A stretch of 64,000 bases of DNA from an uncultured Candidatus Saccharibacteria bacterium (lineage in GTDB: Bacteria > Patescibacteriota > Doudnabacteria > UBA920), in NCBI GenBank assembly GCA_964372905.1, contig CAYJQY010000005.1, positions 230 to 64,229 on the forward strand, given 5' to 3'. Positions 1 through 64,000 of this stretch are shown piece by piece. Positions within the stretch are counted from its first letter, which is position 1. Each line of letters opens with the position of its first letter. The notes beneath the pieces are model-generated. The model was not told the origin of the DNA. It made no database searches and was given only the letters and a program-made list of their open reading frames with translations. The position numbers and the translations under genes are program-made.

Positions 1-556
1 CGGCTTTGGCCAGGTCTGAAATATTGTGAAGCTTTACTGCTCCATCCACTTCCAGTATAGCATTGGGAAGCAGTTTTCTCAATTCGCGGAGGCGGCCAAA
101 AGTTTCTGATACGAATGGCGCGCCCTGCCTGCCCGGCACCACGCCCATGAGCGTGAACTGCCTGGAAAAATGCGCGCACTCTGCCAATTTTGCCACCACA
201 GTCACAGGATTGACGGCCATGGCCGGCACAAGCCCCAAGCCGGCAATGGCTTCAATGGCCTTGCGCAGTTCATCCAAACCCGCAAAGGCTTCGTAATGAA
301 CAATAATTTTTTTGAATCCGACAATCTGGTAGTCTAAAAAATCACCGGGGTTTTGGATCATCAAATGAGCTTCCCATTCAAATGCGGGATTCAGCGGCTC
401 AAATTCGGCGATGTCCAACATGGCATTGGACACGAATTTACCGTCGGCAAAATCCACATGGATTTTCTCCACGCCGGGAATGCGCGTTATCGCGAACTGC
501 TTGTCGCGGAACGCCTGGATGGTTTTTTCAAGAATTGCGGGTAGGATTATGGCCAT
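1..556 (-). CDS. rpe: ribulose-phosphate 3-epimerase (5' part; gene continues past window start)
   Basis: Reverse-strand translation from ATG at 556-554 gives MAIILPAILEK…HVDFADGKFVSN…LMGVVPGRQG…VDGAVK, matching RPE motifs (IAPSIL, H-x-D-x-M-D-G-x-F-V-x-N, V-D-G-G). No stop inside window. Confidence 0.7.
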   Translation of the reverse strand, partial: MAIILPAILEKTIQAFRDKQFAITRIPGVEKIHVDFADGKFVSNAMLDIAEFEPLNPAFEWEAHLMIQNPGDFLDYQIVGFKKIIVHYEAFAGLDELRKAIEAIAGLGLVPAMAVNPVTVVAKLAECAHFSRQFTLMGVVPGRQGAPFVSETFGRLRELRKLLPNAILEVDGAVKLHNISDLAKA

Positions 557-580
557 TGGATGGCTCTTGTTGTTATTTAT

Positions 581-609
581 TTGACAATTTAGCTATTTTA
601 TGATATAAT
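581..609 (+). promoter_or_regulatory. consensus sigma70-type promoter (TTGACA-17nt-TATAAT)
   Basis: TTGACA at 581-586, 17-nt spacer, TATAAT at 604-609 with TGa just upstream. It faces into the rpe/rpiB intergenic gap where no plus-strand CDS exists. Confidence 0.5.
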
Positions 610-615
610 ATATAT

Positions 616-786
616 TTACTACCTGTTATTATAAATGTATAATGTCCCCATAAGGATCGGGGGGTCAATGAACCCCCCGACCATAGCCCCTAATCCAAAA
701 GGTAGAGGGGCACACAGCAACTGCTGTTACCGAAGTGAGAAGCCGGCTCGCGAATAGCGATAGATAGCCCGGCTTTTTTTATTTTT
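616..786 (+). ncRNA. candidate ~170-nt small RNA of unknown class, bounded by promoter and intrinsic terminator
   Basis: Lies downstream of a perfect -35/-10. Contains an 8-bp G6/C6 hairpin (657-680) and ends in a stem-loop agccggct…agcccggc followed by T7-A-T5 (741-786). No ORF longer than 17 aa. Confidence 0.35.
741..786 (+). terminator. rho-independent terminator (plus strand); its T-run overlaps the rpiB stop codon
   Basis: GC stem agccggct/agcccggc with a one-nt bulge, followed by ttttttt a ttttt. Confidence 0.5.
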
Positions 787-1243
787 CAAACTCCTCCATC
801 TTTTTAATTCTCCGCGCATGCCGCTCCTCGCCGGAAAACGCCTTGGCCAGCCACGCATCAACCGCCTTCGCAGCCTGGCCCTCGGTCAAAAATCCCGCGC
901 CGAGCGATAGAATATTCGCGTCATTATGCTCGCGCGACAACGAAATAATTTCCTCGGGGCCGCCATAATACACCGCCGCGCGAATGCCTTTAACTTTGTT
1001 GGCCGCCATGGCCTCGCCCTGCCCGCTGTAGCCAATAACTATGCCGCGATGCTCGCCAAGCGCAGCGGCACTAAGCGCTGCCGCCACTTTCTGCGCGCAA
1101 GGAAAAATAAAATCCGGATAATCATCGAGCTTATCGTAACTGAAAGCGCCACAATCTTCGACGTCTTTCCCTTGTCCCCGCAAGCGAGCAATTAAAAATT
1201 GTTTGAGCTTAAATCCGGCGTGGTCCGAAGCAATGTAAATCAT
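779..1243 (-). CDS. rpiB: ribose-5-phosphate isomerase B
   Basis: MIYIASDHAGFKLK… matches the RpiB/LacAB N-terminal signature; 154 aa. Confidence 0.85.
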   Translation of the reverse strand: MIYIASDHAGFKLKQFLIARLRGQGKDVEDCGAFSYDKLDDYPDFIFPCAQKVAAALSAAALGEHRGIVIGYSGQGEAMAANKVKGIRAAVYYGGPEEIISLSREHNDANILSLGAGFLTEGQAAKAVDAWLAKAFSGEERHARRIKKMEEFEK

Positions 1244-1932
1244 AAAACTATATTTATCATCTGATTAAATTCGTTGGGCGATAAACTGGCACCGCCCGGA
1301 AGGACGCCATCGATGTGATCCTGCTCCAAGAACTTCTTGACATTCACGCTATTGACGCTGGCGCCATAAATTACCGTCTCAATTTCATATTTAGATTTAA
1401 TAAAAATTGCGATTTTTTCCGCGTGCTCGGGCGTGGCCGGCGTGCCCGTGCCAATAGCCCAGACCGGCTCATAAGCCACCACTACCTTTTTGGGATCTGC
1501 GCCGCCCAAGCCAACAGCTAACTGCTCCTTCAACACATCGATAACATCAAACTCATCCTGCCCTGGCGTGGTGCCGTGGCCAACGCAGAGCACTGGTGTG
1601 ATATTTGCGCTTTGCAATGCTTTAACCTTATCATTAATTTCCTGGTCAGTATCCCCTGCTGCCCGCCGTTCGCTATGCCCAACCAGGCAATATTTCACGC
1701 CGAGCGATTTGAGCTGAAGCGCAGAAATTTGCCCCGTAAAAGGGCCTTTGATCTGCCAAAAACAATCCTGCGCCCCGAGGCGCGGGTAATTTATTTGCGA
1801 CAAAAACACGACAGGCGGACACAGCACGGCCGTATGTTTGGGATTACGATCAATCTTAGCCGCCAAGCGCTTGGCCTCGGCCAGAGTGGCCGGGTTGAGT
1901 TTCCAGTTGCCAAGGATAAGTTTCTTTGTCAT
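1240..1932 (-). CDS. tpiA: triosephosphate isomerase
   Basis: GNWKLN, GHSERR and AYEPVWAIGTG motifs. The stop overlaps the rpiB start (ATGA). Confidence 0.9.
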   Translation of the reverse strand: MTKKLILGNWKLNPATLAEAKRLAAKIDRNPKHTAVLCPPVVFLSQINYPRLGAQDCFWQIKGPFTGQISALQLKSLGVKYCLVGHSERRAAGDTDQEINDKVKALQSANITPVLCVGHGTTPGQDEFDVIDVLKEQLAVGLGGADPKKVVVAYEPVWAIGTGTPATPEHAEKIAIFIKSKYEIETVIYGASVNSVNVKKFLEQDHIDGVLPGGASLSPNEFNQMINIVL

Positions 1933-1976
1933 TCAAATTGCCATTCAATCAAATGGTTGGAGTATTAATTCCTAAC

Positions 1977-2996
1977 TTATGAAGCGCCTCGGCTCTCCCG
2001 GCCTTCATGATCCCCCCGCAAAAACTTCGCGCTTTCCTCGGGCGGCATGGAATTAACCGGAATGCCCGTACCATATTCGAATCCGGCCCAAATGGTCAGC
2101 CGCGGGAAAATCGTCAAATGCCAGTGAAAGGCCTTTTCTTCATGGAGGGTATGCTGGTCGCGTTTGAACGGCATATTATGAATGTAAAAATTCAGCGGCG
2201 GGTCGGATAATTTAGTATAAAGCTGGCCCAAAGCGGCTTTCAACACAAAAGACAAATGCTTCAGCTCTTTTTCGTCGCTATCTTCAAACCACGCCGCGTG
2301 CTTTTTAGGTAAAATCCAAGCCTCAAACGGACTCCGCGAAGCATAAGGGGAAATCACCACAAAAAACTCATCTTCATAAATCAGGCGGTCTTTGACCTTA
2401 ATCTCCTCTTTCATAATATCACAATAAATACAGGTCTGGTTATTTTGATAATAATGATAGCAGCCGAGCATTTCCGCGTGGATGTGCGGCGGCACAAATG
2501 GCATAGCCAAGAGCTGATAATGAGGATGAATGACCGAAGCGCCGGCGTCGCGGCCGTGATTATGGAAAATCTGCACGTAAGCTACCTGTTCGTCTGCCCG
2601 AGCCGCGTTTATCCTCTCAATAAAAGTTTTCAGCGACAGCTCAACCGTGGCAATAGATTGCATGGCTACGGGCTCGTTGTGCTTGCGCGTAATAATGACT
2701 TCGTGTTCGCCGTAGCCGCCGCGCGACACGTAAAAATCGCGGTGGGCATAGGCCTTGGTATGCTCGAGGGAATGGAATTTATTTTCGATGACGCGGATTT
2801 TCCATTTGTCGTTGTCGGGGAATTTGTACAGTTCCTTATTGCCGCTTTCATTGCCCGGACAAAACACGCACGATTCGTCCCGCTCGGGCAGGCCGCGCAT
2901 GACCGAATAGGTCCGGAAGTCTTCCGGCCGCTTGGCGCGATTAGGGGAAATCAGCACCCACTGCTTGGTTATGGGATTTTGGCGGAATTCAGACAT
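1977..2996 (-). CDS. galT: galactose-1-phosphate uridylyltransferase (HIT family)
   Basis: CVFCPGNE zinc motif and VIHPHYQ (HxHxQ) active site; 339 aa. Confidence 0.75.
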   Translation of the reverse strand: MSEFRQNPITKQWVLISPNRAKRPEDFRTYSVMRGLPERDESCVFCPGNESGNKELYKFPDNDKWKIRVIENKFHSLEHTKAYAHRDFYVSRGGYGEHEVIITRKHNEPVAMQSIATVELSLKTFIERINAARADEQVAYVQIFHNHGRDAGASVIHPHYQLLAMPFVPPHIHAEMLGCYHYYQNNQTCIYCDIMKEEIKVKDRLIYEDEFFVVISPYASRSPFEAWILPKKHAAWFEDSDEKELKHLSFVLKAALGQLYTKLSDPPLNFYIHNMPFKRDQHTLHEEKAFHWHLTIFPRLTIWAGFEYGTGIPVNSMPPEESAKFLRGDHEGRESRGAS

Positions 2997-3020
2997 AGCG
3001 GTTAGACCCTGGCTTTTTTT

Positions 3021-3239
3021 CTAATGACCCACATTGTAGGGTGGGTCCTGTATAGCTAATCTTGTCCTGTCCCCAGCCATAAGCCGCTCCACATCAGTCT
3101 TCTTGGATGCGTCCAAACAGGCTACTTTATGTCCGCGTGCGGGGTCTTCCCATATCATTCCGTAATGAAAATCGGGCAAGCTATGTAATTCTTTTTTGAG
3201 TTTGGTAGTAATTTTTTGAGCTGTCAATTCGGTATTCAT
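3021..3239 (-). pseudogene. N-terminal 72-aa remnant of an N6/N4 DNA methyltransferase (truncated just after the DPPY motif)
   Basis: …HKVACLDASKKTDVERLMAGDRTRLAIQDPPYNVGH* matches the start of N6_N4 MTases (…GD…DLI.TDPPYN) but stops right after DPPYN. galT starts 25 nt downstream. The last codons form a 7-bp hairpin gacccac/gtgggtc. Confidence 0.4.
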
Positions 3240-3661
3240 AAATCTCGGTTTAATGATCTGTTTAGATAACTCTGCAAAATGATTTGCGCGGCTAAACTGT
3301 CGATGTTTTTGGCGCCGGCGTGGCCCCTGCCGCTCGCTTGCCCCGCGTCCGCGATGCTACCGGCCATTGCGCTGGACAATCTTTCATCAAAAAATTCCAC
3401 GGGCAGGTTGGCCGCGGTTTTCAATCGTTCGGCAAACTCCCTGGCCTCGCGAGTTTTGTCCGTATCCTCCCCGCTCATATTCAGCGGCAGGCCCACAACA
3501 ATTTTCTTAACTTCATTTTCCGCCAGCAGGACCGGCAAGCGGGTAAAAAAATTTTTGGGCGACAGCACGGCCAGCTCCCGCGCCAGGGTCTGCGATTCAT
3601 CCGAAACGGCCAGGCCCACGCGCCGGGTGCCGTAGTCAACGCCGAGGATTTTCATCGTCAT
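3236..3661 (-). CDS. ruvX: YqgF/RuvX Holliday-junction resolvase-like (pre-16S rRNA nuclease)
   Basis: ILGVDYGTRRVGLAVSD N-terminus; 141 aa. Confidence 0.85.
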   Translation of the reverse strand: MTMKILGVDYGTRRVGLAVSDESQTLARELAVLSPKNFFTRLPVLLAENEVKKIVVGLPLNMSGEDTDKTREAREFAERLKTAANLPVEFFDERLSSAMAGSIADAGQASGRGHAGAKNIDSLAAQIILQSYLNRSLNRDL

Positions 3662-3721
3662 TTATATACTTTTTTAGTCGGCAACGGTCGGCCCAGCCGC
3701 CCGCTTTGTTTTCCGTAAAGT

Positions 3722-5065
3722 TCATTTTTTTTCTTCCAGGGTTACTGTTACTGATTTTTCCTGCCCCTTGCGGTAAATTTTTAAATTGACGGCGTCTCCG
3801 GCATTATAATCCTTAAGAATTTTCGCCAGGCTGTTTTTTTCGTCCACGCGCTTGTTGTTAACTTCCAAGATAATGTCATTTTCCACCAGGCCCGCCTTGT
3901 CTGCCGGACTGCCCGGAATCACGGCCAAATCAGAGGAACTTGCGCCGCGCACTATTAAAGCGCCGTAATCTTTCGGCAATTTCTGCTGTTCGGCCAAAGC
4001 AGGGGTAATGAGCATATAACGCACGCCGAGGAAAGGGCGGACAATCCTACCCTGTTTTTGGAAACTGTCCAGCGCGCGCTTGGCATCGCTAATGGGAATG
4101 GCAAAACCCACCAGCTGGCCCTGGCGATCAATGGCCGTATTGATGCCAATGGCCTGGCCGTCAATGTCCAGCAAAGGCCCGCCGGAATTACCCGGATTGA
4201 TGGCCGCATCCGTCTGAATCACGCCTTCCAGTTGTTCGCTGCCGCCCAAATCGCCGCCTGCGGTAATGCTGCGGCCGATGCCGGACACAATACCGCTGGT
4301 CACGGTATTTTGGTACTGGCCCAAAGAATTGCCAATGGCCACTACGCGCTGGCCAATTTGGATTTGCGCGGAATCGCCCAAAGGCACAGTCGGCGCATCT
4401 TTAATATCAATTTTGATGATGGCCAAATCATTAACGGTATCGCGCGCCAGAACTTTGGCGTCATAACGCTTGCCGTCGCTGGTAAGCACCGTGTAACTGG
4501 CTTGCTCGTCGGACACCACATGGCGGTTGGTGAGAATGAGGCCGTCGGCCGAAACAAAGAAGCCGCTGCCAGCGCCGATTTCCTGGATGTTCGGCGTTTG
4601 CTTCTGGCCAGGCTGCGGTTGTTGCTGTTGCGGCGCGGGAAAGCCGAAAAACGGCCCGAAAGGATCAAAATTAAAATTGAAAGAATTGCCGCCGCCGAAC
4701 TGCGGCAATTTGCTAATGTCTTTAGAGATAATAATAGATACCACCGCCGGCGAAGCTTTCTTCACTACATTGATGATGGCCGAATCTTCCCCAACCACTA
4801 TTTTTTGGCCGGCGGGCTGGCCCCCCTGGCCGGCTGGCCCGCTACCGGCCAGTTTTTCCAGTCCGGGAATTTTGGAAACATAGGCCGCGCCGAACGCGCC
4901 GCCAACCAATCCAAAAATTACGCTGGCAATAATGCAAGTAACGATAATGCCCGCGCCGGCGCGGTTGCGGCGGCGCTGTTCCAGGTCCTCGCTCAACTTT
5001 GGCCCGGCCAGCGGCGATCCCATGCCTTGATCTTGAATTTTTTGTTCTTGATTGTCCGTAATCAT
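3722..5065 (-). CDS. htrA: HtrA/DegP-family serine protease with C-terminal PDZ domain, membrane-anchored
   Basis: GNSGGPL catalytic motif, His/Asp region LTNRHVV…DLAIIK, PDZ-like C-terminus, N-terminal TM segment; 447 aa. Confidence 0.85.
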   Translation of the reverse strand: MITDNQEQKIQDQGMGSPLAGPKLSEDLEQRRRNRAGAGIIVTCIIASVIFGLVGGAFGAAYVSKIPGLEKLAGSGPAGQGGQPAGQKIVVGEDSAIINVVKKASPAVVSIIISKDISKLPQFGGGNSFNFNFDPFGPFFGFPAPQQQQPQPGQKQTPNIQEIGAGSGFFVSADGLILTNRHVVSDEQASYTVLTSDGKRYDAKVLARDTVNDLAIIKIDIKDAPTVPLGDSAQIQIGQRVVAIGNSLGQYQNTVTSGIVSGIGRSITAGGDLGGSEQLEGVIQTDAAINPGNSGGPLLDIDGQAIGINTAIDRQGQLVGFAIPISDAKRALDSFQKQGRIVRPFLGVRYMLITPALAEQQKLPKDYGALIVRGASSSDLAVIPGSPADKAGLVENDIILEVNNKRVDEKNSLAKILKDYNAGDAVNLKIYRKGQEKSVTVTLEEKK

Positions 5066-5109
5066 TTATAGATAAATAACGCCGCTATGCGGCAATCTAA
5101 ATATCTTTT

Positions 5110-5138
5110 ATTATACCACATAAATCCCATGCCATGCC
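5110..5138 (-). promoter_or_regulatory. putative htrA promoter with extended -10 (TGgTATAAT); -35 falls inside the pentanucleotide repeat
   Basis: Minus-strand reading …ggcatggcatggGATTTATGTGGTATAATaaaag…; the -10 is at 5110-5115, about 45 nt upstream of the htrA ATG. Confidence 0.35.
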
Positions 5139-5152
5139 ATGCCATGCCATGC
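5128..5152. repeat. (CATGC)5 perfect pentanucleotide tandem repeat in the htrA promoter region
   Basis: catgccatgccatgccatgccatgc read directly; position was confirmed against the frame of the ORF-track entry 5087..5278. Confidence 0.9.
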
Positions 5153-5189
5153 CTATTTCGGTGCGCAGTGAAGGGTTGCCGCAGCGCAG

Positions 5190-6899
5190 TTACCCCGAGC
5201 TTTCATTACTCTGCGTATCCGAAATGGGCAAAACCGGCTGGAGCTGGGGCACCGGAATGCAGGTTTCCGATTCCTTAAACACAATCGCGCCTTTGAACAC
5301 GAATTTATTGAACAAGTTTGTGGTGACGCCGCTGACCACTTTGCTCACAATATTTTCCACATTAACCACGCCCAAATTAAGCACCGAAACATAAGCCGCG
5401 GCCTCGGCATTATTTATGGAAGCCAGTGAAGCCTGAATCTGGTTACTGACCAAATCGCGCGCGGCCTTAAGGCCCGGACTGCTAATCTCCAGGGTCGCGG
5501 CCTTTTCAGCCTGGCTCTGGGCTTGGTCTGCCGCATCCCGGAAATACAGTTCCCAGCCGTTGGGCGAAGCGAAGAAGTTCCCGACCTTGGCCAGCTTTTC
5601 GTAAAATTGCGGGTCCTTGGGATCCACATTGGCCGGGTCAAAACCCAAAAAGTCCCGGGCTTTGGCCTCAAACAACTGTTGAAAATCAGCCTTGTTGGCG
5701 CAACTGAACTGCGGAATGAAGCGCAAGATTATCTGACGGTCCAACGGATTATTCACATATTTATCCAAATAATCGTTCACATACTCGCCTTGCACTAGCG
5801 CGTCCGAATAATAAAGGAAGTTGGAAATTTTATAATTTTTTTCAATTTGGGTGATGAGCTTGTCCAAAAATTTGGTGGCGAAGTTGGCGAAAGCCGAGGC
5901 CAAACCCTGCTTAATGCCTTCCTTAATAGCATCGGGCACATTGCCGACAATTATGACCGTGTCGCCGGCGCCCAGTATGGCCTGGGCGGGCTTAATCAAA
6001 CCCAGGGCCGCGCCTTTGGCTGTGGAATCTTGACCCGAGGGATATTTTTTTAAATTACTTGAATATTGTTGCGAAGATGTTTTCGATTCGGGGGCCGCGA
6101 ACAAACCGAACGGCCCTGCCTGGGGACGCGGCGCGGCTGGAGTGGGGGACATAGGCATCCTGACGGCCAGCGGTAGAGCCAAATCGCTCAAATGAAAAAT
6201 CTGGTCGGCCTTGTTAAGTTCGCTGGTCACCGCGGCCATCTCCGAATTGATAATCGCGTAGCGATTGTAAACCTGGGGCCAGGGGTCCTCAATTTCGTTA
6301 AGATTATATTGTTTGGCCAGGGTCAACAAATTAAAGTAAGCGTCAAAGGTCAGAATTTGCGCTTTGTGAAAGCTGACCAGCGGCGCGGGCACCGGCGTTT
6401 GTTTCAGCGTTTGCACCAGAGTTTGGGTGCTCTGCACAGCACGGCCGATGTCGCCGGGATCCTGATCGGCGTTAAACAAATGTTTGCCGGCGTTAAGCGT
6501 GTCGTTGTTGTAATTTGTGGCCAGCTGCGCGACTTTAGCAAAATAATCCAGCATGACCTGCTTGTCCGCGCCCGATTTGACCGTAATCTGGCTGTCCGGC
6601 AGTTCCGGCAAAGTTATTTTTTGTTTGATGTCCAGCTCGGCTTCCACCTGTTTTTGAATGTCTGCCGGCGTCACCAGGCTTTGGAACAACTCTTTGCTGG
6701 CCACGGGGTCGGGCTTAATGGCCTTGAGATAATTTGCGTAGGCTTGCTGCTGGGCCGCTTCCTGCTGGCGCAGTTTGGCGTAATCCGTGGTGTCTTGGTA
6801 GCGGAACTGGGTGCGGTTCCACAGCGTAATGCCGCCGAGCACTATAATGGCCAGGCCGGCAATGATGATGGCGTTTTTTTGATCGGGTTGGAGGGGCAT
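5190..6899 (-). CDS. hypothetical signal-anchored protein (~569 aa), no recognised domain
   Basis: Long ORF with an N-terminal TM helix (AIIIAGLAIIVLGGITLW) and Q/P-rich linkers. The ORF-track start at 6968 is TTG and would overlap the dnaX stop, so the first ATG at 6899 was chosen. Confidence 0.55.
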   Translation of the reverse strand: MPLQPDQKNAIIIAGLAIIVLGGITLWNRTQFRYQDTTDYAKLRQQEAAQQQAYANYLKAIKPDPVASKELFQSLVTPADIQKQVEAELDIKQKITLPELPDSQITVKSGADKQVMLDYFAKVAQLATNYNNDTLNAGKHLFNADQDPGDIGRAVQSTQTLVQTLKQTPVPAPLVSFHKAQILTFDAYFNLLTLAKQYNLNEIEDPWPQVYNRYAIINSEMAAVTSELNKADQIFHLSDLALPLAVRMPMSPTPAAPRPQAGPFGLFAAPESKTSSQQYSSNLKKYPSGQDSTAKGAALGLIKPAQAILGAGDTVIIVGNVPDAIKEGIKQGLASAFANFATKFLDKLITQIEKNYKISNFLYYSDALVQGEYVNDYLDKYVNNPLDRQIILRFIPQFSCANKADFQQLFEAKARDFLGFDPANVDPKDPQFYEKLAKVGNFFASPNGWELYFRDAADQAQSQAEKAATLEISSPGLKAARDLVSNQIQASLASINNAEAAAYVSVLNLGVVNVENIVSKVVSGVTTNLFNKFVFKGAIVFKESETCIPVPQLQPVLPISDTQSNESSG

Positions 6900-6957
6900 G
6901 TTGGTTGTTGTTGATAATTTTTTTACGGATGAGGAATTATGGGTGCGGAAACGAAAA

Positions 6958-8574
6958 CTATTCCACAAGTTCGCCGCCGAACACGCGCAAAGCGTCGGTG
7001 AGCAAATTTACGGTGTCGCCGCTTGCCGCGGCCGGTTCGGTTTTAGCCAGGCGCGCGGACAGCCCCACGCGCTTGCCCATAACCTCGGCAATGGCATTGA
7101 TAATAAGCGCGCGTTGCTTGGCGCTTTCCAGATGTTCCTTGTGAAAAAGGTAGCGTACTTCCAAGGTCACCACGCCATCCTGCACCTCGGCCAGCGGCAA
7201 ATTTTTTACGAGCGTGGCCAGCGGGCTGTTGATTTTTTTTATGGCCTCGATAATCCCCGACCAATGCTCTTTGATCTGCGCTTCGGTTACGGAAGTATCC
7301 ACCGGCGGCTCAAGTGTTTGCGCTGTGGCTGTGCGGGCAACTCGTTGACCTCTGGTTTGATTATTTTCCGCGGCCGCTGTCATTGTCGGAATTTCACTGG
7401 CCACCAAACCGCGACCCTCTTCTTTCACCAAATTCACCGGAACTTCCGCACCCACGGCGGCCAATCTATAGCTGGCCTCAATGCCGGCCAGCAACAAAGG
7501 CAAATCCTGGTTGGGCGCAAAAGGCAGTTCCTTGAACGAGCGCAGAAACAAGCGAATGATATGCATAAGCTGATTCACGGTCAGCTGATCGGCCTGGCGT
7601 TGGAGCACTTGCTTGCTCTCGTCCGGGGTCGCGCTCTTGGCGCCATTGCTGGCGCCGCCGCCAGCCTCGCCGCCGGGCCCTCTGCCCCCGCCGAGCTTCA
7701 CCATCAATAACCTACGCAAATATTCCAGCAGATTTCGGTTGAAAATAAAAAAATCAAGGCCGGCCTCAAGCCAGCGATCAAACAATTCCGGCAGCCGCTC
7801 GGGCGAGCGGGCAATAATCGCCTCAATCAATTCCTGGCTGACGCGCTCGTCGCTGAGCCCCAGCAGCCGCTCTACCGCGGGGCGGTCAAGCTTATCGCCG
7901 ATCGCGGCCAGCTTATCGAGCAGAGACAGCGCGTCGCGCAAACTGCCTTCGGCCTGCCGCGCAATCAGCCCCAACACATCGGTATCGTAATGCCACTTTT
8001 CCTGGCGGCAGACTTCCGCCAAAAAATCCGCGATGTCGACTTCGGACAACCGATGAAAATCAAATCTTTGCGTACGCGAAATTATAGTTAAAGGAACTTT
8101 GTGGGCTTCCGTGGTGGCCAAAATAAAAATAGCGTGCGTTGGTGGTTCTTCTAAAGTTTTCAGCAAAGCGTTAAAAGCGCCCTTAGACAACATGTGCACT
8201 TCATCAATTATGAAAACTTTGTACTTGCCCTTGCTCGGCGTGAAGCGAACATGCTCGATAAGCTCGCGGATGTTGTCCACGCCCGTGTTTGACGCCGCAT
8301 CAATTTCTATCAGATCTAAAAAAAATCCGGCATTGAACTGCTGGCAAATATCGCACTTCAGGCAAGCTTCGCCGTTTTTGCCGTTGGGGCAATTTAACGC
8401 GCGCGCCAAAATCCGGGCCACGGAAGTTTTGCCCACGCCGCGGCTGCCGGTAAACAAATAAGCGTGCGCCGGCGTGCCGTTAATTACGGCGTTGCGCAAA
8501 GTCTGCACAATGGCCTGCTGGCTCACCACGCCGTTAAAGGTTTGGGGGCGATATTTTCGGTAGAGGACAGGCAT
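6958..8574 (-). CDS. dnaX: DNA polymerase III subunit gamma/tau
   Basis: YRPQTF, GxxGxGKT, zinc Cys cluster CPNGKNGEACLKCDICQ, and a DEVHML Walker-B–like motif. Confidence 0.9.
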   Translation of the reverse strand: MPVLYRKYRPQTFNGVVSQQAIVQTLRNAVINGTPAHAYLFTGSRGVGKTSVARILARALNCPNGKNGEACLKCDICQQFNAGFFLDLIEIDAASNTGVDNIRELIEHVRFTPSKGKYKVFIIDEVHMLSKGAFNALLKTLEEPPTHAIFILATTEAHKVPLTIISRTQRFDFHRLSEVDIADFLAEVCRQEKWHYDTDVLGLIARQAEGSLRDALSLLDKLAAIGDKLDRPAVERLLGLSDERVSQELIEAIIARSPERLPELFDRWLEAGLDFFIFNRNLLEYLRRLLMVKLGGGRGPGGEAGGGASNGAKSATPDESKQVLQRQADQLTVNQLMHIIRLFLRSFKELPFAPNQDLPLLLAGIEASYRLAAVGAEVPVNLVKEEGRGLVASEIPTMTAAAENNQTRGQRVARTATAQTLEPPVDTSVTEAQIKEHWSGIIEAIKKINSPLATLVKNLPLAEVQDGVVTLEVRYLFHKEHLESAKQRALIINAIAEVMGKRVGLSARLAKTEPAAASGDTVNLLTDALRVFGGELVE

Positions 8575-8594
8575 AAAAATATTTTGGCCTGTTC

Positions 8595-8623
8595 ATTATA
8601 GCATCGCGCGCTAATTTTGACAA
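8595..8623 (-). promoter_or_regulatory. putative dnaX promoter (TTGTCA-17-TATAAT, with TGc extended -10)
   Basis: Reverse complement reads ttgtcaaaattagcgcgcgatgctataat; the -10 is about 20 nt upstream of the dnaX ATG. Confidence 0.45.
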
Positions 8624-8809
8624 ACTAATTGCTTAGTTTGGTCTTGATTTCATCGGCGGGATCGTCTTCCGTTTCCGCGAGGGAGGGAGACAATTCCAAT
8701 CTCTATGTGTTCGTCGGAGTCGGCGGATATCGCGATTGTGCGGTCGCGGTGGACTTCAGAGCAGTTGCGCCTACCGGAGTAGTCTCGCCTCCCGCCGCTT
8801 CGTTTCCTT

Positions 8810-10000
8810 CTAATTACCAAGCTTAATTGTAATCCGGGGTTTATAAGCAATCGTTTTCGTTTTCGAGTTTAAATAACCCGGCTCTATGACTTCGTCCACA
8901 TAAACAGAAGATCCCATGCCGGATGTTGATAGATTATCAATATCTCTAAAATTTACTACTCTATCTCCTTGAGATAGCTCTGTAATCTCCAGGTCGCGCA
9001 ATGTTAATACTGCTTGTATCGACTGCTTCAACTTCGAATCAATTGCCTTATTATAAAGCCTGCTAATTATCCATTTCACCGGACCGACGAACATGGGTTC
9101 TTGAGAAGGATACTCTAAATATTGCAACTGCAATGCGGATGAACCATTAATTTTTGCCGTTTCTCCGCTCCTGACATCATCTCTAGCGAGTTCCGTTACT
9201 TGATTTAAGTGTGTATGCAAACTATCTAAATAGTTAGTGCCCACCCGGTCGGGATCAAATTTACCAAACCGATGGTTTGCCAGCTCATTCCAGTAGGGCC
9301 GACTGGCTTCCAATAAATTTATGTGGGCTTCCAGAAGCGGTTTAAGACTAATCGCCCTGTCTAATTGAAGGATTCTGAATTCTTTTTCGCTTTTCCAACG
9401 TGCTAATACTCTTGCCAGGTAAGCTTGTAACTCGGAGCCATCCGGTTGAAGATTATTTTTAAGCTCGGGAATCTCTTCCAATATATTTGGATGAGCCACA
9501 ACCATCCAAAGCAACTTTTGATAACAAGCGAGGGCTTCTTTTTGTTCTCGTACCGCATCCTGCTGACTTTCCGAAAGTGCATTCAAGCCCGGATGTCCTC
9601 CGGTATAAAAATTTCGAAGTTCAGTGGCTACCGTAGCTAAGGAAGCGCATATATTGCTGGTGATCGTATCTGTATTTTGTAGGTTACCCGCCGCAGGTTC
9701 TAATTCTTTGTCTCCTCCTAAAAACTGTTCTATTTCCGGGTGCTGTTGAATTATTTGCTGTACAGCTTCTGGTGTAAAAAACTCTAAGACTATTCGGGCT
9801 TGACAATATCTAATCAAACCCTCATGTGTTACGGTATCGGGGTGAACCGCTTGGAGACTATCCCGTGCCCTCTTTATTTCTGCCAGAATACCTGGAATAT
9901 CCTTTATGCCCCTGGTTTCTGCTATTGAGTGAGGATAATAATCAGCTGGCATACAACAATCTAATACATATCCGACCAACTGGCTGGTCGGAATAAGCAA
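8810..10000 (-). CDS. hypothetical protein in a low-GC region
   Basis: 396-aa ORF with no recognisable motifs and no TM segment. The ORF-track start at 10000 is TTG; the first ATG is at 9952. Local GC is clearly below the window average. Confidence 0.5.
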   Translation of the reverse strand: MLIPTSQLVGYVLDCCMPADYYPHSIAETRGIKDIPGILAEIKRARDSLQAVHPDTVTHEGLIRYCQARIVLEFFTPEAVQQIIQQHPEIEQFLGGDKELEPAAGNLQNTDTITSNICASLATVATELRNFYTGGHPGLNALSESQQDAVREQKEALACYQKLLWMVVAHPNILEEIPELKNNLQPDGSELQAYLARVLARWKSEKEFRILQLDRAISLKPLLEAHINLLEASRPYWNELANHRFGKFDPDRVGTNYLDSLHTHLNQVTELARDDVRSGETAKINGSSALQLQYLEYPSQEPMFVGPVKWIISRLYNKAIDSKLKQSIQAVLTLRDLEITELSQGDRVVNFRDIDNLSTSGMGSSVYVDEVIEPGYLNSKTKTIAYKPRITIKLGN

Positions 10001-10220
10001 GTTAAAACACTATTCATTCTCTTTTCAGCTTCTTGGGTGTATTCTTTTGAAATATCGGGATTCATCGTGGACTTACCAGGGAGCGCCGATGGCGATTAGT
10101 TCAAGAAGTTTTAGCTAAGTAGCCTAACAAATTTACCATTACACCTATATTAACACATTTTTCGGTTGACAAAAACATCGCCAAAAAGCAGAAATTTGGC
10201 TGATTTTTATAATGCTGCTA

Positions 10221-10967
10221 TTACTTCTTGAACACAATCAGCTTGTAGCCCACAAAATTCCAGGCCAGCGAGATAAGCGTGGCCGCGAATTTGGCGATGT
10301 TCTTTATTAAATCGGCGCCCAAAGAAATGCCGGCGCCAAGCCCCGCGCCGCCGGCAATCAAATACTGCGACAAAAGCGACAGCAAGCCGCTGTTTATTAT
10401 CACCCCAATAATACTGACAACCACAAAGGCCAAGAATTCAGAACGGGTCTGGCTGTCCGGCTCATATTTCTGCAAACCTAAACCGAACCACAGCAGAACT
10501 TCAACCAGCAAAAACACTACCAGGATAGCCAAAAAATAAAACGGCTGGGCGCTAACGGCCGCGCCCCAGACCACGGCCAAAAAACTGCCCAAGCCTAAGG
10601 CGCCCACCAAAAACAACTGGACCAGGTTTTTGACCGGGGTTTCATGCCCCTGGACTGCAAAAGCCCAGTGGCGGTTCCAAAAATAACTTTGGATGATGGC
10701 GGCGGCCACCCCGATAACATTTACGCCGCCAAGTTTCAGGCCAGACTCAATGCCGAATGACTTGGACACCAAATTTAAGATGATAAAATCAATGGCCGTG
10801 TTGATGGCGCCAATGGTGGCAAAACGCAACAGTTGCAGAATAACGGGGTACTTGCGCAGGAGCGCTTCCAGCGCGGAAGAATTTGATTCAGGGATTGGTT
10901 GTGCTACTACGCCATTTGTCGCCCTGTTCATGGTGCCGTTCATCGTGCCGTTCATCGTGCCGTTCAA
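10221..10967 (-). CDS. GtrA-like polysaccharide-synthesis membrane protein (extended, 248 aa)
   Basis: LLRFATIGAINTAIDFIILNLV GtrA signature plus further TM helices. The N-terminus carries MNGT×3. Confidence 0.65.
   Translation of the reverse strand: MNGTMNGTMNGTMNRATNGVVAQPIPESNSSALEALLRKYPVILQLLRFATIGAINTAIDFIILNLVSKSFGIESGLKLGGVNVIGVAAAIIQSYFWNRHWAFAVQGHETPVKNLVQLFLVGALGLGSFLAVVWGAAVSAQPFYFLAILVVFLLVEVLLWFGLGLQKYEPDSQTRSEFLAFVVVSIIGVIINSGLLSLLSQYLIAGGAGLGAGISLGADLIKNIAKFAATLISLAWNFVGYKLIVFKK
10929..10967. repeat. 12-nt tandem repeat ×3 (ATGAACGGCACG on the coding strand) at the start of the GtrA-like gene
   Basis: Plus strand reads ttcatGgtgccgttcatCgtgccgttcatCgtgccgttcat, giving four in-frame ATGs (MNGTMNGTMNGTMN). 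Confidence 0.8.
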
Positions 10968-10969
10968 AA

Positions 10970-11593
10970 TTAAAGCTCCTCGTCCTCGTCGCGAATTACT
11001 TTGCGGGCGGGCTCGCTGGCAGTTTCGTCCAACTCCACGTCAGCCCCTGCAGCGCCGGCGGACTTAATCACGTTCTCAACGGCGGCCCATTCCGAGTCAT
11101 GGTCCTGGGGCACCACAATTGTAACCTGGTCGCCCGGCTGGGCCTTAAAATAAGTTAAAGACGCCAGCAAAACTTTGTAAATTTTTCCTTCGGCGAGAAC
11201 GCGAAAATCGCCTTTTTCGTCCTGGGACAATACGCCCAGCATTTTTTTACGCTCCACCGGACCGATTTGTTTATAAATAAACGAGCCGTCTTCGGCAATT
11301 GTCAGCTTGAGCACGTCGCCCTCTACCAGCTTGCTCTTGGAGGCGTAGTTGGCCGGCACGGGGTACTGCTTGTTGTCTGGGCCGATCATATTCTGCCCGT
11401 CGAACACGCCCTCAATGATTTTCCCGCCTTCGGTCACGCTCAATTGCTGGGCCTTGTCGGCAATCGCCGACGCCGCGCCGCGGGGAACCGCGCCGCCCAT
11501 CATCTCGCGCAACAACTGCTTAGCCGACTGGATGTTCTTTTCCGCGGCATCAATCATCTGCGCAATAAGCGCTAAACTGGACAATTTATCCAT
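10970..11593 (-). CDS. hypothetical protein, 207 aa, acidic C-terminus
   Basis: Clean ORF with ATG start; its stop lies 2 nt from the GtrA-like start, so they are probably co-transcribed. No recognisable motif. Confidence 0.5.
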   Translation of the reverse strand: MDKLSSLALIAQMIDAAEKNIQSAKQLLREMMGGAVPRGAASAIADKAQQLSVTEGGKIIEGVFDGQNMIGPDNKQYPVPANYASKSKLVEGDVLKLTIAEDGSFIYKQIGPVERKKMLGVLSQDEKGDFRVLAEGKIYKVLLASLTYFKAQPGDQVTIVVPQDHDSEWAAVENVIKSAGAAGADVELDETASEPARKVIRDEDEEL

Positions 11594-11698
11594 ACTTTTT
11601 GGTGTTTATTTGGTTGATTTTATTTGAGTTTCAGCCGTGTTTCGGAAGTGCTATTAAGATAGCACAAGCCCTTAAATGGTGCAAGGGGCTAGGGTCAA

Positions 11699-11786
11699 CC
11701 AGAAAAATGTTAGGTCTTGGAGCCAGCCGCAGGAGCCAGCCGCAAGGCGCGACGAGGACGGTGACAAGATCCTAGCATTTTTCTGG
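11699..11786. repeat. long hairpin element: 16-bp inverted repeat (15 of 16 matching) enclosing a 56-nt GC-rich loop with a 13-bp direct duplication
   Basis: ccagaaaaatgttagg … cctagcatttttctgg; the interior holds ggagccagccgca twice in tandem (11719-11744). It starts 3 nt after the stop of the TraG-like gene. Confidence 0.6.
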
Positions 11787-11788
11787 TT

Positions 11789-14341
11789 CTACAACCCCCG
11801 CTCAATAGCCGGCTCCCCCGCGGCCATCATATCGGCCACCTGGCTTGCCTCCAAAATCTCCCCCTCAACTTCGGCCCGCGGGCGACCGTGTTTCAAACGA
11901 GAAAGCTGGCGGATGGCCTGGGCCACTTCCTGCTGCTGCGGCGTGGGCTTAGGAAGCGGATAGGTGGCCATGTTGAACGGCTTGGATGCTGTGCCGTTGA
12001 TCATCAATTTAATAAAGGCGTTAAACCGGTCAACATTAACCAAATCAAACTCGCTGAAAGTCGGCGAAAATTCCTTGGCCATGATTTCCGAATCTTCCAC
12101 GCCGATGCGGAACGCCACCATGGTACCGGCGTTGCCGAACACGGCGTCGCGCAAATCCTTGCTCGCCGCCCCCTGCGCCCCGGCCTGCTGCTCCAATTGT
12201 CCTAAATACTGGTGCGCCACTATCAATCCTAAACGGTACTTGCGGGCTTCGCTCAAAATGGCAGCGAACGCATCGGTGATGAAATTTTGGAACTCATCAA
12301 CATAGAGATAAAAATTCTGGCGCTGGGATTCGGGAATATCGGCTCGCGACAAGGCGGCCATCTGTAATTTACTGACGATGATTAAACCCAAAAGTTTCGC
12401 ATTAATCTCCCCGACTTTTCCCTTGGCCAAATTAACCAACAGGATTTTTTTCTGATCCATAACATCGCGGAAATTAAAAGCGCTCTTGGACTGCCCCACG
12501 ATGTTGCGCATCATGGAATTTTCCACGAACCGCCCGACTTTGGAAATAAGGTAGCCAAGCATTTCGCTCTTATGAAAGTCGGACGTTTTGGCCATTTCTT
12601 TTTCCCAAAACGCCCGGACTATCGGGTCTTTTAGCTTGGCCGTTTTATATTTCTGAAATTGCGTGTCAGTAAAAATGCGGGGAATTTCGACGAGCGAGCC
12701 CGGGTGCTCTTCATCAGCCATTAACGTCAGCATGGCATTGCGCATATTGTGCTCAAACATCGGACCAAGCATGGCCGGGTCAGTCACCAATTTATAAAAG
12801 ATGGAGATCATCTCCTGAATGGCAAAATCTTTTTCTTCTTCGCTGCGCACCTCAAGCATATTCAGCCCCATGGGCCGCTCAAGATCAAACGGTTCAAACA
12901 AAATTACGTCTTCCGCACGCTCTTTGGGAACATGCGGCAAAACATCTTCGATGAAGTCGCCGTGCGGGTCAATAATACACAAGCCCTCTCCATTTTTGAT
13001 ATCCTGCACTGACATATATTTCATGATTTCGGTTTTGCCGCTGCCGGTGCGGCCGATTATGTACATATGGCGCATGCGGTCCTCGCTGTCAATGTGCACC
13101 CGGGTTTCCTGGCCGCGATAAATGTTGCGGCCGAGCAGGATGCCCTCCTTGGGCATGTTGAGAGGCGGCGGCGCTTTTTTGGAAAGCAGCCACTTGATGT
13201 TGGGCGTTTCTATAAAGGGCGTGGGCAGATGCCATAAGCTGGCCAGCTCTTCGGTATTGAGCAGCATTTTTTTCAGCGGATATGAACGGTAAATGCGGAA
13301 AATAAAATCTTTGATAATGTCGCTTTGGTCGCGGTGCCGCTCGACAAAACCGTTGAAAGGCGGCATATTGTACTGCAAAAACGAAGATAGGATATTGTTG
13401 AGATGGAGGCGCGCGTTACCTGGTTTAGCGGATGATGTAACCACACGAATGTTGGTTTTATAACCAGGCCGACTAGCTTTTTCCTCAAGCTTTTTAACAA
13501 TCTCCTGCTGCATCGGCGTCAGGTGAATGGGGCTGCTGTAGCCGGTTAAGTCGTTGCGATTGGGCTGGTTTTGCTGCTGACCGCGGCCAAAAAAATTACT
13601 GCCAAAGCCGCTGAACAAGCTGACTAAAGCTTTGATGAAAATATTCCGTTCCACCATGGTGGGGTTTTTCCCCTGCTGGACTTCCAGGGCCATGTGCCGC
13701 GGCTTGGACTGCCAGCCGGCTTCAGCCGGACTGACTATGAACTGGATGGCCGCGCCCTCGTTCTCGTCAAGCTTGGACATGGCATTGGTCAGCGAATTCA
13801 GTGGATCCGACTCCATGCTTTTGTAAGTTCTAATGGGATAATAATATTTTTTTGCGGGCTTAAGTTCGGCAGCCAGCACTTCGCCGCCTTTTTGGAACGG
13901 ATTGTAACCGCGCACTTCTTCAATAAAGGCGTGGGGATACTGGGCCGAGACCTGCTTCTCCACCAGTTCGCGCAAGTGTTTGGGGCAGTTGATATAAAAG
14001 GAAATTTTTTTATCGACGCAGGCAATTTCAAAACTCACAAACTCGCTTGGCTTAAAAAAATGGACGCCGCCGATATGTGACACGGTCGTGAACAGCTGTT
14101 CAGCCACGGCGATCAAATTCTTCTTTTCCTCCTCGCCCTTGTTTTTCATCTCTTCTTTTTTGTCGGAATTTTCCTTGGGCATCTGAATTTCCAGGAAAAC
14201 CCAGTTGAGGGCACGGGGGACGATGATTTTGCTGTGATACCAGTGGCGCCGGCCATAATAAAACAGCACGACCAAAAAGGTCGCAACCAAGGCCGCCAAT
14301 ACCAGGATGGTAATTTGTATCGTACTCAACTCCAATGACAT
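11789..14341 (-). CDS. TraG/TraD/VirD4-superfamily P-loop ATPase, type IV secretion coupling-protein-like, with ~400-aa N-terminal region
   Basis: N-terminal TM helix; Walker A IIGRTGSGKT; Walker B LYVDEFQNF; downstream ARKYRLGLIVAHQYLGQL, as in the VirD4/VirB4 RK…Q motif. 850 aa. Confidence 0.5.
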   Translation of the reverse strand: MSLELSTIQITILVLAALVATFLVVLFYYGRRHWYHSKIIVPRALNWVFLEIQMPKENSDKKEEMKNKGEEEKKNLIAVAEQLFTTVSHIGGVHFFKPSEFVSFEIACVDKKISFYINCPKHLRELVEKQVSAQYPHAFIEEVRGYNPFQKGGEVLAAELKPAKKYYYPIRTYKSMESDPLNSLTNAMSKLDENEGAAIQFIVSPAEAGWQSKPRHMALEVQQGKNPTMVERNIFIKALVSLFSGFGSNFFGRGQQQNQPNRNDLTGYSSPIHLTPMQQEIVKKLEEKASRPGYKTNIRVVTSSAKPGNARLHLNNILSSFLQYNMPPFNGFVERHRDQSDIIKDFIFRIYRSYPLKKMLLNTEELASLWHLPTPFIETPNIKWLLSKKAPPPLNMPKEGILLGRNIYRGQETRVHIDSEDRMRHMYIIGRTGSGKTEIMKYMSVQDIKNGEGLCIIDPHGDFIEDVLPHVPKERAEDVILFEPFDLERPMGLNMLEVRSEEEKDFAIQEMISIFYKLVTDPAMLGPMFEHNMRNAMLTLMADEEHPGSLVEIPRIFTDTQFQKYKTAKLKDPIVRAFWEKEMAKTSDFHKSEMLGYLISKVGRFVENSMMRNIVGQSKSAFNFRDVMDQKKILLVNLAKGKVGEINAKLLGLIIVSKLQMAALSRADIPESQRQNFYLYVDEFQNFITDAFAAILSEARKYRLGLIVAHQYLGQLEQQAGAQGAASKDLRDAVFGNAGTMVAFRIGVEDSEIMAKEFSPTFSEFDLVNVDRFNAFIKLMINGTASKPFNMATYPLPKPTPQQQEVAQAIRQLSRLKHGRPRAEVEGEILEASQVADMMAAGEPAIERGL

Positions 14342-14379
14342 TTGGTTTTGGTTTTTGCTGTTTTTGGGATTGCTAGAAA

Positions 14380-14769
14380 CTAGTTGTCAGATTCTTCTGG
14401 AATGGCCATTGCGTTCATATCTGCAGGATGACGCTCACTCAAACCACTCTGATTGAGCAATCTTGTTAATTGCTCTTTCAGTGCTTCATCTGCTGCTATA
14501 GGCCTAGTTGCCAAACTTTCTTTAATTCTTTTCTCTGCTTGTGTTGCGGCAACCTTAATACTCTCAAGATCAACGGCTGGTGCTATGTCTATATTGGGCT
14601 TACTTTTTAAATCTTTTGGCGCGCCCGCTGCAACTTCTGAACGTTTAGGCCATTCCTCTGAATATTTACCTTCACGCGATTGATTAGTGCTTAAATTATC
14701 AACAAGGGCTTCCGAATTATGCGGCAAAGCTGATTCAACCTTATTAGCATTTGGATCAAGTGCTGGCAT
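14380..14769 (-). CDS. hypothetical acidic protein (~129 aa)
   Basis: Start placed at MPALDPNANK (ATG 14769) because a TGgTATAAT promoter lies inside the longer ORF-track N-terminus. Low GC. Confidence 0.45.
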   Translation of the reverse strand: MPALDPNANKVESALPHNSEALVDNLSTNQSREGKYSEEWPKRSEVAAGAPKDLKSKPNIDIAPAVDLESIKVAATQAEKRIKESLATRPIAADEALKEQLTRLLNQSGLSERHPADMNAMAIPEESDN

Positions 14770-14794
14770 ATAGCTTATAGTTAAACTTAAATAA

Positions 14795-14822
14795 ATTATA
14801 CCATATCTGGATTTATTTGTAA
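14795..14822 (-). promoter_or_regulatory. putative promoter (TTACAA-16-TGgTATAAT)
   Basis: Minus-strand reading cattttacaaataaatccagatatggtataattta; the -10 lies 25 nt upstream of ATG 14769. Confidence 0.4.
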
Positions 14823-14989
14823 AATGGCACAGCGGTTTTATCAACATAAAATCTTTATGAACAAAATCTCCAATTTCGATAAAATCCGCGTCTTTACCCC
14901 GTTGATACTACTGTGGTAAAATGCCAATATAATTTCATTATTTAGGTGCCTAACCCTTGAGCAACTTTGCTCGGGGCATGGCCGAAAAA

Positions 14990-15031
14990 CCATCCAAGGT
15001 AGAGAACTCCTCGTCAGAGTTCCTTGGATGG
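14990..15031 (+). promoter_or_regulatory. perfect 10-bp-stem hairpin with nested 5-bp helix in the leader of a small plus-strand ORF
   Basis: ccatccaagg-tagag-aactc-ctcgtca-gagtt-ccttggatgg. A GNRA hairpin ttgggt-gcaa-acccaa follows at 15053-15068. Confidence 0.5.
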
Positions 15032-15136
15032 TCGTATCTCGAAAGGGGTATGTTGGGTGCAAACCCAAGCTCTGGCGGGGAGCTTTATGTTTTTTGCTTC
15101 CCCCCTCTTCCCGCCGAGCCCAAAGAAAGGAACTTT

Positions 15137-15259
15137 ATGAAAAACCTCGGCGCAGTGTTCACCAAGGCCAACCTGGGAAATGCATTAATTTTTATCTTAA
15201 GTATGGTCGCCGCCGGCATTGTTTACAATTGGTACATCACGGCATTCAACGTGAGATAA
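15137..15259 (+). CDS. small hydrophobic peptide (40 aa, one predicted TM helix)
   Basis: MKNLGAVFTKANLGNALIFILSMVAAGIVYNWYITAFNVR. An AGGA sits 7 nt upstream of the ATG; an intrinsic terminator follows 6 nt after the stop. Confidence 0.4.
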   Translation: MKNLGAVFTKANLGNALIFILSMVAAGIVYNWYITAFNVR

Positions 15260-15265
15260 CAAACA

Positions 15266-15290
15266 ACCGCCCGAAAGGGCGGTTTAATTT
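15266..15290. terminator. intrinsic terminator, plausibly bidirectional (small ORF on +, secY operon end on -)
   Basis: accgccc-gaaa-gggcggt followed by ttaattt on plus; the reverse strand reads hairpin + tgtttgtt. It lies 21 nt beyond the secY stop. Confidence 0.55.
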
Positions 15291-15311
15291 CAAACTGCTA
15301 ATTTGTTAATA

Positions 15312-16592
15312 CTACAAACTTTGGTAGTCGTGCATGGTCAGCTGGGCCTCGATTTGTTTGATCGTTTCGATGACCACGGCCACGACAATGAGCAGGCCGG
15401 TGCCGCCAAAAGTCAGCGCCTGCGTGCCCGTAACTTTTTGGAGCAAGAACGGCAGGATGGCGATGATGCCCAAAAACAATGAGCCAGGCAAAGTAATACG
15501 GTTCAACACCGAATACAAATAATCCGCGGTTTGCTTGCCCGGCCGCATGCCGGGAATAAATCCCCCGTTGCGCTGAACATTCTCGGCCACTTCCTGCGGG
15601 TTGAACACAACAGCCGTGTAAAAATAGGTAAATAAAACTACCAGCACAAAATAAGTTACGCCGTAAAACACGCCTTGAGAATTAAACAGCTCAATAGCCT
15701 TTTGGGCGTACTGGGCGAGCACCGCCGACTTAGCATTGACAAAAAACTGGGCGATCATGGTAGGAAACAGCATAACTGAAATAGCAAAGATAATCGGAAT
15801 TACCCCGGCCTGGTTCAAACGCAAGGGCAGGTGCGTGCTGACGCCGCCGTAGAGTTTATCGCCTCTCACGCGTTTGGCATACGAGATCGGGATGTTGCGC
15901 TGGGCTTCGGTCACTAAAACCACGCCGACAATAACAACTAGTGCCACGGCCAAAAAGCCCAAAATCGTGGGTAATTTGCTGGGGTCATATAAACCGGCCA
16001 ACGAGCCAGCGCCGGCGGGCAGACGCGCCACGATCCCGGCAAAAATGATCAAAGAAATCCCGTTGCCGATCCCGTACTCGGAAATAATTTCACCAATCCA
16101 CATAACCAGCATAGTTCCGGCCGTCACTGCGAGTAAAGTCAGAAACCACTGGAATGGGGTAAAGTGGCCAAGTACTGCCGCGCCGCCCTGGCTGGAAAGC
16201 AGACGGATAGTGCCAAAAGCCTGCAAAGCAGCCAAAGGAATGGTCAGCCAGCGCGTATACTGGTTGAGCTTGGCGCGCCCGGCTTCCCCGCTCTCCTTTT
16301 GGAGTTCGGCCAAAGACGGCACAATGATGGTCAGCAATTGCATGATGATAGAGGCGGTGATGTATGGCCCCACGCCCAACATGGCGATAGAAAAATTGGT
16401 CAGGCCGCCGCCGGAAAAAATATCCAATAAATTAAAAAATTGGCTCTGGGTGAAAAGATTGCGCAAGGCCGCCGTATCGATTCCCGGAATCGGCACATGG
16501 GCAATGATGCGCGTGAGCAAAAGCAACCCCAGCACAATCAAAATTTTGTGGCGCAGGTCGCGGGTTTTCCAAATCAATAAAAGTTTGTTCAT
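15312..16592 (-). CDS. secY: preprotein translocase subunit SecY
   Basis: 426 aa with 10 TM segments and typical SecY N-terminal and GIGNGISLIIF-like motifs. Confidence 0.95.
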   Translation of the reverse strand: MNKLLLIWKTRDLRHKILIVLGLLLLTRIIAHVPIPGIDTAALRNLFTQSQFFNLLDIFSGGGLTNFSIAMLGVGPYITASIIMQLLTIIVPSLAELQKESGEAGRAKLNQYTRWLTIPLAALQAFGTIRLLSSQGGAAVLGHFTPFQWFLTLLAVTAGTMLVMWIGEIISEYGIGNGISLIIFAGIVARLPAGAGSLAGLYDPSKLPTILGFLAVALVVIVGVVLVTEAQRNIPISYAKRVRGDKLYGGVSTHLPLRLNQAGVIPIIFAISVMLFPTMIAQFFVNAKSAVLAQYAQKAIELFNSQGVFYGVTYFVLVVLFTYFYTAVVFNPQEVAENVQRNGGFIPGMRPGKQTADYLYSVLNRITLPGSLFLGIIAILPFLLQKVTGTQALTFGGTGLLIVVAVVIETIKQIEAQLTMHDYQSL

Positions 16593-16607
16593 GATTATTC
16601 GGGCGGC

Positions 16608-17039
16608 TTATTTGACGCTGCCGCCGGCTTTTTCAATGGCAGCCTTAGCTGATGCGGAAACCGGCACCCGAACTTCGAGACGCTTAGTAATGGAACCGCC
16701 GAGAATTTTCACCCGAGCCAGTTCGGAAATTAGCCCCTTGGCTTTAAGACTCGCTACGGTTACGGTATCACCATCATTGAAAACTTGCAATTTATCCAGG
16801 GCGATGACCACGGCCTTGGCGTTTAAAGCGCGAAAGCCGCGCGACTTCGGCAGCTGCCGAATGAGCGGCTGGCGGCCGCCTTCAAAACCCGCCGGCATTT
16901 TGGAATGGCCGGTGCGCGCGGTCTGGCCCTTGCCGCCGCGGGTGGAATAAGTGCCGTGGCCGCTGCCCAAACCGCGTCCCACCACTTTGCGGCGGCGCGT
17001 CGATTTAGGATGCTTTTTGAGTTGATGGAGTTTGATCAT
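16608..17039 (-). CDS. rplO: 50S ribosomal protein L15
   Basis: MIKLHQLKKHPKSTRRRKVVGRGLGSGHGTYSTRGGKGQ… The ORF-track start (17102) would run into the inverted-repeat element, so the start was set at ATG 17039. Confidence 0.85.
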   Translation of the reverse strand: MIKLHQLKKHPKSTRRRKVVGRGLGSGHGTYSTRGGKGQTARTGHSKMPAGFEGGRQPLIRQLPKSRGFRALNAKAVVIALDKLQVFNDGDTVTVASLKAKGLISELARVKILGGSITKRLEVRVPVSASAKAAIEKAGGSVK

Positions 17040-17056
17040 ATATTTAACAGGCAGTT

Positions 17057-17199
17057 GGCTCGGAAAGATTGCTACTGAAGAGCCTCCGCAGGCCGATTGC
17101 ATTGCATGGTTCGCTACAGCGAAGCGGAAGCGAAATCGGCCGAGGACGAAGCGAGGCGCTGGCCGAGCGAGCGGTCTGAAGAAGCAATCTTTCCGAGGC
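17057..17199. repeat. GC-rich palindromic intergenic element with 15-bp perfect (22 of 25 extended) inverted-repeat flanks, between rpsE and rplO where rpmD normally lies
   Basis: ctcggaaagattgct (17059-17073) pairs with agcaatctttccgag (17183-17197). The interior contains the GC-rich segment gacgaagcgaggcgctggccgagcgagcgg. Confidence 0.6.
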
Positions 17200-17211
17200 T
17201 TATCAATTTAA

Positions 17212-17718
17212 TTATTTCCTCATCTGCTCGATCTGTTCTTTGGTCTTCATTCTCTTAAACGCCTGGAACACGGCCGTAACGTTGTTGACCTTATTGGAGC
17301 TGCCGACCATTTTGCTGATGATATTTTTCACGCCGGCCAAATCCATGACGCTGCGCACGGCGCCTCCGGCGATGACCCCGGTGCCGGCGCGCGCGGGCAT
17401 CAAAATGAGCCGGCTGGACTTGTATTTTATCTTAACCTCGTGCGGAATGGTGCTGTCGGCCAAAGGCACGACAATCATATTTTTCTTGGCCTGGTTCACG
17501 GCCTTGTTCACGCTTTCGGCTACGTCCGTGCCTTTCTTTAATCCCATGCCGACCTTACCTTTATGGTCGCCAATAACCACCAGCGCGCGGAAGCGCATGC
17601 GCTTGCCGCCCGCCACCACCCGGGTCACGCGCTTAATTTCCACCACTTTCTGGTCAAACTCGCGCTTCTCACCTCCGGCGCCGCGGTCACGATGCGATTT
17701 TCTTGGTCTTCGATCCAT
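17212..17718 (-). CDS. rpsE: 30S ribosomal protein S5
   Basis: …VVAGGKRMRFRALVVIGDHKGKVGMG… S5 signature. Confidence 0.9.
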   Translation of the reverse strand: MDRRPRKSHRDRGAGGEKREFDQKVVEIKRVTRVVAGGKRMRFRALVVIGDHKGKVGMGLKKGTDVAESVNKAVNQAKKNMIVVPLADSTIPHEVKIKYKSSRLILMPARAGTGVIAGGAVRSVMDLAGVKNIISKMVGSSNKVNNVTAVFQAFKRMKTKEQIEQMRK

Positions 17719-17777
17719 AGCTTTGTTACTTGGCTGGCTTTATTACTATTGCTAAATAAAAATTAAAGAAAATTTGG

Positions 17778-18167
17778 TTAGACTTTCAGTCCGCCGGCGC
17801 GGGCGCCTTCGGCCAATTGCTTGACCCGCCCGTGATACTTATACCCGCCGCGGTCAAACACCACTGATTCAATCTTCAGCGCGCGGGCCTTACTGGCTAT
17901 GAGCTGGCCGACTTGGCCTGATTGATCGGACTTCTTGCCCGGCTTGCCGGATCCCCCATTCTTGCCGCCTTTGCCCTTCAACTCCAAGCTCGAGGCCGCG
18001 GCCAAAGTCCGCCCATGCTGGTCATCAATCAATTGGGCGTAAATGTGGGTGCCCGAACGGAACACGGACAGCCGCGGACGCGCGGCCGTGCCTTCCAGTA
18101 CGCTTCGGACGCGGCCATGCCGCAATCGGCGTTTTTGCCTTTTAAGTTTTGCCGAGACTTCTTTCAT
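17778..18167 (-). CDS. rplR: 50S ribosomal protein L18
   Basis: [20 protein letters not shown] signature. Confidence 0.9.
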
Positions 18168-18192
18168 AAATACTTTATCAGACCATTATAAA

Positions 18193-18747
18193 TTATTTCG
18201 CCCCGCCCACGGCCTTCACGACCTTACCGGCCTTGCGCAAAATTACTTCATCGAGATATTTAATTCCTTTGCCTTTGTACGGTTCGGGTTTTTTCAACTC
18301 GCGCACTTCGGCCGCAAACTGCCCGACCAGCTGCTTATCGATTCCGGAAATGGCAATAACATTTTTGTCTACGGTTACGGTCAAACCGGGCGGAACCTGA
18401 ACTTCAATGGGATGGGAAAAACCCAGATTCAACACCAGCTTCTGGCCGGCAAGCTGAACCTTAAACCCGACGCCATTAACTTCCAGCTTCTTTTCATAAC
18501 CTTTGGTAACCCCGTCAACCAAATTTTGAACCAGGGAGCGGAACATGCCCCACAGCGCTTTCTCCTTGCGATCGTCCTTGCGCGCCACGTCAACGGTAAT
18601 TTCACTGCCGGCGACAACCACCTGAACTTTCGGGTGCAAAGGCAAACTCAAACTGCCCTTGGGGCCCGTGACCGCCAATTTATTATCTTTAAGCTCGGCT
18701 GTGACGCCGCTGGGAAGGGTTACTGGTTTTTTGCCGACTCGTGACAT
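18193..18747 (-). CDS. rplF: 50S ribosomal protein L6
   Basis: MSRVGKKPVTLPSGV… signature. Confidence 0.9.
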   Translation of the reverse strand: MSRVGKKPVTLPSGVTAELKDNKLAVTGPKGSLSLPLHPKVQVVVAGSEITVDVARKDDRKEKALWGMFRSLVQNLVDGVTKGYEKKLEVNGVGFKVQLAGQKLVLNLGFSHPIEVQVPPGLTVTVDKNVIAISGIDKQLVGQFAAEVRELKKPEPYKGKGIKYLDEVILRKAGKVVKAVGGAK

Positions 18748-18776
18748 AAATAAAAGCTAAATCATCAATAAATTAA

Positions 18777-19169
18777 TTACCAGACCTGGCAGACTACTTC
18801 GCCGCCGACTTTATCCTTGCGGGCCTGCTTGTCTGTCAAAAGCCCCTTAGAGGTTGAAACCACGGTCACGCCAAAGCCGCCGTTGGTGCGGGGAATCTTT
18901 TCCGACGGCAAATAAATGCGCTGGCCCGGTTTGCTGACGCGCTTCAGCCCCGAAATTACGCCGCTGCCTGTATCATCATATTTGAGGTTAATTTGCAGCA
19001 TCTTGACCCGGCCGGGCAGCTCGTTCACACCGCTGATAAAGCCTTCGGCCAAAAGAACTTTGGCCAAATTGTGCTTGAACTTTGAGTACGGCAAAACCAG
19101 CTCGGCTTTTTGGGCCTGCAGAGCGTTGCGGATTCTGGTGAGCATGTCAGAGATTGGATCGGTGTACAT
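18777..19169 (-). CDS. rpsH: 30S ribosomal protein S8
   Basis: DPISDMLTRIRNA signature. Confidence 0.9.
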   Translation of the reverse strand: MYTDPISDMLTRIRNALQAQKAELVLPYSKFKHNLAKVLLAEGFISGVNELPGRVKMLQINLKYDDTGSGVISGLKRVSKPGQRIYLPSEKIPRTNGGFGVTVVSTSKGLLTDKQARKDKVGGEVVCQVW

Positions 19170-19206
19170 AACTTTATAATTGCTTTAGAAAAAATAGACC
19201 ATGGAA

Positions 19207-19401
19207 CTACCAGGAAGCCTTGGCCAGGCCGGGAATTTCCCCTTTGCTGGCTAATTCGCGGAAACAAATACGGCAAAGATTGAAGTCGCGCATGTAGCCG
19301 CCCTTGCGGCCGCACTTCCAGCAGCGCCGGATTTTCCGGGTGGAAAACTTTGGATTGATGAGACTGCGTTCGGCTTTGGCAATGAGTGATTTCTTGGCCA
19401 T
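19207..19401 (-). CDS. rpsN: 30S ribosomal protein S14, zinc-binding type Z
   Basis: 64 aa with two CxxC pairs ([10 protein letters not shown]…CRICFRE). Confidence 0.9.
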
Positions 19402-19405
19402 AAAT

Positions 19406-19948
19406 TTATTCTTGCTTGAAGGGAAAATTATACATTTTTAACAAGGCGCGGGCCGGATCATCTTTACCGGCATTAGTGACGATGGAAACTTCCAGGCCGA
19501 ACAGGTGCTCAATTGCGTCAGGGGAGATTTCAGGGAAAACGATGTGCTCGCGCAAGCCAATATGATAGTTGCCGCGGCCGTCAAAAGCTTTGGGCGACAA
19601 ACCGCGAAAATCCTTAACCCGGGGCAGGGCCACATTAACAAGCTTGTCCAGAAAAGCGTACATCCGCTCGCCGCGCAAGGTCGCCATAATTCCGACAATC
19701 TGGCCTTCGCGCATCTTGAAGCCGGCAATGGAGGTGCGGGCTTTGGTCTTAACCGGTTGCTGACCGGTAATTTTAGCAACATCGGCAACAATACTGTCGA
19801 GGAACTGGCTGTCTTTGGAAATTTTGCCCACGCCGACATTGACCACGATCTTAATGACCTTGGGAACTTGCATGCGGTTGTTGTAGCCGAACTGCTTCTG
19901 CAGGGCCGGGGCAATTTCCTTATTATATTGTTGCTGTAAACGTTCCAT
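19406..19948 (-). CDS. rplE: 50S ribosomal protein L5
   Basis: [14 protein letters not shown]… The start was moved to ATG 19948 because the longer ORF-track start would overlap rplX. Confidence 0.85.
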
Positions 19949-19961
19949 AAATTCTTGGAGG

Positions 19962-20279
19962 TTAGATGACTTTGCCGCTTTGCTTGGCCACACGCTGCTT
20001 AGTGCCGTTTTCTAAATATTGATAGCCCACGCGCGTGGGGTTGCCCGAGTGCGGGTCAACCAGGATGACTTTCGCGATTGGCATGGGTCCCGCGGCGATA
20101 ATTTTCTGCCCTCCCTGGCCTGGCCGTTTGCCTTTTTCGAACTTGGTGTGAAGGTTGACGTTTTCCACCACCAGGCGGCCTGCCGCGGGCAAAACACGCA
20201 GAACCTTCCCGGTCTTGCCCTTATCCTTGCCGGACAGCACCTTTACGGTATCGCCTTTTTTAATTTTCAGCTTAATCAT
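19962..20279 (-). CDS. rplX: 50S ribosomal protein L24
   Basis: KIKKGDTVKVLSGKDKGKTGKV KOW motif. Confidence 0.9.
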   Translation of the reverse strand: MIKLKIKKGDTVKVLSGKDKGKTGKVLRVLPAAGRLVVENVNLHTKFEKGKRPGQGGQKIIAAGPMPIAKVILVDPHSGNPTRVGYQYLENGTKQRVAKQSGKVI

Positions 20280-20298
20280 AAATGAAAAAATTCATTGA

Positions 20299-20415
20299 TA
20301 AGATGGAAACATATGCATTAAGAAAACTATTGGAGCGTCAGTTTTCAAGCTTTGGCGAGGCCAAAGCACAAGACACCTGCGACCTAGTTTTTTCAATGCA
20401 TATGTTTCCATCTTA
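20299..20415. repeat. structured intergenic element, copy 1 (19-bp perfect flanking inverted repeats plus conserved core) between rplN and rplX
   Basis: agatggaaacatatgcatt (20301-20319) pairs with aatgcatatgtttccatct (20395-20413). The core holds aagaaaactattggag … gttttca … [gctttggc-gag-gccaaagc] … gcgacctagtttt, shared with the copy at 26391-26505. Confidence 0.65.
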
Positions 20416-20420
20416 ATAAT

Positions 20421-20792
20421 TTAAATAACTTCCGGGGCCAACGAAACGATCTTAGTAAAGCCTTTATCGCGGAGTTCGCGGGGAATGGGGCCGAAAATGC
20501 GGGTGCCGCGCGGCTCCACGCTGTCCTTGTTCACCAATACGCAGGCGTTCTCATCGAACCTAATATACGACCCGTCCTTGCGGCGCATTTCCTTGCGCAA
20601 GCGTACGATCACCGCATAAACTTTGTCGCCCTTTTTGACCTGGCCGGTGGGCGCGGCTTGCTTGACGCTGGCGGCAATGACATCGCCGATGCCGGCGAAG
20701 CGGCGCGCGTTTTTTCCGCTCACGCTGAAAGCCGCAACGACTTTGGCGCCGGTATTATCTGCAACTTTTAACCATGAACGAACTTGGATCAT
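20421..20792 (-). CDS. rplN: 50S ribosomal protein L14
   Basis: [17 protein letters not shown] signature. Confidence 0.9.
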
Positions 20793-20800
20793 ATATAAGC

Positions 20801-21055
20801 TTAGGCCTTGCTGATTACTTTAAATTTCTTATCTTTGCTTATGGGGCGCGTGGATTCGATAACTACAACATCGCCAATTTTATACTCATTGGCCGCGTCG
20901 TGCGCCTTGAACTTCTTGGAAATGGTGTAAGTCTTCTTGTATTTGGGGTGGCGCTTGCGAATATCAATCTTAACTACCACGGTCTTATCCATTTTGTCGG
21001 ACACCACGACGCCGCGCAGCTGCTGCTTCTTAAATTGTTTGATGGTAGCTTCCAT
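20801..21055 (-). CDS. rpsQ: 30S ribosomal protein S17
   Basis: …[18 protein letters not shown]…; start set at ATG 21055 (MEATIKQ…). Confidence 0.85.
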
Positions 21056-21175
21056 AAATTTATCAAATATTATTTCTCGGAGGGGTGGCCCGGTTCGGAG
21101 GCCCTCCACTGGCGCGCAAGGCAATGCCGAGCACCAGTGGAGGTGAACCGCGGGACAGGACCCCGAAGAGGAATG

Positions 21176-21367
21176 TTAAGTTGCTCTTTTTTGTCGGAGT
21201 ATGGTCATAATTCTGGCAATGTCGCGGCGGTAATTTTTCAGCTGATGCGAATTCTTGGCTTGCTGCAGCCGCACCTTTACGGTCAAAGCCGTCGCTTCCT
21301 CGCGCAAAACCGCCAGGTCCTTGTTTAATTCGGCTTCAGATTTAGTTGATAATTCCTTGATGTCCAT
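21176..21367 (-). CDS. rpmC: 50S ribosomal protein L29
   Basis: 63 aa; MDIKELSTKSEAELNKDL…. Confidence 0.85.
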   Translation of the reverse strand: MDIKELSTKSEAELNKDLAVLREEATALTVKVRLQQAKNSHQLKNYRRDIARIMTILRQKRAT

Positions 21368-21399
21368 AAATGATTTCCATAAATTAAAATAGATGCTGG

Positions 21400-21816
21400 C
21401 TAACCCTGATGTTCCTTGACCAAAAACTTGGTCTTGACCGGCAATTTGTAGCTGGCTAGCCGCATGGCTTCCTTGGCCTGGGCTGCGGTCACGCCGTCCA
21501 TTTCAAATAAAACTTTACCGCGCTTAACCACAGCCACAAAGTGATCCACTGCGCCTTTGCCGCCGCCCATTGGCGATTCATTGCCGTGAAGCGTTACGGG
21601 TTTGTCGGGAAAGACGCGAATCCAAATCTTGCCGCCGCGCTGAACGTATCGGGTCATGGCGCGCCGAGCCGCTTCAATCTGGCGGGCCGTCACCCAGGAG
21701 CTTTCCAGAGCCTTGAGGGCAAAGTTGCCAAACGAGATTTCGGTGCCGGCCGAGGCCTTGCCTTTGGTCCGTCCGCGGTGATGCTTGCGGTGCTTTAATT
21801 TTTTGGGAATCAGCAT
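21400..21816 (-). CDS. rplP: 50S ribosomal protein L16
   Basis: [16 protein letters not shown]… signature. Confidence 0.9.
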
Positions 21817-21833
21817 AGAGCTAGAAAAATAAA

Positions 21834-22490
21834 TTATTTATTGGCCTTGGCCCGATCTTCAAAAATATCGCCTTTATAAATCCAAACTTTGACCCCAAGC
21901 GTGCCGTAGGTAGTATAAGCTGTGGCGCGGGCAAAATCGATGTTGGCGCGCAAAGTATGCAAGGGAATTTTGCCGGATGAAAGATGCTCACTGCGCGCGA
22001 TTTCCGCGCCGTTCAATCGTCCGCCGATAGCAATTTTCACGCCCTTGGCCCCGGCATTCATAACCTGTTCGATATTCTGCTTCATGAGGCGGCGAAACGC
22101 AGCGCGCTTCTCGAGCTGTTCGGTAATCTGATTAGCGATGACCTGGGCCTGCAGATTGATGTCGCGGACTTCCTCAATGTTGACTTTCAATTCTTTCTTG
22201 ATGCCAAGCTTTTGCTTGATCTTCTTTTTCAAATCTTCGATACCAGCCCCGCCCTTGCCGATAATCAGGCCGGGCTTGGTCGTTTTAATAATTACCGTAA
22301 TAGTTCCGTCATTGAGCCGTTCAATATCCACCCGCGCCAAACCGGCTTTCTTGAGGTGCCATTCCAAATACTCGCGGATCTGCACATCCTCTTTGAGCTG
22401 CTGAACGTAGTTCGACTTGGAAAACCACCGGGATTTCCAGGTGTCGGTAATTTTCAAGCGTAATGAAGTTGGATTGATCTTATGGCCCAT
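21834..22490 (-). CDS. rpsC: 30S ribosomal protein S3
   Basis: [12 protein letters not shown]…KH domain…GAEIARSE signature. Confidence 0.9.
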
Positions 22491-22502
22491 GTGGTTTGAT
22501 AA

Positions 22503-23123
22503 TTATTCTCCGGTCTTTCTGCTGAATAATCGGCGCTTTTGTGCAATGACATTGGCTTTGCGCTGCTCTGACGGCTTTGGCGCGGGCACTGCGTTAGGAA
22601 GCTGTTTTTCCGCTGTTTCTTCTTTTGCTTCCGTGGTTTCGGGAACGCCGGGCTGGGTGCTGGGCTTGATTTCGGGTTTAGCAACGCGCTTGAGCAGGGA
22701 CAATCGCGACTTCTTAACCTTCTTAGCCGGACGCTCTTCCAACACTATGTTCACGTGCGCCAGCTTGCGGCGGATGATGAACGCGCTTCCTCGCGCCCGC
22801 GGAAAATAGCGCTTCATAGTCTGGCCCATATCGCAAGTCACACTCTTTACATAAAGCTGTTCCGGTTTCATCGAAAAATTATTTTCGGCGTTGGCCGCGG
22901 CCGATTTCAACAATTTAACCAGCATGCCCGCGGCTTTCTTGTTGGTAAAAGTCAACTGGGTTATTGCCTCTTCCACCGGCATGTTTTTGACCAAATTGGT
23001 AACCAGGCGCATCTTGCGCGGGGAAATCCGAAGGCGGCGCGCCGAAGCAGTCACCAGCTTGGGGACGGCAACTTTCGGGGCGGTGACTTTGGGGCTATTT
23101 ACTTTTTCAGCAATCTGGGCCAT
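22503..23123 (-). CDS. rplV: 50S ribosomal protein L22 with ~90-aa K/P/E-rich C-terminal extension
   Basis: L22 core RISPRKMRLV…, then a long low-complexity tail. Confidence 0.85.
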   Translation of the reverse strand: MAQIAEKVNSPKVTAPKVAVPKLVTASARRLRISPRKMRLVTNLVKNMPVEEAITQLTFTNKKAAGMLVKLLKSAAANAENNFSMKPEQLYVKSVTCDMGQTMKRYFPRARGSAFIIRRKLAHVNIVLEERPAKKVKKSRLSLLKRVAKPEIKPSTQPGVPETTEAKEETAEKQLPNAVPAPKPSEQRKANVIAQKRRLFSRKTGE

Positions 23124-23160
23124 AAAAATTATCTAAAGAAAATATAAAAATCACTTTTTC

Positions 23161-23490
23161 TTATTTCTTCTCCGGCTCTTTAGCTGCGGCCAGCTTAGCT
23201 TTCTCGGCTTCGGCCGCGGCCACTTCCTGTTCCTTAGCCATCTTACCGCCGTGGCGGATGAATTTACGGGTTAACGCGAATTCGCCGAGCTTGTGTCCGA
23301 CCATATTTTCCGTTATGAACACGGCAACGTGCGTCCTGCCATTATGCACCAAAAAGGTCAAGCCCACCATCTGCGGCGAAATTGAAGAACCGCGCGACCA
23401 GGTCTTTATCTGATCACCCTGTTTGGCCGCGGCCACCTTTTTCTGGAGGCGCGGGTCTATGAACGGTCCTTTTTTTAGGCTTCGTGACAT
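23161..23490 (-). CDS. rpsS: 30S ribosomal protein S19
   Basis: [12 protein letters not shown] signature. Confidence 0.9.
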
Positions 23491-23617
23491 GAGGTTAATT
23501 AACTATATGATTGCTGTGCTGCCGAAGCCGGATTTGCCAGCTGATAGCATTTGCTCCATATCTTTACATAGGGCAACAGCTATCAGCGGCAATCGGCGAG
23601 GCATCAAATCATCATAA

Positions 23618-24457
23618 CTATTTCTTGACTCTGCGCTTAATAATGGACTTATTGCTGTACTTCTTGGGATCGCGGGTTTTTACGCCGAGGGCATGTCGGC
23701 CCCATGGGGTTTTGGGATACTTCATACCAATGGGGTTGTGGCCTTCGCCTCCGCCGTGCGGGTGGTCTACCGGGTTCATGGCTTTACCGCGAACCTGGGG
23801 CCGCCAGCCCATGTGGCGCATGCGCCCGGCTTTGCCAATGCGCACGTTCATCCAATCGGCATTAGCCAACTGACCAACCGACGCCAGGCAATTGGCACGG
23901 ACCTTGCGGATTTCGCCGCTCGGCATTTTCAGCAAGGCGCTGCCGCCTTCAACCGTCTGCAATGTAGCATAACCGCCAGCGCTGCGGGCAATGCGTCCGC
24001 CCTGGCCCGGGATCAATTCTATATCATGGACCAAAGTACCGACTGGGATGTTCTTCAACTCCAAACGGTTGCCCGGCAGAATTTCGGCCTTCTCGCCGTA
24101 CATGATGGAGTGGCCAACTTTCATACCCTGGGCGGTCAATACGTAGCGCTTGGCGCCATCACGATAGGATATCAAAGAAATGAAAGCCGTGCGAGTGGGG
24201 TCGTATTCAATAGTTCGGATAGTTCCGGGAATGCCTTTCCGGTCGGCACGGGAAAAATCCACTACTCGGATTTTCCGGCGCGCTCCCCCGCCCTGATGGC
24301 GGACCGTGATCTTCCCGCTATTGTTCCGTCCCGCCGGCTTGGCTTTGGACACAACCAAATGCTTGGGAGATTTCTCCTTTTGGCGCAGCACGGAGTAGTC
24401 AGTTACGCTGTGGATACGACGTCCGGCTGAAGTTGGTTTGTAAATCTTTACTGCCAT
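23618..24457 (-). CDS. rplB: 50S ribosomal protein L2
   Basis: MAVKIYKPTSAGRR…GGGEGHNPIG; start set at ATG 24457. Confidence 0.9.
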   Translation of the reverse strand: MAVKIYKPTSAGRRIHSVTDYSVLRQKEKSPKHLVVSKAKPAGRNNSGKITVRHQGGGARRKIRVVDFSRADRKGIPGTIRTIEYDPTRTAFISLISYRDGAKRYVLTAQGMKVGHSIMYGEKAEILPGNRLELKNIPVGTLVHDIELIPGQGGRIARSAGGYATLQTVEGGSALLKMPSGEIRKVRANCLASVGQLANADWMNVRIGKAGRMRHMGWRPQVRGKAMNPVDHPHGGGEGHNPIGMKYPKTPWGRHALGVKTRDPKKYSNKSIIKRRVKK

Positions 24458-24541
24458 AAATTGTTGATGATCTTGCTCGGGGTCCTGGCCCGGTTCACCT
24501 CCAAACCGGGCCACCCCTCGCAAATATTTGCCGCATAATTT

Positions 24542-24949
24542 CTAGCTACTCTCTATCGCATCAATTTTCTTGCTGTCGGGGGTTAGGGTTACAATGGCTT
24601 TCTTGAAATCGCTCATCTTGCCGGTGAAGCGGCCGTAGCGGCGCGGCTTGCCTTGCATGCGGATTATATTCACCGAAGCGACTTTGACGCCATAGGATTT
24701 TTCCACGGCTTTGCGGATTTCCACTTTGTTGGTGCGCAGGCCGACCTTAAATACATACTTGTTCAGGCGAACCAGAGCATTGGCCTTTTCGGACAAACGG
24801 GGATAGATGAGCATTGGCATGCGTGCCGGCATGTCGATCTGCTTGGGCTGCTCGGCCGCGGGCGCATCCTGAACTTTCTGAACTGCCGGTTCAGCTGTCT
24901 TGCCCTGCTTGGCATCTTTCTTATCTGATTTTCTTGAAAAAATTGCCAT
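24542..24949 (-). CDS. rplW: 50S ribosomal protein L23, possibly with N-terminal extension
   Basis: The L23 core begins near MLIYPRLSEKA. The ORF-track start adds about 45 low-complexity residues, and the true start is uncertain. Confidence 0.8.
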   Translation of the reverse strand: MAIFSRKSDKKDAKQGKTAEPAVQKVQDAPAAEQPKQIDMPARMPMLIYPRLSEKANALVRLNKYVFKVGLRTNKVEIRKAVEKSYGVKVASVNIIRMQGKPRRYGRFTGKMSDFKKAIVTLTPDSKKIDAIESS

Positions 24950-24951
24950 AA

Positions 24952-25626
24952 CTATTTTGATTGTTTGGTTAAAGCTGTAGCGGGCGCTTTAAGATAAGTC
25001 TTTTCAATTACGGCCAGAGCGTCTTTCAAAACCACTAAATTATCCGCCGACATCACATCAACAATATTTAAAGATGAGGCCAGCGCGGGCATGACTGAAG
25101 GGATGTTGCGCGACGCGCGAACCAGGTCATCGTGCTTTTTGGGCATCAAAAACAATTGCTTCTTGCCTAATTTTTGCACTTTGTCGTTCAGGCCCTGCAT
25201 CAACTTTACAAATTCTTTAGTTTTAATTGGATCAAGTTTGATCGAATCAATTACAATGAGCTTGCCATCCTTGGCCTTGTCCGAAAGCGACATGAACAGC
25301 GCCTTGGTCTTGGCCTTCTTGTTGATCTTGAGTTCCCAGTTGCGGTTTGAGCGCGGGCCGAACGTGACGCCGCCGTGGCGCCAGATGGGGCTGCGGGTGC
25401 TGCCGGCGCGGGCGCGGCCCGTGCCTTTTTGCTGCCAGGGCTTCCTTCCGCCGCCGCTGACTTCAGCGCGCGTTTTGGTGTGGGCCAAACCCTTTCTACT
25501 ATTTGCCTGCTGAACGCGCACGGCCTCGGCCATTAAATGCAAACTGGGCTTAACACAAAATATTTTATCGTTCAGCTCAATTTCCCCTACGGCTTCGGCC
25601 TGCTGATTGTAAACTGATACTTTCAT
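24952..25626 (-). CDS. rplD: 50S ribosomal protein L4
   Basis: L4 family; 224 aa. Confidence 0.9.
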   Translation of the reverse strand: MKVSVYNQQAEAVGEIELNDKIFCVKPSLHLMAEAVRVQQANSRKGLAHTKTRAEVSGGGRKPWQQKGTGRARAGSTRSPIWRHGGVTFGPRSNRNWELKINKKAKTKALFMSLSDKAKDGKLIVIDSIKLDPIKTKEFVKLMQGLNDKVQKLGKKQLFLMPKKHDDLVRASRNIPSVMPALASSLNIVDVMSADNLVVLKDALAVIEKTYLKAPATALTKQSK

Positions 25627-25702
25627 TATATTTACTTATCCAATGGTTTGATGATAGAAGCTATTCCTAAAAAATGCGCAGAAAATCATTAATCTTTCCA
25701 TA

Positions 25703-26377
25703 TTACTTTTTCTTTTTGCTATCCTTCTCTACTATAATTTTCACCAGCGGCTGGACTTTTCCGGTAGAAATAATTTTGACCATGCCGTTGCGATGGCCCG
25801 GCACGGCGCCCTTCACGGCCAGCAAATGCTTGGCCAAATCAACATCAACCACCTGTAAATTTTTCACGGTTACGGCTTGCGTGCCCATGTGGCCGGCCAT
25901 GCGCATACCCTTGCGGACATGCTGGGGAAACCGCTGGCCAATGGAACCCACGCTGCGCGGCCGGTCATGGCCGTGGCTGGCCGGAAAACCCTTAAAACCG
26001 TGGCGCTTCATGGCGCCGGCAAAACCGCGGCCTTTCATCGTCCCTACCACATTCACCATCTCGCCCACCTGAAAACCTGAAATATCAATTTTTTTGCCGC
26101 GGGCAAAATCGGCCGCATCCTTTACCCGAAATTCAGCTAATTTGGCAATACCGCTCAAACCTTTGAGATGGCCGCTTACGGCCTTGCTTATATGCCTGCT
26201 GCCTGCCACGGATTTGCCCACCCCAACCTGCACCGCGGAATATTTATCTTTTCCCGAGGCTTCCTTGACCTGGATAACCACCATGGGCAGGACTTTCAAC
26301 ATAGTAACCGGAATAACTTCCCCGCTATCAAGGAAGATCTGGCTCATATTTAGTTTCTTGCCGACGATGAAGTTCAT
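25703..26377 (-). CDS. rplC: 50S ribosomal protein L3
   Basis: L3 family; 224 aa. Confidence 0.9.
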   Translation of the reverse strand: MNFIVGKKLNMSQIFLDSGEVIPVTMLKVLPMVVIQVKEASGKDKYSAVQVGVGKSVAGSRHISKAVSGHLKGLSGIAKLAEFRVKDAADFARGKKIDISGFQVGEMVNVVGTMKGRGFAGAMKRHGFKGFPASHGHDRPRSVGSIGQRFPQHVRKGMRMAGHMGTQAVTVKNLQVVDVDLAKHLLAVKGAVPGHRNGMVKIISTGKVQPLVKIIVEKDSKKKK

Positions 26378-26390
26378 AATTGTGCTTGAC

Positions 26391-26505
26391 CATCATCCCA
26401 TCCCTTGTCTAAAGAAAACTATTGGAGTGTAAGTTTTCAGCGTTTTGGCTTTGCCAAAGCGCTGAAAACCAGCGACCTAGTTTTCGTGGCAAGGGATGGG
26501 ATGAT
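26391..26505. repeat. structured intergenic element, copy 2 (17-bp flanking inverted repeats of unrelated sequence, same conserved core) between rpsJ and rplC
   Basis: catcatcccatcccttg (26391-26407) pairs with caagggatgggatgat (26490-26505). The core holds aagaaaactattggag … gttttca … [ttttggc-ttt-gccaaa] … gcgacctagtttt. It ends 14 nt upstream of the rplC ATG. Confidence 0.65.
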
Positions 26506-26688
26506 TTTAACAAAAATTGGTAAAGAAAAAACAGGCGCGTAACTATCGCCCGTTCAACTTTAGCCTGGCACGCCTTGTGGGCGGCTGGCTGGTTGCGGCA
26601 GATAGTTATCTAATTTCGCAAGCTGGTTAGGCTGGCCAAAAATTAGAACTGATCTACACTAAAACCTTACAATGACTTTATCAATTAT

Positions 26689-27021
26689 TTAACTCATTTT
26701 AATCTCTACATCTACTCCGGCCGGAAGGTTGAGGTTGGTGAGGGAGTCAACGGTCTTGGGCGTGGGGTCAAGGATGTCAATTATGCGCTTATGCACCCGC
26801 ATTTCAAACTGCTCGCGGCTGTCCTTTTTCACAAAGGTGGAGCGTAGAACCGTGTACTTGGTTTTCTCCGTGGGCAGGGGCACCGGGCCGCTGACTTGCG
26901 CGCCCGTGCGCTTGGCCGTATCCACAATCTGCTTGGCGCTCTGGTCAATCAGTTTATGATCATAGGCGCGAATCTTAATGCGAATCTTGGGCTTACTGAC
27001 CTTGCTGGCAACCTTTTCCAT
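26689..27021 (-). CDS. rpsJ: 30S ribosomal protein S10
   Basis: [38 protein letters not shown] signature. Confidence 0.9.
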
Positions 27022-27192
27022 GAATATGAAGGGATTTTAAAGAAAAGTTAAAATTATGTTGATGAGAATTTGCGGCGATTTTCGTTTTTTTAAGGTCAAA
27101 TCGGCTATTATTTTGCCAATATATCCTTTATCTATGCGAAATTTTACGCCCATGAAACTAGGCTAAAAGCAATCTCTTTAGCCATTAGGCAT

Positions 27193-27221
27193 ATTTTATA
27201 GGATTTTGGAAGATATGTCAA
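27193..27221 (-). promoter_or_regulatory. putative S10-operon promoter (TTGACA-17-TAAAAT) with ~170-nt leader
   Basis: Reverse strand reads aattgacatatcttccaaaatcctataaaat. The leader contains the hairpin ggctaaa-gagattgc-tttagcc. Confidence 0.45.
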
Positions 27222-27223
27222 TT

Positions 27224-27251
27224 AAAGGGACTCTTGGCCAAGAGTCCCTTT
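27224..27251. terminator. perfect 28-bp palindrome (14+14, no loop) 5 nt after the tuf stop; possible partial terminator or protein-binding site
   Basis: aaagggactcttgg|ccaagagtcccttt; both strands are followed by a U-rich tail. Confidence 0.45.
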
Positions 27252-27256
27252 ATGAT

Positions 27257-28444
27257 TTACTTGATAATTTTAGTCACCACGCCGGCGCCGACGGTGCGGC
27301 CGCCTTCGCGGATGGCGAACTTGCCTTTTTCTTCCATGGCCACCGGAGTGATCAGCTTAACCACCAACTTCACGGTGTCGCCCGGCATGACCATTTCCTG
27401 GCCTTCCGGCAGAACAACTTCGCCGGTCACATCCGTGGTGCGGACATAGAACTGCGGCTTGTAGCCCTTGAAGAACGGTGTGTGCCGCCCGCCTTCTTCT
27501 TTGGACAAGATATAAACTTCAGTTTCAAATTCAGTATGCGGAGTAATGGAACCCGGCTTGGCCAAAACCTGACCGCGCTCGACTTCATCTTTCTTGGTGC
27601 CGCGGAGCAGCACGCCTGCATTATCGCCGGCCATACCGGAATCCAAAGATTTGTTAAACATTTCAATACCCGTTACTACAGTCTTGGTGGTGGGGCGAAT
27701 GCCGACAATCTCAACTTCATCGCCGACTTTAATCTGACCGCGCTCAATTCTTCCCGTAACCACGGTGCCGCGGCCTTCAATGGAAAAGATGTCTTCAATC
27801 GGCATCAAATACGGCTTGTCAATTTCGCGCACCGGCTCGGGAATGTAGGTATCCAAAGCCTCGATCAGCTTCATAATAGACGGCTCGCCGAGCTCGGACT
27901 GGTCCCCTTCCAGGGCTTTCAACGCGCTGCCGCGGATAATCGGAGTGTCTTTGCCCGGAAATTCGTATTTGGTAAGCAGATCGCGAATTTCTTCCTCAAC
28001 CAGGTCAAGAAGTTCCGCATCCTGCACCATATCGCACTTGTTCATGTATACCACGATGTACGGCACGCCAACCTGGCGGGCCAAAAGAATGTGTTCGCGG
28101 GTCTGCGGCATGGGGCCGTCAGCCGCCGAAACCACGAGAATGGCGGCGTCCATTTGCGCGGCGCCGGTGATCATATTCTTAATGTAGTCGGCGTGTCCGG
28201 GACAATCCACATGCGCGTAATGGCGCTTGTCAGACTCGTACTCAACATGCGCGGTGTTAATGGTAATACCGCGCGCTTTTTCTTCCGGCGCATTATCAAT
28301 GCTGTCGTAGGCGCGGGCTTTGGCCTTGCCGGTTTTGGCCAGCACGGTCGTCATAGCCGCGGTCAGCGTGGTCTTGCCGTGGTCAACATGACCAATGGTT
28401 CCCACATTGATATGCGGCTTGCTGCGATTAAACTTTTCTGCCAT
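27257..28444 (-). CDS. tuf: elongation factor Tu
   Basis: [18 protein letters not shown] and NKCD motifs; 395 aa. Confidence 0.95.
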
Positions 28445-28668
28445 TGTGGTCCTTTCTTGCGAAGACTCCCTTCGTACGAAGAGTCTCTTCGTCAGCCCGA
28501 GATCCCCTCAACTCTGTTCCCTATCGAACCAAAGGGTCAACGCCGAGGGTATCTCTTTTTTTCCTCTGCCCCCGCCGCGAGCGGCGGACGGCGAACCGGA
28601 ATCCAGAGCTAAATTAATTATTTTATGACAATAAAATATGGCTAAGCTATAAGCCAGTGTCGATAGAG

Positions 28669-28697
28669 ATTATAGCTATTCGCTCTGCCTCTGTCAA
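28669..28697 (-). promoter_or_regulatory. putative tuf promoter (TTGACA-17-TATAAT) with ~215-nt structured leader
   Basis: Reverse strand reads cttgacagaggcagagcgaatagctataat. The leader contains the palindrome cttcgtacgaag (28471-28482) inside a longer imperfect inverted repeat. Confidence 0.45.
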
Positions 28698-28698
28698 G

Positions 28699-29037
28699 CT
28701 ATAAATCCTCAATTTGTACGGCCGGGGCGTCAAAATCAAAGCTGGGATCAATAACTTCGGCGCGCAAGTCCACGCGGGGCGGGGCTCCGCTTGAGGTAAC
28801 TGTGGGGGCCGACGCTATGGGAGCCGACGGCACGGCCTCATCCTGCAATTGCGCCTTCGTAATCTCCCGATTGATTTTTTCGATATCCTCGACCTGACGC
28901 TGGAGTCTGCCGAGCAGCAACTTCTGATATTCGGCCACATTCATCATGACCAGTTTCACATCGCCGGCTTCATCAATCACAAAAACCTTGCCGGAATCGT
29001 CGCCGCACAGAGCGATTATGTCTTTGAGTGTGGTCAT
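28699..29037 (-). CDS. hypothetical protein with Phd/YefM-like N-terminal region
   Basis: …GKVFVIDEAGDVKLVMMNVAEYQKLL… resembles Phd/YefM antitoxin cores; no toxin partner is seen. 112 aa. Confidence 0.3.
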   Translation of the reverse strand: MTTLKDIIALCGDDSGKVFVIDEAGDVKLVMMNVAEYQKLLLGRLQRQVEDIEKINREITKAQLQDEAVPSAPIASAPTVTSSGAPPRVDLRAEVIDPSFDFDAPAVQIEDL

Positions 29038-29050
29038 AGTTCAAACTTTG

Positions 29051-29590
29051 TTACTTCAAAATCAGGAAAAAACTTATATATAAACCCAGCACCGCAAACA
29101 AAACATATTTAGTAGAAGCAACAAGTGGCGACATTCCGCTAAGGTTAGTAGAAGCAAATTTTTCCACATCAGGGCTCAATACTCCCTCACTAAGCGATCC
29201 TTTTAGTTTCTCTAGCAATGCCATTCTGGATCGTACTGAATATTCCTCAGTACGAATTGACAACCGAGCCTGGTTACTTTGTAGTTGTATATACGTTCCA
29301 GGAAAACCTGGAATGTTATCTGTGACAAAAACAGTCACTGCGCTTATCAAGTTATAAGGGATTACGGTTTGCCAAAAAGGGCGTTTGTAAATAATTTCTG
29401 AATCAGACAACACAAAATATGTTAAGTAATCATACCAAGACCACGCGGCCACCAGAGTAAGGAGTATGACAAAAACTGCTGCTGGAAAATTTTGGCTCCC
29501 CGCAGTCCGAAAAATAAAATAACCCGCAGCGAGGCTTAGGACCAAAGGAGGCAATAGTTCCGATATTCTTTTATGATATTTCGTCGCCAT
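29051..29590 (-). CDS. hypothetical membrane protein (2 N-terminal and 1 C-terminal TM helices)
   Basis: Start set at MATKYHK (ATG 29590), 4 nt after the fusA stop; the ORF-track start would overlap fusA. Confidence 0.45.
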   Translation of the reverse strand: MATKYHKRISELLPPLVLSLAAGYFIFRTAGSQNFPAAVFVILLTLVAAWSWYDYLTYFVLSDSEIIYKRPFWQTVIPYNLISAVTVFVTDNIPGFPGTYIQLQSNQARLSIRTEEYSVRSRMALLEKLKGSLSEGVLSPDVEKFASTNLSGMSPLVASTKYVLFAVLGLYISFFLILK

Positions 29591-29594
29591 AATT

Positions 29595-31718
29595 TTACAT
29601 ACCTTTCCGGACGTTGATGCCCTGGCGGCTCTCAATAATTTTCTCCGCGATGTTGCGCGGCACTTCGGCATAATGATCAAATTCCATGGTGTAGCTGGCC
29701 TGGCCCTGGGTCATGGAGCGCAAACTCGTGGCGTAGCCGAACATTTCGGCCAGAGGCACCATAGCATCAATGACTTTGAGATGCAAGCGGTCAGTCATTT
29801 CATTGATCTGCGCGCGCTTGGCGTTGAGGTCGCCAATGACATCGCCCATATTGCTTTCCGGCGTAATGACTTCCACTTTCATAACAGGTTCGATAAGAAT
29901 CGGATTGGCGCGCTTGACCGCATCCTGCAAGCCCTTAGATGCGGCGATCTTGAACGCCATTTCCGAAGAGTCAACTTCGTGATAAGACCCATCAAACGCG
30001 GCCGCGGCAAAATCCACCAGCGGGTAGCCGGCAATAACACCGTTGGCCGCGGATTCCTGAATGCCTTTGTCAATGGGCTTGATGTATTCTTTAGGAATAG
30101 CGCCGCCGACGATTTCATCTTTGAATTCGTAGCCCTTGCCCCGTTCCAGCGGTTCCACGCGCAAATACACATGGCCGTACTGGCCACGGCCGCCACTCTG
30201 GCGAATATACTTAGATTCGGCTTCGGCCACTTTCTTTATAGTTTCTTTATACGCGACTTCGGGCTTGCCCACATTAGTTTCCACTTTGAATTCGCGCTTC
30301 ATGCGATCCACAATAATTTCCAAATGCAGCTCGCCCATTCCGGCAATAATGGTCTGCTGGGTTTCTTCGTCGGAGCGCACGCGGAACGTGGGATCTTCTT
30401 CCGCCAGCTTAGACAAGGCAATCCCCATTTTTTCCTGGTCAGCTTTGGTTTTCGGTTCGATGGCCATGGAAATAACCGGATCGGAAAACTTGATGGTTTC
30501 AAGCTGGATGGGCTGGTCGACATCACATAGCGTGTCGCCGGTATAGGTATCCTTGGGGCCAACCAGAGCACAGATGTCGCCGGCATAAACTTCTTTGAGC
30601 TCTTCGCGCTCATCCGCGCGCATGAGCACAACACGACCCACGCGCTCTTTGTTGCCGGAGCGCGAATTCAACACATAGCTGCCCGTTGAGAGTTTTCCTG
30701 AATAAACTCTAAAGAAAGCCAAACGGCCCACAAACGGGTCAGTGGCAATTTTAAAGGCCAGCGCGGAAAACGGCTCTTCATCCGAAGGCTTGCGCTCAAT
30801 GGCTTCACCGGTTTTGGGATTGTGGCCTTTTACCGCGCCACGGTCAATCGGGCTGGGCAAAAGGTTCACTACGGCATCCAAAATGGACTGCACAATAATA
30901 CCGCGCCCGTCGCCGCCCAAAACCGGAAAAAACTGCCCGCCCTGCACGGCCTTGCGAATGGCGCTCAATAATTCCTGTTCAGTCAATGCGGTTCCGCCCA
31001 AATATTTTTCCATCAAAACATCATCAGACTCAACGACTTTTTCCAATAATTTATGACGATAATTTTCGGCCTTGGCTTTCAGATCAGCCGGAATCTCCCC
31101 CACGGTAAATTCTTTATCCGTAAAATCTTTATAAGTGTAAGCCTTCATCTGCACCAAATTCACAAAGCCGGAAATGTCTTTTTCAAAACCAATGGGAATC
31201 TGAATGGGAAAAGCGTTCGGCGACAAGCGCTTGTGAATAGAATCCAAAGATTTATAAAAATCGCCGCCGGTCTGATTGATTTTGTTGATGAAACACATGC
31301 GCGGCACATGGTACTTGTCGGCCTGGCGCCACACGGTTTCGGACTGCGGCTCCACGCCCATTTTGCCGTCGAACACCACCACGGCGCCGTCGAGCACACG
31401 CAAAGACCGTTCCACTTCCACGGTGAAGTCCACATGGCCCGGAGTGTCAATGATGTTGATCTTATGTTTAACGGCGCCCGCCAACTGGTTGAATTTTGGA
31501 ATCCAATAACAAGTTACGGCTGCGGCAGTAATGGTGATGCCGCGCTCGCGCTCCTGTTCCATCCAGTCCGTGACGGTCTCACCCTCGTGCACCGCGCCGA
31601 TCTTGTGGATCATGCCGGTGTTATACAAAATCCCCTCGGTGACCGTGGTTTTCCCGGCATCGATGTGGGCGATGATTCCAATATTACGGGTTTGTTCTAT
31701 GGGGTATTCTCGGGGCAT
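29595..31718 (-). CDS. fusA: elongation factor G
   Basis: [17 protein letters not shown] and NKMD-type motifs; 707 aa. Confidence 0.95.
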
Positions 31719-31821
31719 TGTTGAAATTTAAGATTTAGGGTTAAAAATTTTAGATCGTTTTGCCCTTTACAAAACTCTCTCTCTCTGTTATTTTAAAATG
31801 TTTGATGAAAGGAGGTTTGGA

Positions 31822-32034
31822 ATGCAAAATGAGCAACGAAAGTATCGGCGAGAGTGTCGGCGGGCATTCATTTTGACGCTCTTGCTGGTGCTGGGAGTTC
31901 CAGTACTGTGGGCCCTCCGCCCTCCACCAACCATATTCGACTCGATTTGGTTGGGCCTATTGTGGTTTATAGGACTAGCGGGCACATTATTCTTTGCGTT
32001 CGCTTTGAGGAGGATAGCAGGTAAAGGGTCCTAG
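31822..32034 (+). CDS. small two-TM protein encoded antisense in the rpsG–fusA gap (70 aa from the second Met; alternative ATG at 31798)
   Basis: A perfect SD AAGGAGG (31808-31814) lies 7 nt before ATG 31822. The hydrophobic segments are LTLLLVLGVPVLWAL and GLLWFIGLAGTLFFAFAL. A (CT)6 run lies upstream at 31775-31786. Confidence 0.4.
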   Translation: MQNEQRKYRRECRRAFILTLLLVLGVPVLWALRPPPTIFDSIWLGLLWFIGLAGTLFFAFALRRIAGKGS

Positions 32035-32085
32035 GGTAGCCGTTGGTGGCGGGCCTTCGTGTTCGCCATCTTTTTTTATCTTCTC

Positions 32086-32757
32086 TTATCTCCTCCGATT
32101 CCCAAACCTGGCAAAGTGGGCAAACGCCTTGTTGGCTTCGGCCATTCTATGGGTGTCCTCTCGCTTCTTAATTGCGGCGCCCTGCTTGTTGTAGGCATCA
32201 ACAATTTCCGCGGCCAGTTTCTCACGCATGGGCGCGCCCTTGCGTGCGCGGGCCGCGCTAATCAGCCACTTCATGCCCAACGCCGTGCGGCGCGGCTCCA
32301 TAACTTCCATGGGTACCTGATAATTTGAACCGCCAATGCGCCGACCCTTTATTTCCATTAAAGGCGCCACATTTTTTAAAGCGATGTCAAATATATCGCG
32401 GCCATCTTTAAATCCCTGGCTGGCCTTGTCGCCAATTGCGGCGGTTTTATATTCAGCGGCCTTGGCTGCTGGCACACCCTTGATCCCGCTTTCGGCAACT
32501 TTAGCTTCGAGCGCGCCTTTTTCCCCGCCAGCTCTGTCAGAACTTTTGACCTCGATATTTTTCGCATCAGCGCCCTTCTCCCCGCTGCTCTTCATCTTTT
32601 CCGCGACCAAATCCAAAGCGGAATAAAAAATCTTCTGGGCCACGCTCTTTTTGCCGCGCTCCATCAAATAATTTATAAACTTGGCGTACTTGGTGTTTCC
32701 GAACTTGGGGTCCGGTGCGGGAACATGCTTGTCGTAACTTCTTGCTCGTCTGGGCAT
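32086..32757 (-). CDS. rpsG: 30S ribosomal protein S7 with ~60-aa internal insertion
   Basis: S7 N- and C-terminal blocks flank the insert [31 protein letters not shown]…. Confidence 0.9.
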
Positions 32758-32778
32758 AATTTATCCTTCAAGCGAAAA

Positions 32779-33195
32779 TTATTTTCCCCTCTTGGTTCCA
32801 TACTTAGACCGGCTGCGTTTTCGACCGTCAACGCCCAAAGTATCCAATTTTCCGCGCACAATGTGATAGCGCACGCCCGGCAAGTCCTTCACGCGGCCGC
32901 CGCGGATCATGACCACGCTGTGTTCCTGCAAATTGTGGCCGATGCCGGGAATATAGGCAATGACTTCCATGCCGTTGGTAAGCTTAATCTTGGCGACTTT
33001 GCGCAAGGCCGAGTTCGGTTTCTTGGGCGTGGTGGTATAGACCTTGAGGCAGACGCCGCGCATAAACGGCGCGCCGCCGCTCAATTCAAAACTGCGATTC
33101 TTGATAAGATTGATGCGGCGCTGCAAAGCCGGCGACTTGCTCTTGGCCAAAAGCGGCCGGCGCCCTTTTCTTACTAACTGATTGATTGTCGGCAT
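32779..33195 (-). CDS. rpsL: 30S ribosomal protein S12 (with ~14-aa insertion)
   Basis: [12 protein letters not shown]…[12 protein letters not shown]…[17 protein letters not shown] signature. Confidence 0.9.
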
Positions 33196-33240
33196 GACTG
33201 GTTTTGATTAAGAATTCTTTTTAATTAATTGTGAGTTGAT

Positions 33241-33383
33241 GGTCGGCGAGCGATTGCCGTTCGCACACGCGTAGCCTCGTCCAGCGACTCGGCTCGCTCC
33301 CGCTCGGCGGTTCGTCCCGACTTCGTCGGGAACCGTGCCGAACCGCCTGCGCGAGGGTGCTCACAGGCAATCGCTCGCCGACC
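33241..33383. repeat. GC-rich palindromic element with 18-bp perfect inverted-repeat flanks in the rpsL leader; its interior is related to the 17057-17199 element in opposite orientation
   Basis: ggtcggcgagcgattgcc (33241-33258) pairs with ggcaatcgctcgccgacc (33366-33383). The interior shares gacgaag…ccgagcg(g)gagcg word order with the rplO/rpsE element. Confidence 0.6.
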
Positions 33384-33398
33384 GCAGAATCATCCAAC

Positions 33399-33425
33399 AA
33401 AAAAACCCAAAGCAAAAGGGTTTTT
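33399..33425 (-). terminator. intrinsic terminator for the upstream minus-strand transcript
   Basis: Reverse strand reads aaaaaccc-ttttgcttt-gggttttt followed by tt. Confidence 0.5.
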
Positions 33426-33672
33426 GCTTTCTCGCCTGCCTGGTACTGCCCAGAAGCCTTGTGGGCACACTTCCCAAAACCTGCGGCCTGTATGGTAATT
33501 ATCTCGACGAATCGAAATGGCTTCGTATGGATTTTGCTTTAGTATATCACAAATGCCGACGCTGTCAACCGCTGTCAAACGCCAGCGTTCCGCCGGAAGG
33601 TATCGTGTCTCGATTGGAAACTACCGAGGCTGGTGGGGCGCAAAAGGTCTTTAAAAATCCAGGACACTCAAA

Positions 33673-34038
33673 TTATTCCAGGATCTCAATGTTCCATCCA
33701 TCCTTACCTAACCACTGCACGGCTTCGGAGGCGGGCCCATTAAACAAGAACCGGGGATAATCTTCATAATCGTCTTGTTTGGCAAATCCATACGGCAGAC
33801 TTAAGTCCTTGTGCTCTGGAGACAACAAAAGCATATAGGAATAGATCCTGCTGTCAGCACGCTTTAGCTGGTAAAACATGATGTCTGCTGACCCTTTTAT
33901 CTGATTGACTAAGTTCTTCAGGGCAAAAGAATCGGGTTCGCCGGCCGTATCAAGAGGATAATACACAATTTTAACTTTGAAAGGTTGGCCAATTTTGTCC
34001 CTCCGCTCTGTTATTATCCTGTTTTCTTCATTTGCCAT
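33673..34038 (-). CDS. hypothetical protein, 121 aa
   Basis: Clean ORF with no recognised motif. It is divergent from the vapBC pair. Confidence 0.45.
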   Translation of the reverse strand: MANEENRIITERRDKIGQPFKVKIVYYPLDTAGEPDSFALKNLVNQIKGSADIMFYQLKRADSRIYSYMLLLSPEHKDLSLPYGFAKQDDYEDYPRFLFNGPASEAVQWLGKDGWNIEILE

Positions 34039-34169
34039 AACAATTACACACTATAACAACATCTGAAAATCAAGTCAATTACCTGTATATTAAAAATCAC
34101 TTGACAAAATTATTAAATTATAATAACCTCTTATTAGGAATTATTAATCTTTAGAACCATTTTTCATAT

Positions 34170-34409
34170 ATGGCTCAAAATAGAGGTAAAAAAACTGAAG
34201 TTGTTAGCGTATCCATGCCCATGCAATTGCGCGAGGATATAATTAAATACGCCGATAAGCGGGAAACCTCAGTCAGCCAAGTGGTCAACGATGCAGTAAA
34301 AAGTTATCTGCTGCTCGAACAGTGGGAAGAGGTTCGGCGAGTGTTCGTGCCGGCCGCGTTGCGCTTGGGCATCAAATCTGAAGAAGATGTGGAAACATTC
34401 TTCAAATAA
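34170..34409 (+). CDS. vapB: ribbon-helix-helix (CopG/VapB-like) antitoxin
   Basis: VSVSMPMQLREDIIKYADKRETSVSQVVNDAVKSYL RHH fold pattern; 79 aa. It lies directly upstream of a PIN-domain gene. Confidence 0.6.
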   Translation: MAQNRGKKTEVVSVSMPMQLREDIIKYADKRETSVSQVVNDAVKSYLLLEQWEEVRRVFVPAALRLGIKSEEDVETFFK

Positions 34410-34410
34410 C

Positions 34411-34830
34411 ATGAAGCTGGTCTTCGATACCAACATTTATATAGCGGCCGCAGTTCAAGGCGGTTTTTGCAATTATCTCGTAAAGTTGGTGCTTGCGCGG
34501 AACAGTCAGTATACACTCTGCATTTCTGAACCGATCATGAACGAATTGCGCAGTAAGCTGGAAATATTTCTGGCAAAAGGATTGGTTACTGAAACGAACC
34601 GGCTGCTATTGCTGAATACGATTTATCCGGCGGCCCATATCGTCGCCCCTAAAGAAAAAATCCAGGTTATAGCACGGGATCCTGATGATAACAAAATTTT
34701 AGAATGCGCGACGGCGGCCCAAGCCGACCTGATCGTCACTATGGACAAAGATTTGCTCAAACTGAAACGCTTCCGATCAATCGGCATTATCCATCCTAAA
34801 ACATTTGGCTACATGCTTCCGAAAGGCTAG
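34411..34830 (+). CDS. vapC: PIN-domain ribonuclease toxin (VapC-like)
   Basis: MKLVFDTNIYI…DPDDNKILECA…ADLIVTMDKDL carries the PIN acidic residues. The ATG lies 1 nt after the vapB stop. Confidence 0.65.
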   Translation: MKLVFDTNIYIAAAVQGGFCNYLVKLVLARNSQYTLCISEPIMNELRSKLEIFLAKGLVTETNRLLLLNTIYPAAHIVAPKEKIQVIARDPDDNKILECATAAQADLIVTMDKDLLKLKRFRSIGIIHPKTFGYMLPKG

Positions 34831-34865
34831 CTACAATAAATTATAACAATTGGCTCACAAATATT

Positions 34866-35474
34866 TTAAAATAACTCTAGCCCAAATAGCCGGGCAAAAA
34901 GCACAATCACCGGAATCAGAATCTTTTCCAAAATGCCCAGCCACAAAAACAGCAACACCAAAACAAAACCGTAGCGCTCGAACGACAAAATCTTGTACAT
35001 CCACTCATCCGAACCCAGGCTGGCTAAAATTTTGCTGCCGTCCAGCGGCGGAATGGGCAACAGATTAAAGGTTCCTAGTACCAAATTCAGCAAAATGGCT
35101 TGAATAAGAATTGGTTGGGAAACCGAATTGACCAAACCAAGCTTGATGGGAATGACAAATAAAACAGCAAGAATAAAATTACTCAATGGTCCAGCCAAAG
35201 AGACCAAGGCCATGCCCAATTTGGGATAACGCAGATTATTAAAATTCACCGGCACCGGCTTGGCCGCACCGAAAATAATGGGCGAATGAATTGCCAGGAG
35301 CAGTACCGGCAGTAAAATCGAGGCGAACGGATCAATGTGAGGAATGGGGTTAAGAGTGATTCTCCCCTGCTCCCGCGCCGTATCGTCGCCCAGGCGTTCG
35401 GCCATGAGGCCGTGGCAAACCTCGTGCACGATGGCGGAAAACAATAATATGACTAAAGTAATAACAATTCCCAT
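34866..35474 (-). CDS. site-2 protease family (peptidase M50) zinc metalloprotease
   Basis: HEVCHG (HExxH) in the first TM helix and multiple TM segments. Start set at MGIVITL (ATG 35474). Confidence 0.7.
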   Translation of the reverse strand: MGIVITLVILLFSAIVHEVCHGLMAERLGDDTAREQGRITLNPIPHIDPFASILLPVLLLAIHSPIIFGAAKPVPVNFNNLRYPKLGMALVSLAGPLSNFILAVLFVIPIKLGLVNSVSQPILIQAILLNLVLGTFNLLPIPPLDGSKILASLGSDEWMYKILSFERYGFVLVLLFLWLGILEKILIPVIVLFARLFGLELF

Positions 35475-35715
35475 AATTTTATTATTTAGTCCAGAAAATG
35501 CCAGGCTTATGGAACTATCCGCAGGCCGCCGAGACAGTTTGCCCGGCAAGCAGCATTTGCACCGAGAGATATCTGAGCAACTCTGCTGCTTGCGCGGGCA
35601 ACTGGCGAGGCGGCCGACGACGAGGACTGTGACAGAAGCTTGGCACTTTCTGGACACACTATTGATTAATTATAGCAGGTTATGCTACAATCACCCAGTA
35701 TTTAATTTCATTTCT

Positions 35716-35901
35716 ATGCCCCGAATGTGCGCTATTTGCGGAAAGAGTTACTCCCGCACCATCAAACGATCCCACAGCATGCGCGCCAGCATCGTGCGCC
35801 TGCTGCCGAATTTGCAATGGGCTGTTCATAATAGCCGCCGCGTGAAAGTCTGCACGCGCTGCATCAGAACCAAGGCCAAGCCGGCCAAAGTGCTCGCATA
35901 A
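35716..35901 (+). CDS. rpmB: 50S ribosomal protein L28
   Basis: MPRMCAICGKSYSRTIKRSHSMRASIVRLLPNLQ… has the L28 pattern (C-x-x-G-K…N-x-S-H-x…R-x-x-PNL). Confidence 0.8.
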   Translation: MPRMCAICGKSYSRTIKRSHSMRASIVRLLPNLQWAVHNSRRVKVCTRCIRTKAKPAKVLA

Positions 35902-36103
35902 GCCAAATCACGCCTGCTTCAACGAATTATCAAGAGGGCGAGAAGACCGAAAATCAAAATTATCGCTCCTGAAATTTTATTACTCCAGCTCAACCCCCGG
36001 CTGCTAACTTTATCTCGATAAAAATCAGCAGTCCCGTTCAGAATGAGCCACCAGATCAAGGAGCCAACGAACACACCTATACTTTTTGGCTAAAAGATGC
36101 CAG

Positions 36104-37354
36104 TCATAAATTAGGGTGGGCATTGGCACTCTCCAAATCCGCCAGCGCAAGGTCCCAAATCAATTCCACAATGGGCTCTGGTTTGCCGACCGAAGGATTA
36201 GTGTGCATATCCACATACGGCACGCTGTTGGCCTCCAAAATGCCGCAGATTTGCCCGCGCCAGGGTTTGGTGATGTCGGGGATGATGAAATCAATGCCGA
36301 CCAGGTCTGTGTTGAGCAGTTCGGCGGCGCGCAGGAATAATGCTTTGTTGTCCTCATGCGCCTCATCGGTAAAATTGATGATGTCATTGCCGCGGTCGGG
36401 CAACAGTTTGCCGATGCCGTACAGATAAACTTTTTGGCCCGCCGCGGGAATAGAAGCAAAAGTTAGGTTTTGCCCGGCCAGATATTGTTTGGTGATTTCA
36501 TCAAACGGCATTTTATGGAGCGAGGCGCTGGCATCAAACGCTTCACTTCGGCGCGGGTCGGCATTTTTGCTTTCCATGAGCTGGCGAATGCTCGACACGC
36601 CGTCTCCCACTACGTTGGCACGGTCGCGCAAACAAATAAAAACGTGGCGGCGATCAATTACCGTGCCGCGATGCATACCGCCGGACAAAAATCGCTCGAC
36701 AATAAATCTCGGTTGATACTGCTGAACAATATCTATCGCCTGCACCAATTCATCTTCATTTTTAACATTACATACCACATGCTGGGCCAGCGATCCCGTA
36801 TTGGGTTTGACCACCAGAGGAAAGCCCAAATTGCGCCCATACTCCATGCCGGCCGCCTTGCTGGTGAATACCATGCCTTCGGGCACGGGCAGGCCGCGCT
36901 CGGCCAGCGATCGTTTTACGTTAAATTTATGATCAATTTTAAATGAAGCTCCGCGCATGGTTAGCGGGATGCTTTCAAAATAGTAATTCCGGCCGCGGTA
37001 GCGGAACTTAATTTCATTACTGTAAGTTTTCCGCCCCAGGAGTTTGGTAATGGCAATATCCAAACCTCTTCTTTTCCCCTCCTTGTAAAAAACCAGGCTC
37101 CTCACGTTCATTAGCGTCGGATCCGGGTCCCTGACAAACTTCACCAAGCCGATTTTGCGAAAGCACTCCAGATACCATCCCCACAGCCAGTGACTTAAAC
37201 GGTGGGAACTTTTAGATTCCAAAAAAGACAGCGGCCGCACCAGCCAGTCCACGAATTCAAGCAGACGAGTAAAGTAATAATCCGCCTGAATGTCCCAATG
37301 CGTGGTCCGCTTGGACGGCCAGCAATGGGGGCAATATGCGGCAGTTGTTTTCAT
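36104..37354 (-). CDS. ATP-grasp family ligase (RimK/CphA-like) with ~150-aa N-terminal extension
   Basis: …GFPLVVKPNTGSLAQHV… ATP-grasp core; 416 aa. It overlaps the FMN-reductase stop (ATGA). Confidence 0.55.
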   Translation of the reverse strand: MKTTAAYCPHCWPSKRTTHWDIQADYYFTRLLEFVDWLVRPLSFLESKSSHRLSHWLWGWYLECFRKIGLVKFVRDPDPTLMNVRSLVFYKEGKRRGLDIAITKLLGRKTYSNEIKFRYRGRNYYFESIPLTMRGASFKIDHKFNVKRSLAERGLPVPEGMVFTSKAAGMEYGRNLGFPLVVKPNTGSLAQHVVCNVKNEDELVQAIDIVQQYQPRFIVERFLSGGMHRGTVIDRRHVFICLRDRANVVGDGVSSIRQLMESKNADPRRSEAFDASASLHKMPFDEITKQYLAGQNLTFASIPAAGQKVYLYGIGKLLPDRGNDIINFTDEAHEDNKALFLRAAELLNTDLVGIDFIIPDITKPWRGQICGILEANSVPYVDMHTNPSVGKPEPIVELIWDLALADLESANAHPNL

Positions 37355-37938
37355 TTTTTATTGAGATGATACTTGCTGGGGAGATTTTCCCGGCCCCAGC
37401 GCAAGATTTTGGCCATCCAGACCAGTTCGGCCAAAAAGCCGTCCACGCTTTTGTCATAAGCCGGATCGGTTATTTTACCCTGGTCATCAAATAATTTGCC
37501 TACGCGGGGAAACTGCAAATCGGTGAACGAAACGGCCAGGCCGAGCTCGCGCACCACTTGGACCAGCTGCTCAATAACCCGGACGCCGCCCCAGCCGCCG
37601 GCGGACACGCCAACCAAACCCGCGGCCTTATGGATGTATTCGGGCAGCAAAATATCAAGGGCGTGCTTCAAACTGCCCGGATAGCCGTGATTGTATTCCG
37701 GAGAAATAATAATCAGTCCGTCGGCGCGCACAACGGCATCGCGCCACTGCGGTACCGAGTCCTTAAAGTCCTGGCCTTCGGCATTGTCGGGTATATCCAT
37801 GTCGCGCGGGTCGAACAGTTGCGTTTCAATTTCCGGATGCGCCTGGACCCTCGGCAGTAAATAATCGGCGACTTTTTCGCTTTCGCGGCCGTCGCGCACC
37901 GTGCCGAGCAAAATTGGAATAAATAATTTTTGATTCAT
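37351..37938 (-). CDS. NADPH-dependent FMN reductase family flavoprotein
   Basis: Flavodoxin-like N-terminus LLGTVRDGRESEKV…IISPEYNHGYPGSLK. Confidence 0.65.
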   Translation of the reverse strand: MNQKLFIPILLGTVRDGRESEKVADYLLPRVQAHPEIETQLFDPRDMDIPDNAEGQDFKDSVPQWRDAVVRADGLIIISPEYNHGYPGSLKHALDILLPEYIHKAAGLVGVSAGGWGGVRVIEQLVQVVRELGLAVSFTDLQFPRVGKLFDDQGKITDPAYDKSVDGFLAELVWMAKILRWGRENLPSKYHLNKK

Positions 37939-37961
37939 GTTCTGGCATGCCTTTCCTTATA

Positions 37962-38273
37962 TTATATAATTTCCACCCCGTGCCAAAAGGCAAATCGGCC
38001 TTTAATATGCTGCGCGGCGCGGGTGGGTTCGGGGTAAACCCATGCGCCATCTTTATTTATTTTACCACCAACTTCTATATTATAATAATCACACACGCCT
38101 TTCCAAACGCAGGTATATTTATTGCCGCTGTTCATGAGATATTCCGTACGCACAGATTCCGGCGGAAAATAATGATTACCTTCCACGACAACAGTGTCGT
38201 TAGTCTCGGCAATAATCTCATTGTTCCAGATTGCTTTCATAACATCAAAATCTCCTTTCTGCAAAACCCGCAA
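37962..38273 (-). CDS. DUF427-family protein
   Basis: …VVVEGNHYFPPESV…CVWKGVCDYY…GAWVYPEP…GRFAFW pattern; 103 aa. Confidence 0.55.
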   Translation of the reverse strand: MRVLQKGDFDVMKAIWNNEIIAETNDTVVVEGNHYFPPESVRTEYLMNSGNKYTCVWKGVCDYYNIEVGGKINKDGAWVYPEPTRAAQHIKGRFAFWHGVEII

Positions 38274-38378
38274 TTTTTCTTTAATTAATTCTGTGCTTTT
38301 TTAAATATTAATTTTCGAGTCAAAAACCCAAAAATTTTAAAGGAAACTGGTTTTTTGAAATAAGTTCGTTTATCGGGG

Positions 38379-39344
38379 CTACTGATACAGTTCCGTATCG
38401 GGATGAAACGCGAACCAGGCAAACCAGAAAGTGTTAACCGGAATAATTTCCCGGCTGTCCGCGGCGTCAAAAATCTTTACCAAGCCGCCGTTATAATCAA
38501 TGTCCAGCCGGCGGTCGGCGAAATTGTCAGTAAGACGACCTTTGGTTTTTAAGAGGTCAAGCGGGTAGGCTTTAAACTTGCCTTGAACGCTAATGCCCAG
38601 GACGCGGGTTTTGGGGTGCAGACGCTGATCCTGATTTTTTACCGGGAAATAAATCTGCTCACTTTGATCGTAGCCGCCATAGGGGCCGCTATCGTAATTC
38701 CGCGAAAAACCAGTATCTTTGGACAACACTACGCCGCCGGGGAATTTATCGGCAAAAATTTGAAGCGGGATGACGCTGGCGTCCAATTGGGTAAGCTGGG
38801 TGCCGGTCAAAGGCCCAACCACGGCTTGTCCTAAAATCTGCTGCCACAGCGAATCGGTTTTGCGGTCGTACATAAGCAGGTCCGAATTGTGCAGTTTGCC
38901 CGATACGCCGAACTCCACGGCCTTTCCGTTAACGCGGCGATCAAACACTAATCCGGAACCGCACAGCGGGCAAAACGAAACCAAAATCGGCGTATTGCCG
39001 ATTTGATCATTCACCAGTTCGTGCCAAACCAGAACTTGGTAGGGATAAAAACGGTTTTCGCCGTTTAGGGTTACCGCCAATCCGAGGCCCTCCGCTTGAA
39101 ACTCGTTTTTGGCTTCAACCAAAGTTAGAAATTTGGGGTGATCAATGGAAGGAATGCCGTCCTTGCCCGGCCCGCCGTCAACGATCTCATCAAGCGGAAT
39201 GGAGTGTTTTAGCGCTACCGCGGCTTTGGTGTTTTCTTTCGGCAACGCAATGGTTTTCCTGCCCAACCGTTGATAACCGACCACAGCGATCAAACCGGCA
39301 ATAACAAAAACAATAATAAGAATGAGAAAATTTTGCTTCAGCAT
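38379..39344 (-). CDS. DUF3179-family signal-anchored protein
   Basis: N-terminal TM, then …VSFCPLCGSGLVFDR…VSGKLHNSDLLMYDRKTDSLWQQ pattern. Confidence 0.55.
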   Translation of the reverse strand: MLKQNFLILIIVFVIAGLIAVVGYQRLGRKTIALPKENTKAAVALKHSIPLDEIVDGGPGKDGIPSIDHPKFLTLVEAKNEFQAEGLGLAVTLNGENRFYPYQVLVWHELVNDQIGNTPILVSFCPLCGSGLVFDRRVNGKAVEFGVSGKLHNSDLLMYDRKTDSLWQQILGQAVVGPLTGTQLTQLDASVIPLQIFADKFPGGVVLSKDTGFSRNYDSGPYGGYDQSEQIYFPVKNQDQRLHPKTRVLGISVQGKFKAYPLDLLKTKGRLTDNFADRRLDIDYNGGLVKIFDAADSREIIPVNTFWFAWFAFHPDTELYQ

Positions 39345-39424
39345 GGTTAAATGAATCTGGTTGGTGACCGGTCAAGAAACCGGGCCGGAATTAACAATAA
39401 AGTATTTAATAATCGCAAACTGCT

Positions 39425-39988
39425 CTATAACTGGCTCACCGCCTGCAGCTGCGCCTCAAAACTGCTTTGAGTGGCGCCACCCCAGCGCTTTATTTCCTTA
39501 CCGGCTGAATCAATAACGATAAAATCCGGCGTGCCGTAAAGTCCCATTTGTTTGACCAAGTGCGGATTGGAATCAAAATCAATTTCTTTAATCGCTACTT
39601 TGTCGGCGAACTTGTTTACGCTCTTGTGAATGAACGGCCGCATGGCGTGGCAGATTTCGCACCACGGCGCGGAAACCCACACCACGGTTTTTTTGTCTTT
39701 TTCCGCCAGGTCAACTAAAGTATTTATTCGCCCCTTAACGAAATAGTTATCATTTTCCTGCTCGTTGCCGCCTTCGGTTTTGTAGGGCCCCTGGGCATTG
39801 GCCGTCGCCGCGGAGCCGCCGCTATTCCCCGCAACAGACAAAGACGGAGAATCCTCTGTAACATCTTGATAACGGGCGGCTAATTCCTGCTCACGGCGGT
39901 TCTTGCCGTTTATGATGAGCCCGATGCCGCCAATGAGCAGAACGGCAATGGCCATCCATGTAACATAGGCGCTTGTTTTTTTCTTCAT
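39425..39988 (-). CDS. membrane-anchored thioredoxin-like thiol:disulfide oxidoreductase (TlpA/ResA-like)
   Basis: WCEIC (CxxC) in a thioredoxin fold, with an N-terminal TM helix. Confidence 0.7.
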   Translation of the reverse strand: MKKKTSAYVTWMAIAVLLIGGIGLIINGKNRREQELAARYQDVTEDSPSLSVAGNSGGSAATANAQGPYKTEGGNEQENDNYFVKGRINTLVDLAEKDKKTVVWVSAPWCEICHAMRPFIHKSVNKFADKVAIKEIDFDSNPHLVKQMGLYGTPDFIVIDSAGKEIKRWGGATQSSFEAQLQAVSQL

Positions 39989-40069
39989 GGTTTCTTAATA
40001 ATTTTTAATTGATTATTGCTTATTTAATACTTTTCGGCGCTCACGACTACAGGCGTGTAAGTCCCCACT

Positions 40070-40798
40070 TTACAGCGCGAAATTTGGATAATACTGCAAA
40101 ATCCAATTCTGCGCTGTCCGATCCCAGTTAAAAATAAAACTAACGGCAACGAGGATGAGGATGGCGCCCGCGACTTTTTTAATTCCCTCGGCTTTTTCCG
40201 ACAGCCAACGAAAACGGCTAATTAACTTGTTGCTGAAAAAAGCCAACAGGAGCATGGGAATGCCCGCGCCGAGCGAATACAATAAAAAGTAAAACAGGCT
40301 CAAGCCCAAGTTCTGGCGGCTGGCGGCAAAGGTCAGTACGGCGCCAAATACCGGGCCCACGCAGGGAATCCAGGCAAAACCCAGACCCAGGCCGGTAAAA
40401 AATCCGGACACTACGCCGCGAGACTGCTCTGGAGCGTGGTTTTTCCGCAGGAACGCCGCCCTAAAATAAAATTCAAATTTGCCGATAATGCGGGAACTGA
40501 TTTCCGGAAAAAGCAGGCCGAGCCCGAAAATGAACAGCAAAACAACGGCGATATTGCGAAAATCAAACACGCTCAAGCCCAGCGCTTGGCCAAAAGCGGA
40601 AATGCCGAAACCGACCAGCGTAAAGCCGAACATCAAACCCAGTGTAATGAATACCGGCTTCCACTTGCTTCTTTGAAGACTGGCGGCCAGAAACGGCGGC
40701 AGAATCGGCAGGATGCAGGGAGAAAGTATGGTTATGAACCCTGCCAAAAAGATGGTAAGAATCGGCAATGTCATAATAACCTGTTCTTCCTGCGTCAA
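40070..40798 (-). CDS. ccdA: cytochrome c biogenesis / disulfide transfer membrane protein CcdA (DsbD family)
   Basis: ILSPCILP and AWIPCVGP conserved Cys motifs; 6+ TM helices. Confidence 0.8.
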   Translation of the reverse strand: MTQEEQVIMTLPILTIFLAGFITILSPCILPILPPFLAASLQRSKWKPVFITLGLMFGFTLVGFGISAFGQALGLSVFDFRNIAVVLLFIFGLGLLFPEISSRIIGKFEFYFRAAFLRKNHAPEQSRGVVSGFFTGLGLGFAWIPCVGPVFGAVLTFAASRQNLGLSLFYFLLYSLGAGIPMLLLAFFSNKLISRFRWLSEKAEGIKKVAGAILILVAVSFIFNWDRTAQNWILQYYPNFAL

Positions 40799-41107
40799 TT
40801 ATTCGCAGATTATTTTTTCAAGCTTTTTTGAAAAATCATTTTCCACCAAAATGTAACAAATCATGTTGCCCATGCGCTCGGTTACAAACAAGCCGTTATC
40901 GCGCATGATTTGGAGATGATGAGAAATGCTGGCAATGCTCATATCCAGGCCCGCGGCAATCTCGGACACGCAGGCCTTTTTGTTTTCAAACATAAAACAC
41001 AAAATCCGGATGCGCGTCTGGTCTCCGGCAAGGGCCAATAGCCGGGCCCGTTTTACCAGATCCGAGGTCAAGAGATACGGTTTGACTTTAAGTCTAGTGG
41101 TTTCCAT
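40799..41107 (-). CDS. ArsR/SmtB-family HTH transcriptional regulator
   Basis: …CVSEIAAGLDMSIASISHHLQIMRDNGL… wHTH; 102 aa. Abuts ccdA. Confidence 0.7.
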   Translation of the reverse strand: METTRLKVKPYLLTSDLVKRARLLALAGDQTRIRILCFMFENKKACVSEIAAGLDMSIASISHHLQIMRDNGLFVTERMGNMICYILVENDFSKKLEKIICE

Positions 41108-41113
41108 TTGAGT

Positions 41114-41141
41114 ATTCTAACATTCAAACAACTATTAGAAT
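41114..41141. promoter_or_regulatory. candidate ArsR operator: 7-bp inverted repeat attctaa-N14-ttagaat immediately upstream of arsR
   Basis: Lies 7–35 nt upstream of the arsR ATG. Confidence 0.3.
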
Positions 41142-41278
41142 TCTATACTGCCCGGCGGATGTTGTCAAGTCTGAAATGCGAATTGAAATACAGGCTTAAC
41201 TAAAAGAAAAACGGCCAAATATTAGCCGCGAATACTAAATATGCGCTGACTAAACAGGCTCGCTCGGTTGAATATGTC

Positions 41279-42262
41279 TTAACGAATTAAATTATTCCAA
41301 TCCTGGGCAAAGCGTTCTATGCCCTTGTCGGTGAGATCGTGATGGAGGTCAAACGAACGCCAGTCTTTGTTTAAATCTAATTGCTGATATGGAATTGGTT
41401 TGAGTTCACCGGCATTATATTTGAAATCCGCGCCCGGCACGGGCATTTTTCTATCTCCCCATTCTTTCAGAATTTTAAACGGCGCGGTGATAATGTCGCT
41501 GCCGAGCGCCAAGGCGTAGAGAAAGTGTTCCATGGTGCGCACGCTGGCGGTGAGCACTTCCACATGGCCGTCAGGCGCGTGGTCACCGAACGCGCGGCCA
41601 TCGGACGCGCGGCCAGCAACGCTTGTTTGGCCTGCGGCGCTCCCGTTGCCGGAGCCAGCGGAACTCGTGTACCCGCCAGCCGCACCGCCTTCGCCGCCCC
41701 GATACATTTTTATGATATTGGCAATAAGGCCCATGCCGTTTTCGCCGCGGTCATCCAACCGGCCCACGAACGGCGAGACAAACACAGCGCCCTTTTTGGC
41801 GCCGCGCGTGGCCGCATACACGGCCACGGCCTGCGCCTGCGAAAAGCATAAAGTCATATTCACGCGCATACCCTCTTTGATCGCGCGTTCCGCGGCTTCC
41901 AAACCCGCGGCCGTGGTCGGAAATTTTATGTGCGCGTTGGGAATCCAGCCGAACATTTCCTGACCTTGCGCGAACATTTGCTCGGCAGTGGTTAAGCCAT
42001 CGGCATAAACTTCAATGGAGATGGAACCGCCCGGCATCATCTTGGAAAGTTCGCCCACGACTTCCTTATAAAATCCGTAAATTTCTTCCGAAGTGAATTT
42101 TTCGCCGCGCGCCATGCGGGCCGCTGCTTTGGGATGTTTGGCAATCAGGCTGGGGTTGGTAGTCTGGCCGTCCAGAAAACCCAGCAGCTCAATGGCCTGT
42201 TTGGTTTCGGCCGGATCGCCGCTGTCAATAAAAATTTTGGTTTTGAGATTTTGCGAGCGCAT
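41279..42262 (-). CDS. tal: transaldolase (TalC/FSA-like) with ~45-aa G/S/A-rich insertion
   Basis: IFIDSGDPAE…GQTTNPSL…SIEVYADG motifs; the insert is GGEGGAAGGYTSSAGSGNGSAAGQTSVAGRASDG…. Confidence 0.8.
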   Translation of the reverse strand: MRSQNLKTKIFIDSGDPAETKQAIELLGFLDGQTTNPSLIAKHPKAAARMARGEKFTSEEIYGFYKEVVGELSKMMPGGSISIEVYADGLTTAEQMFAQGQEMFGWIPNAHIKFPTTAAGLEAAERAIKEGMRVNMTLCFSQAQAVAVYAATRGAKKGAVFVSPFVGRLDDRGENGMGLIANIIKMYRGGEGGAAGGYTSSAGSGNGSAAGQTSVAGRASDGRAFGDHAPDGHVEVLTASVRTMEHFLYALALGSDIITAPFKILKEWGDRKMPVPGADFKYNAGELKPIPYQQLDLNKDWRSFDLHHDLTDKGIERFAQDWNNLIR

Positions 42263-42294
42263 GTGTTAACTTTATAAATCAAACTGAATAAAAA

Positions 42295-42567
42295 TTAGGA
42301 GATTGAAACGCGCAACTTTGCATCCAAAGCACTTGCCACCCTGTGCAAAAATTTAATCGTAGGATTGTAACTACCGCATTCCAGCCGCGAAATAACCGGC
42401 TGCTTGGTTCCGATCTTTTTTGCCAGCTGCTTTTGCGTAAGTCCCTGCTTAAGCCGTTCCCGAATTATCATTTCAATCAAAGCAAACTCCGGACCTAACT
42501 CATCATAGGCCTTTTTTATTGCCTTATCCTTCAATAATCGCGATTTAAAACTTTCAAAATTTTTCAT
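42295..42567 (-). CDS. XRE-family HTH protein (HigA/antitoxin-like, 90 aa)
   Basis: …LTQKQLAKKIGTKQPVISRLECG… HTH_3. The ORF-track start is TTG; ATG 42567 was used. Confidence 0.55.
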   Translation of the reverse strand: MKNFESFKSRLLKDKAIKKAYDELGPEFALIEMIIRERLKQGLTQKQLAKKIGTKQPVISRLECGSYNPTIKFLHRVASALDAKLRVSIS

Positions 42568-42588
42568 AACAATATCTCCCAATATCTA

Positions 42589-42608
42589 ATATAACCTATA
42601 AGTTATAT
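42589..42608. promoter_or_regulatory. candidate operator: atataac-N6-gttatat inverted repeat upstream of the XRE gene
   Basis: Lies 22–41 nt upstream of ATG 42567. Confidence 0.3.
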
Positions 42609-42730
42609 TGTGTCAAGGCCCGATATTTTGTCGCGGCTCTGCTCAATTCTCTCCGGGGGTGTTCTTTGGGATTTTTTTACAAAGGCCGAGAGCAAAAATA
42701 CCAGATGAATTGACTGCGGTCAACATAGCG

Positions 42731-43498
42731 TTAATCATCTTCAATCACTGCTTTTGCAAGTTTATCTAAATTGAGCTTTTGCCTGTGTCGCAATGATTTT
42801 GCCAATCTCCTAAACCGTAACCATTGTGTATTGGTCATTTGGTGTTCTTCGGCAAAACCGTACAAATAATTATCATCTTTTATTTCACTAATAATATCGC
42901 TGTCAACTAATCGTTCAGTGTTCCAGTCATAAACAGGAGATCCGTCAGGCTCATCATATTTATGAGGAAAATTTCCGACAATTCTTTCAATATGGTATTG
43001 ATCCAAAAATCTGATCCAACTGTTTCTCCCGATTTCGCTGTATTGTGATTCCATATCTTCCTTTATTCTACTAGCGGGAATGCTGTCTAAAACAATATAT
43101 ATCCTATCTTTATCATCCTGTAAAACGAAAGCCGAAAGTTGGATTTTAATTTCTAAATTTATACCCTGTAAATATTTTGTTAATTTATCCTCAACCTCAG
43201 TATGCGGGTATCTGTGGTCTCCAATATCAACGGGGTTTTCCAACCAAATTTGATAGTTCCAATCTGGTCCTTCATCATTGCTACAAACAAAAATTAAAGC
43301 CGGACCTTGTTTTTTTATTTTCATTATGCCGACTCCTTCATAACCGTATGCCGCATCTTTCATTTCTTGTTCAGACTCATAAACGGGCAGGCTGGCTAAT
43401 TTATCATAAAAAATCCTTCTGAAATCGAGTCGCTGCCCAATATCCTTTTGTTCCGTGACTCTCTCTCTCTCTGGATTTACATTTTTACGCATAAACAA
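42731..43498 (-). CDS. hypothetical protein, 255 aa, low GC
   Basis: No recognised motif; it lies directly upstream of the XRE-HTH gene. Confidence 0.45.
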   Translation of the reverse strand: MFMRKNVNPERERVTEQKDIGQRLDFRRIFYDKLASLPVYESEQEMKDAAYGYEGVGIMKIKKQGPALIFVCSNDEGPDWNYQIWLENPVDIGDHRYPHTEVEDKLTKYLQGINLEIKIQLSAFVLQDDKDRIYIVLDSIPASRIKEDMESQYSEIGRNSWIRFLDQYHIERIVGNFPHKYDEPDGSPVYDWNTERLVDSDIISEIKDDNYLYGFAEEHQMTNTQWLRFRRLAKSLRHRQKLNLDKLAKAVIEDD

Positions 43499-43506
43499 TA
43501 TTAAGC

Positions 43507-44220
43507 TTAACGATTTTGGATATCAGTGAAAATTTGCATATTTCTCATCTCCTGCCAGATGCGCGCCGGGGTTTCGGCTAGGCTACCGGTGCCGGCCAGC
43601 ACCCGCTGGAGCGCGGCGCGCTTTTTCGGACCGGCTACAAACGCTACGGCCGCATCAACTTCGGTCCGCAAAAACGGCAGAGTCGCAGTGGCGCGATAAC
43701 GATACTCATGTTTGCCTTCTGCATTATACCCTATCATCCATTGTTGCACATCATCAAATAATCGCTTAAATAAGCTCTTATTTTCCGGATAAGCCATGAT
43801 TCCGGCCGTGTGACCGTCCGGTCCCATGCCCAATGTGGCCAAAATATTGCCGGTGGGAAACTGCTGCGTCCAGGTTTTCCAAGCCGCTTCAAGGCGGCGG
43901 GCGAATTGTTCCAGAGTTTCCCCGGTTTGCACACGGCTATCAATAAACTGCACTCCGCGACGAGCCGCTACCTGGGCAAAAGGCGTAGCGGACAGCTGGA
44001 CAAAATTGTTAATGACAGAATCAGCGTCGTAGCGTTCATCAATCATACCAATGGTTACCCGGTTTGACAACAGATCAGCTTTAATATGATTGAACAGACT
44101 GAAAGATGAGCCCCCAGCCAGGAGCAGAAGGATTGGGCCGGGCTGCTGCAACAGCGAAGCCAAGGCGCCGGCCGCAGCTTTCACGGCTTCGTCTTTACTG
44201 CCCAAATACTGGATCCGCAT
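43507..44220 (-). CDS. pgl: 6-phosphogluconolactonase (NagB/Pgl family)
   Basis: LLLAGGSS…GMGPDGHTAGI family motifs. The PPP context favours Pgl over NagB. Confidence 0.6.
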   Translation of the reverse strand: MRIQYLGSKDEAVKAAAGALASLLQQPGPILLLLAGGSSFSLFNHIKADLLSNRVTIGMIDERYDADSVINNFVQLSATPFAQVAARRGVQFIDSRVQTGETLEQFARRLEAAWKTWTQQFPTGNILATLGMGPDGHTAGIMAYPENKSLFKRLFDDVQQWMIGYNAEGKHEYRYRATATLPFLRTEVDAAVAFVAGPKKRAALQRVLAGTGSLAETPARIWQEMRNMQIFTDIQNR

Positions 44221-45224
44221 TATGGCCCCCGCTTGCGGCGCGGCGCACGGGTCTGACCGTAAGGCCCCGTCCTGTTGGCATGATGCAAAGTGGTAATATA
44301 GCGGATGGTGCCGGACATGGCGCGCATAACTACCGAATGAGTTGTGATGTGATGATCGTTGAAGATCACGCCGTTAAGTAAGGGGCCGTCGATAACGCCG
44401 GTGGCGGTAAAAGTTAACTGATTGCCTTGGGCCAGCATTTCCGAAGTAAAAATTTTATTGATATTTTTGATGCCGTGGCGTCTGATGTTGACAGCGTCCT
44501 TTTCGTCGCGCGGTTTGAATCGAGCCAGAATCTCGCCGCCGAGAATTTTTATGGCTGCGGCAGCTAAAACCGCCTCGGTGCTGGCGCCAATGCCCATGAG
44601 CAGATCGACACCGGAGTCAGGCAGACTTGGCGCGATGGCACCGGCCACATCGCCGTCGGTAATGAGCCGGACGCGGGCGCCGGCGGCGCGCACCTGCTCC
44701 ATTAATTTTTCATGACGCTCGCGCTCGAGCATAATTACCGTGATGTCGCGCACATTTTTCCCTAACACCTTGGCCACACGGTTTATATTAACTTTGGACG
44801 GCGCATCAAGGTCAATAACTTTTCGCGCCCGCGGACCAACGGCGAGTTTATCCATATAAGTATCGGGGGCATGGAGCAGCGAGCCACGCGCACCAGTAAC
44901 AATAACGGCTATTGCATTGTAGCGGCCGAGCGCCACGCTGTCCGTAGCTTCCAGCGGGTCCACGGCCAAATCCATGTATGGGCCTTTGCCGGTGCGGTGC
45001 CCGCGCCCGACCTTTTCGCCGGTATACAGCATGGGCGCTTCGTCCTTCTCCCCTTCCCCGATCACGACTTTACCGGCAAAATCAATCTGGTTGAAGCGCG
45101 CGCGCATTTCTTTTACCGCGGCGCCGTCCGCGGCGTGCTTGTCGCCGCGGCCAATCCAACGGGCGGCCGCGATAGCGGCCGCCTCGGTCACTCGAATAAA
45201 TTCCAGCGCAAGGTTGCGATCCAT
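44220..45224 (-). CDS. glpX: fructose-1,6-bisphosphatase class II
   Basis: MDRNLALEFIRVTEAAAIAAARWIGRGDK… GlpX N-terminus. Confidence 0.85.
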   Translation of the reverse strand: MDRNLALEFIRVTEAAAIAAARWIGRGDKHAADGAAVKEMRARFNQIDFAGKVVIGEGEKDEAPMLYTGEKVGRGHRTGKGPYMDLAVDPLEATDSVALGRYNAIAVIVTGARGSLLHAPDTYMDKLAVGPRARKVIDLDAPSKVNINRVAKVLGKNVRDITVIMLERERHEKLMEQVRAAGARVRLITDGDVAGAIAPSLPDSGVDLLMGIGASTEAVLAAAAIKILGGEILARFKPRDEKDAVNIRRHGIKNINKIFTSEMLAQGNQLTFTATGVIDGPLLNGVIFNDHHITTHSVVMRAMSGTIRYITTLHHANRTGPYGQTRAPRRKRGP

Positions 45225-45247
45225 TGTTTATCAATAAATTTATATTT

Positions 45248-46279
45248 CTACAAGCTTGCTTCTAATTTATCGTTGTACTGCCCCATCCTCGCCAAGCCAT
45301 TCAGTTTGGCGCGATGATAAAAAGCTTGTTGCGCCGCAGAAACATTTTCCGGCTTCCCGTTCCAAATTTTCAGCGCGCTGTCCTGCAAAGCCCGACCATA
45401 AGAAAAAGTTAATTGCCACGGCAACGACTTTGACTTATTGATGGCGTTGAGATTCTGTGTCGCCTCAATTTCACTCTGCCCGCCCGACAAGAAGGTCTGA
45501 CCGGGCAAATCATCCGGCAAAACTTTTTTGAACAACCGTAGCGTTGCTTCGGCAACCTGCTTGGGCGCAGCGCGCTCGCCGGAATCTTTGCCAGGAACGA
45601 CCATGTTAGTTTTTAAAATCATTCCGGGAATGAGTACCTCGTGGTTCCTCAATTCCTCAAAAACAGCAGTCAAAACTTTCTCGCTAACTTCTTGACATCG
45701 TTTCAGAGAATGACTGCCATCCATCAAAACTTCTGGTTCAACCATGGGCACCAATCCTATCTGCTGGCAAGCCAGCGCATAAGCCGCCAGGTCTTTGGCG
45801 TTCTGCTGAATATTGGCATCAGTAGGAATGCCTTCGCCAATAGTAATGACCGCCCGCCATTTGGCAAACTTTGCACCCAACTTTACGTACTCTGCTAATC
45901 GTTCGGATAATCCCTCAAGCCCTTTGGTAACCTTCTCTTCCGGTGAATTAGCCATGGCAACTGTGCCCTGGTCAACTTTTATGCCGGAGAGTACGCCTTG
46001 TTGCTGCAAAACCCCTACAAAGCTCTTTCCGTCGCCCGTGCTTTGCCGGATAGTTTCATCAAACAATATTATGCCGGAAATATAATCGCCGAGCCCGGGG
46101 GTGGTAAAGAGCAGTTCTCGATAAACGCGCCTGTTTTCTTCTGTTGATTCGAGATTGATTTTTTTGAAACGCTTCTCAATTGTTCCCAAGCTCTCGTCCG
46201 CGGCCAAAATTCCCTTGTTTGGCGCAACCATGGCCAGCGCAGTTTCCCTAAGCTGTTTATCGGGAGTGGAATCCAACAT
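45248..46279 (-). CDS. fba: fructose-bisphosphate aldolase class I
   Basis: GILAADES, IKVDQG and LSGGQS motifs. Confidence 0.85.
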   Translation of the reverse strand: MLDSTPDKQLRETALAMVAPNKGILAADESLGTIEKRFKKINLESTEENRRVYRELLFTTPGLGDYISGIILFDETIRQSTGDGKSFVGVLQQQGVLSGIKVDQGTVAMANSPEEKVTKGLEGLSERLAEYVKLGAKFAKWRAVITIGEGIPTDANIQQNAKDLAAYALACQQIGLVPMVEPEVLMDGSHSLKRCQEVSEKVLTAVFEELRNHEVLIPGMILKTNMVVPGKDSGERAAPKQVAEATLRLFKKVLPDDLPGQTFLSGGQSEIEATQNLNAINKSKSLPWQLTFSYGRALQDSALKIWNGKPENVSAAQQAFYHRAKLNGLARMGQYNDKLEASL

Positions 46280-46283
46280 GATA

Positions 46284-48209
46284 TTAACGACTGCTTATAA
46301 CTTCTTTAACTTTCTTAATGATAGCATTTTTTGAGATTTCTTCGTAGTCCAGGAGTTCGGCGGGCTTGCCGCTTTTGGGCATTTTGCGCACGGCCAGGCT
46401 GTGGACTTTGGCGACGCCTGTACCCGCCGCCTCGTTTCCGGCCAGAGCGGCCATGACCGCCTCGCCCAGGCCGCCTTCCGGAAAATGGTCTTCCACGGTA
46501 ATAATGGCTTTGGTTTCGGCCGCGGCTTTCTGCAAGGTGGCAACGTCAATTGGTTTGATGCTGTAAAGATCGATAACGCGCGCCGCAATCCCCTCTTTTT
46601 GTAAATCATCATACGCAGCCAGCGCTTCGTGCAGGGTCACTCCGGCCGCGACAATCGTAACAGAATCTTTGCCTCCGGTGCCGACGGCTGACCGCAAAAC
46701 TTTGCTGCCGCCGATGGGGAACGAGTCGTCTGTGCCATAGAGAATCGGAGTATCCTTGCGCGTGGTGCGGATATAAACATTGCCGTGGTGCTCGGCTGCC
46801 GCTTCCACCAATTTTTCGCACGAGACGGCGTCGGACGGATACAACACCACGCCTTTATGCAGAGTACGAAACATGGCCAAATCTTCCAAACCCATTTGCG
46901 AGGAGCCGTCCTCGCCAATGCTCACGCCGGCGTGCGAGCCCACAAATTTGATGTTGCCGTCGGAATACTGGCTCATGCGAATCTGGTCGAAGGCGCGCGT
47001 GAAGAACGCGGCGAATGTGGACACGAAGGGAATTTTACCGCGGCGCGATAAGCCCAAAGCCGCGCCGACCATGTTCTGCTCGGCAATATACATCTCAAAA
47101 AATCTTTCCGGGTGATTTTTTTTGATGAATTCGGCGTAGGTGGAGTTGCTGGTTTCGGCATCCAGCACCACTAGACCTGGTATGGCCGGAGCCAAACGGG
47201 CCAAAGCATTGCCGTAAGCCTTGCGCGTGGCCACGGGCTTGTCGGGCGGATAGCCAAACGGTGCGGCAGCGGATATTCCGGAACCGGATGAATCAACTGC
47301 TGATTTAATTTGTTCCGGTTTGGCCAATTCGCCGCGCACTGTTACATCCACCTCGCCCAGCTCCTTAAGTGCTTCCGGCAATTCTTCTTTGGATAACGGC
47401 TTGCCGTGCCAGTTGTCTTTATTTTCAAAATACGGCACGCCCTTGCCTTTCAAAGTTTTGGCGATGATCATGGTAGGCATATCCTTGCTTTCGGCAGCCG
47501 CGCCGCCGGCGGCGGCATTGGCTTTGGCAGAGGCGAACGAGACGGCTTTTTTGTAAGCCGCTGCAATCTCATCCAAATTATGCCCGTCAATCACAATAGT
47601 ATTCCAGCCGAACGCGCCCACGCGTCTTTCATACGCGGCAATATCGTGCCCATACATAGTTTCGCCGCGCTGGCCCAAACGGTTCACATCAATAATCCCA
47701 ACCAGATTATTTAATTTATAATGCGCGGCGAGTTGGATGGCCTCCCACACCGAGCCCTCGGCCATTTCGCTGTCGCCGAGCAAAACAAAAGTCCGGTACG
47801 GGAGCTTGTCAACGTATTTTGCGTTTAGTGCCATACCCACGCCAATGGACAAGCCCTGACCTAATGAGCCGGTTGCGGCTTCGGTGTAAGGAAACTGCAT
47901 GGTCGGATGCCCTTCAAGCTGACTGCCGAACTTACGCAAAGTTTTCAGTTCGGCTTCGGTAATTTTTCCCGCTGCAGGGTACAAAGAATAAAACAACGGC
48001 GCAGCATGGCCTTTGGAAAAAATCAAGCGGTCATTGTTAGGGTGCTCGGGATGATCTAAATCGAACCGAAAATGTTCGCCGAAAAACAGCACAGTCATGA
48101 GGTCAGCCGCGCTCAAAGACGAGGTCGGATGCCCGCTTCCCGCCTCGGTAGTTGAGATTAAAATAAAATAACGAATTAGCTTGGCGAGTTTTGCCGGATC
48201 GTTGTCCAT
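46284..48209 (-). CDS. tkt: transketolase
   Basis: TEAGSGHPTSS, GDSEMAEG and ThDP/Pyr domains; 641 aa. Confidence 0.9.
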   Translation of the reverse strand: MDNDPAKLAKLIRYFILISTTEAGSGHPTSSLSAADLMTVLFFGEHFRFDLDHPEHPNNDRLIFSKGHAAPLFYSLYPAAGKITEAELKTLRKFGSQLEGHPTMQFPYTEAATGSLGQGLSIGVGMALNAKYVDKLPYRTFVLLGDSEMAEGSVWEAIQLAAHYKLNNLVGIIDVNRLGQRGETMYGHDIAAYERRVGAFGWNTIVIDGHNLDEIAAAYKKAVSFASAKANAAAGGAAAESKDMPTMIIAKTLKGKGVPYFENKDNWHGKPLSKEELPEALKELGEVDVTVRGELAKPEQIKSAVDSSGSGISAAAPFGYPPDKPVATRKAYGNALARLAPAIPGLVVLDAETSNSTYAEFIKKNHPERFFEMYIAEQNMVGAALGLSRRGKIPFVSTFAAFFTRAFDQIRMSQYSDGNIKFVGSHAGVSIGEDGSSQMGLEDLAMFRTLHKGVVLYPSDAVSCEKLVEAAAEHHGNVYIRTTRKDTPILYGTDDSFPIGGSKVLRSAVGTGGKDSVTIVAAGVTLHEALAAYDDLQKEGIAARVIDLYSIKPIDVATLQKAAAETKAIITVEDHFPEGGLGEAVMAALAGNEAAGTGVAKVHSLAVRKMPKSGKPAELLDYEEISKNAIIKKVKEVISSR

Positions 48210-48224
48210 AAGCTGATACTTTCT

Positions 48225-48794
48225 CTAACTTTGCGCCATCTTCGTCACCCACTCACTCACATCGGGCAGCATTGTGCAGCTATTTTCGTCATCAATGGGA
48301 CCGGAGAAATGCTGCATTTTGTGTTTGATGATGAGTTCGCCGCCGAGTTTTTCTTTCAAGATTACGCCGTGCAATAAAGGGATGAGCGGGTCATCATCAG
48401 ATTCTATCAAAACAATGTTGTCAGTGTGCGAGCGGATGCGCCCAAAATCGAGCGGATTAAGGAAAAAATTCTTGAGTTCGGGATGGCCGAGGTCGTTTAT
48501 GAAAGGCGCCACCAGCACGATGCCGCCGACGCGCTCGTTTTCCGAGATCTCCTCCAGATAGCGCATGATGGTAATGGCGCCGGCGCTATGGCCGACCAAA
48601 AATAAATCTTTGTCGGGTGTGCCGACGACTTTGCGCAGCTCGGGCAGCCACAAACTTAAATTCGGCATGTCAGTTTGCGGCATGGGCGGCACCATCACTT
48701 CAAATCCGGCCGCGGCCAGCTCGCGCTTGGTCTGCGGATACCAGCAATAATCGGGATAGCCGCTCCAGCAATGAATAATAACGACGCGTTTCAT
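48225..48794 (-). CDS. alpha/beta-hydrolase-fold serine hydrolase (YdeN/RBBP9-like), paralogous to the LeuS insertion
   Basis: VVIIHCWSGYPD…FLVGHSAGAI (GHSxG nucleophile elbow)…IVLVAPF…; 189 aa. Confidence 0.6.
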   Translation of the reverse strand: MKRVVIIHCWSGYPDYCWYPQTKRELAAAGFEVMVPPMPQTDMPNLSLWLPELRKVVGTPDKDLFLVGHSAGAITIMRYLEEISENERVGGIVLVAPFINDLGHPELKNFFLNPLDFGRIRSHTDNIVLIESDDDPLIPLLHGVILKEKLGGELIIKHKMQHFSGPIDDENSCTMLPDVSEWVTKMAQS

Positions 48795-48848
48795 AAAATC
48801 TTCTTAAAATATAATTTTAGTTGATCCTATCTGCGGAACTGTCTCGGC

Positions 48849-49178
48849 TTACCTGTCATCCCCGCTGCCGGATAATTGTCCCCGCTCCATGCGCGAACGC
48901 AATTTGGCAAGATTGCCGGCTGCGACATCTTCCAAATCTAAACCCAGTTCGGTTGATAATTGAGCCATATACCACAAGACGTCGCCGAGCTCTTCCATAA
49001 TCTCTTTTTTGCGCGCTTCATCAACAACGCCGGCGTGGTCCCGCAGGGCTTTCTTAATCTTTTCCGCCACTTCGCCCGCCTCGCCCACCAAGCCCAGCGT
49101 AGGATAAACAAAATTCTGTCCGCTGTCCGGATACTTGGCGGTAACGCGCGACTGCTCCTGATATTGTTGGAACGTCAT
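48849..49178 (-). CDS. MazG-like nucleotide pyrophosphohydrolase
   Basis: LGLVGEAGEVAE…EELGDVLWY pattern; 109 aa. A TGgTATAAT -10 lies immediately upstream (49187-49195). Confidence 0.65.
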   Translation of the reverse strand: MTFQQYQEQSRVTAKYPDSGQNFVYPTLGLVGEAGEVAEKIKKALRDHAGVVDEARKKEIMEELGDVLWYMAQLSTELGLDLEDVAAGNLAKLRSRMERGQLSGSGDDR

Positions 49179-49202
49179 ATATTTCCATTATACCATATAA
49201 TA

Positions 49203-49228
49203 AAACCCCGGCCGTTAAGCCGGGGTTT
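49203..49228 (-). terminator. terminator-like hairpin downstream of tRNA-Pro/parB
   Basis: Reverse strand reads aaaccccggc-ttaacg-gccggggttt followed by tattatat. Confidence 0.4.
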
Positions 49229-49330
49229 CTGCTAGCTGATTTAGTGTCCGCCGATCATAAATTATTTCCTTTTTGTTTCTGCCGAAATGGCAATTAATGT
49301 TTGCTAAGTTCATCGCGGGGTTAACCCTTC

Positions 49331-49404
49331 TGGTCGGGCTGCTGGGAATCGAACCCAGACTACATCCACCCCATGGACGCGTACTACCACTATACTACAG
49401 CCCG
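49331..49404 (-). tRNA. tRNA-Pro (anticodon GGG), CCA encoded
   Basis: CGGGCUG acceptor pairs with CAGCCCG; D-loop AGUGGUA; anticodon stem CGUCC/GGAUG with loop AUGGGGU; T-arm CUGGG-UUCGAUU-CCCAG; then ACCA. Confidence 0.85.
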
Positions 49405-49416
49405 GTATGTTCGTTG

Positions 49417-50295
49417 TCAAACCGTGATAAAGCCCCCGTTCTCCTCTTCACCCGCTTCCGACATCTTATGGATTATATCATTAAGTTCTTCGTCGCTGAA
49501 AAATTCTATGGTGATTTTGCCGCCGCGGCCCTGGCGCTGGATTTTGACCTGTGTCCCCAGCTTGCCGCGCAGTTCATTTTCCAAAGCCATTAACTTGGGA
49601 TCCGGGGCCGCGGCATCCACGCGGCGGCGCGCCGTAAGTTCCCGCACCTTGTTCTCCACCTGGCGCACATTCAAACCCTGTTCCAAAATCAGCCGATACA
49701 GCCCCAGTTGCTTTTCTATGTCGCCGAGGCCGAGAATGGCTCGCGCGTGCCCCTCGCTGATTTTTCCTTCAATGAGCGCCCGTTGCAACTCCGCCGGCAA
49801 ATGCAGCAGCCGCAAAGTATTGGTAATGGATGGCCGCGACTTGCCCACTTTTCTGGCCACCTCTTCCTGGGTCAAACGAAAGGTCTGAATGAGCCGGTCA
49901 TAAGCTTGCGCCTCTTCAATGGGATTAAGTTCCTGGCGTTGGATGTTTTCAATAAGCGCGACTTCCAGCTTGGTCTGGTCTTCCAAAGTTTTTTTGACGA
50001 TGGCCGGCACCGTGGCCAATCCGGCCAAAATTGCCGCGCGAAACCGCCGCTCGCCCACCACCAGTTCGTAGCCTTCGGGTGTTTGTGTCACCACCACGGG
50101 CTGGATTACGCCGTGCTCGCGGATGGAATCGGCCAGTTCGCGCAAGGCCGCCTCATTAAAAACTTTACGCGGCTGAAACGGGTTCGGCGCGATTTTGGCA
50201 ACATCAATCTCCTCAATCTGCGCGTCAGCGTAGGAGAGTTTGTCAGTACCTATTGTAGCCATACTAGTTTGCCCGTTCAGATCGTCAATCATCAT
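49417..50295 (-). CDS. parB: chromosome partitioning protein ParB/Spo0J
   Basis: …IQPVVV…GERRFRAA… ParB box and HTH …SRPSITNTLRLL. Confidence 0.85.
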   Translation of the reverse strand: MMIDDLNGQTSMATIGTDKLSYADAQIEEIDVAKIAPNPFQPRKVFNEAALRELADSIREHGVIQPVVVTQTPEGYELVVGERRFRAAILAGLATVPAIVKKTLEDQTKLEVALIENIQRQELNPIEEAQAYDRLIQTFRLTQEEVARKVGKSRPSITNTLRLLHLPAELQRALIEGKISEGHARAILGLGDIEKQLGLYRLILEQGLNVRQVENKVRELTARRRVDAAAPDPKLMALENELRGKLGTQVKIQRQGRGGKITIEFFSDEELNDIIHKMSEAGEEENGGFITV

Positions 50296-51785
50296 TCAGA
50301 CTTAATTGTGCGAATCGGTTCTATCCTCAAATCGCCTCGATCGTTCACAAATGCCACGGTTTCACCATCTGGACTCAATTGCATCTGCCTGACTACACTT
50401 CTACCAAATTTATCATCAATAAATGTTCGTTCGGATGTGCCAGTCTTCCAATTATATAGCACGGCATACCTGTGGGACGCATCACCGGAAAGCACAAGCA
50501 GTAAATCGCTCCGCGGAACGAAAGCTACGGCTCTTAAATCACCTCGGAGCTTCCACTGGCTTATGATTTTGTTCTGATTTGCTACATCATACACGCTCAT
50601 CTCATGATCATTTGGTTGGTCATTTGGTTTTGCATACGATACTTCCAATGCGATGGCCAAATGTCTACCAGAATCATCAACTCCTACCCCGGAGATTACA
50701 TTTGCCCGATTGTTATCACTATAATATGGTGCTGCTTGATTGCCAATGTATAGCTCATATGTGGGTTCATGTCTACTGCCATCAGTTTTTATATGCCAAA
50801 TATATACGGAGAGAAAACGCCCGGCCGCGGCCAAATACGATCTATTAGGGCTTACTGAAAAAGCTCCCTCTCTGTAATTCAAATAATCGGTGCGCCATTG
50901 ATCGCCAGATTTAACATCCTTGCCATAAACCGTTTGTACTGCACCTGTTTTAGTTATGCTCGTAAGAATAAGGTCCAAATTATTAGAACCTATCTTAAAA
51001 AGATGCATTTGCAGGTCATAATCGCTTCCCAGTTCGCTTAATTGATTTTTTTTAAAATCATAAATATATGATAGACCGTCCCGTACATTGAGCAATATCC
51101 TATCATAACCTAATATCCGAATTTGTCTGATTCCCAATTCATTTTCAAACGGCAGCTCGCTGACAATCTTTTTCGGCAACAAAGAATAAACACGCAAATA
51201 ATGAGACTCTGCAACAGCAGCAATTCCCCGTGTAACATTATAATCAAAACTTTTCACTGCTTCGCCCCTGCCGGGAAATTCAACTACTTGACTTTCCGGC
51301 TCAACTTTTACTCTTCGGTCCTGAACCGCATAGTCGTGCGGCCAATACTTTTTCTTCAAAAATTGGGTACCCCTTTCTAACCCAGCCTTTACCGAGTTTG
51401 TTTTTTCCCTAGCCTGATCTGACAATCTTTTCAACCAACCGCTTTCCTTTTGTAATAGTTCTGTATGCTGGACAATTAAATCCCGCAGCATGGTAGCGCG
51501 GGGTTGCGACGCCAAACCGCCAGCAAGTTCTTCTCGAGCAGCATGAATAATTGACCGGCGCAATTCACAAACTTGTTCCACCGTTTGTTTGTCAGCATTA
51601 ACTGCCTTGATTATCGGATGGACTAATAAAAAAGTTGAGCGATCATTATCCCTGTAACCGACCACACCAAGGCTGCGGGAAATACCTTTTAATCGCTCAT
51701 AATATTGACCCAAGGGATCTTCGGGAATTTCCGACAACAACCGTTGGATTTCGGTGGGAATGGGAGGCTTTATTTCCGCGCCCAT
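50292..51785 (-). CDS. hypothetical protein with C-terminal beta-propeller-like repeats, low GC
   Basis: 497 aa whose stop overlaps the parB start; it occupies the position where parA is usually found. WD40-like …VAFVPRSDLLLVLSGD…. Confidence 0.45.
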   Translation of the reverse strand: MGAEIKPPIPTEIQRLLSEIPEDPLGQYYERLKGISRSLGVVGYRDNDRSTFLLVHPIIKAVNADKQTVEQVCELRRSIIHAAREELAGGLASQPRATMLRDLIVQHTELLQKESGWLKRLSDQAREKTNSVKAGLERGTQFLKKKYWPHDYAVQDRRVKVEPESQVVEFPGRGEAVKSFDYNVTRGIAAVAESHYLRVYSLLPKKIVSELPFENELGIRQIRILGYDRILLNVRDGLSYIYDFKKNQLSELGSDYDLQMHLFKIGSNNLDLILTSITKTGAVQTVYGKDVKSGDQWRTDYLNYREGAFSVSPNRSYLAAAGRFLSVYIWHIKTDGSRHEPTYELYIGNQAAPYYSDNNRANVISGVGVDDSGRHLAIALEVSYAKPNDQPNDHEMSVYDVANQNKIISQWKLRGDLRAVAFVPRSDLLLVLSGDASHRYAVLYNWKTGTSERTFIDDKFGRSVVRQMQLSPDGETVAFVNDRGDLRIEPIRTIKSE

Positions 51786-51859
51786 GAGTTAAGATATTAT
51801 TGATAAATTACTAAAGAAGCAACTTTATGTCCGCTGGAGGATGGAAACAGGCCTAACCT

Positions 51860-52183
51860 TTACAACAGGAATTTTATCAGAAAAATCAAGGAGTTTCCAG
51901 ACTCGGTCAGCATAGCTATTGACTTTTGGTCGTTTAAGTAAGAAATGGAGGCATTGGTCCTTTTTAAAAGAATCGAGCAAAGATCTTTCGTATGCGGGGA
52001 TAATATCGTTTTTAATTTCCCGCGTTCCATTAAGACTTTTACCAAACTGGCGTAGTCGCCGTCGTAAATCACTTCTTTAAAGACAAGGGTAAACTCGGCT
52101 TCTTGAAGATAGGTATAAAGATCCTTGTACTTGGGAATGAGGCCGATGAAAATATAGGCAAAATTGTTTTCTTTCCTAATCAT
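51860..52183 (-). CDS. hypothetical protein or gene fragment (107 aa, AT-rich)
   Basis: ORF only; a 75-nt gap separates it from the upstream gene, so it may be a remnant. Confidence 0.3.
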   Translation of the reverse strand: MIRKENNFAYIFIGLIPKYKDLYTYLQEAEFTLVFKEVIYDGDYASLVKVLMERGKLKTILSPHTKDLCSILLKRTNASISYLNDQKSIAMLTESGNSLIFLIKFLL

Positions 52184-52425
52184 AGCCTTTGCCCCCGTAT
52201 TAATTTTGACGGCGTATTATGTATCAACAAAATCCGAACTTGAAAGTAACTCGCTGGTCAATCTTTACCCATGTGAACCGTTGGCCTTTTCTACTTGGTG
52301 CCGTATTCTTGAATTAGTCCGAACGCATTTCGCCGCCTGTGGCGGCGAGAAAAGCCCACCGCGAAAATTCGGAAAGGCGGCGGAGCCGCACCGCTGACAA
52401 TTTCAAGTTTTTCTTTAGCGACATT

Positions 52426-52449
52426 AAACCCAAAAATTCGCGAAGCGAA
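52426..52449 (-). terminator. intrinsic terminator after ribA
   Basis: Reverse strand reads ttcgc-ttc-gcgaa followed by tttttgggttt. Confidence 0.45.
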
Positions 52450-52470
52450 TACAAATATATTTTATGAAAA

Positions 52471-53139
52471 CTATTTACCATTCTTTTTCTTCAGAGTTAA
52501 AAAATGTCCGAGCTTCACTTTTTTCGAAAACATTTCGGATTTATTGTATTCGCTTAATGAAACTTCGTGAGATACTCGTTCAACAAAAATTCCTGCTTTT
52601 TTCAAAAGTGCAATACGATTCGGATTATTCGACATTAACCGAATATTTTTTAGTCCGAAATGGCGAAGAATATCTGCCACATCTCCATAATGTTTTCGGT
52701 AATCTTCATCAAACCCGAGCGAAGTATAAGCATCTACAACTAACTCATGCTTTCTACGCTGACCTTCGGCGTACACAAGAAAGTGATTTCTTAATCCAAC
52801 AGCTTTACCATGCTGTTCAAACGCAAATATGATTAACCCATTTTTTTCTTCATCAATACGCCGCTTTGCTTCTTCCAACTGCCAACCACAATCGCAATAT
52901 TGTGAACCAAAGAGGTGTCCCCAAATACAGACAGATTCTACGCGCACTAGTGGCTTTTTAACTTTTGCCGGATTGCCTTTGATTAAAGCGGCGTATTGCC
53001 CGTCCGGAAAAGCAAAATACCAGAGAGTAAACTCACTTATCTTTCCATTGTTGTTAGAAAGTTTGAGTGGCAATTTTACAGGTCCGACCAATTCGTATCT
53101 GCCAAATTGGTGGACTGTTTTGATTTCTTGTTTTTTCAT
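52471..53139 (-). CDS. ribA: GTP cyclohydrolase II
   Basis: …VRVESVCIWGHLFGSQYCDCGWQLEEA… The ORF-track N-terminus runs through the tRNA-Leu gene, so the start was set at MKKQEIK (ATG 53139). Confidence 0.7.
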   Translation of the reverse strand: MKKQEIKTVHQFGRYELVGPVKLPLKLSNNNGKISEFTLWYFAFPDGQYAALIKGNPAKVKKPLVRVESVCIWGHLFGSQYCDCGWQLEEAKRRIDEEKNGLIIFAFEQHGKAVGLRNHFLVYAEGQRRKHELVVDAYTSLGFDEDYRKHYGDVADILRHFGLKNIRLMSNNPNRIALLKKAGIFVERVSHEVSLSEYNKSEMFSKKVKLGHFLTLKKKNGK

Positions 53140-53220
53140 AAGGATTAAAAAATTTTCTTCCCCCAAAATGCGGAACCGCGAATTCGTTTTTGCCCCCAAA
53201 ATCGCTTGCAATTTCCTACA

Positions 53221-53305
53221 TGGTGCCGGTGGTGGGAGTCGAACCCACACATCTTGCGATACACGATTTTGAGTCGTGCGCGTCTGCCAGTTCCGCCACA
53301 CCGGC
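53221..53305 (-). tRNA. tRNA-Leu (anticodon CAA), type II with long variable arm, CCA encoded
   Basis: GCCGGUG acceptor pairs with CACCGGC; anticodon stem CACGA/UCGUG with loop CUCAAAA; T-arm GUGGG-UUCGACU-CCCAC; then ACCA. Confidence 0.85.
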
Positions 53306-53370
53306 TTGCGTTAATAAACTTAAAATTACTGCCGGGCCAACCTCAAACCGGCCAGCTTAATTTTATCACA

Positions 53371-53961
53371 CTAGCCGCGGCGTGTAAAAGGCAAAAGCCT
53401 ATCAGATATGCGGGAAACTCTATCCGTGAAACTATGGCCGCGAGGCGCAATCACATAATGAACAATGAGCCCCGCCAAAATGCCGACCACTGCGCCGCCA
53501 ATAATATCAGTAGGATAATGCACACCGCCGGCCACGCGCGCCGCGCCAATCAGCAACCCCAACACCATGAGCCCGACCCCGGCCTTGCGGTTATAAAAAT
53601 AAATTACCGTGGCCATGCCGAACACGGCGGCTGCGTGGCCCGAGGGAAAGGCCGACTCGTATTCCTTGAAGATTAACTGCGTGACTGCGGGGTAAACCAA
53701 AAACGGTCGCGGCCGGATGATGACGAGTTTGAGAATTTCCGCCAGGATGCCGCGGCTGATAATCAACCCAATAAAAGTCATGAGTACCAACTTGCGGCTG
53801 CGGAACCGGTCGCGGCCGACAAACCAACAAATAAGCAGCCCGAGCGGAATAGAGTACCAAAAATAAACGCCAATGAAAGCAATGAGCGCGTCAAGCCCGG
53901 CGCTGCGGCCGGCCAAGCCATTGAGCGCAAACAGGAGCGAATGATCAAATCCGGCCAACAT
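53371..53961 (-). CDS. PAP2-family membrane phosphatase (undecaprenyl-diphosphatase-like)
   Basis: …PSGHAA…GVHYPTD motifs. Confidence 0.7.
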   Translation of the reverse strand: MLAGFDHSLLFALNGLAGRSAGLDALIAFIGVYFWYSIPLGLLICWFVGRDRFRSRKLVLMTFIGLIISRGILAEILKLVIIRPRPFLVYPAVTQLIFKEYESAFPSGHAAAVFGMATVIYFYNRKAGVGLMVLGLLIGAARVAGGVHYPTDIIGGAVVGILAGLIVHYVIAPRGHSFTDRVSRISDRLLPFTRRG

Positions 53962-53964
53962 AAA

Positions 53965-55305
53965 TTATTCGATCCCCGGCACCGGAAAATTTTTGCAAAA
54001 TTCCCGGATTTCTTCGCGAATGGTTTTTATGGTTTGATTGCCCGCCAGTTCATCTTTAAATTTTTTGATGTAGGCGCCGCGCTCTTTGAGGTCCGCGGGC
54101 AAGCGGTATTTGCCTACTTCGTGCACGGCCCGCGCGATCCACTCCCCGACTTTTACCATTTCCGCTTCTTTCATGCCACGCGTGGTCAGCGCCGGCGTGC
54201 CCAACCGAATGCCGGAAGGATAAAACGGCGAGGATGGGTCCTTCGGTATGGTATTTTTATTGGCGGTCATACCGCCGGCTTCCATAACTTCGCTGGCGAA
54301 CACACCGCCGCCGGGGCCGAACACCGGCACCAGATCAATCAAAATTAAATGATTCTCCGTGCCATCGGCCACGAGTTTCAGGCCGTTGTTTTTTAAACTC
54401 TCGGCTAGGGCTTTGGCGTTGGCCACAATCTGTTTGCCGTAGGCTTTGAATTCTTCAGTAGCCGCTTCTTTCAAGGCAATGGCAATGGCGGCGGTCTGAT
54501 GATCATGCGGCCCGCCTTGCAGGCCCGGGAAAACTGCCGCGTCAATCTTCTGCCCTAAATCCGGGTCTTTCTGCAAACCCCGCTCTGTCACCATAATCAT
54601 GCCGCCGCGCGGGCCGCGCAAAGTTTTATGGGTAGTGGTGGTAATAATATGCGCATGGGGCGCAGGGCTGGGATGCGCGGCGGCGGCGATCAAACCGGCT
54701 ACGTGCGCGATGTCGGCAACGTGATACGCCCCAATGCTCTCCGCGACCTCGGTGAACTTGTCATATTCATATAAATAAGTATACGCGGTGGCGCCGGACC
54801 AAATGAGTTTGGGTTTATGCTCTTTGGCCAGACGCCAAACTTCGTCCATATCAATGCGGCCATCTTTTTTCACATGGTACGGCACGCTTTTGTAAAAGAT
54901 GGCTGTGGCCGAAACTTTCCAGCCGTGGGTGAGGTGGCCACCGTCCGGTAAGTTCAGGCCCATTATTACATCGCCGGGATTGCAAGTGGCCATATACACG
55001 GCCAAATTAGCCGGACTGCCGGAATAGGGCTGGACATTGGCGTGCGGCACGCCGAACAATTTTTTTGCCCGCTCAATCGCCAATAATTCCACCTGGTCAA
55101 TAAATTCGTTGCCGCCGTAATAGCGCTTGTGCGCGTATCCTTCGGAATACTTGTTGGTCAAAATACTGCCCATGGCCTCCATGACCGCAGGCGAGGTATA
55201 ATTTTCCGAAGGAATCAATTCCAGGCCATCTTTCTGGCGATTAGCCTCATTTACAATTTGATCGTATATTTCAGCGTCTTGATGCTGAATATGATTGTAA
55301 GACAT
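53965..55305 (-). CDS. glyA: serine hydroxymethyltransferase
   Basis: Length and motifs …THKTLRGPRGG…; 446 aa. Confidence 0.95.
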   Translation of the reverse strand: MSYNHIQHQDAEIYDQIVNEANRQKDGLELIPSENYTSPAVMEAMGSILTNKYSEGYAHKRYYGGNEFIDQVELLAIERAKKLFGVPHANVQPYSGSPANLAVYMATCNPGDVIMGLNLPDGGHLTHGWKVSATAIFYKSVPYHVKKDGRIDMDEVWRLAKEHKPKLIWSGATAYTYLYEYDKFTEVAESIGAYHVADIAHVAGLIAAAAHPSPAPHAHIITTTTHKTLRGPRGGMIMVTERGLQKDPDLGQKIDAAVFPGLQGGPHDHQTAAIAIALKEAATEEFKAYGKQIVANAKALAESLKNNGLKLVADGTENHLILIDLVPVFGPGGGVFASEVMEAGGMTANKNTIPKDPSSPFYPSGIRLGTPALTTRGMKEAEMVKVGEWIARAVHEVGKYRLPADLKERGAYIKKFKDELAGNQTIKTIREEIREFCKNFPVPGIE

Positions 55306-55320
55306 AACTAAATTGTACCA

Positions 55321-55527
55321 TCATTTGCTGTTGGCTTCCAGGCGGGCAACGCGCCGGCAAACATCATACGGCACAATCAATTCCTTAAACCGCTCATCTA
55401 TCCAAACCTGCTGGATTTCAAAAGCTTCCATGACATAGGCTTTAAGATCTGCGGTTTGCGCGGCGAGGTCTGCTTTGTTTGCCAGGCCGCCGACAATCTC
55501 ATCAAAATACTCTTTAGTCAGTTCCAT
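55321..55527 (-). CDS. small hypothetical protein, 68 aa
   Basis: ORF with ATG start lying 16 nt downstream of the glyA stop. Confidence 0.35.
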   Translation of the reverse strand: MELTKEYFDEIVGGLANKADLAAQTADLKAYVMEAFEIQQVWIDERFKELIVPYDVCRRVARLEANSK

Positions 55528-55697
55528 AAATCCGTTCTTTAAATAGTTAGGGTGTCATCTTAACACAATGCTGATCAAGCCAGGATAAAATATTCTTCAA
55601 ATCTTTTTAAACTTTGCTACTTTCCTTTCAAATAAAGGAAAAAATATTTTGGCAAATATGAATCTTCGACCAGCAAGCCGGTCGGAAAGATCAAGTT

Positions 55698-56846
55698 CTA
55701 TATAAACATGTAAAGCAGGCTGAACAGGGCGGCCAGCAAAAATAATACGGTAAAACTGCCAGTTAGGCTAAACAGAATAATGCCCAGCACGCAGGCCAAC
55801 AGCTTGCCGATGGCCAAACTCTGCTCAAAAAAAACAGAGTAAGGTATAATTTGCGTGGCTTCGGCCCGTTCGTAGGTAAGCGTGGACAGCGGAATGAACA
55901 CTGTGTCTTTACTGGTGCGGGACAGCGCATCTATGGCAAATACGCCCCAAAAACCCGTGGCCAAGTAGCGGGCAATCCAGACCAAAAAATAAAAAAACGA
56001 TCCGATTTTTATAAGTTCGCGCTTATTGTATTTATCGGAAATTTTACCGATGTACAGGGCCAAAACCGTGGCTGCTAAAGTGGCCAGGGTTACCAGCGTG
56101 CCGGTTTCCTGATAATCTTTTATGACCACAAAAATGAAGATGGGCCAAACGGTAAGCACCAGCATCTCTTCGCCAAAACCCACATAGCCCAAAAATTTTA
56201 AAGGAAAGGTTTTGTAAAGCCTCAAGGTGTCGCGAAACTGGTAGAGTTTCGGCACAAACACTTCCCGCTTAATGAACAGCGGCAAAAACGAGCAGGAATA
56301 AATTATAGAGGCCACGGCGAAAGTAATGCGCACGCCGAAGCGCTCGGACAAAAATCCGCCAATGAACGGACCCGCTATCATAGTAAGGTTAACAATGGCA
56401 TAGAGCACGGAAAATTCCCGGGCGCGCTGCTCATCGCGGGCAAAACGCGATACGCTGGCATGGAAAGCCGGCCAGAACAAAGATTTTTCAATGGCGAAAG
56501 CCACGGGCGCGAAATAAAGCAAGGTCAAATTGTTCTCGGAACCAAACAGCAAAATCCAATAAATTATTTGAAACGGGATGCTGAATGCGATGGCATGATA
56601 GTAGCCATAGCGGCTGGCTATGCGCGCGCCGAACGGAATAAAAATTATATAAAGCGCGTAAATCGCGCCCATAAACCACAATACCTCCTGCACCGTAAAA
56701 TGCAGGACGCTGTAGAGAAAAATCGGCTCGAACAACAGCACTATGGCAATGGCCAAATCGGCGATGGCTGTGGAAGCATAGAGTTCGGAAATTTGCGTTC
56801 TGACGCTGCGGGCAAAATAAGCGGGCAGGCGAAGTTTGGTGGTCAT
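55698..56846 (-). CDS. MFS-type membrane transporter
   Basis: About 12 predicted TM helices; 382 aa. Confidence 0.6.
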   Translation of the reverse strand: MTTKLRLPAYFARSVRTQISELYASTAIADLAIAIVLLFEPIFLYSVLHFTVQEVLWFMGAIYALYIIFIPFGARIASRYGYYHAIAFSIPFQIIYWILLFGSENNLTLLYFAPVAFAIEKSLFWPAFHASVSRFARDEQRAREFSVLYAIVNLTMIAGPFIGGFLSERFGVRITFAVASIIYSCSFLPLFIKREVFVPKLYQFRDTLRLYKTFPLKFLGYVGFGEEMLVLTVWPIFIFVVIKDYQETGTLVTLATLAATVLALYIGKISDKYNKRELIKIGSFFYFLVWIARYLATGFWGVFAIDALSRTSKDTVFIPLSTLTYERAEATQIIPYSVFFEQSLAIGKLLACVLGIILFSLTGSFTVLFLLAALFSLLYMFI

Positions 56847-57535
56847 GGCTCGACTACTCGAATGTTGTGTTGTTTCAAGACCTTGATGATTTGCCGTTTG
56901 GTCACCGGACCGGATCGTAAAATTTTTACGATGCTGTCAGAAACGCGCACGACCGTGGAAGGTTTGCGGCGCGGCAAACGGCCGGCATCCAGGATAATAT
57001 CGGGGCGATGCTCTTGTTGCTCAAACTGCTTCAGTATGTCTGCAATGCTGTAACTGTCCACGCCGCGCCGCCGCCGGCCCGAGGGGTTTGCGCTGGTAGC
57101 GGTAATGGGCGCGCCCAGCCCTTTGGCCAGGTCCAAGGCCACGCGGTGCCCGGGCCTGCGCAGGCCGATGGTGCCGGTGCCGGCGCTTAATTTTTTCAAA
57201 AATGCCGTTTTGACGCGCAAGGGCAACACTAAAGTCAGCGGCCCGGGCCAAAATCGTTTGGTCAGGCGGGCGGCAATCGGGCTCCAGACGGCAATGCGTT
57301 TGGCATAAGCCAGCGACGGCGCCACAATATGAATGGGCCGGTTGAAGCCGCGCTCCTTGATGCGGTAAATTTTGGCCAGGGCCGCGCGGTTGGTAACAGC
57401 GCAGGCCAAGCCGTAAGATGTATCCGTGGGATAGACCACGGTTTTGCCCCGCTTTAACGCATGCACCAAACTCTTGATAATTTCTTTATGTTTTTTTGAG
57501 TTGTATTTTATGATGATCATGGCAGGCCTCCTCAA
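56843..57535 (-). CDS. tsaC: L-threonylcarbamoyladenylate synthase (TsaC/YrdC/Sua5 family)
   Basis: VVYPTDTSYGLACA…SANPSG pattern. The start may be the internal MIIIKY (57520). Confidence 0.8.
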   Translation of the reverse strand: MRRPAMIIIKYNSKKHKEIIKSLVHALKRGKTVVYPTDTSYGLACAVTNRAALAKIYRIKERGFNRPIHIVAPSLAYAKRIAVWSPIAARLTKRFWPGPLTLVLPLRVKTAFLKKLSAGTGTIGLRRPGHRVALDLAKGLGAPITATSANPSGRRRRGVDSYSIADILKQFEQQEHRPDIILDAGRLPRRKPSTVVRVSDSIVKILRSGPVTKRQIIKVLKQHNIRVVEP

Positions 57536-57551
57536 ATTGCAGCTGAAAATA

Positions 57552-60545
57552 TTATACTACAAGATTCAACAATTTATCCGGAACGAACACCGCGCGCTTG
57601 ACCGCGGCCGCGCCCAACGCGGCCTTTACCTTTTCCGAGGCCAGTGCCTTGTCCTTCACCAACTCCTCTCCGCTCCCCCGCGGCACCGATAATTTATCTT
57701 TAACCCGGCCGTTAACCTGCACCACTATTTCCACGACTTTGTCTACAACCAGCTTCGGATCAAACTCCGGCCAGACTTCCAGTTGCAGTGATTTTTTGCC
57801 GCCCAGCTTGACATTTAATTCTTCGCAAAAATGCGGCGCGAACGGATACAATAATCTCAAAAATATCTGAACGGTTTGCTGGCTCACCGGCTCATCTTTA
57901 ATCTGATTATAAAATTCCATGAACGCGGAAATGGCGGTATTGAAATGATACGCCTCAATATCTTCCTGAACTTTTTTTGCCAATTTGTTTATGGCGCGGC
58001 GTGCCAGTTCGGAATCTTTTTCGCGGTTGCGTAAATCCCTGCCGCGGGCGGGCCAAACTGTCTTGGAACTTTTTCCTCGACCGGCGACCTGATTCTGATT
58101 AACCCAAAACCACACGCGATCCAAAAACCGCCGCACGCCGATAATGCCCTTGTCGTTCCAGCTCACCGTGGCTTCGTGCGGACCCAAAAACAATTCGTAC
58201 ATGCGCAAAGTGTCCGCGCCAAACTTTTTGACGATCTCATCCGGGCTCACCACATTGCCGCGGCTTTTGGACATTTTTTCGCCGTCCGGACCCAAAATGA
58301 TGCCGTGCGGCACGCGCTTGGCATACGGCTCTTTCACCGGCACGCGGCCATCGTCATACAAAAACAGATTCCAAAAGCGCGAATAAAGCAAATGCAAAGT
58401 CGTGTGCTCCATGCCACCAAAATATATGTCCACCGGCAGCCAGCGCTTGAGTACGGCCGCCGCGGCCATCTGCCGGGAGTTTTTGGGATCCGCATAACGC
58501 AAAAAATACCAGGAACTGCCGGCCCACTGCGGCATGGTGTTAGTTTCGCGCCTGGCCGGACCGCCGCAATTCGGGCATTTGACATTCACCCATTTGTCAA
58601 TGGCCGCCAGCGGCGATTCTCCTGTGCCCGTAGGTTCGTATTTTTTTACGGTCGGCAATTTTACCGGCAAATCCTTTTCCGGCACCGCCACAATGCCGCA
58701 CTTCGGACAATGAATTATGGGAATGGGCTCGCCCCAATAGCGCTGGCGCGAAAAGACCCAGTCGCGGAGCTTGTATTGAACTTGAATTTTGCCGTATGCT
58801 TGGGCGATCTCGGGAATGGCTTGGTCAGATGTCATGCCGCTGAACTTTCCTGAATCGTATAATATTCCCTTACCAATAAAACATTGTTCCAAGTTCCTAA
58901 TTTTTGAATCATCGGTCCCATCAGCAGGTTTGAGCGTAGTCTTCAATGGAATATTGTACTTTTTGGCAAAATCAAAGTCCCGCTCATCATGCGCATCGGC
59001 AAATACAGCACCCGTTCCATAATGACCTAATACGAAATCCGCCACCCAAATGGGAATTTCCTGTTTTGTGGCCGGGTTTATGACTTTCACTCCTTGCAAT
59101 TCCACGCCGGTTTTTTCTTTTTCCAGTGCCGTGCGCTGGAGGTCCGTTTTGTTGCGCGCCTCATCAACATACTTTTTAACCTGGTCAAAATTACTGATCT
59201 GCGATTTCAATTGTTCAACAAACGGATGCTCGGGCGCGAGCACCATATAGGTGGCGCCGAAGATCGTGTCCGGGCGGGTAGTGAAAACTGTTACACTGGG
59301 CACGAGCTCATGCAAGATGGCAGGCTCTTTGGCGGCCGTAAAATGGGGCTCCCCGCCTGCTGCTTCCTGCAAACGGCCACCTAGCTCATCATGCAAAATC
59401 TTGCCCTGTTCCAAGGGCACGGCGTAGTCGTTGGGATCACTCAAAATGGAAACGAAACCGGCTTTTCGCTTGATACCGGCGAAATTAAACTGCCACTGGA
59501 ATTTATGGGCAAACGGCCGCGCTTTATCTTTAAATTTTGGTTCGATAAACCCGCCGGCCAAAACCAGTCCGGCAATTTTCCGCGGCAGTTTCTCCAAAAC
59601 TTTCAGCGCCACCGGGCCGCCTAAACTATGCCCGAACAAAATCGTGTTTTCATCAAACTGCTCGTGTTTCAAAACATAATCAACCTGTTCAGATTCACGG
59701 GGGTTATCGGTATTCGGCAGGGCCGGCGCCGACACAGTATGGCCACGCTCTTCCAGTTCTCGTTTCAGCCAAGGGAAAAAATTTTTATCGGGCCGGCCGG
59801 TGAAACCATGCAAAAGCACATAATGAAATTTGCCCGCGATGGGAAACTCAATCTCCGCACCGGTGCTCCTCCCAATCCAATTGGCCTGCTGGAGTTTGAC
59901 CGGCTCCGGCCACTGGGGCAACCGTTTTAAACCGTCCAGCAATTTTTCCGCGTACGCGGTAATCTTCAAATACCACTGGCGCATTTCCTTCTTCACCACT
60001 TGCGTGCCGCAGCGCTCGCACTTGCCGTCAATGACTTCTTCGTTGGCCAGTCCGGTCTTGTCTTTCGGACACCAGTTTATCAACCCGGTGGCCTCGTAAG
60101 CCAACCCGGCTTTGTACAATTGCAAAAAAATCCACTGCGTCCATCTATAATATTTCGGATCCGTAGTATTAAATTCACGACTCCAATCAAAACTCAAGCC
60201 CCAACTCTTAATCTGCTTTTTGGCGTTTTTCACATTTTGCGCCGTGGAAATACTGGGATGGACACCTTTGTTCAGCGCATAATTTTCCGCGGGTAGCCCA
60301 AACGCGTCCCAGCCCATGGGAAACATGGTTTCAAAACCGCGCATGCGATTGTAGCGCGCCGTGACATCGCCGGCAACATACGGCCGCAAGTGGCCCATAT
60401 GCAAACCTTCACCCGATGGATACGGAAATTCTACCAAGACGTACTTTTTGGGGCGGCGCGATTTATCTTTGGAAACAAAAATCTTGTTTTTGTCCCAATG
60501 CGTCTGCCACTTTTTTTCAATAGTTTTGGGTTGGTACTTTTTCAT
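57552..60545 (-). CDS. leuS: leucyl-tRNA synthetase carrying an inserted ~185-aa alpha/beta-hydrolase domain
   Basis: HMGH…KMSKS class I motifs and an editing domain starting TVFTTRPDT. The extra serine-hydrolase-like segment (GHSLGG) lies between WIGRSTGAEIEF and the editing domain. 997 aa. Confidence 0.9.
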   Translation of the reverse strand: MKKYQPKTIEKKWQTHWDKNKIFVSKDKSRRPKKYVLVEFPYPSGEGLHMGHLRPYVAGDVTARYNRMRGFETMFPMGWDAFGLPAENYALNKGVHPSISTAQNVKNAKKQIKSWGLSFDWSREFNTTDPKYYRWTQWIFLQLYKAGLAYEATGLINWCPKDKTGLANEEVIDGKCERCGTQVVKKEMRQWYLKITAYAEKLLDGLKRLPQWPEPVKLQQANWIGRSTGAEIEFPIAGKFHYVLLHGFTGRPDKNFFPWLKRELEERGHTVSAPALPNTDNPRESEQVDYVLKHEQFDENTILFGHSLGGPVALKVLEKLPRKIAGLVLAGGFIEPKFKDKARPFAHKFQWQFNFAGIKRKAGFVSILSDPNDYAVPLEQGKILHDELGGRLQEAAGGEPHFTAAKEPAILHELVPSVTVFTTRPDTIFGATYMVLAPEHPFVEQLKSQISNFDQVKKYVDEARNKTDLQRTALEKEKTGVELQGVKVINPATKQEIPIWVADFVLGHYGTGAVFADAHDERDFDFAKKYNIPLKTTLKPADGTDDSKIRNLEQCFIGKGILYDSGKFSGMTSDQAIPEIAQAYGKIQVQYKLRDWVFSRQRYWGEPIPIIHCPKCGIVAVPEKDLPVKLPTVKKYEPTGTGESPLAAIDKWVNVKCPNCGGPARRETNTMPQWAGSSWYFLRYADPKNSRQMAAAAVLKRWLPVDIYFGGMEHTTLHLLYSRFWNLFLYDDGRVPVKEPYAKRVPHGIILGPDGEKMSKSRGNVVSPDEIVKKFGADTLRMYELFLGPHEATVSWNDKGIIGVRRFLDRVWFWVNQNQVAGRGKSSKTVWPARGRDLRNREKDSELARRAINKLAKKVQEDIEAYHFNTAISAFMEFYNQIKDEPVSQQTVQIFLRLLYPFAPHFCEELNVKLGGKKSLQLEVWPEFDPKLVVDKVVEIVVQVNGRVKDKLSVPRGSGEELVKDKALASEKVKAALGAAAVKRAVFVPDKLLNLVV

Positions 60546-60558
60546 CGCTTTCTCAATC

Positions 60559-61320
60559 TCATCGTTTTTTTAATACTTGCAGCATTTTTTTATGTAAGGT
60601 CGAATTCGCGGCCAGCAGACTATCGGAATTCCAGCGGTAGGGCTTGCCGTCAATGGTGCTAACTTTACCGCCGGCTTCTTTAATTAATAAACCGGCGGCG
60701 GCCGTATCCCAGGCATTAAGCCCCTTTGATAAGAGTATATCGTACCGCCCTGCTGCAACATAGGCACCTGACAGTTCACCGCTGCCAGTGCGCATAAAAA
60801 TCAGGTTATTTTTCCATACCTGTAATAAAAAATTCTTGCCAAAATTGGCATTTTCCAAGCTGTATCTATTGTGAGACGCGATCCAAGTATGATCTAACTC
60901 ACGTTTGGCAGAAACAGTAAGTTTTCTACCGTTTAGCGAAGCTCCTTTCCCTCTCTGGGCGAAAAACAGCTCATCAGCGATAGGGTCGTAAACTACCGAA
61001 AACTCCAATTGATTGTTACCGATGAAAGCTATGGCCACTGAAAATTGGGCTATGCCCCGCGTGAAAGCGGTGGTTCCATCCAGCGGGTCGATGATCCAGA
61101 GCTGTTTGCCTTGCCGTGCCTGCCCAGCTTCTTCGCTTAAAATACCATGGCGAGGGAACCGTTGCTGGATTCGCCCCATGACGTACTTTTCAGCTTTTAT
61201 ATCATATTCCGTCACCAAATCCCACGTCGTGCTTTTATGGGAAACAGCAAAGTGGGTCCGAAATCCCTGGCGCAGAATTGCGCCGGCGCCTTTGGCTAAA
61301 TTTTTTATGAATCGATCCAT
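60559..61320 (-). CDS. inositol monophosphatase family protein (SuhB-like)
   Basis: WIIDPLDGT and WDTAAG motifs. The start was set at MDRFIKN (ATG 61320); the longer ORF-track N-terminus is a low-complexity readthrough. Confidence 0.75.
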   Translation of the reverse strand: MDRFIKNLAKGAGAILRQGFRTHFAVSHKSTTWDLVTEYDIKAEKYVMGRIQQRFPRHGILSEEAGQARQGKQLWIIDPLDGTTAFTRGIAQFSVAIAFIGNNQLEFSVVYDPIADELFFAQRGKGASLNGRKLTVSAKRELDHTWIASHNRYSLENANFGKNFLLQVWKNNLIFMRTGSGELSGAYVAAGRYDILLSKGLNAWDTAAAGLLIKEAGGKVSTIDGKPYRWNSDSLLAANSTLHKKMLQVLKKR

Positions 61321-61336
61321 AAATATATCTTTCTGA

Positions 61337-62182
61337 TTAAATCCTGAATAAGCTAAGCGCGTTATTGGTAGTAGTCTCGGCCACCTGCTCGTAAGACAAT
61401 TTTTTGATTTCCGCGATCTTGCGGGCCACAAATTCCACGTAAGCCGGTTCATTTCTTTTGCCGCGATGCGGCGCTGGAGCAAGAAAAGGCGCATCAGTTT
61501 CCACCAGCAGCCGCTCCAGCAAAATGCCTTTAACAACTGCTTCGCTCCGCCCGGTTTTATCAAAAGTGACGATGCCACTGCAGCTAATGTAGCCACCCAA
61601 CTCAACAAATTGTTGAGCCAGTTCAAGATTCCCGGTATAGCAGTGAACTTGGAAACGATAGTCGGGATATTTTTGCTTTATACCGGCCATCATGTCCGCA
61701 ATATCCCCGTACGCGTCCATCGTGCCCTTAGTCGGCCGGCAGTGAATCATCAAAACCTTATCAAGCTCGCGGGCCAATTCTATTTGCTGGGTAAAAGCCT
61801 CGCGCTGATCCTGTTTAATTTTTTCGATATCGTCCCCCGGCTGAAAATAATAATAATCAAGCCCGCACTCGCCAATGGCCGCAACTTTGGGATTTTTGGC
61901 CAGCGCTTTATAAGGAGCATAATCGAACGTTTCATGCCGGGTCTTAAAAACATGGCCTTCCTCATTCACCATGTGTTCATAAGTGTGTTCGGGATGAAGT
62001 CCAACCGCCGCATATACCCCCCGCGAGTATTTTTGCGCCAATTCCACCGCCGACTTCGAAGTATCAATTTGCGTCCCGGCGTTAATCATCCACACCCCGG
62101 CATCCAGCGCGCGCTGTATCACCGCCTCGGTTTCTTCCTTAAAGTCCTTAAAATTGACGTGGGTGTGAGTATCAATCAGCAT
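61337..62182 (-). CDS. tatD: TatD-family metal-dependent hydrolase/DNase
   Basis: IDTHTH…GECGLDY…D motifs. Confidence 0.85.
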   Translation of the reverse strand: MLIDTHTHVNFKDFKEETEAVIQRALDAGVWMINAGTQIDTSKSAVELAQKYSRGVYAAVGLHPEHTYEHMVNEEGHVFKTRHETFDYAPYKALAKNPKVAAIGECGLDYYYFQPGDDIEKIKQDQREAFTQQIELARELDKVLMIHCRPTKGTMDAYGDIADMMAGIKQKYPDYRFQVHCYTGNLELAQQFVELGGYISCSGIVTFDKTGRSEAVVKGILLERLLVETDAPFLAPAPHRGKRNEPAYVEFVARKIAEIKKLSYEQVAETTTNNALSLFRI

Positions 62183-62185
62183 TGA

Positions 62186-63634
62186 TTATTCGATTCTTGA
62201 AAATAGATGGGGAATTGCCCTGGTGGCGGGCTGTTTTAACGCGGCGGAAATCTTGTCGCCAGTTTCCGGCAGAAATGGCGCCAGCATCACGGAAATTGTT
62301 TCCAGTTGATACAATAAATATTCGATGTCGCGCTTGGCCGCCCCGGCATCGGTTTTTATTTTCTTAAACGGCTCCTGCTTCTGAATATAGCGATCAGTGT
62401 CCTTAATTTCCTGCCAGATCAAATCGGCGGTTTTCTGGATTTCAAGTTTATCTAAAGTTTTTTTGAACTCGTCGAACATGGAATCTGTAAACAATTCCTG
62501 CGGGGCGCGCACTTCAATGCGCACGCCAGCCGTTGCCGCCATTTTCAACACCCGGCTGACCAAATTGCCCAAGCCGTTGGCCAAGTTCGCGTTATAACTT
62601 TCGACAAATTTTTCCTCGGTGAAATCGCCGTCCTCAAACGTGCTCATCTCGCGCGCCAGCCAGTAGCGAATTGCGTCGGTGCCGTATTTTTCGACCAAAA
62701 CAAACGGATCCAAAACATTGCCCAAACTTTTGCTCATCTTCTCTCCCCCGCTGTTAATGAACCCGTGAATCATTACTTGCGACGAATTCGGCAAGCCGGC
62801 TGACATCAACATGGCCTGCCACATGGCCGACTGCTGGCGCAAATTATCTTTTCCCGCCAGCTGCATCCCCGGCCAAAAAGCCTTGAACGCAGCTTCATCT
62901 TCCGGCCAGCCGATGGTGGAAATATAATTTATGAGGGCGTCAAACCACACGTACATGACCTGGTCGTCATCGCCCGGCACGGGCAGGCCCCACGGCATTT
63001 TGGTTTTAAGGCGCGAGATGCTGAAATCGCTCAAGCCGCCTTTGACGAACTGCTTGATTTCGTTGAAACGAAAATCTGGCACAACAAAATCCGGATTTTT
63101 CTGGTAGAAATCCAGCAGCGGCTGTTGAAATTTGGAAAAACGGAAAAAATAATTTTCTTCCTCATGAATTTCCATCTCCAGGTTGGGATGCAAAATGCAG
63201 CGTCCGTTTTCCAGGTCCGAATCAGTCTTCTCCAGCTCACAGCCAACACAATATTTGATTTTATACTCCTGTTTGTAGATATCGCCGGCCGCGGCACAGC
63301 GCTTCCAAAATTCCTGCGCCGCGGTAATATGGTGCGGGTCAGTAGTGCGAATAAAGTGCGTGTAGCTCAAATTTAAGGCGCCTTTCAGGCGATCAAACTT
63401 GGCCGCGTACTCATCAACGTAGCTCTGCGGATCCTTCCCCGCTTCCTGGGCCTTGCGGTAAATTTTTAAGCCGTGTTCGTCGGTTCCGGTGTTGAAAAAA
63501 ACATCGCGGCCGAGCAGGCGCTGGTAGCGCGCAATTATATCCGCCTGGACAATTTCCAAAGCAAACCCCAGGTGCGGCTCGGCATTGACGTAGGGTAGGG
63601 TTGTGGTGATGTAAAATTTATTAGCGCTCGGCAT
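62186..63634 (-). CDS. metG: methionyl-tRNA synthetase
   Basis: …TTLPYVNAEPHLGFA…KMSKS(L) motifs. Start set at MPSANK (ATG 63634). Confidence 0.9.
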   Translation of the reverse strand: MPSANKFYITTTLPYVNAEPHLGFALEIVQADIIARYQRLLGRDVFFNTGTDEHGLKIYRKAQEAGKDPQSYVDEYAAKFDRLKGALNLSYTHFIRTTDPHHITAAQEFWKRCAAAGDIYKQEYKIKYCVGCELEKTDSDLENGRCILHPNLEMEIHEEENYFFRFSKFQQPLLDFYQKNPDFVVPDFRFNEIKQFVKGGLSDFSISRLKTKMPWGLPVPGDDDQVMYVWFDALINYISTIGWPEDEAAFKAFWPGMQLAGKDNLRQQSAMWQAMLMSAGLPNSSQVMIHGFINSGGEKMSKSLGNVLDPFVLVEKYGTDAIRYWLAREMSTFEDGDFTEEKFVESYNANLANGLGNLVSRVLKMAATAGVRIEVRAPQELFTDSMFDEFKKTLDKLEIQKTADLIWQEIKDTDRYIQKQEPFKKIKTDAGAAKRDIEYLLYQLETISVMLAPFLPETGDKISAALKQPATRAIPHLFSRIE

Positions 63635-63697
63635 AGTAAAAAATAAGGGCCGGGAAAGCCCTTTAATTATAGCTTTTTCTTCACATCTGTACAAACT

Positions 63698-63997
63698 CTA
63701 GTCGGGATAACGCGATGAAAGATTTTGTTCTCTCTCTTCTAATTGCCAAATTAAAAGCTGATTTGTATTTATCATTTGTTGCAAAATTTTCGCTAAATTT
63801 TGCCGGGTTTGCTTGCGGGGATCGAGCTCGTCCCCAACGGTTTGTTCAGTTATTCTGAATCCTGTTTCGGCCAATCTTTGATTAAGCTGAACAAGTTTTT
63901 TATTCAGTTCAGTTTGCTGTCTTCGCAACTGATCCCGTTCCAATAATTTTAGATTTCCCGGCGATATTTTTTCAAGTTCCTGAAAGATCCTATCCAT
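63698..63997 (-). CDS. hypothetical coiled-coil protein, 99 aa (may extend past window end)
   Basis: ORF only; Q/L/E-rich. Confidence 0.35.
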   Translation of the reverse strand: MDRIFQELEKISPGNLKLLERDQLRRQQTELNKKLVQLNQRLAETGFRITEQTVGDELDPRKQTRQNLAKILQQMINTNQLLIWQLEEREQNLSSRYPD

Positions 63998-64000
63998 GTG

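Follow-up and report, generated by a model that had tools for sequence, protein, structure and literature searches.

Genes and signals at the rpiB–rpe junction

The window, the whole 64,000-nt stretch of DNA analyzed here, derives from an uncultured member of the Patescibacteria (CPR) whose closest RpiB relatives in GTDB are Patescibacteria MAGs of no more than 63% identity. Runs ERR3478686, ERR4904390 and ERR4904391 supplied the reads from which the organism is assembled. Nearly all of its long open reading frames lie on the minus strand, referred to below as the gene strand. Among them are galT (1977–2996) and tpiA (1240–1932), both assigned from Pfam matches on identical contigs, then rpiB (779–1243; ribose-5-phosphate isomerase B, PF02502) and the 5' part of rpe (1–556; ribulose-phosphate 3-epimerase). 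The ATG of rpe is at 556–554 and the gene continues past the start of the window; on the identical contigs L081–83 it is complete, at 214 amino acids with a PF00834 match. Between rpiB and rpe lies an intergenic spacer of 222 nt (557–778). A small hairpin at 551–565, GGCCAUUGGAUGGCU on the plus strand and AGCCAUCCAAUGGCC on the minus strand, spans the rpe start codon. On the minus strand it could sequester the rpe AUG.

Two tandem promoter sequences were found on the plus strand of the spacer. P1 (581–609), described in the initial annotation of this DNA, matches TTGACA-17-TATAAT at all 12 positions, carries a TG one base 5' of the −10 hexamer (TGaTATAAT) and has an AT-rich tract upstream. It faces into the spacer on the strand opposite all neighboring genes, as had been stated, with a predicted start near 616. 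P2 (615–643), which the initial annotation overlooked, reads TTTACT-17-TATAAT (10/12, with a 17-nt spacer). Its predicted start, near 650, falls at the foot of the first hairpin (H1, below), 1–4 nt ahead of it. In sequence, both P1 and P2 are promoters of the sigma-70 type, that is, hexamers 16–18 nt apart with an optional TG at −15/−14.

P1 had been described as the only textbook promoter in the window; a second 12/12 match to TTGACA-17-TATAAT is present at 28669–28697 on the minus strand. A further five sites differ from consensus at one position (8595, 14795, 27193, 41140 and 42588), all on the gene strand. Seven consensus promoters with at most one mismatch were thus observed in the window, against 0.24 expected from shuffled sequence, and P1 alone among them is opposite to the gene strand. 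Given this strong enrichment, with the other six sites all on the gene strand, near-consensus sigma-70 promoters appear to be used by this CPR organism. The P1 stretch also resembles Lactococcus phage intergenic sequences (82–87% identity over 38–45 nt); these matches are read as strong consensus promoters.

Downstream of P2, the same hairpins were obtained in the MFE and centroid structures. The 5'-terminal hairpin H1 (654–682; GGAUCGGGGGGU / ACCCCCCGACC, loop CAAUGA) contains the G6:C6 core noted in the initial annotation and comprises nine consecutive pairs plus two more (−21.5 kcal/mol, z −4.3). H2 (686–711) pairs GCCCCU with AGGGGC around an inner CC/GG helix, and H3 (714–727) consists of ACAGC AACU GCUGU. 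An unpaired linker, UACCGAAGU (728–736), leads to an intrinsic terminator at 737–786 with a core stem of 742–747/767–773, an inner helix of 748–751/757–760 and a T7 run (774–780) followed by A and T5. The sequence has the form of a Rho-independent terminator, a GC stem (742–773) passing directly into T7, on the plus strand only. The rpiB TAA stop codon (781–779) lies opposite the last two T of this run and A781, so the reported overlap of terminator and stop codon was borne out. A purine tract, GAGAA (737–741), is able to pair with the terminator U run. A simple scanner overlooked this terminator because its loop limit was 8 nt, and a census of simple hairpins with T runs across the window proved too unspecific for use.

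The segment as a whole is unusually stable. Region 606–786 folds at −65 kcal/mol compared with −41.9 ± 4.0 for shuffled sequences (z −5.8), and region 650–783 gave z −6.5; in both cases 0 of 200 shuffles were as good. The minus strand also folds well (z −4.35), with H1 at −22.9 kcal/mol there versus −21.5 on the plus strand. The window helices are purely Watson–Crick and hence fold equally well on either strand.

Such equal stability of every window helix fits a reading in which the spacer makes no functional RNA and is instead punctuation between operons, arising from a split of rpiB from rpe. A symmetric, AT-rich promoter region would drive rpe while firing divergently, and a bidirectional terminator would end rpiB and contain the spurious transcript. 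Three minus-strand promoter-like sites, each 9/12, do overlap P1 and P2 in the AT-rich part (668–600), and the GAGAA ahead of the terminator stem, with the U run behind it, gives a partial two-way symmetry. On the minus strand the tail after this stem is merely UUCUCACUU, and minus-strand hairpin tails elsewhere in the window are likewise weakly U-rich (GTTTGTTATC and TATGTATTAG, for example). In contrast, the three 9/12 sites occur at chance frequency, whereas the plus strand has by far the strongest promoter (12/12 with TG) and a perfect U run. This reading also fails to account for the three additional stable hairpins that separate the terminator from the promoter. Bacterial promoters that are symmetric and transcribe divergently are similarly AT-rich, with overlapping hexamers on both strands (here 581–643 on plus and 668–600 on minus); the spacer differs from them in that its plus-strand promoter is much stronger and in having a structured body and a dedicated terminator, neither of which a by-product would need. 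We regard this explanation as possible but rather unlikely, and the related loci described below bear on it from both sides.

The rpiB–rpe junction in related genomes

Relatives of the locus were sought in GTDB with RpiB as query and, with RpiB, Rpe and the N-terminal part of Rpe, in a large protein collection. The GTDB search returned 80 loci, all at most 63% identical, none of which carried the RNA. Three contigs from other samples were 100% identical across the spacer; this degree of identity indicates the same population, and they are therefore uninformative for conservation. Four lineages only have an RpiB or Rpe 70–80% identical to that of the window, with none closer. P0241 is 82% identical over the N-terminal part and has no contig on record.

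The gap between rpiB and rpe is below 60 nt in most Patescibacteria loci. In two of the four closest lineages there is no comparable spacer: the two genes overlap in L085–87 and are 13 nt apart in L088–89. As rpiB and rpe abut in most Patescibacteria relatives, including these two lineages, the window spacer counts as a lineage-specific insertion. Contig L101, also of Patescibacteria and with an Rpe 60% identical, has an AT-rich gap of 66 nt with no RNA-like unit. On the same contig (L101:2399–2934) rpiB appears as a 76-amino-acid fragment after a 305-nt gap. A full-length frame is seemingly present there in interrupted form, which would make it a pseudogene or an assembly frameshift.

Two relatives carry a unit of similar layout. 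In L084, whose RpiB is 77% identical by alignment and whose locus continues on L091, the strand opposite rpiB has an extended −10 (TGATAATAT), followed about 7 nt on by a hairpin (UCAAGGGGGGU/GCCUCCUUUGA) and then by a 10-pair hairpin with T6 at the rpiB stop. In L090 (Rpe 76% identical) a promoter-hairpin-terminator unit fills the 126-nt spacer. TTGACG-17-TATTAT, the sole promoter-like site there, lies on the opposite strand adjoining the rpe ATG; a 5'-end hairpin (GUCUAGGAGG/CCUACCUGGAC) and a 9-pair hairpin with a U-rich tail at the rpiB stop follow it. P2 is the promoter with which the extended −10 and 5' arm of L084 align, and the L090 promoter is the positional equivalent of P2.

In both relatives the folding energies favor the strand opposite the genes. 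The 5' hairpin is more stable on that strand in L084 (−16.3 vs −8.8 kcal/mol) and in L090 (−13.6 vs −10.5 kcal/mol), owing to G–U pairs, and the whole L084 RNA gave z −3.96 compared with −1.98. A by-product of a bidirectional promoter region leaves this G–U bias unexplained. It is also at odds with the L090 spacer, where a gene-strand promoter-like site is lacking and no U tract of any kind follows the terminator hairpin on the minus strand, and with the perfect plus-strand U run of the window, which recurs in L084. Yet the absence of sequence conservation between lineages, and of the spacer itself in two of the four closest, is what a by-product would predict. Taken together, the consistent signals and the strand evidence from L084 and L090 favor a small RNA unit on the plus strand.

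What recurs is not the sequence. No significant similarity was detected among the window, L084 and L090 spacers; the segment from promoter to 5' arm is marginally similar between the window and L084, 14 of 400 shuffles doing equally well. MAFFT and RNAalifold applied to the three spacers yielded no shared or alignable consensus structure, and no covariance model was therefore built. Neither conserved sequence nor covarying pairs, which would mark a new conserved structured RNA family, were found, only identical copies from the same species. Conservation between relatives had been proposed in the initial annotation as a check on the RNA gene, and here the proposal fared badly: the flanking genes are kept while the sequence is not, relatives with RpiB 73–79% identical having either no spacer or a dissimilar one. 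Position, orientation and architecture do appear to recur across the three lineages. The three units may be homologous or could have independent origins.

Other features of the junction were observed in these loci. The rpiB of L090 (L090:1–390) is only 39% identical to window rpiB (779–1243) and 77% identical to that of L092, while the adjacent rpe is 76% identical to that of the window; given this discrepancy, the rpiB|rpe junction is also a mosaic, recombination or replacement boundary in the clade. The contig ends that flank the spacer in L084 (4585–4623) and L091 (1–40), both from Logan (SRR22387938), are mutually reverse-complementary (TAGGACTTACGCG / CGCGTAAGTCCTA), which points to a long inverted repeat separating rpe from the RNA promoter. 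This repeat probably broke the assembly, and the spacer there is accordingly at least 240 nt long and incompletely known. In L053, a distant Parcubacteria MAG, a tRNA gene (L053:1206–1276, minus strand) lies on the opposite strand at the junction 3' of rpiB; ARAGORN identified it as tRNA-Asp with an unusual anticodon, ATC.

The coding potential of the spacer was greater than had been stated. Where the initial annotation gave no reading frame longer than 17 codons, a 40-codon ATG frame is present on the plus strand at 635–757, with an in-frame inner AUG at 668 that would give 29 codons and a stop inside the terminator; frames of 31, 33 and 44 codons lie on the minus strand. A small protein gene could therefore be envisaged, in which the purine-rich 5' arm (UAAGGA...GGGGGG) serves as ribosome-binding site for the 29-codon frame, or the 40-codon frame from 635 is used, with the hairpin gating access. 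In all three lineages the first 12 nt or so of the predicted transcript do contain an SD-like purine run (UAAGGA/G6, AAGGGGGG and UAGGAGG in the window, L084 and L090), and a stop codon within the terminator is frequent among small genes. The peptides encoded after this run are, however, unrelated: MNPPTIAPNPKGRGAHSNCCYRSEKPARE in the window and MHHASFDLVK, from a 10-codon UUG frame, in L084. In L090 none of AUG, GUG and UUG occurs at a usable distance, and the sole well-spaced UUG frame there crosses the terminator without a stop. Read from sequence, neither the L084 nor the L090 spacer holds a counterpart of the 635–757 frame. Spacing within the window is also poor, at just 3 nt from G6 to AUG and 11 nt from AAGGA to AUG. 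The window spacer frames matched nothing in Pfam or NCBIfam, and the peptide is neither hydrophobic nor otherwise like known small proteins. With poor spacing, no conserved frame and no family, a small protein gene in the spacer is unlikely, and we give this version of it very little credence.

Known RNA families and further copies

The window, a 281-nt region containing the candidate (at E up to 10) and the related loci were scanned by cmscan against Rfam 15 with gathering and E-value thresholds. Across the window only LOOT RNA and two tRNAs were found. On neither strand did the candidate reach the gathering threshold of a family. The 281-nt region gave scattered chance-level matches, the best of them to GP_knot1, whose gathering score of 67.7 bits compares with the 19.9 bits obtained; 6S, SRP and tmRNA models gave none at E up to 10, and no riboswitch family came near its gathering score. 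This agrees with the initial annotation, in which no match to SRP RNA, 6S RNA or tmRNA was seen by eye. The L084, L090 and L091 loci likewise matched no family, and ARAGORN, run on the related loci only, found no tmRNA.

6S RNA (RF00013 and relatives) was rejected: it gave no match at E up to 10, and in both the MFE and the centroid structure local hairpins simply follow one another. A fold of local hairpins only, lacking a stem that closes the 5' end on the 3' end, is not 6S-like, 6S RNA being a closed rod with a large central bubble. SRP RNA (RF00169/RF01854) and tmRNA were also rejected, as no Rfam match was obtained and length and fold are incompatible with either.

Further copies were sought at several scales. 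No paralogue of the RNA was detected within the window, and nhmmer and blastn found no homologue in 89 related loci. The pattern ATAAT-N7-TAAG-N4-5-GGGGGGT-N6-13-CCYCC recovered seven stretches from JGI metagenomes, four of them distinct; none had the architecture, and the number is chance-like. Viral contigs, phages and plasmids gave no match beyond the resemblance to the promoter. The candidate RNA belongs to no known or conserved RNA family.

CPR RNAs often diverge from family models. The spacer might accordingly hold an RNA of some known housekeeping or structured family (6S, SRP or an rpe riboswitch on the minus strand) so divergent that the models missed it, or the remnant of a small mobile element equipped with a promoter and terminator of its own. 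As an insertion, the element is patchily distributed, and the opposite-strand tRNA gene at the same junction in L053 indicates that this site accepts small RNA genes. Chance-level cmscan scores in the window, the lack of any family in L084, L090 and L091 and the missing 6S-type closing stem all speak against a divergent family member. A mobile remnant is countered by the lack of a second copy in the window or of any phage, plasmid or viral match outside the promoter, and no terminal repeats were seen when the spacer ends were read by eye. Either origin seems highly improbable to us.

The LOOT RNA found in the same window (RF03000; 14947–15068, plus strand, 86.9 bits) offers a point of comparison. 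Like the candidate, it lies on the plus strand opposite its flanking genes, with a promoter-like site with TG at 14893–14922 and a terminator-like hairpin at 15067–15085. This organism thus places other small RNA genes in the same manner. The two differ in that LOOT scores 86.9 bits on its own model, while the 616–786 RNA gave no LOOT match at E up to 10. Shortly downstream on the LOOT strand (14893–15260), an ATG near 15138 preceded by AAAGGAA seems by eye to open a hydrophobic frame of about 40 codons (MKNLGAVFTKANLGNALIFILSMVAAGIVYNWYITAFNVR), and LOOT may serve a small membrane protein gene as its leader or partner.

A candidate RNA within a carbon-metabolism operon

In our best reading, to which we assign a probability of roughly 45%, a small non-coding RNA is encoded in the spacer by an independent gene opposite the galT-tpiA-rpiB-rpe operon. 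The RNA would be about 130–170 nt long (~165 nt from P1, ~130 nt from P2), fast-evolving and lineage-specific. The dedicated small RNA gene proposed in the initial annotation is in this respect plausible but unproven: the unit is coherent and its layout is present in two lineages, whereas conservation of its sequence failed.

On this small RNA reading, transcription would start at the tandem sigma-70 promoters P1 (~616) and P2 (~650) and end at the intrinsic terminator, the U run finishing on the rpiB stop codon. The predicted body consists of a 5'-end hairpin, with a purine-rich, SD-like 5' arm and a C-rich 3' arm, then two hairpins, the linker and the terminator. Its 5'-end hairpin would most likely protect the RNA from 5'-end-dependent decay.

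The position of the unit suggests what it might act on. Among the relatives examined, most have rpiB and rpe adjoining or overlapping, as do two of the four closest lineages, and the pair is presumably transcribed together. In the window, no good U tract follows the terminator hairpin on the operon strand, and operon transcripts therefore probably cross the spacer. In L090 the unit fills the spacer and no gene-strand promoter-like site is present, so rpe would be reached by read-through and the RNA would be antisense to the operon transcript. More generally, a unit inside the operon would be antisense to any rpiB–rpe read-through transcript, and we infer such an antisense relationship here. 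The small RNA would be perfectly complementary to the rpiB–rpe intercistronic RNA. Its likeliest action would be in cis, by antisense pairing or by interference from convergent transcription, and rpe and the downstream transketolase gene (tkt) may in this way be uncoupled from, or tuned relative to, tpiA and rpiB. Should rpe possess a promoter of its own among the three 9/12 minus-strand sites, read-through and antisense action would be unnecessary. A trans-acting role is possible and received no support: when RNAduplex was applied to 58 translation-initiation regions of the window, the candidate did not outscore shuffled RNA.

The closest analogue is GadY of Escherichia coli, a small RNA transcribed from its own promoter opposite gadX-gadW, inside their spacer, so that it is complementary over its full length to the bicistronic mRNA produced by read-through. 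Enterobacteria share GadY as a conserved RNA. The candidate likewise has its own promoter on the opposite strand inside the spacer of two co-oriented genes, and a GadY-like cis-antisense geometry fits the position of the unit between rpiB and rpe, the lack of a good minus-strand U tract and the lack of a gene-strand promoter in L090. The two RNAs have no sequence or structural relation, and the candidate, predicted from sequence, is not conserved even at 73–79% RpiB identity. A second likeness is to RsaE/RoxS, the C-rich, Rho-independent-terminated small RNAs of Firmicutes: a length of ~100–170 nt, a sigma-70-type promoter of its own, several hairpins, C-rich stretches and, ahead of the terminator, a short linker that stays unpaired. 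The C-rich motifs of RsaE/RoxS are conserved and lie in unpaired regions. Here, in contrast, the C runs are locked in G:C helices, and no Rfam model matches.

A bolder proposal covers all three lineages. A clade of Patescibacteria may carry at rpiB|rpe a rapidly evolving, opposite-strand RNA cassette, made up of a promoter, a 5' hairpin with SD- and anti-SD-like arms and a terminator, that acts within the operon as an antisense regulator and frees rpe and tkt from their coupling to tpiA and rpiB. Selection would then act on the architecture and not on the sequence. We consider this doubtful.

A mere by-product of a bidirectional promoter region would be an ordinary finding, and a real promoter- and terminator-bounded small or antisense RNA would be of a kind familiar in bacteria. 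A full-text literature search found nothing relevant on regulatory RNAs of CPR/Patescibacteria. These RNAs are apparently little studied in organisms whose genomes are tiny and whose known regulators are few. If the small RNA reading is true, an RNA amid a core carbon-metabolism operon would provide a concrete candidate, one recurring in position and architecture but not in sequence. An antisense cassette at this site, if true, would rank among the earliest proposals of a regulatory small RNA in CPR bacteria.

Follow-up and report, generated by a model that had tools for sequence, protein, structure and literature searches.

Element A, a 139-nt hairpin in the rpsE-rplO spacer of the spc operon of a Doudnabacteria-like CPR bacterium, is probably a small, non-coding palindromic repeat of the MITE/REP-like kind. 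An earlier note on this DNA had listed a mobile or structured element family among several ideas about the hairpin, and we find this to be the best reading, the mechanism of movement being one that we infer. The same note had drawn attention to the position of the hairpin, in the slot where other bacteria carry rpmD (L30). As described below, nothing about that position is special, and the hairpin does not mark a scar: comparable hairpins occupy, in one relative or another, every junction between the ribosomal protein genes of this clade. Throughout, the window refers to the whole stretch of 64,000 nt that was analysed.

The rpsE-rplO spacer and the absence of rpmD

The str, S10 and spc ribosomal-protein clusters of the window are all encoded on the minus strand; coordinates of the genes and elements discussed here are collected in Table 1. 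Two Logan assemblies made independently, L001 and L002, contain the spacer without a single difference, and it is thus not an assembly artefact. All homologues match an rplO start at the ATG at 17039, and the longest rplO open reading frame, which reaches 17102, is an artefact that runs into element A. On the minus strand from 16900 to 17400, around the spacer, no promoter and no terminator-like site was predicted.

The statement that this 172-nt spacer holds no L30 gene was borne out. Six-frame translation of positions 17030-17225 gave no Pfam family at E≤10, and tblastn with three bona fide L30 proteins, which unrelated bacteria (L048, L076 and L081) encode between S5 and L15, found nothing near the spacer; the same three proteins gave weak matches elsewhere in the window, only at E≥0.4. 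These observations bear on the proposal that A is the scar or degraded remnant of rpmD, to which we give almost no credence. The position does match that of rpmD in other bacteria, and the length of the spacer is close to that of an L30 gene, about 180 nt. However, no L30-like coding remnant was found, hairpins of the same type lie at junctions that never held a gene, and relatives without rpmD can have S5/L15 spacers of -4 to 27 nt. Also, a bioRxiv preprint (10.1101/2022.01.07.475337) describes L30 as often missing in CPR bacteria; on that account the loss would be CPR-wide and ancient, and hence far older than the hairpin elements, which turn over fast.

Table 1. Features of the window referred to in the text, by position and strand
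Feature	Position	Strand	Remarks
rplO (ribosomal protein L15), gene downstream of the spacer	16608..17039	-	start at ATG 17039; 143-aa product = P0001 (100%), PF00828
rpsE-rplO intercistronic spacer	17040..17211	-	172 nt, without rpmD
Outer stem of A, 3' arm in the transcript	17059..17073	-	AGCAAUCUUUCCGAG
Interior of A	17074..17182	-	109 nt, 62% GC; related, inverted, to the interior of B
Inner hairpin of A	17091..17141	-	51 nt; 8-bp perfect stem GGCCGATT/AATCGGCC; aligns with B inner hairpin 33306-33347
Core motif GACGAAG...CCGAGCG, common to A and B	17145..17169	+	pattern GACGAAG-N8-30-CCGAGCG
Outer stem of A, 5' arm in the transcript	17183..17197	-	CUCGGAAAGAUUGCU; 15-bp perfect stem
rpsE (ribosomal protein S5), upstream of the spacer with regard to transcription	17212..17718	-	168-aa ORF; identical gene on L001 has Pfam Ribosomal_S5 and S5_C
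Hairpin outside the ribosomal cluster	11697..11788	-	18-nt AT-rich outer stem, GC-rich interior; z = -4.5
Hairpin in rplN-rplX spacer	20294..20420	-	family 1 interior, own outer stem; z = 25 vs 26392-26505
Structured hairpin spacer between rplB and rpsS	23491..23617	-	fold z = -7.8
Hairpin in rpsJ-rplC spacer	26392..26505	-	family 1 interior, different outer stem
Element B, sister copy in the rpsL leader	33241..33383	-	perfect arms of 18 bp at 33241-33258 and 33366-33383; interior in the opposite orientation to that of A; fold -100.1 kcal/mol, z = -7.6

Structure of element A

Element A extends from 17059 to 17197 and is closed by 15-bp perfect arms, ctcggaaagattgct at 17059-17073 and agcaatctttccgag at 17183-17197. 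The hairpin and its 15-bp perfect inverted repeat had been recognized previously, with limits (17057-17199) that were off by no more than 2 nt; for the extended repeat, 22/25 matches had been given, and the actual count is 21/25. The predicted stem consists of the 15 perfect base pairs and an interrupted extension to about 22-25 bp, and the fold of the sense RNA of the spacer is at -58.4 kcal/mol (z = -3.0). Perfect inverted repeats of at least 15 bp with a loop of at most 150 nt are found at five sites in the window (17059, 20299, 26392, 27223 and 33241), against a chance level of 0.005 per window in block shuffles, and all five are located inside the translation cluster.

As a short non-coding unit bounded by 15-bp perfect inverted repeats, A fits the structural definition of a MITE. 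No direct repeat that could represent a target-site duplication was found at the outer flanks of A or B. We considered the 7-nt repeat TCTTCAG, which is located just inside the arms of A, as such a duplication, and observed that it is largely explained by the extended inverted repeat.

Several known kinds of hairpin were compared with A and rejected. In integron attC sites, conserved RYYYAAC ... GTTRRRY boxes pair at the base of the hairpin; the base of the A stem is CUCGG/CCGAG (GCCUCGG/CCGAGCC in full) and its flanks are universally conserved ribosomal-protein genes, not cassettes. An intrinsic terminator is not indicated, since the GC-rich stem is without a following U run on the transcribed strand, the 3' flank of the hairpin being CCAACUGCC. 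Membership in the REP/REPIN group was rejected as well: a REP unit is a palindrome of 20-40 bp that has GTAG or CGTC as an unpaired tag at one of its ends (PMC3733652), and A has no terminal tag of this kind, its two GTAG tetramers lying only inside the element. Searches with Rfam 15 at the gathering threshold returned only LOOT and two tRNAs from the whole window; in a permissive E-value mode, the best models for A and B were snoRNA and miRNA models at chance level, and the elements of relatives (14 loci) matched no family.

Relation between elements A and B

The interior of A had been described as homologous, in opposite orientation, to the interior of element B, and our alignments agree with this. 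Local alignment of A(+) with B(-) gave a score of 34, which was reached by none of 1000 dinucleotide shuffles (18.0±3.0), while A(+) against B(+) scored 17 and was not significant. Homology no better than that of GC-matched controls had been named as grounds for dismissing the relationship. We observed instead that the score for B exceeds those of 387 real window segments of at least 60% GC, which gave a mean of 17.3 (sd 2.8) and a maximum of 28 against the A interior. The similarity is colinear along the two interiors. Global alignment of the inner hairpins (17091-17141 and 33306-33347) gave z = 4.9, with 0/2000 shuffles reaching this value, and the 3' remainders of the interiors gave z = 3.7 (12/2000 shuffles); in the stems of the inner hairpins there is change on both sides, from C-G to G-C. 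The core motif that had been pointed out as common to both interiors is indeed confined to them: its pattern matches the window only at 17145-17169 (+) and 33301-33327 (-), with 0 matches expected for a pattern that was picked post hoc, and it is missing from 166 other loci. The outer stems had been called unrelated, which was overstated. They are not wholly unrelated: both contain TCGG and both end in GATTGC/GCAATC beside the interior.

In the aggregate, A and B are about 65-70% identical, and just these two copies are visible in 64 kb. By sequence comparison, A and B are probably diverged copies of one unit of ~140 nt, placed in opposite orientations. The evidence for their relatedness is good but not overwhelming, both interiors being CG-repeat-like, and for A itself the label of a repeat family would rest on moderate statistics.

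These comparisons also address the possibility that A was generated locally as a palindrome, for example by template switching during replication followed by growth through slippage, so that there was no copying and the likeness to B is a convergence of GC-rich, CG-repeat-like hairpins. Both interiors are of low complexity (CGAAGCG / CGAGCG repeats), which leaves the register of the alignment ambiguous, and the tandem-heptamer arms described below for relatives clearly expand and contract. Also, a four-way alignment of GC-rich interiors was unconvincing. Against local origin stand the A-B score in relation to the shuffles and the real GC-rich segments, the colinearity, the separate z values for the inner hairpin and the 3' remainder, and the unambiguous copying between junctions in relatives. 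We regard a purely local origin of A as very unlikely.

Other hairpin elements in the window

The elements in the rplN-rplX and rpsJ-rplC spacers (family 1) have an interior of ~75 nt in common and differ in their outer stems. A common interior within different stems can be newer than the stem that encloses it, and the sequences suggest either nested insertion into existing hairpins or exchange between hairpins. Structured spacers were found at 6/27 junctions of the translation cluster and at 1/51 junctions outside it (Fisher p = 0.006).

An attempt to join A, B, the hairpin at 11697 and an element of the relative L163 (see below) in a single family was rejected, as the four-way alignment of interiors was poor. 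Within this set the 11697 hairpin and the L163 element gave a pairwise z of about 5, and a CGTCCTC heptamer common to members of the comparison was not significant after counting possible motifs. None of the six elements A, B, E20294, E26392, E11697 and E23491 had a match in any other genome compared. No transposase was found among the 10 unassigned open reading frames of the window that were screened, one of which encodes a PIN-domain protein.

The S5/L15 site in relatives

In a species-level collection, the closest genomes bear the label Candidatus Doudnabacteria, or in the case of some TPA records Saccharibacteria, and their L15 proteins are 60-73% identical to that of the window. From genomes, metagenomes and exact-protein look-ups we assembled a clade sample of 26 distinct loci in which L15 is at least 59% identical. 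In 8 of these loci the S5/L15 spacer is very short (-4 to 27 nt), and in the other 18 it measures 67-188 nt; 15/18 of the long spacers have folds much more stable than those of shuffles (z < -3). Apart from a few cases, the long spacers are unrelated in sequence to each other and to A.

L163, an 88% relative, has an orthologous hairpin at the same site in a spacer of 139 nt. Its left flank and outer stem align with those of A (A, GCC-TC-GGAAAG-ATTGCT; L163, GCCGTCGGGAAAGAATTTTG), and each indel and substitution that separates the two outer stems is mirrored on the opposite arm. The interior of the L163 element is shorter, at about 55 nt, and gave no significant alignment with the A interior, even after removal of the inner hairpin of A; only the outer stem and left flank align. 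A UC/UC vs GA/GA swap seen in this comparison suggests that the interior may invert. In L167, an 84% relative in which rpmD is also missing, the S5/L15 spacer is just 18 nt, CATAATGACCGCAATTTT. Thus, for the comparison of syntenic loci in relatives lacking rpmD that the earlier note had proposed, the outcome was divided: the element is present in L163 and absent from L167, and the short spacer of the latter, in a locus without rpmD, speaks against a deletion scar.

Occupancy of ribosomal protein junctions across the clade

With the 20 cluster proteins of the window as probes, every cluster junction was measured across the clade loci. In the 26 loci the S10-spc junctions are bimodal throughout, being either short (≤30 nt) or filled with a hairpin of 60-210 nt. 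Spacers of at least 55 nt were counted at S14/S8 in 10/15 loci, at S8/L6 in 11/18, at L6/L18 in 13/21, at L18/S5 in 11/23, at S5/L15 in 18/26 and at L15/SecY in 16/24, and the junctions upstream of S14/S8 behave alike where they are covered. It had been considered unusual that a member of a repeat family should sit in the L30 slot. This did not hold, as the frequency at S5/L15 resembles those at L15/SecY, L6/L18 and S8/L6. Individual genomes differ greatly: hairpin spacers fill all 16-17 junctions of L086 and L094 and nearly all those of L169 (a 699-kb contig), whereas L167, L095 and L170 (a 418-kb contig) have almost no junction hairpins. Long structured spacers are rarer in unrelated bacteria than in the clade, namely 0/84 vs 8/18 at S8/L6, 5/90 vs 8/21 at L6/L18 and 6/98 vs 7/23 at L18/S5.

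The elements thus have some 20 equivalent landing sites, of which the rpmD slot is one, and the link to L30 is coincidental. With hairpins of this kind at all junctions, the idea of a deletion scar has nothing left to explain.

Copies within genomes, their orientation and their geometry

Within single genomes, hairpins at different junctions can be nearly the same sequence. We observed 97.7% identity over 86 nt between L18/S5 and S8/L6 of L010, 98% over 63 nt between L6/L18 and S5/L15 of L090, 97% over 75 nt between L18/S5 and S14/S8 of L011, and 96% over 79 nt between L14/L24 and L24/L5 of L091; junction spacers of L003 share 94% identity, and L086 and L094 contain many near-identical pairs. 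Between distant genomes the junction hairpins are unrelated, so that the families are genome-specific. Such near-identical copies point to recent spread, not to ancient conserved sites. In relatives the repeated unit comprises nearly the whole spacer: it begins just past the stop codon and leaves 0-10 nt ahead of the ATG. On its left it is usually flanked by TAA or TTAA, which as a candidate target-site duplication is inseparable from the stop codon. Tandem heptamers (CTAGAAS, CTACCAG, TGTCAAA, GCACTAA) make up many of the arms, with their complements on the opposite arm. No tetramers are more over-represented in the hairpin spacers of the clade than GTAG/CTAC (z of about 9), a signal that comes from a few genomes (L086, L091, L004 and L010).

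Related copies within a genome have the same orientation in 27/31 pairs (p = 3e-5), and the four exceptions all involve one flipped element. In L091 there are about ten hairpins in a cluster of 6.4 kb and no copy of the family in the following 10 kb. Strict confinement to the ribosomal cluster is ruled out by L169, where further copies of the family lie beyond the cluster, one following secY and another a T4SS-like ATPase gene, and the window too has a hairpin outside its cluster, at 11697-11788. L169 also contains an IS630-like element, the terminal repeats of which are unrelated to the hairpin elements.

The geometry of the hairpins is regular across the clade, with medians of 26 bp for the stem, 5 nt for the 5' tail after the stop codon and 11 nt for the 3' tail before the ATG. 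Of 107 distinct hairpin spacers, 73 fold more stably as antisense RNA and 32 as sense RNA (Wilcoxon p = 1.6e-4), and G-U pairs make up 6.7% of sense pairs vs 9.0% of antisense pairs; for the 17 S5/L15 hairpins alone, the G-U vs A-C asymmetry was not significant. All that the greater stability of the antisense fold speaks against is selection for a stable hairpin in the sense RNA.

Part of this evidence would also be expected if the hairpins were functional intercistronic RNA elements that punctuate the ribosomal-protein polycistron as RNase III sites, 3'-end stabilisers or tuners of translational coupling, with their spread representing recruitment of a useful module to new junctions. In particular, the orientation bias and the enrichment in the translation cluster are expected of a functional RNA element, and count against a selfish repeat. 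The location of all five perfect inverted repeats of the window in the cluster, the ending of the L091 elements where the cluster ends, the occupation of every junction in some genomes, and the consistent placement of stems long enough for RNase III also fit with this explanation, and selection on an RNA stem could account equally well for the mirrored changes in the arms of A and L163. Yet occupancy ranges from about 0 to 100% among relatives, including an 84% relative with no S5/L15 element; the near-identical copies within genomes point to recent spread; of the two strands it is systematically the sense RNA that folds less stably; L169 has copies outside the cluster; and A and B are oppositely oriented. 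On balance we consider a primary role as functional RNA unlikely, though it deserves to be kept in mind.

Comparison with known systems

Element A is not assignable to any named family, and sits with small palindromic repeats in general. In behaviour it comes closest to the Correia elements (CREE/NEMIS) of Neisseria, and it is also close to REP/REPIN elements, to the hairpin-forming repeats of organelles and to the intervening sequences of 23S rRNA. Like the elements of this clade, Correia elements are palindromic, non-coding repeats of ~100-155 bp with terminal inverted repeats, which are intergenic and co-transcribed. Their terminal repeats form a hairpin that RNase III cleaves and that alters mRNA stability. 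In contrast to Correia elements, with which there is no sequence similarity, no TA duplication was identified here and the copy number in the genome of the window looks low. The clade elements also differ in forming genome-specific families, often with tandem-heptamer arms, and in having a strong orientation bias.

The intervening sequences of bacterial 23S rRNA are sporadic stem-loops of ~90-150 nt at fixed sites of a highly expressed transcript. They are unrelated between taxa and are removed by RNase III. Those sequences lie within rRNA helices, whereas A is located between protein genes, with no evidence of excision.

REP, REPIN and BIME elements, which are mobilised by RAYT transposases, resemble the clade elements in being extragenic palindromes found mostly between co-directional genes, downstream of coding regions; they are often transcribed, form species-specific families and fold into larger hairpins (PMC3733652). 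The over-represented GTAG/CTAC is a further likeness, seen in few genomes only. Unlike REP units, A is without a terminal tag and its arms are not themselves palindromes, and no RAYT gene was seen. The GC clusters of yeast mitochondria, the RHEs of sponges and the palindromic microsatellites of fungi (PMC2800124, PMC4478555, PMC7218506) are small GC-rich or repeat-armed palindromes that invade the spacers of compact genomes, as is seen here, with presence/absence polymorphism and no transposase of their own. They differ in the type of host and have no sequence relation to the present elements, which lie inside a bacterial polycistronic operon.

How the elements may spread and persist

Returning to the reading of A as a small palindromic repeat, we suggest that such elements may spread by a copy-and-paste process that depends on the hairpin, which would explain how the symmetry of the arms is kept while their sequence changes. 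If spread were also strand-specific or local, the single orientation and the clustering in the operon would be explained. A perfect hairpin that extends from ~5 nt past the stop codon to ~11 nt before the ATG could be tolerated in a coupled operon because it keeps the stop and start close together and carries no terminator; the initiation region would be left free, and the tolerance of the operon may filter which insertions persist. Element A would be co-transcribed with the spc operon, and its stem of ~22-25 bp should form in the mRNA. As a target for RNase III, for which about 20 bp or more of nearly continuous double-stranded RNA would be required, or as a barrier to 3'-exonucleases the stem is plausible. 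Such effects on the mRNA, whether through RNase III cutting or through blocking of exonucleases, are likely, but would be secondary and not the reason for which the element exists.

We also consider a reading that combines these views, in which the ribosomal-protein polycistron of this CPR clade is punctuated by hairpin modules of one orientation that spread from junction to junction by strand-specific, local copying without a recognisable transposase, and that have been co-opted for processing or stabilising of cistrons or for preserving translational coupling across insertions; A would be one such module in a partly colonised genome. We offer this as speculation and think it quite improbable. 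If it were true, the modules would be a bacterial counterpart of the punctuation of organellar transcripts.

Significance

As stated for A alone, the finding is modest and its outcome deflationary; the part worth following up is the wider pattern in the clade. In the literature that we searched, we found no description of a clade-wide colonisation of the ribosomal operon by hairpins. It should be noted that the pattern matters for annotation, since gene callers extend rplO into the element (start at 17102, not 17039), and for marker sets of ribosomal proteins, the spacers of which are not conserved in this clade. In Doudnabacteria-like genomes, fast-evolving palindromic repeats colonise the operon that surpasses all others of the cell in conservation and expression, in some genomes at every junction, where they hold one orientation and are placed precisely between stop and start codons. 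This bears on the extent to which a translationally coupled operon tolerates insertions, and provides a natural system in which RNA processing can be studied in organisms not amenable to culture.

Strand asymmetry and structure of the hairpin arms

Comparison of fold stability on the two strands of 107 hairpin spacers from the Doudnabacteria-like clade (loci L003-L167) showed that the antisense fold was the more stable in 73 and the mRNA-sense fold in 32 (p = 1.6e-4). Across the same 107 spacers, mismatches on the sense strand of the hairpins favoured A-C over G-U. In loci L010, L011, L086, L091 and L169, the arms of the ribosomal protein spacer hairpins were found to be tandem heptamers, examples of which are GCACTAA x4, CTAGAAS x4, CTACCAG x4 and CCCTAAT/CCCTATA x8. 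In many of these hairpins the array is perfect on one arm only and degenerate on its partner, which suggests that the heptamer arms have grown by slippage.

Paired elements and neighbouring features

The features located in the window, and in the 699-kb contig of a 76% relative (L169), are collected in the table below. We observed that the hairpin elements of the rplN/rplX and rpsJ/rplC spacers have in common an interior of ~75 nt, GAAAACTAGGTCGC...CTCCAATAGTTTTCTT, in the same orientation and at >80% identity, and that their outer stems, perfect over 20 and 16 bp, respectively, are unrelated to each other. Between rplN and rplX, the 84% relative (L167) carries a less elaborate hairpin; judged by eye, its outer stem resembles that of the window (GGAAGATATTTGCC vs GGAAACATATGCAT).

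Features of the window and of the L169 contig
Feature	Position	Strand	Details
LOOT RNA, full-length	14947-15068	+	Rfam RF03000, 86.9 bits vs gathering score 46.4
Hairpin element	20294-20420		rplN/rplX spacer
Hairpin element	26392-26505		rpsJ/rplC spacer
Perfect palindrome, 15 bp, loop-free	27223-27252		TAAAGGGACTCTTGG/CCAAGAGTCCCTTTA
Terminator-like hairpin and U run	33390-33430	-	3' of the ~140-nt stretch after the promoter
Sigma-70-type promoter, near-consensus	33568-33541	-	TTGACA, 16 nt, TG, TATACT
PIN-domain protein gene	34387-34830	+	PF13470, E = 1.5e-17
Unnamed ORF, 194 aa	L169 2402-2986		between rplB and rpsS
IS630-like insertion sequence	L169 13428-14842		DDE_3 and HTH genes, 30-nt terminal repeats

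The palindrome lies immediately 3' of tuf and ahead of rpsJ, and is possibly a terminator or else a further element. The LOOT RNA adjoins secY, immediately downstream on the opposite strand, and a second copy is present in the 84% relative (L167 12152-12280, minus strand); LOOT is a multi-stem RNA with no relation to the hairpin repeats.

Upstream of rpsL and its leader hairpin, element B, lie the promoter, a stretch of ~140 nt that gave no match in an Rfam search, and the terminator-like hairpin. Together they have the appearance of a small RNA that has so far escaped recognition, or of a leader that attenuates the str operon. The PIN-domain gene, ~1 kb from element B and on the strand opposite to nearly all other genes, may encode the toxin of a toxin-antitoxin pair.

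In L169, the 194-aa ORF had no Pfam match. The insertion sequence lies 2 kb downstream of secY, and its terminal repeats showed no resemblance to the hairpin repeats.

Start of rplO

The longest rplO ORF (16608-17102, minus strand) starts 63 nt upstream of the true ATG and extends into the hairpin element of the rpsE-rplO spacer; gene callers that favour the longest ORF would misplace the rplO start.

Follow-up and report, generated by a model that had tools for sequence, protein, structure and literature searches.

Among the systems closest to the elements reported here, REP/BIME and REPIN elements are short, non-coding imperfect palindromes that lie in transcribed spacers, often just past stop codons, in either orientation and without target-site duplications; they are mosaic in make-up and form hairpins in mRNA. 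REPs measure 20-40 nt, exist in tens to hundreds of near-identical copies, carry a GTAG-type tetranucleotide at the 5' end and co-occur with RAYT. The ERIC/IRU elements of Gammaproteobacteria are imperfect palindromes of ~127 bp that occur within polycistronic operons and UTRs in both orientations, differ in presence or absence between close relatives and have no known transposase, their copies being similar along the whole length including the ends. Correia/NEMIS, RUP and BOX elements are MITEs, small non-autonomous insertions that may sit inside operons, and MITEs have conserved terminal inverted repeats and target-site duplications. The RNA hairpins of Correia elements are long and are cut by RNase III. 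Template-switch hairpins have perfect stems whose arms are mutual inverted copies, appear suddenly between close relatives and mimic multi-base compensatory change (PMC8794818, PMC10710096). LOOT RNA (RF03000), a structured non-coding element of unknown function that is branched and has several hairpins, belongs to the same operon neighbourhood as the elements below. No description of nested-palindrome elements of the present type in Patescibacteria was found in the searchable literature.

The window (the whole 64-kb stretch of DNA that was analysed) comes from an organism that homologues of L2 and L24 place among Doudnabacteria-like Patescibacteria. Its ribosomal-protein cluster contains two elements of ~115 nt, W1 and W2, at the two sites named in an earlier interpretation of the DNA from its letters and open reading frames (hereafter the sequence-only reading). 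With moderate confidence, we assign W1 and W2 to a small and previously undescribed family of insertion elements, non-coding nested palindromes that are specific to Patescibacteria (CPR). Each combines a long outer stem (P1; 15-21 bp across the family and different in each copy) with an inner stem (P2; GAAACTA/TAGTTTC) and an asymmetric internal loop (UU bulge, GG/CC, A opposite GA, GC/GC), both of which are conserved, and ends in a variable apical hairpin (P3). The flanking genes are all on the minus strand, and the motif as first written is therefore antisense to the operon mRNA. The features are as follows, with scores from R1, a covariance model of the core.

20299-20415, plus strand: W1, complete nested-hairpin element between rplN and rplX; R1 73.8 bits
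20299-20319, plus strand: 5' arm of the W1 outer stem P1 (TAAGATGGAAACATATGCATT), forming a perfect 21-bp Watson-Crick stem with 20395-20415
20320-20337, plus strand: W1 5' core block, with the P2 5' arm (GAAAACTA), UU bulge, GG, A and GC
20341-20374, plus strand: W1 inner hairpin P3, variable
20379-20394, plus strand: W1 3' core block, with GC, GA, CC and the P2 3' arm TAGTTTT
20395-20415, plus strand: 3' arm of the W1 outer stem P1
26392-26505, plus strand: W2, complete nested-hairpin element between rpsJ and rplC; R1 66.7 bits
26392-26409, plus strand: 5' arm of the W2 outer stem P1 (ATCATCCCATCCCTTGTC)
26412-26429, plus strand: W2 5' core block
26433-26469, plus strand: W2 inner hairpin P3, 17 bp including one U.G pair
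26472-26487, plus strand: W2 3' core block
26488-26505, plus strand: 3' arm of the W2 outer stem P1
19962-20279, minus strand: rplX (L24), start remodelled by the W1 insertion
20421-20792, minus strand: rplN (L14), stop codon 5 nt from W1
25703-26377, minus strand: rplC (L3), ATG 14 nt downstream of W2
26689-27021, minus strand: rpsJ (S10)

The 64-kb window contains two exact occurrences of the 16-nt block AAGAAAACTATTGGAG (20320-20335 and 26412-26427) and two of the 13-nt block GCGACCTAGTTTT (20379-20391 and 26472-26484), and no extra match to either was found in the window even with 3 or 2 mismatches allowed, respectively. GTTTTCA is found in both elements and AAAACTA can pair with TAGTTTT in each, so that all the shared blocks and the pairing described by the sequence-only reading are present in both copies. 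W1 and W2 fold as a rod consisting of the outer stem, the helix GAAAACUA/UAGUUUUC, the small asymmetric internal loop and the apical hairpin, with fold-energy z-scores of -10.3 to -12.9 against dinucleotide shuffles on either strand (0/200 shuffles as good). The outer stems had been described as perfect, unrelated in sequence, and 19 and 17 bp long; each does pair perfectly and the two are unrelated, but the lengths were recounted as 21 bp for W1 and 16-18 bp for W2, the latter having 16 bp of Watson-Crick pairs, or 18 bp when a U.G and a C-G pair are included (26392-26409 with 26488-26505). The inner hairpin had been said to keep its pairing while changing its sequence. This is true of lower P3, which together with the outer stem is the only part that differs between W1 and W2 yet still pairs. 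It does not extend to the apical helix, GCTTTGGC/GCCAAAGC in W1 and GTTTTGGC/GCCAAAGC in W2, which is identical at 7/8 positions; arms GCUUUGGC and GUUUUGGC both pair with GCCAAAGC, and since the sole difference is a one-sided C-to-T change giving a G.U pair, there is no compensatory change in this helix.

The sequence-only reading had proposed a covariance-model search for further copies, and this search, together with a pattern scan, brought in seven more members: five in a Doudnabacteria MAG (GCA_038230955.1), one in a Saccharibacteria MAG (contig CAZSSN010000007.1) and one diverged copy in L024, a relative of the window organism. The pattern scan, which looked for the two core blocks joined by a gap in one genome per species, yielded three new copies, and R1 yielded three further copies (D4, D5 and D6) as well as the low-scoring R24.

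L001 1504-1612: S1, Saccharibacteria MAG; pattern scan
L002 3209-3304: D2, Doudnabacteria MAG, on one contig with D3; pattern scan
L003 7127-7233: D3, Doudnabacteria MAG, on one contig with D2; pattern scan
L003 2049-2118: D4; R1 55 bits
S19-L22 spacer of the Doudnabacteria MAG ribosomal operon (L035): D5; R1 34.9 bits
S17-L14 spacer of the Doudnabacteria MAG ribosomal operon (L035): D6; R1 26.7 bits
L024 17846-17917, after secY: R24, diverged copy; R1 15.5 bits, pairwise z 4.8-7.7 against W1, W2 and S1

The family comprises nine members of common architecture in four organisms, with an element length of about 95-120 bp and a copy density of 2 in 64 kb (window) and 5 in ~36 kb (Doudnabacteria MAG). 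R2, the rebuilt model, found no further copy in the window with filters off, nor in the operons of six other relatives. Pattern scans of metagenomes (one) and of viral sequences (two) gave either no hits or chance matches; the latter had neither P2 nor an outer stem, and one lay inside a cobQ ORF. The element family is real, but small and patchy. One borderline candidate, L026 211-310, has GAAACTAT/ATAGTTTC and TTGAGCGG...CTGCGA in common with the family (z 3.0) and was missed by R2. Four window hairpins (11697-11788, 17059-17197, 33241-33383 and 52854-52998) were rejected as members, with z below 3 and no R2 score.

Comparison with relatives identified W1 and W2 as recent insertions. The L14-L24 spacer, which holds W1 and measures 141 nt in the window, is 3 nt long in the closest relative (L033, L24 88 % identical), 4 nt in L035, 10 nt in L037 and 20 nt in both L027 and L040. 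The S10-L3 spacer, which holds W2, measures 311 nt in the window, and the corresponding spacers of L024 and L026 align to it on both sides of W2, with W2 itself missing. In sum, all seven relatives examined lacked the element at the junction compared. The reverse was seen at two other junctions, where the S19-L22 spacer is 154 nt in L035 (D5) versus 37 nt in the window and the S17-L14 spacer is 139 nt in L035 (D6) versus 8 nt in the window. The nine copies occupy nine different junctions. The elements are gained or lost at intergenic junctions. No target-site duplication flanks W1 or W2 when they are compared with the empty sites in L033, L027, L024 and L026. The L24 N-terminus reads MIKLKIKKGD in the window versus MSR[I/M]KLKIKKGD in relatives, a difference which indicates that W1 entered a 3-nt spacer and removed the original rplX start codon; rplX now starts at a new ATG that lies two codons further downstream. 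At the assembly level, same-strain contigs from three other samples had the same sequence and orientation and, being identical, are uninformative at the population level.

The sequence-only reading had also proposed a conserved core with variable paired flanks, and this was borne out across the family. Mean pairwise identity was 0.81 for the 5' core block and 0.76 for the 3' core block, against 0.52 for the P1 outer arms (shuffled 0.49); the P3 inner hairpin reached 0.59 (shuffled 0.54). Outstanding pairs for P3 were W1-W2 (0.78) and D3-D4 (0.81), and for P1 they were S1-R24 (0.70), D5-D6 (0.68) and W2-D2 (0.67), the arms of W2 and D2 both containing CCCATCCCT. The similarity in these three P1 pairs exceeds that of most shuffles, so that in some cases at least part of P1 moves along with the element. 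Copies in one genome tend to have the core and P3 in common but not P1, and D2, D3 and D4 have only the innermost P1 (GTTGYA) in common. Six copies, from three organisms and across classes, have an identical core loop. The loop reads GGCG and GCAACC in D4, lacks one C in D5 and lacks the GG/CC pair in D6, where it is closed into a continuous helix; D4, D5, D6 and R24 all carry changes inside the 'conserved' loop. Exact conservation in the first five copies is partly an artefact, since the exact pattern served as the search key. When the loop was set beside the domain V sequence of group II introns (GAGCCGUA), the kink-turn and the 11-nt tetraloop receptor, none of the three appeared to fit across all copies.

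Conservation of this kind could also be expected of a structured RNA with a function, be it as a small RNA or in cis within the mRNA, in which the asymmetric loop would serve to bind a protein or make tertiary contacts while the stems could vary freely if paired. We consider this explanation, and likewise a function of the loop as single-stranded DNA, unlikely, although a structured RNA accounts for a loop that is conserved while P1 and P3 vary and remain paired, for a core common to Saccharibacteria and Doudnabacteria, and for an identical loop in six copies, which could mean functional constraint. The core helices are paired in 95.8 % of cells (0/500 shuffles as high), RNAalifold independently recovers P2 and a covarying base of P3, and two facing loop bases have both changed in D4 (A to C, G to A), which hints at an interaction between them. 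There is a mild bias towards the motif strand, which has 21 G.U pairs versus 14 on the complement and folds slightly better than the complement in 8/10 members, but as the copies are homologous and non-independent this bias is weak evidence and is too weak to serve as proof of a single-strand function. Several observations speak against a structured RNA. Double-sided changes occur in only 3/11 core pairs, mostly owing to the divergent R24, and the loop is degraded in several copies, to a plain helix in D6. The elements are missing in the closest relatives, and their orientation relative to host transcription is mixed. No sigma-70-like promoter was found on the motif (plus) strand near W1 or W2, nor is there a conserved flank to house one, leaving an independent antisense small-RNA gene unsupported. 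Searches of Rfam with W1, W2 and six related loci, at gathering thresholds and at E up to 10, gave no relevant family; at E up to 10 on both strands, only long-hairpin models of the microRNA-precursor type scored, far below their thresholds. A small peptide was considered in turn and rejected: although the mRNA sense of W1 runs for 42 codons without a stop, the copies have neither a reading frame nor a start codon in common, and no conserved ORF was found among them.

The outer stems provide further evidence on this point, in that perfect Watson-Crick stems of 15-21 bp are atypical of selected helices and one of them was copied from coding DNA. R24 is doubly nested. The outermost arm, of 17 bp (GATTACGAAAACATCTA), coincides with the final 17 nt of secY, which encode conserved D-Y-E residues, and a perfect inverted copy lies 124 nt downstream. 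The D-Y-E codons are common to L029 and L030, so the secY arm is ancestral, and the downstream inverted copy was therefore made from it. The combination of an ancestral arm and its inverted copy, as template switching would leave it, was seen for this outermost stem of a diverged member; for W1 and W2, derivation from the local flank could not be shown for either arm. Other composite hairpins, unrelated to the family, lie in enlarged spacers of the window operon, at least five of which are enlarged.

23491-23617: L2-S19 spacer hairpin, window
21056-21175: L29-S17 spacer hairpin, window
17040-17211: S5-L15 spacer hairpin, window

Relatives carry different hairpins at the corresponding junctions. 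In the closest relative, the orthologue of the L29-S17 hairpin has its interior inverted between co-linear flanks, aligning at 78/95 positions when inverted versus 63/95 with many gaps when not. In replication template switching, a single event can give rise to a perfect stem together with several 'compensatory' substitutions (PMC8794818). Given the R24 secY arm, the L29-S17 inversion and this published mechanism, the stem pattern has a demonstrated non-selective source here, and it is unsafe to argue from covarying stems to selection on RNA structure, as the sequence-only reading did. The variable perfect outer stems of W1 and W2 are probably the result of DNA-level palindrome formation and not of selection on RNA.

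With regard to genomic context, copies within operons or between co-directional genes are antisense in three cases (W1, W2 and D5) and sense in three (S1, D4 and D6), whilst D2, D3 and R24 sit in convergent or mixed spacers. Contexts outside the ribosomal operon include a HIT-family gene by rpsU, a xerC-like gene by a tRNA and unnamed genes; secY is a further neighbour. The elements occur in either orientation and without a tie to ribosomal genes. The copies lie outside genes, in most cases with a stop codon 4-23 nt away. This placement, the occurrence of both orientations, the absence of target-site duplications and a conserved imperfect hairpin with extrahelical bases would also suit a REP/PATE-like element mobilized as folded ssDNA by an HUH (Y1) transposase of the IS200/IS605 or RAYT type, with the conserved bulged hairpin as the enzyme recognition site. 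The slight folding preference for one strand points the same way, although that bias is weak among non-independent copies. We judge HUH mobilization to be improbable. Neither the window nor the surroundings of any copy contain a Y1 or RAYT gene, and the 30 non-ribosomal genes of the window are housekeeping only, with no transposase, recombinase or HUH enzyme among them. A conserved GTAG-type 5' tetranucleotide is absent, the copies are few (2/64 kb; 5/~36 kb) as opposed to hundreds of near-identical ones, and IS200/IS605 derivatives have two separate end hairpins and not one nested rod. A longer element bounded by core ends was not found in about 300 kb of CPR DNA. The outer arms were also considered as guides or spacers, and this was rejected because they match no other DNA searched and viral contigs contain nothing that matches the W1 arm.

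It is very improbable that the elements are invertons, in which the segment between the inverted arms would flip and alter expression of the downstream ribosomal genes. Long inverted arms around an asymmetric core, family members in both orientations, the unrelated hairpin of the same operon that is inverted between the window and its closest relative, and the position of D3 beside a xerC-like recombinase gene are all compatible with inversion. However, the same-strain contigs from three samples show one orientation and identical sequence at the assembly level, the window has no invertase or recombinase gene, there is no promoter within the element, and conservation is lowest in the would-be recombination arms, contrary to what is known of invertons. 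We give almost no credence to an r-protein autoregulatory leader or a self-cleaving ribozyme within the operon mRNA, both of which the sequence-only reading had raised: the position directly upstream of rplX and rplC and the very stable fold would fit, but the leader is refuted by absence from the matching junctions of 7/7 relatives examined (L027, L033, L035, L037 and L040 for L14-L24; L024 and L026 for S10-L3), by copies at non-ribosomal loci and by occurrence in both orientations, with the conserved motif antisense to the mRNA at W1 and W2, and the ribozyme is unsupported, the architecture being a simple rod with no junction or pseudoknot and no ribozyme family (hammerhead, twister, twister-sister, pistol, hatchet, hairpin and HDV-like included) or leader family having matched at E up to 10.

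We therefore return to W1 and W2 as copies of a dispersed insertion element. The core, with or without the inner part of P1, would be the spreading unit. The outer stems would be made and kept perfect at the DNA level, not by per-base-pair RNA selection, their source being inverted copying of nearby sequence through replication template switching or palindrome extension, with recombination between the arms keeping them perfect; those of W1 and W2 may have arisen as those of R24 did. Our best guess for copying to new sites is that a trans-acting enzyme recognizes the folded single-stranded core. As no transposase or other mobilizing enzyme was identified, the mechanism of spread is inferred. 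Tentatively, and with low confidence, the conserved asymmetric core could be the recognition module of a new Patescibacteria mobilization system, in which the hairpin moves as single-stranded nucleic acid without target duplications and then builds a site-specific outer stem by inverted copying of the flank. If this were true, the elements would form a 'palindrome-accreting' mobile class by which the spacers and start codons of operons are remodelled in reduced genomes, and a dedicated mobilization system, if one exists, would be new.

In the operon mRNA, each copy is predicted to form an imperfect duplex of 45-50 bp located 14-19 nt upstream of the rplC or rplX start codon, and this duplex would be a likely RNase III substrate. 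The effect would therefore be incidental, through mRNA processing or uncoupling of translation, as opposed to dedicated regulation, and the RNase III-type processing hairpin is plausible as a consequence of insertion. Since they lie so close upstream of essential starts, one of which has been replaced, W1 and W2 probably alter r-protein mRNA processing and translational coupling. CPR genomes are very small, and the ribosomal operons of most relatives are tight, with spacers of 3-20 nt; the spacers of the window operon are being colonized by long composite hairpins, and the W1/W2 family is also present in a different class of Patescibacteria. The elements represent a cautionary case for RNA-motif discovery, as a conserved loop with stems that differ yet remain paired has arisen in elements whose behaviour is that of selfish DNA, and at least one perfect stem was copied from coding sequence. 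Arguments from covariation should be set against a null model at the DNA level.

Set against the described systems, LOOT RNA is similar to the present family in the general respects given at the outset, but the branched form is unlike the present rod. LOOT RNA lies downstream of secY on the strand opposite the operon both in the window, where it matches only 14947-15068, and in L024, and homology of W1 and W2 to LOOT RNA was rejected as they have no sequence similarity to it by alignment and no score against the RF03000 model. Integron attC sites have R''/R' boxes (RYYYAAC / GTTRRRY) at their outer ends and a variable centre. An attC identity was rejected, given that in the present family the outer ends are variable and conservation is internal, and that GTTTCG misfits GTTRRRY. 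In common with MITEs, the family consists of dispersed copies with insertion polymorphism, and like Correia/NEMIS, RUP and BOX elements these are small insertions that may sit inside operons. Tests for the two MITE hallmarks found neither, with arms averaging 0.52 identity (shuffled 0.49) and no target-site duplications, in agreement with the view of the sequence-only reading that this is not a terminal-inverted-repeat MITE. The resemblance to ERIC/IRU elements lies in size, imperfect palindromy, occurrence within operons in both orientations and presence or absence between close relatives, but there is no sequence similarity, and ERIC copies, unlike those of the present family, are alike up to their ends. 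The R24 outer arm copied from secY fits template-switch hairpins, and template switching would cover the formation and maintenance of stems, but not the spread of the core to unrelated loci and different bacterial classes. The family resembles REP/BIME and REPIN elements as an extragenic imperfect palindrome near stop codons in either orientation; it differs from REPs in having few copies, unrelated outermost arms, conservation in the internal loop and no RAYT seen. Internal conservation combined with copy-specific terminal stems is the trait that distinguishes this family.

The structured remainder of the S10-L3 spacer, outside W2 (the nested-hairpin element in that spacer), is common to the window and to L024 and L026, contigs of two Patescibacteria relatives:

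window 26506-26688, minus-strand mRNA, structured S10-L3 spacer region besides W2

The sequence common to all three is GTAGATCAGTTC...GATAACTATCTGCCGC, and the structured region is followed by a hairpin and T-run immediately ahead of rplC. No Rfam family matched this region, a possible r-protein leader or attenuator specific to the lineage. At W1, the nested-hairpin element in the L14-L24 spacer, rplX starts two codons later in the window than in relatives (region 20277-20298 and rplX start); W1 is separated from this new ATG by a small hairpin, AATGAA-TTTT-TTCATT. Neither rplX nor rplC is preceded by a visible Shine-Dalgarno-like sequence in the window. The assembly of sample ERR4904391 breaks within W1 (L021 end/L023 start), at the AAAACTAGGTC block common to W1 and W2. 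The break is repeat-induced and does not point to a different W1 allele in this sample.

Three other enlarged operon spacers in the window contained hairpins:

window 21056-21175, L29-S17 spacer hairpin of 120 nt (orthologue at L033 2351-2466)
window 23491-23617, L2-S19 enlarged spacer of 127 nt with a long composite hairpin
window 17040-17211, S5-L15 enlarged spacer of 172 nt with a long composite hairpin at 17059-17197

The L29-S17 hairpin interior (~95 nt) is inverted in L033, the closest relative of the window organism, whilst its flanks are co-linear; the inverted alignment is identical at 78/95 positions. The L2-S19 and S5-L15 hairpins are unrelated to W1/W2. The latter has a perfect 15 bp outer stem, and its spacer measures just 4-25 nt in relatives, compared with 172 nt in the window. 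Outside the S10-to-secY gene cluster, four inverted repeats had perfect 13-18 bp outer stems enclosing GC-rich interiors, with no similarity to the W1/W2 core:

window 33241-33383, long-stem inverted repeat
window 11697-11788, long-stem inverted repeat
window 52854-52998, long-stem inverted repeat
window 35524-35615, long-stem inverted repeat

The region downstream of secY carried further features:

L024 17803-17960, triple-nested hairpin after secY
window 11789-14341, minus strand, VirD4/TraD-like coupling-protein homologue of 850 aa with DUF8128, DUF87 and TrwB domains
window 14947-15068, plus strand, LOOT RNA (Rfam RF03000, 86.9 bits)
L024 18210-18338, minus strand, LOOT RNA (Rfam RF03000, 63.3 bits)

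The outermost arm of the L024 hairpin consists of the 17 nt that end the secY coding sequence, with an inverted copy of them 124 nt downstream. The coupling-protein homologue lies a short distance downstream of secY, with synteny kept, in the window and in L024, L029, L035, L037 and L040 (Patescibacteria). LOOT RNA is positioned syntenically: in both the window and L024 it follows secY and is encoded on the opposite strand to the ribosomal operon. A 114 aa gene-caller ORF overlapping the L024 LOOT RNA had no Pfam match and is probably spurious.

D3, a copy of the W1/W2 family in a Doudnabacteria MAG, has the stop codon of a gene for a xerC-like tyrosine recombinase on one side and a tRNA gene at 7329-7402 on the other (L003 6124-7402), as is typical of integration hot spots.

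What the first reader, a model, noticed from the sequence alone, without database searches (positions are those of the whole stretch)
58900..59900. LeuS contains an inserted serine-hydrolase domain paralogous to a free-standing gene at 48225-48794
Between the catalytic-core motif WIGRSTGAEIEF and the start of the CP1 editing domain (TVFTTRPDT), LeuS has ~185 extra residues: FHYVLLHGFTGRPD…ILFGHSLGGPVALKVL…LVLAGGFI…. These align block-for-block with the 189-aa YdeN/RBBP9-like α/β-hydrolase encoded at 48225-48794, including the GHSxG nucleophile elbow. Canonical bacterial LeuS has only a ~15-residue linker here. It is not an intein, because there are no Cys/Ser…HN splice junctions. An esterase fold fused next to the editing domain of an aaRS could add a deacylation or proofreading activity, or could be a neutral domain capture. 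Either way it is an unusual architecture.
Basis: partly seen in the sequence, partly recalled or inferred. Interest (0 to 1): 0.65.

Follow-up and report, generated by a model that had tools for sequence, protein, structure and literature searches.

The report
Serine hydrolase nested inside leucyl-tRNA synthetase
The enzyme that loads leucine onto tRNA in this ultra-small (Patescibacteria) bacterium has a complete, apparently active esterase-type enzyme built into a surface loop of its proofreading domain; the arrangement is widespread in this group, I found no description of it, and close relatives of the inserted enzyme are separate genes sitting right next to leuS, which points to an unrecognised helper activity for tRNA charging.

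Summary
LeuS (57552-60545, minus strand, 997 aa) carries a 178-residue insertion, aa 240-417. Thermus thermophilus LeuRS has 3 residues at this position. The insert is a lid-less YdeN/RBBP9-type serine hydrolase (PF06821; TM 0.85 to 1UXO). It sits at the tip of the first beta-hairpin of the CP1 editing domain, just upstream of the TTRPDT editing motif.

The insert is not a one-off. Of the 121 LeuS sequences compared, 102 carry it, with Ser307 and His401 invariant and Asp373 kept as D/E in 99 of 102. The CP1 editing residues also stay intact.

The module is optional and mobile on an evolutionary timescale:
- Near-identical LeuS proteins differ by clean presence or absence of the insert.
- The same subfamily occupies at least two other LeuS sites.
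- It also occurs inside ValRS, AlaRS, TsaD, Fmt, Der, SecA and UvrA.

Free-standing members of the subfamily lie directly beside leuS in most loci examined. One locus is syntenic with this window. Another is an operon with a YbaK-like deacylase and an archaeal-type LeuRS.

My best reading is an active accessory aminoacyl-ester hydrolase functionally coupled to LeuRS. The substrate is unproven. The window's own free gene (48225-48794) is only a distant paralog (28% identity). I found no published description.

The parts
57552..60545 (-). leuS, 997 aa, bacterial-type leucyl-tRNA synthetase hosting the insert. HMGH is at aa 49-52 and KMSKS at aa 757-761.
   Evidence: ORF. TIGR00396 scores 1002.8 bits against a 548.4 cutoff. 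Pfam PF00133, PF13603 and PF08264 all match.
59838..59870 (-). Outgoing beta-strand (aa 226-236, RSTGAEIEFPI) of the first CP1 hairpin. It carries the chain into the hydrolase domain.
   Evidence: The AF2 full-length model gives strand E226-236. This segment aligns to T. thermophilus LeuRS residues up to 239.
59295..59828 (-). Inserted YdeN/RBBP9-type serine hydrolase domain, aa 240-417 (178 aa).
   Evidence: PF06821 scores 30.7 bits against a cutoff of 22. 1UXO matches at E=1.8e-13. The AF2 model of the insert alone has pLDDT 96.4. Foldseek gives TM 0.85 and rmsd 2.2 A to 1UXO, and TM 0.84 to RBBP9 7OEX. The gap relative to Thermus LeuRS is shown.
59619..59633 (-). Nucleophile elbow GHSLG (aa 305-309). 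Ser307 is the codon at 59625-59627.
   Evidence: Ser307 is present in 102/102 and Gly309 in 102/102 insert-bearing LeuS sequences. It aligns with RBBP9 G-H-S75.
59427..59429 (-). Asp373, the predicted catalytic acid. A second conserved Asp370 lies at 59436-59438.
   Evidence: It aligns with RBBP9 Asp138 in a profile comparison. The position is D or E in 99/102 sequences; Asp370 is present in 98/102.
59343..59345 (-). His401, the predicted catalytic base.
   Evidence: His401 is present in 102/102 sequences. It aligns with RBBP9 His165.
59514..59534 (-). Subfamily motif F-x-D-x-x-R-P (aa 338-344). It lies in the loop that in RBBP9 holds Glu108, the ligand of the substrate's alpha-amine.
   Evidence: Phe338 is 93% and Arg343 is 90/102 conserved. 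The role of Glu108 is taken from PMC8866121. The functional equivalence is inferred.
59265..59282 (-). Threonine-rich CP1 editing motif TTRPDT (aa 422-427), starting five residues after the last insert residue (aa 417).
   Evidence: Thr427 is present in 121/121 and Thr422/Thr423 in 119/121 sequences. It aligns to Thermus TTRPDT 247-252.
58977..58991 (-). Second CP1 editing motif HDERD (aa 519-523). It is intact.
   Evidence: His519, Asp520, Arg522 and Asp523 are each present in 121/121 sequences.
58872..58898 (-). 'Site 2' loop of CP1 (around aa 554). It is empty in this window. In relatives it holds NUDIX, a SAM-methyltransferase, HAD or a second hydrolase.
   Evidence: Insert positions are mapped.
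58686..58712 (-). 'Site 3', the HCPKCG zinc-knuckle hairpin (aa 612-620). It is empty here. In some relatives it holds the same hydrolase subfamily.
   Evidence: P0097, P0188, P0172, P0173, P0177, P0145, L035.
48225..48794 (-). Free-standing PF06821 hydrolase, 189 aa. It is a distant paralog of the insert.
   Evidence: PF06821 scores 61.7 bits. It is 28% identical to the insert, E=5e-18. It is more distant from the insert than the 150 best cluster representatives. It lies next to a MazG gene at 48849-49178.
55698..57535 (-). Downstream genes Sua5/YrdC (56843-57535) and an MFS transporter (55698-56846). They serve as synteny markers.
   Evidence: The same gene order is found in L023, where a free hydrolase gene sits between leuS and yrdC, and in the P0115 locus, which has no hydrolase.
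60559..61626 (-). Upstream inositol-monophosphatase-family gene, a synteny marker.
   Evidence: Pfam PF00459. The same neighbour is present in L023 and in the P0115 locus.

Best explanation
The insert is a catalytically competent, lid-less Ser-His-Asp hydrolase of the YdeN/RBBP9 family. It is displayed at the tip of the first beta-hairpin of the LeuRS CP1 editing domain, just upstream of the threonine-rich editing peptide. It is an optional accessory module that is functionally coupled to LeuRS. It is not part of the core aminoacylation or CP1 editing machinery, both of which remain intact.

The most likely chemistry is hydrolysis of alpha-aminoacyl esters with a free alpha-amine. Candidate substrates are the 3' end of mis-acylated tRNA, or small aminoacyl by-products such as aminoacyl-adenylate or thiolactone. 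This would give a second clearance or proofreading activity that is either tethered in cis (this window) or supplied in trans from an adjacent gene (relatives).

Shown here: the fold, the family, conservation of the triad, the insertion geometry, presence/absence polymorphism, and genetic linkage to leuS. Inferred: enzymatic activity, the substrate, and any cooperation with CP1.
For: Family and fold:
- PF06821 matches above its cutoff.
- YdeN matches at E=1.8e-13.
- The insert-only model has pLDDT 96.4, with TM 0.85 to 1UXO and 0.84 to RBBP9.

Likely active:
- Ser307 and His401 are present in 102/102 sequences, Gly309 in 102/102, and Asp373 is D/E in 99/102. Mean pairwise identity of the insert is only 42%, against 67% for the LeuS core.
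- Triad positions align with RBBP9 S75/D138/H165.

Geometry:
- The full-length AF2 model has pLDDT 89.5 and pTM 0.78.
- The domain is carried on paired strands 226-236 and 417-422, immediately before TTRPDT 422-427.

Coupling to LeuRS:
- Free-standing members of the same subfamily (42-55% identical to the insert) lie 0-36 bp from a class-I aaRS gene on the same strand in 5 of 8 loci examined. Four of these genes are confirmed LeuRS, and the hydrolase is found both upstream and downstream.
- One more lies in a tight operon of hydrolase, hydrolase, YbaK-like tRNA_edit, Ham1 and archaeal-type LeuRS. Another lies 1.35 kb from leuS.
- L023 is syntenic with this window (Inositol_P, LeuS, [hydrolase], YrdC, MFS) and its LeuS core is 60.6% identical.
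- LeuS is by far the main host: 44 of 57 long hits in the exhaustive search, and nearly all fetched genome and metagenome loci.

Other hosts: these are enriched for tRNA-handling enzymes, namely ValRS, AlaRS, Fmt and TsaD. A more distant PF06821 gene overlaps the start of ArgRS.

Family chemistry: RBBP9 hydrolyses aminoacyl-AMC and peptide N-termini only when the alpha-amine is free (PMC8866121). It is also cited as a valacyclovir (valyl ester) hydrolase (reference in PMC7730578).
Against: - No activity was measured and no coordinates were available, so I could not check whether Ser307 can be reached by the tRNA CCA end.
- The CP1 editing residues are invariant, so no editing deficit is apparent that would need compensation.
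- The insert is dispensable. P0106 lacks it while its flanks are 80-90% identical to those of insert-bearing P0003. The syntenic P0115 locus has neither an insert nor an adjacent hydrolase gene.
- The same domain is also nested in SecA, Der and UvrA, which do not handle aminoacyl-tRNA.
- LeuRS loops in these bacteria also hold unrelated enzymes: NUDIX, GNAT, methyltransferase and HAD. This fits a general 'plug-in' tolerance as well as it fits a specific function.
- Adjacency of free copies to leuS could partly be a historical trace of excision or insertion rather than of function.
- Only 8 neighbourhoods were sampled.
Confidence: 0.45

Rival explanations
1. Host-independent passenger. The hydrolase is a robust, portable domain whose termini lie close together, so it tolerates nesting in surface loops. 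It has been repeatedly inserted into, and lost from, highly expressed essential genes of Patescibacteria. It performs its own job there (for example a general esterase, aminopeptidase or house-cleaning role) and simply borrows expression and inheritance from the host gene. LeuRS is merely the most permissive scaffold.
For: - The same subfamily is nested in SecA, UvrA, Der, TsaD, Fmt, ValRS and AlaRS, and at three or more different LeuS sites.
- LeuS loops also carry NUDIX, GNAT, methyltransferase and HAD domains.
- Presence or absence differs cleanly between near-identical LeuS proteins.
- Pairwise identities of insert and core correlate only weakly, r=0.17.
- In a crude NJ tree, inserts from other hosts are scattered among the LeuS inserts.
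Against: - Free-standing copies are strikingly linked to leuS, upstream or downstream, with both bacterial-type and archaeal-type LeuRS, and once with a YbaK-like deacylase. An unrelated passenger would not need this linkage.
- LeuS dominates as host.
- No DNA-level trace of mobility was found: GC content equals that of the host gene and there are no flanking repeats.
Confidence: 0.3
2. Target-tethered detoxification. The hydrolase, together with the GNAT and NUDIX cargo seen in relatives, inactivates aminoacyl-adenylate-mimicking inhibitors of LeuRS, or reactive editing by-products such as homocysteine thiolactone, right at the enzyme.
For: - The cargo types recall chemistry used against aminoacyl-nucleotide antibiotics. 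From my own knowledge, not tested here, MccF is a serine hydrolase and MccE is a GNAT.
- BPHL, an unrelated alpha/beta hydrolase that cleaves amino-acid esters, is an efficient homocysteine thiolactonase (abstract of PMC4198189).
- GNAT and NUDIX domains occur in LeuRS relatives.
- House-cleaning pyrophosphatases (MazG, Ham1) are neighbours of PF06821 genes.
Against: The case is entirely circumstantial. No inhibitor, immunity gene or biosynthetic cluster is seen in the window. The hosts SecA, UvrA and Der are unexplained.
Confidence: 0.1
3. A neutral or decaying domain capture with no remaining enzymatic role, serving only as a structural spacer.
For: - The insert evolves faster than the core (42% vs 67% identity) and is dispensable.
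- Some relatives have short low-complexity fillers at the same site that could be decayed remnants (P0099, P0077).
Against: - The nucleophile Ser and catalytic His are invariant in 102 sequences, and the elbow glycines and the acid are conserved.
- The fold is predicted with very high confidence.
- The triad is also conserved in most of the copies from other hosts and free-standing copies that were aligned.
Confidence: 0.08
4. An intein or other self-excising protein element, or an assembly or gene-calling artefact.
For: The host range (essential housekeeping proteins) and the presence/absence polymorphism superficially resemble inteins.
Against: - Pfam finds no Hint or intein family.
- Junction residues are variable, with no Cys/Ser/Thr...His-Asn pattern.
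- The fold is a complete alpha/beta hydrolase.
- More than 100 independent sequences from NCBI, JGI, ENA and Logan assemblies share the in-frame insert.
Confidence: 0.02

Closest known systems
YdeN of Bacillus subtilis (PDB 1UXO) and Pfam PF06821 Ser_hydrolase
   Same: The fold and size match: a minimal alpha/beta hydrolase of about 180 aa without a lid. It shares the GHSxG elbow and the order of Ser, Asp and His. It is the best sequence match (E=1.8e-13) and the best structural match (TM 0.85, rmsd 2.2 A).
   Different: YdeN is a free-standing protein of unknown function. The window's domain is nested in LeuRS and belongs to a distinct subfamily with motifs FFPWLKxELE, FxDxxRP, WxFDFxKIK and HFxxxxEP.
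Human RBBP9 (PDB 2QS9, 7OEX)
   Same: It belongs to the same family and has the same fold (TM 0.84), and the triad positions align. RBBP9 acts on aminoacyl substrates with a free alpha-amine (PMC8866121). This is the chemistry needed to cleave aminoacyl esters.
   Different: Identity is only about 20%. The RBBP9 alpha-amine ligand Glu108 is not conserved as such; the subfamily has a D-x-x-R-P motif in that loop. RBBP9 is not associated with aaRS. The substrate of the insert is unknown.
CP1 editing domain of LeuRS/IleRS/ValRS
   Same: It is a hydrolytic module inserted into the class Ia catalytic body that clears mis-acylated tRNA. The new domain is nested within CP1 itself and lies next to CP1's threonine-rich motif.
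   Different: The fold and catalytic mechanism are unrelated: CP1 has no Ser-His-Asp triad. CP1 is universal and intact here, whereas the hydrolase is optional and lineage-restricted.
Trans-editing factors (YbaK/ProXp PF04073, AlaX, DTD)
   Same: They are small free-standing or aaRS-fused deacylases, often encoded near aaRS genes. In one locus the hydrolase subfamily shares an operon with a YbaK-like protein and LeuRS.
   Different: There is no sequence or fold relationship, and deacylase activity of the PF06821 subfamily has not been shown.
aaRS with embedded accessory enzyme domains, e.g. NCBIfam NF040702 'isoleucine--tRNA ligase, N-acetyltransferase domain-containing'
   Same: This is a precedent for a small enzyme domain built into a class Ia synthetase (model listed). 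LeuRS relatives here also carry a GNAT domain.
   Different: The cargo, host and site all differ. I found no curated model or paper for a hydrolase-bearing LeuRS.
Inteins
   Same: They are in-frame elements in essential housekeeping proteins with patchy presence or absence among close relatives.
   Different: The insert has no Hint fold, no splice-junction residues and no homing endonuclease. It is predicted to remain in the mature protein.

Membership tests
PF06821 Ser_hydrolase (YdeN/RBBP9 family) | Match to the family HMM above the curated gathering score | tested here: met
   Score of 30.7 bits against a cutoff of 22, over aa 242-402 and model positions 1-154 of 172.
PF06821 Ser_hydrolase (YdeN/RBBP9 family) | Minimal lid-less alpha/beta-hydrolase fold of about 180 residues | tested here: met
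   AF2 pLDDT is 96.4. Foldseek gives TM 0.85 and rmsd 2.2 A to 1UXO, and TM 0.84 to 7OEX, 9FCR and 2QS9.
PF06821 Ser_hydrolase (YdeN/RBBP9 family) | Ser nucleophile in a G-x-S-x-G elbow, plus catalytic Asp and His in the family order | tested here: met
   GHS307LG, Asp373 and His401 align with RBBP9 S75, D138 and H165. Conservation is 102/102 for Ser, 99/102 (D/E) for the acid and 102/102 for His.
PF06821 Ser_hydrolase (YdeN/RBBP9 family) | Serine-dependent hydrolytic activity | not testable with these tools
   This needs an enzyme assay or activity-based probe labelling.
Bacterial-type leucyl-tRNA synthetase (TIGR00396) | Equivalog HMM above cutoff; HIGH and KMSKS motifs; CP1 editing motifs | tested here: met
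   Score of 1002.8 bits against 548.4. HMGH is at 49-52, KMSKS at 757-761, TTRPDT at 422-427 and HDERD at 519-523. E=1.7e-223 to T. thermophilus LeuRS.
Intein | Hint-fold domain with N-terminal Cys/Ser and C-terminal His-Asn followed by Cys/Ser/Thr | tested here: not met
   Pfam finds no Hint or intein family. Junctions are variable, for example ...EFPIAGKFHY / ...LVPSVTVF, with no HN. The fold is an alpha/beta hydrolase.
Aminoacyl-tRNA editing / trans-editing domains (CP1, YbaK/INS, AlaX, DTD) | Homology to a known editing fold | tested here: not met
   The insert matches only alpha/beta-hydrolase families.
Aminoacyl-tRNA editing / trans-editing domains (CP1, YbaK/INS, AlaX, DTD) | Fusion to, or conserved gene neighbourhood with, an aaRS | tested here: met
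   The domain is nested in LeuRS, ValRS and AlaRS. Free copies are adjacent to leuS in 5 of 8 loci, and one more shares an operon with a YbaK-like gene and LeuRS.
Aminoacyl-tRNA editing / trans-editing domains (CP1, YbaK/INS, AlaX, DTD) | Deacylation of mis-acylated tRNA | not testable with these tools
   This requires biochemical assays with Ile-, Nva-, Met- or D-aminoacyl-tRNALeu.

The most novel reading that the evidence does not exclude
This PF06821 subfamily may be a previously unrecognised, structurally new class of aaRS-associated aminoacyl-ester hydrolase. It would be a Ser-His-Asp 'editing' or clearance factor of Patescibacteria, and apparently of organisms with an archaeal-type LeuRS. 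It can work in trans from a gene next to leuS or be plugged in cis into LeuRS surface loops. More broadly, LeuRS in these reduced genomes would act as a modular dock for exchangeable small enzymes (hydrolase, NUDIX, GNAT, methyltransferase, HAD).
Probability: 0.3. Interest if true: 0.85.

Novelty: new variant of a known kind. Interest (0 to 1): 0.7.

Why it matters
All aminoacyl-tRNA proofreading domains I know of belong to a handful of folds. A serine-hydrolase fold recruited to LeuRS, whether nested beside the CP1 active site or encoded next to leuS, would add a new one. It would also make an open question testable: how genome-reduced, host-dependent bacteria that scavenge amino acids keep translation accurate.

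Whatever the substrate, the data show that an essential, highly conserved enzyme tolerates repeated gain, loss and relocation of whole enzyme domains in at least four or five loops. That is of interest for protein evolution and for engineering domain-insertion scaffolds.

There is also a practical consequence. Some of these LeuRS proteins are mis-named 'alpha/beta fold hydrolase' in public annotation.

Tried and rejected
- **Intein or self-splicing element.** Rejected: no Hint family, and the junctions are variable.
- **Recent mobile-DNA insertion.** There are no flanking direct or inverted repeats beyond chance-size matches. GC is 0.514 for the insert against 0.504 for the rest of leuS.
- **Third copy in the window.** The only other tblastn hit (41765-42027, E=0.045) lies antisense to a 327-aa ORF on the minus strand (41279-42262) that reads to me like a transaldolase-type gene (no family search run), so I treat it as spurious.
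- **The window's free gene as donor of the insert.** Rejected on distance: 28% identity, against 46-55% for other free-standing proteins.
- **Loss of CP1 editing compensated by the hydrolase.** Rejected for insert-bearing LeuS, where the editing residues are invariant. A small sublineage (P0109, P0115, L023) has YDSVPQT in place of TTRPDT, but this does not track hydrolase presence.
- **Single ancient insertion with vertical descent.** This fits poorly with the 90%-identical insert-plus and insert-minus pair and the weak core/insert correlation. The narrow identity range weakens the correlation test, however.
- **Searches that fell short.** The genome scan with a 20-sequence alignment failed because no stretch was conserved enough. 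The 8-sequence alignment gave a narrow pattern and only 13 and 11 loci. The window's exact LeuS is not in the gene-position collection, so the source record was not identified.
- **Literature.** Searches found no description of a hydrolase-bearing LeuRS. One search call was mis-formatted.
- **Limits of the methods.** The NJ tree is a crude BLOSUM-distance tree rooted by choice and is used only qualitatively. Model coordinates and PAE were not available, so the distance from Ser307 to the CP1 pocket could not be measured.

Full report
**Observation.** The minus-strand ORF at 57552-60545 encodes a 997-aa bacterial-type leucyl-tRNA synthetase. It scores 1002.8 bits against TIGR00396 (cutoff 548.4), in two stretches. 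The HMGH, KMSKS, TTRPDT and HDERD motifs are all present. Aligned to T. thermophilus LeuRS (1H3N), residues 1-239 match 1-239 and residues 418-752 match 243-579. The window therefore has 178 residues (aa 240-417, 59295-59828) where Thermus has three. This segment matches Pfam PF06821 Ser_hydrolase above its gathering score, B. subtilis YdeN at E=1.8e-13, and RBBP9 at E=1e-5. Modelled alone, it reaches pLDDT 96.4 and superposes on 1UXO (TM 0.85, rmsd 2.2 A) and on RBBP9 (TM 0.84). The 189-aa ORF at 48225-48794 belongs to the same Pfam family and aligns to the insert at 28% identity, E=5e-18.

**Anatomy.** In the full-length AF2 model (pLDDT 89.5, pTM 0.78; insert about 95), the chain leaves the LeuRS body on strand 226-236, forms the hydrolase domain (241-414), and returns on strand 417-422. 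That strand runs straight into the threonine-rich editing peptide TTRPDT (422-427). The Pfam editing-domain model PF13603 resumes at its position 22 after the insert. The domain therefore sits inside CP1, at the tip of its first beta-hairpin, not between the catalytic core and CP1. A profile alignment to RBBP9 places Ser307, Asp373 and His401 on the RBBP9 triad S75, D138 and H165.

**Distribution and conservation.** Among the 120 best LeuS homologs plus the query, 102 of 121 carry the insert. The named ones are mostly Candidatus Doudnabacteria or Patescibacteria. Scans of species-representative genomes and of metagenomes find it in LeuS of MAGs labelled Uhrbacteria, Curtissbacteria, Campbellbacteria and Paceibacterota, and in MAGs labelled Pacearchaeota. 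Across the 102 inserts, mean pairwise identity is 42%, against 67% for the LeuS core. Even so, Ser307, Gly309 and His401 are invariant, His306 is present in 99/102, Asp370 in 98/102, and Asp373 is D or E in 99/102. The CP1 editing residues are also invariant or nearly so across all 121 sequences. This argues for an active enzyme and against both a decaying relic and a replacement for a lost CP1 function.

**The module is optional and relocatable.**
- Insert-free LeuS proteins (797-857 aa, with an 11-25-residue hairpin) are interspersed among insert-bearing ones.
- P0106 (829 aa) and P0003 (1187 aa) are 80-90% identical in their flanks. They differ by two clean domain-sized indels: the hydrolase at this site and a methyltransferase about 130 residues downstream.
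- An exhaustive phmmer search with the insert found 1729 hits at E<=1e-3 and 566 at E<=1e-10. Of the 57 long proteins among the best 150, 44 are LeuS.
- Most of those LeuS carry the domain at this site. Some carry it in the zinc-knuckle hairpin after CP1 (around aa 616). One has a second copy in a CP1 loop (around aa 554), and one has a tandem pair.
- The same subfamily (34-50% identical to the window's insert) is nested in ValRS, AlaRS, TsaD, Fmt, Der/EngA, SecA and UvrA. These proteins occur in independent assemblies.
- LeuS loops of relatives also hold NUDIX, GNAT, SAM-methyltransferase and HAD domains.
- In the window itself there is no DNA-level trace of recent insertion.

**Link to LeuRS.** Free-standing proteins of the insert's subfamily (175-193 aa, starting with Met at the domain boundary, 42-55% identical to the insert) exist. 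They are much closer to the insert than the window's own free gene is. I examined the neighbourhoods of eight of them:
- P0122, P0127 and P0135 end 6-36 bp upstream of an insert-free leuS.
- P0184 abuts a 957-aa class-I aaRS gene.
- P0147 starts 2 bp downstream of an insert-free leuS.
- P0138 heads a tightly overlapping operon of hydrolase, second hydrolase, YbaK-like tRNA_edit, Ham1-like pyrophosphatase and archaeal-type LeuRS (TIGR00395, 750.7 bits).
- P0150 lies 1.35 kb from leuS.
- Only P0126, on a 3-kb contig, shows no aaRS.

The P0147 locus is syntenic with the window (Inositol_P, LeuS, hydrolase, Sua5/YrdC, MFS), and its LeuS core is 60.6% identical. A second syntenic locus (MetRS, TatD, Inositol_P, LeuS, YrdC, MFS) has no hydrolase at all. 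One conserved locus thus shows three states: nested, adjacent and absent. Of two controls from the more distant 'classical' PF06821 group, one is unlinked to any aaRS and the other overlaps the start of ArgRS.

**Mechanism.** What is shown:
- a complete lid-less alpha/beta hydrolase with a strictly conserved triad;
- its position on a solvent-exposed hairpin next to the CP1 active-site peptide;
- its dispensability;
- its genetic linkage to LeuRS in three architectures.

What is inferred is that it hydrolyses alpha-aminoacyl esters. The inference rests on three things. RBBP9, the only characterised family member, needs a free alpha-amine and removes single aminoacyl groups (PMC8866121), and it is cited as a valyl-ester (valacyclovir) hydrolase. 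The fold lacks a lid, which suits bulky leaving groups (my inference). The company the domain keeps includes LeuRS, ValRS, AlaRS, ArgRS, Fmt, TsaD and a YbaK-like deacylase. I therefore favour an accessory clearance or proofreading hydrolase coupled to LeuRS, acting in cis here and in trans where it is a neighbouring gene (confidence 0.45).

The main rival (0.30) is a host-independent passenger enzyme that exploits permissive loops of essential genes. It is supported by the SecA, UvrA and Der hosts and by the variety of other cargo. A detoxification role against aminoacyl-adenylate mimics or thiolactone is possible but purely circumstantial (0.10). Neutral capture (0.08) and an intein or artefact (0.02) are disfavoured.

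**Comparison and novelty.** By every sequence and fold criterion tested, the domain is a member of PF06821. Its activity is untested. It is not a member of any known editing-domain family, but it shares their defining genomic behaviour of fusion to and adjacency with aaRS genes. Precedents for enzymes embedded in class Ia synthetases exist, for example the NCBIfam model for GNAT-containing IleRS. I found no curated model or paper describing a hydrolase-bearing LeuRS, and some of these proteins are simply mis-named 'alpha/beta fold hydrolase'. I rate it a new variant of a known kind, with interest 0.7. If the subfamily proves to be a new fold class of aaRS-associated deacylase, the interest would be higher.

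**Limits.**
- No enzymatic data were available, and no model coordinates or PAE.
- Only eight neighbourhoods and two controls were examined.
- The tree is a crude NJ tree.
- Pattern-based locus scans were narrow.
- The source organism was not identified beyond its similarity to Patescibacteria.

Noticed in passing
window 58872-58898 (LeuS aa ~554, empty here); relatives P0003, P0024, P0008, P0017, P0027, P0054, L008: A second insertion hot spot lies inside CP1. In relatives it holds a SAM-methyltransferase (Methyltransf_23/TehB), NUDIX, HAD_2 or a second PF06821 hydrolase. One LeuRS can therefore carry two nested enzymes.
   Followed up: partly
window 58686-58712 (LeuS aa 612-620, empty here); P0097, P0188, P0172, P0173, P0177, P0145, L035:182-3514: The same hydrolase subfamily is inserted in the HCxxCG zinc-knuckle hairpin after CP1 in some LeuS proteins. 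Most of these inserts cluster together. P0097 and P0131 cluster with site-1 inserts, which suggests relocation between sites.
   Followed up: partly
P0155, P0137, P0172, P0244, P0149, P0020 (LeuS relatives): Further cargo and sites were seen in LeuS relatives. NUDIX occurs at around aa 207 (once duplicated) and near the start of CP1. A GNAT acetyltransferase sits immediately before the hydrolase. HAD_2 occurs at around aa 668. One protein has tandem hydrolases.
   Followed up: partly
L009:1679-5365 (Peribacteria-labelled chromosome OZ246420.1); P0151, P0185, P0168, P0249, P0263, P0207: The hydrolase subfamily is nested in SecA (full length 1229 aa, hydrolase at aa 775-950), ValRS, AlaRS, TsaD, Der/EngA, Fmt and UvrA. 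The L009 SecA frame is open only if TGA is read as sense. P0207 and P0263 show Trp where Gly is expected (WHSLWW), which points to code-25 organisms translated with the wrong table.
   Followed up: partly
L020:4001-8549: A tightly overlapping operon encodes hydrolase, second PF06821 hydrolase, YbaK-like tRNA_edit protein, Ham1/RdgB-like NTP pyrophosphatase and archaeal-type LeuRS.
   Followed up: partly
L025:401-2739: A more distant free-standing PF06821 gene (P0190) overlaps the start of an arginyl-tRNA synthetase gene by 4 bp. Linkage of this family to aaRS genes may therefore extend beyond the insert-type subfamily.
   Followed up: no
window 48225-49178: The window's free-standing PF06821 gene lies directly downstream of a MazG nucleotide pyrophosphohydrolase gene. 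Together with Ham1 (L020) and the NUDIX cargo in LeuRS, three unrelated house-cleaning pyrophosphatase folds accompany this hydrolase family.
   Followed up: no
P0109, P0115, L023:1078-3498 (insert-free LeuS, syntenic with the window): In this sublineage the threonine-rich editing motif TTRPDT is replaced by YDSVPQT, while HDERD is kept. This is a possible change in CP1 editing. It does not track the presence of an adjacent hydrolase gene.
   Followed up: partly
P0124, P0130, P0132, P0149, P0153, P0159, P0164, P0171, P0179, P0252: Many database proteins begin with the hydrolase domain and continue as the C-terminal part of LeuRS. I did not resolve whether these are gene calls truncated at contig ends or genuinely split LeuRS genes.
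   Followed up: no
P0099, P0077 (LeuS relatives, site 1): Instead of a hydrolase or a short hairpin, these carry 37-54 residues of Ser/Glu/Pro-rich low-complexity sequence. This may be a decayed remnant or a different filler.
   Followed up: no
window 60559-61626: The mechanical ORF for the inositol-monophosphatase-family gene is 355 aa from a TTG start. The Pfam domain begins at aa 105, and the syntenic genes called in related loci are about 254-261 aa, so the true start is probably near an internal Met.
   Followed up: no
window 57552-58290 (LeuS aa ~752-757): Relative to T. thermophilus LeuRS, this LeuRS lacks about 57 residues (Thermus 580-636) just before KMSKS. From my own knowledge, this is the region of the leucine-specific domain.
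   Followed up: no
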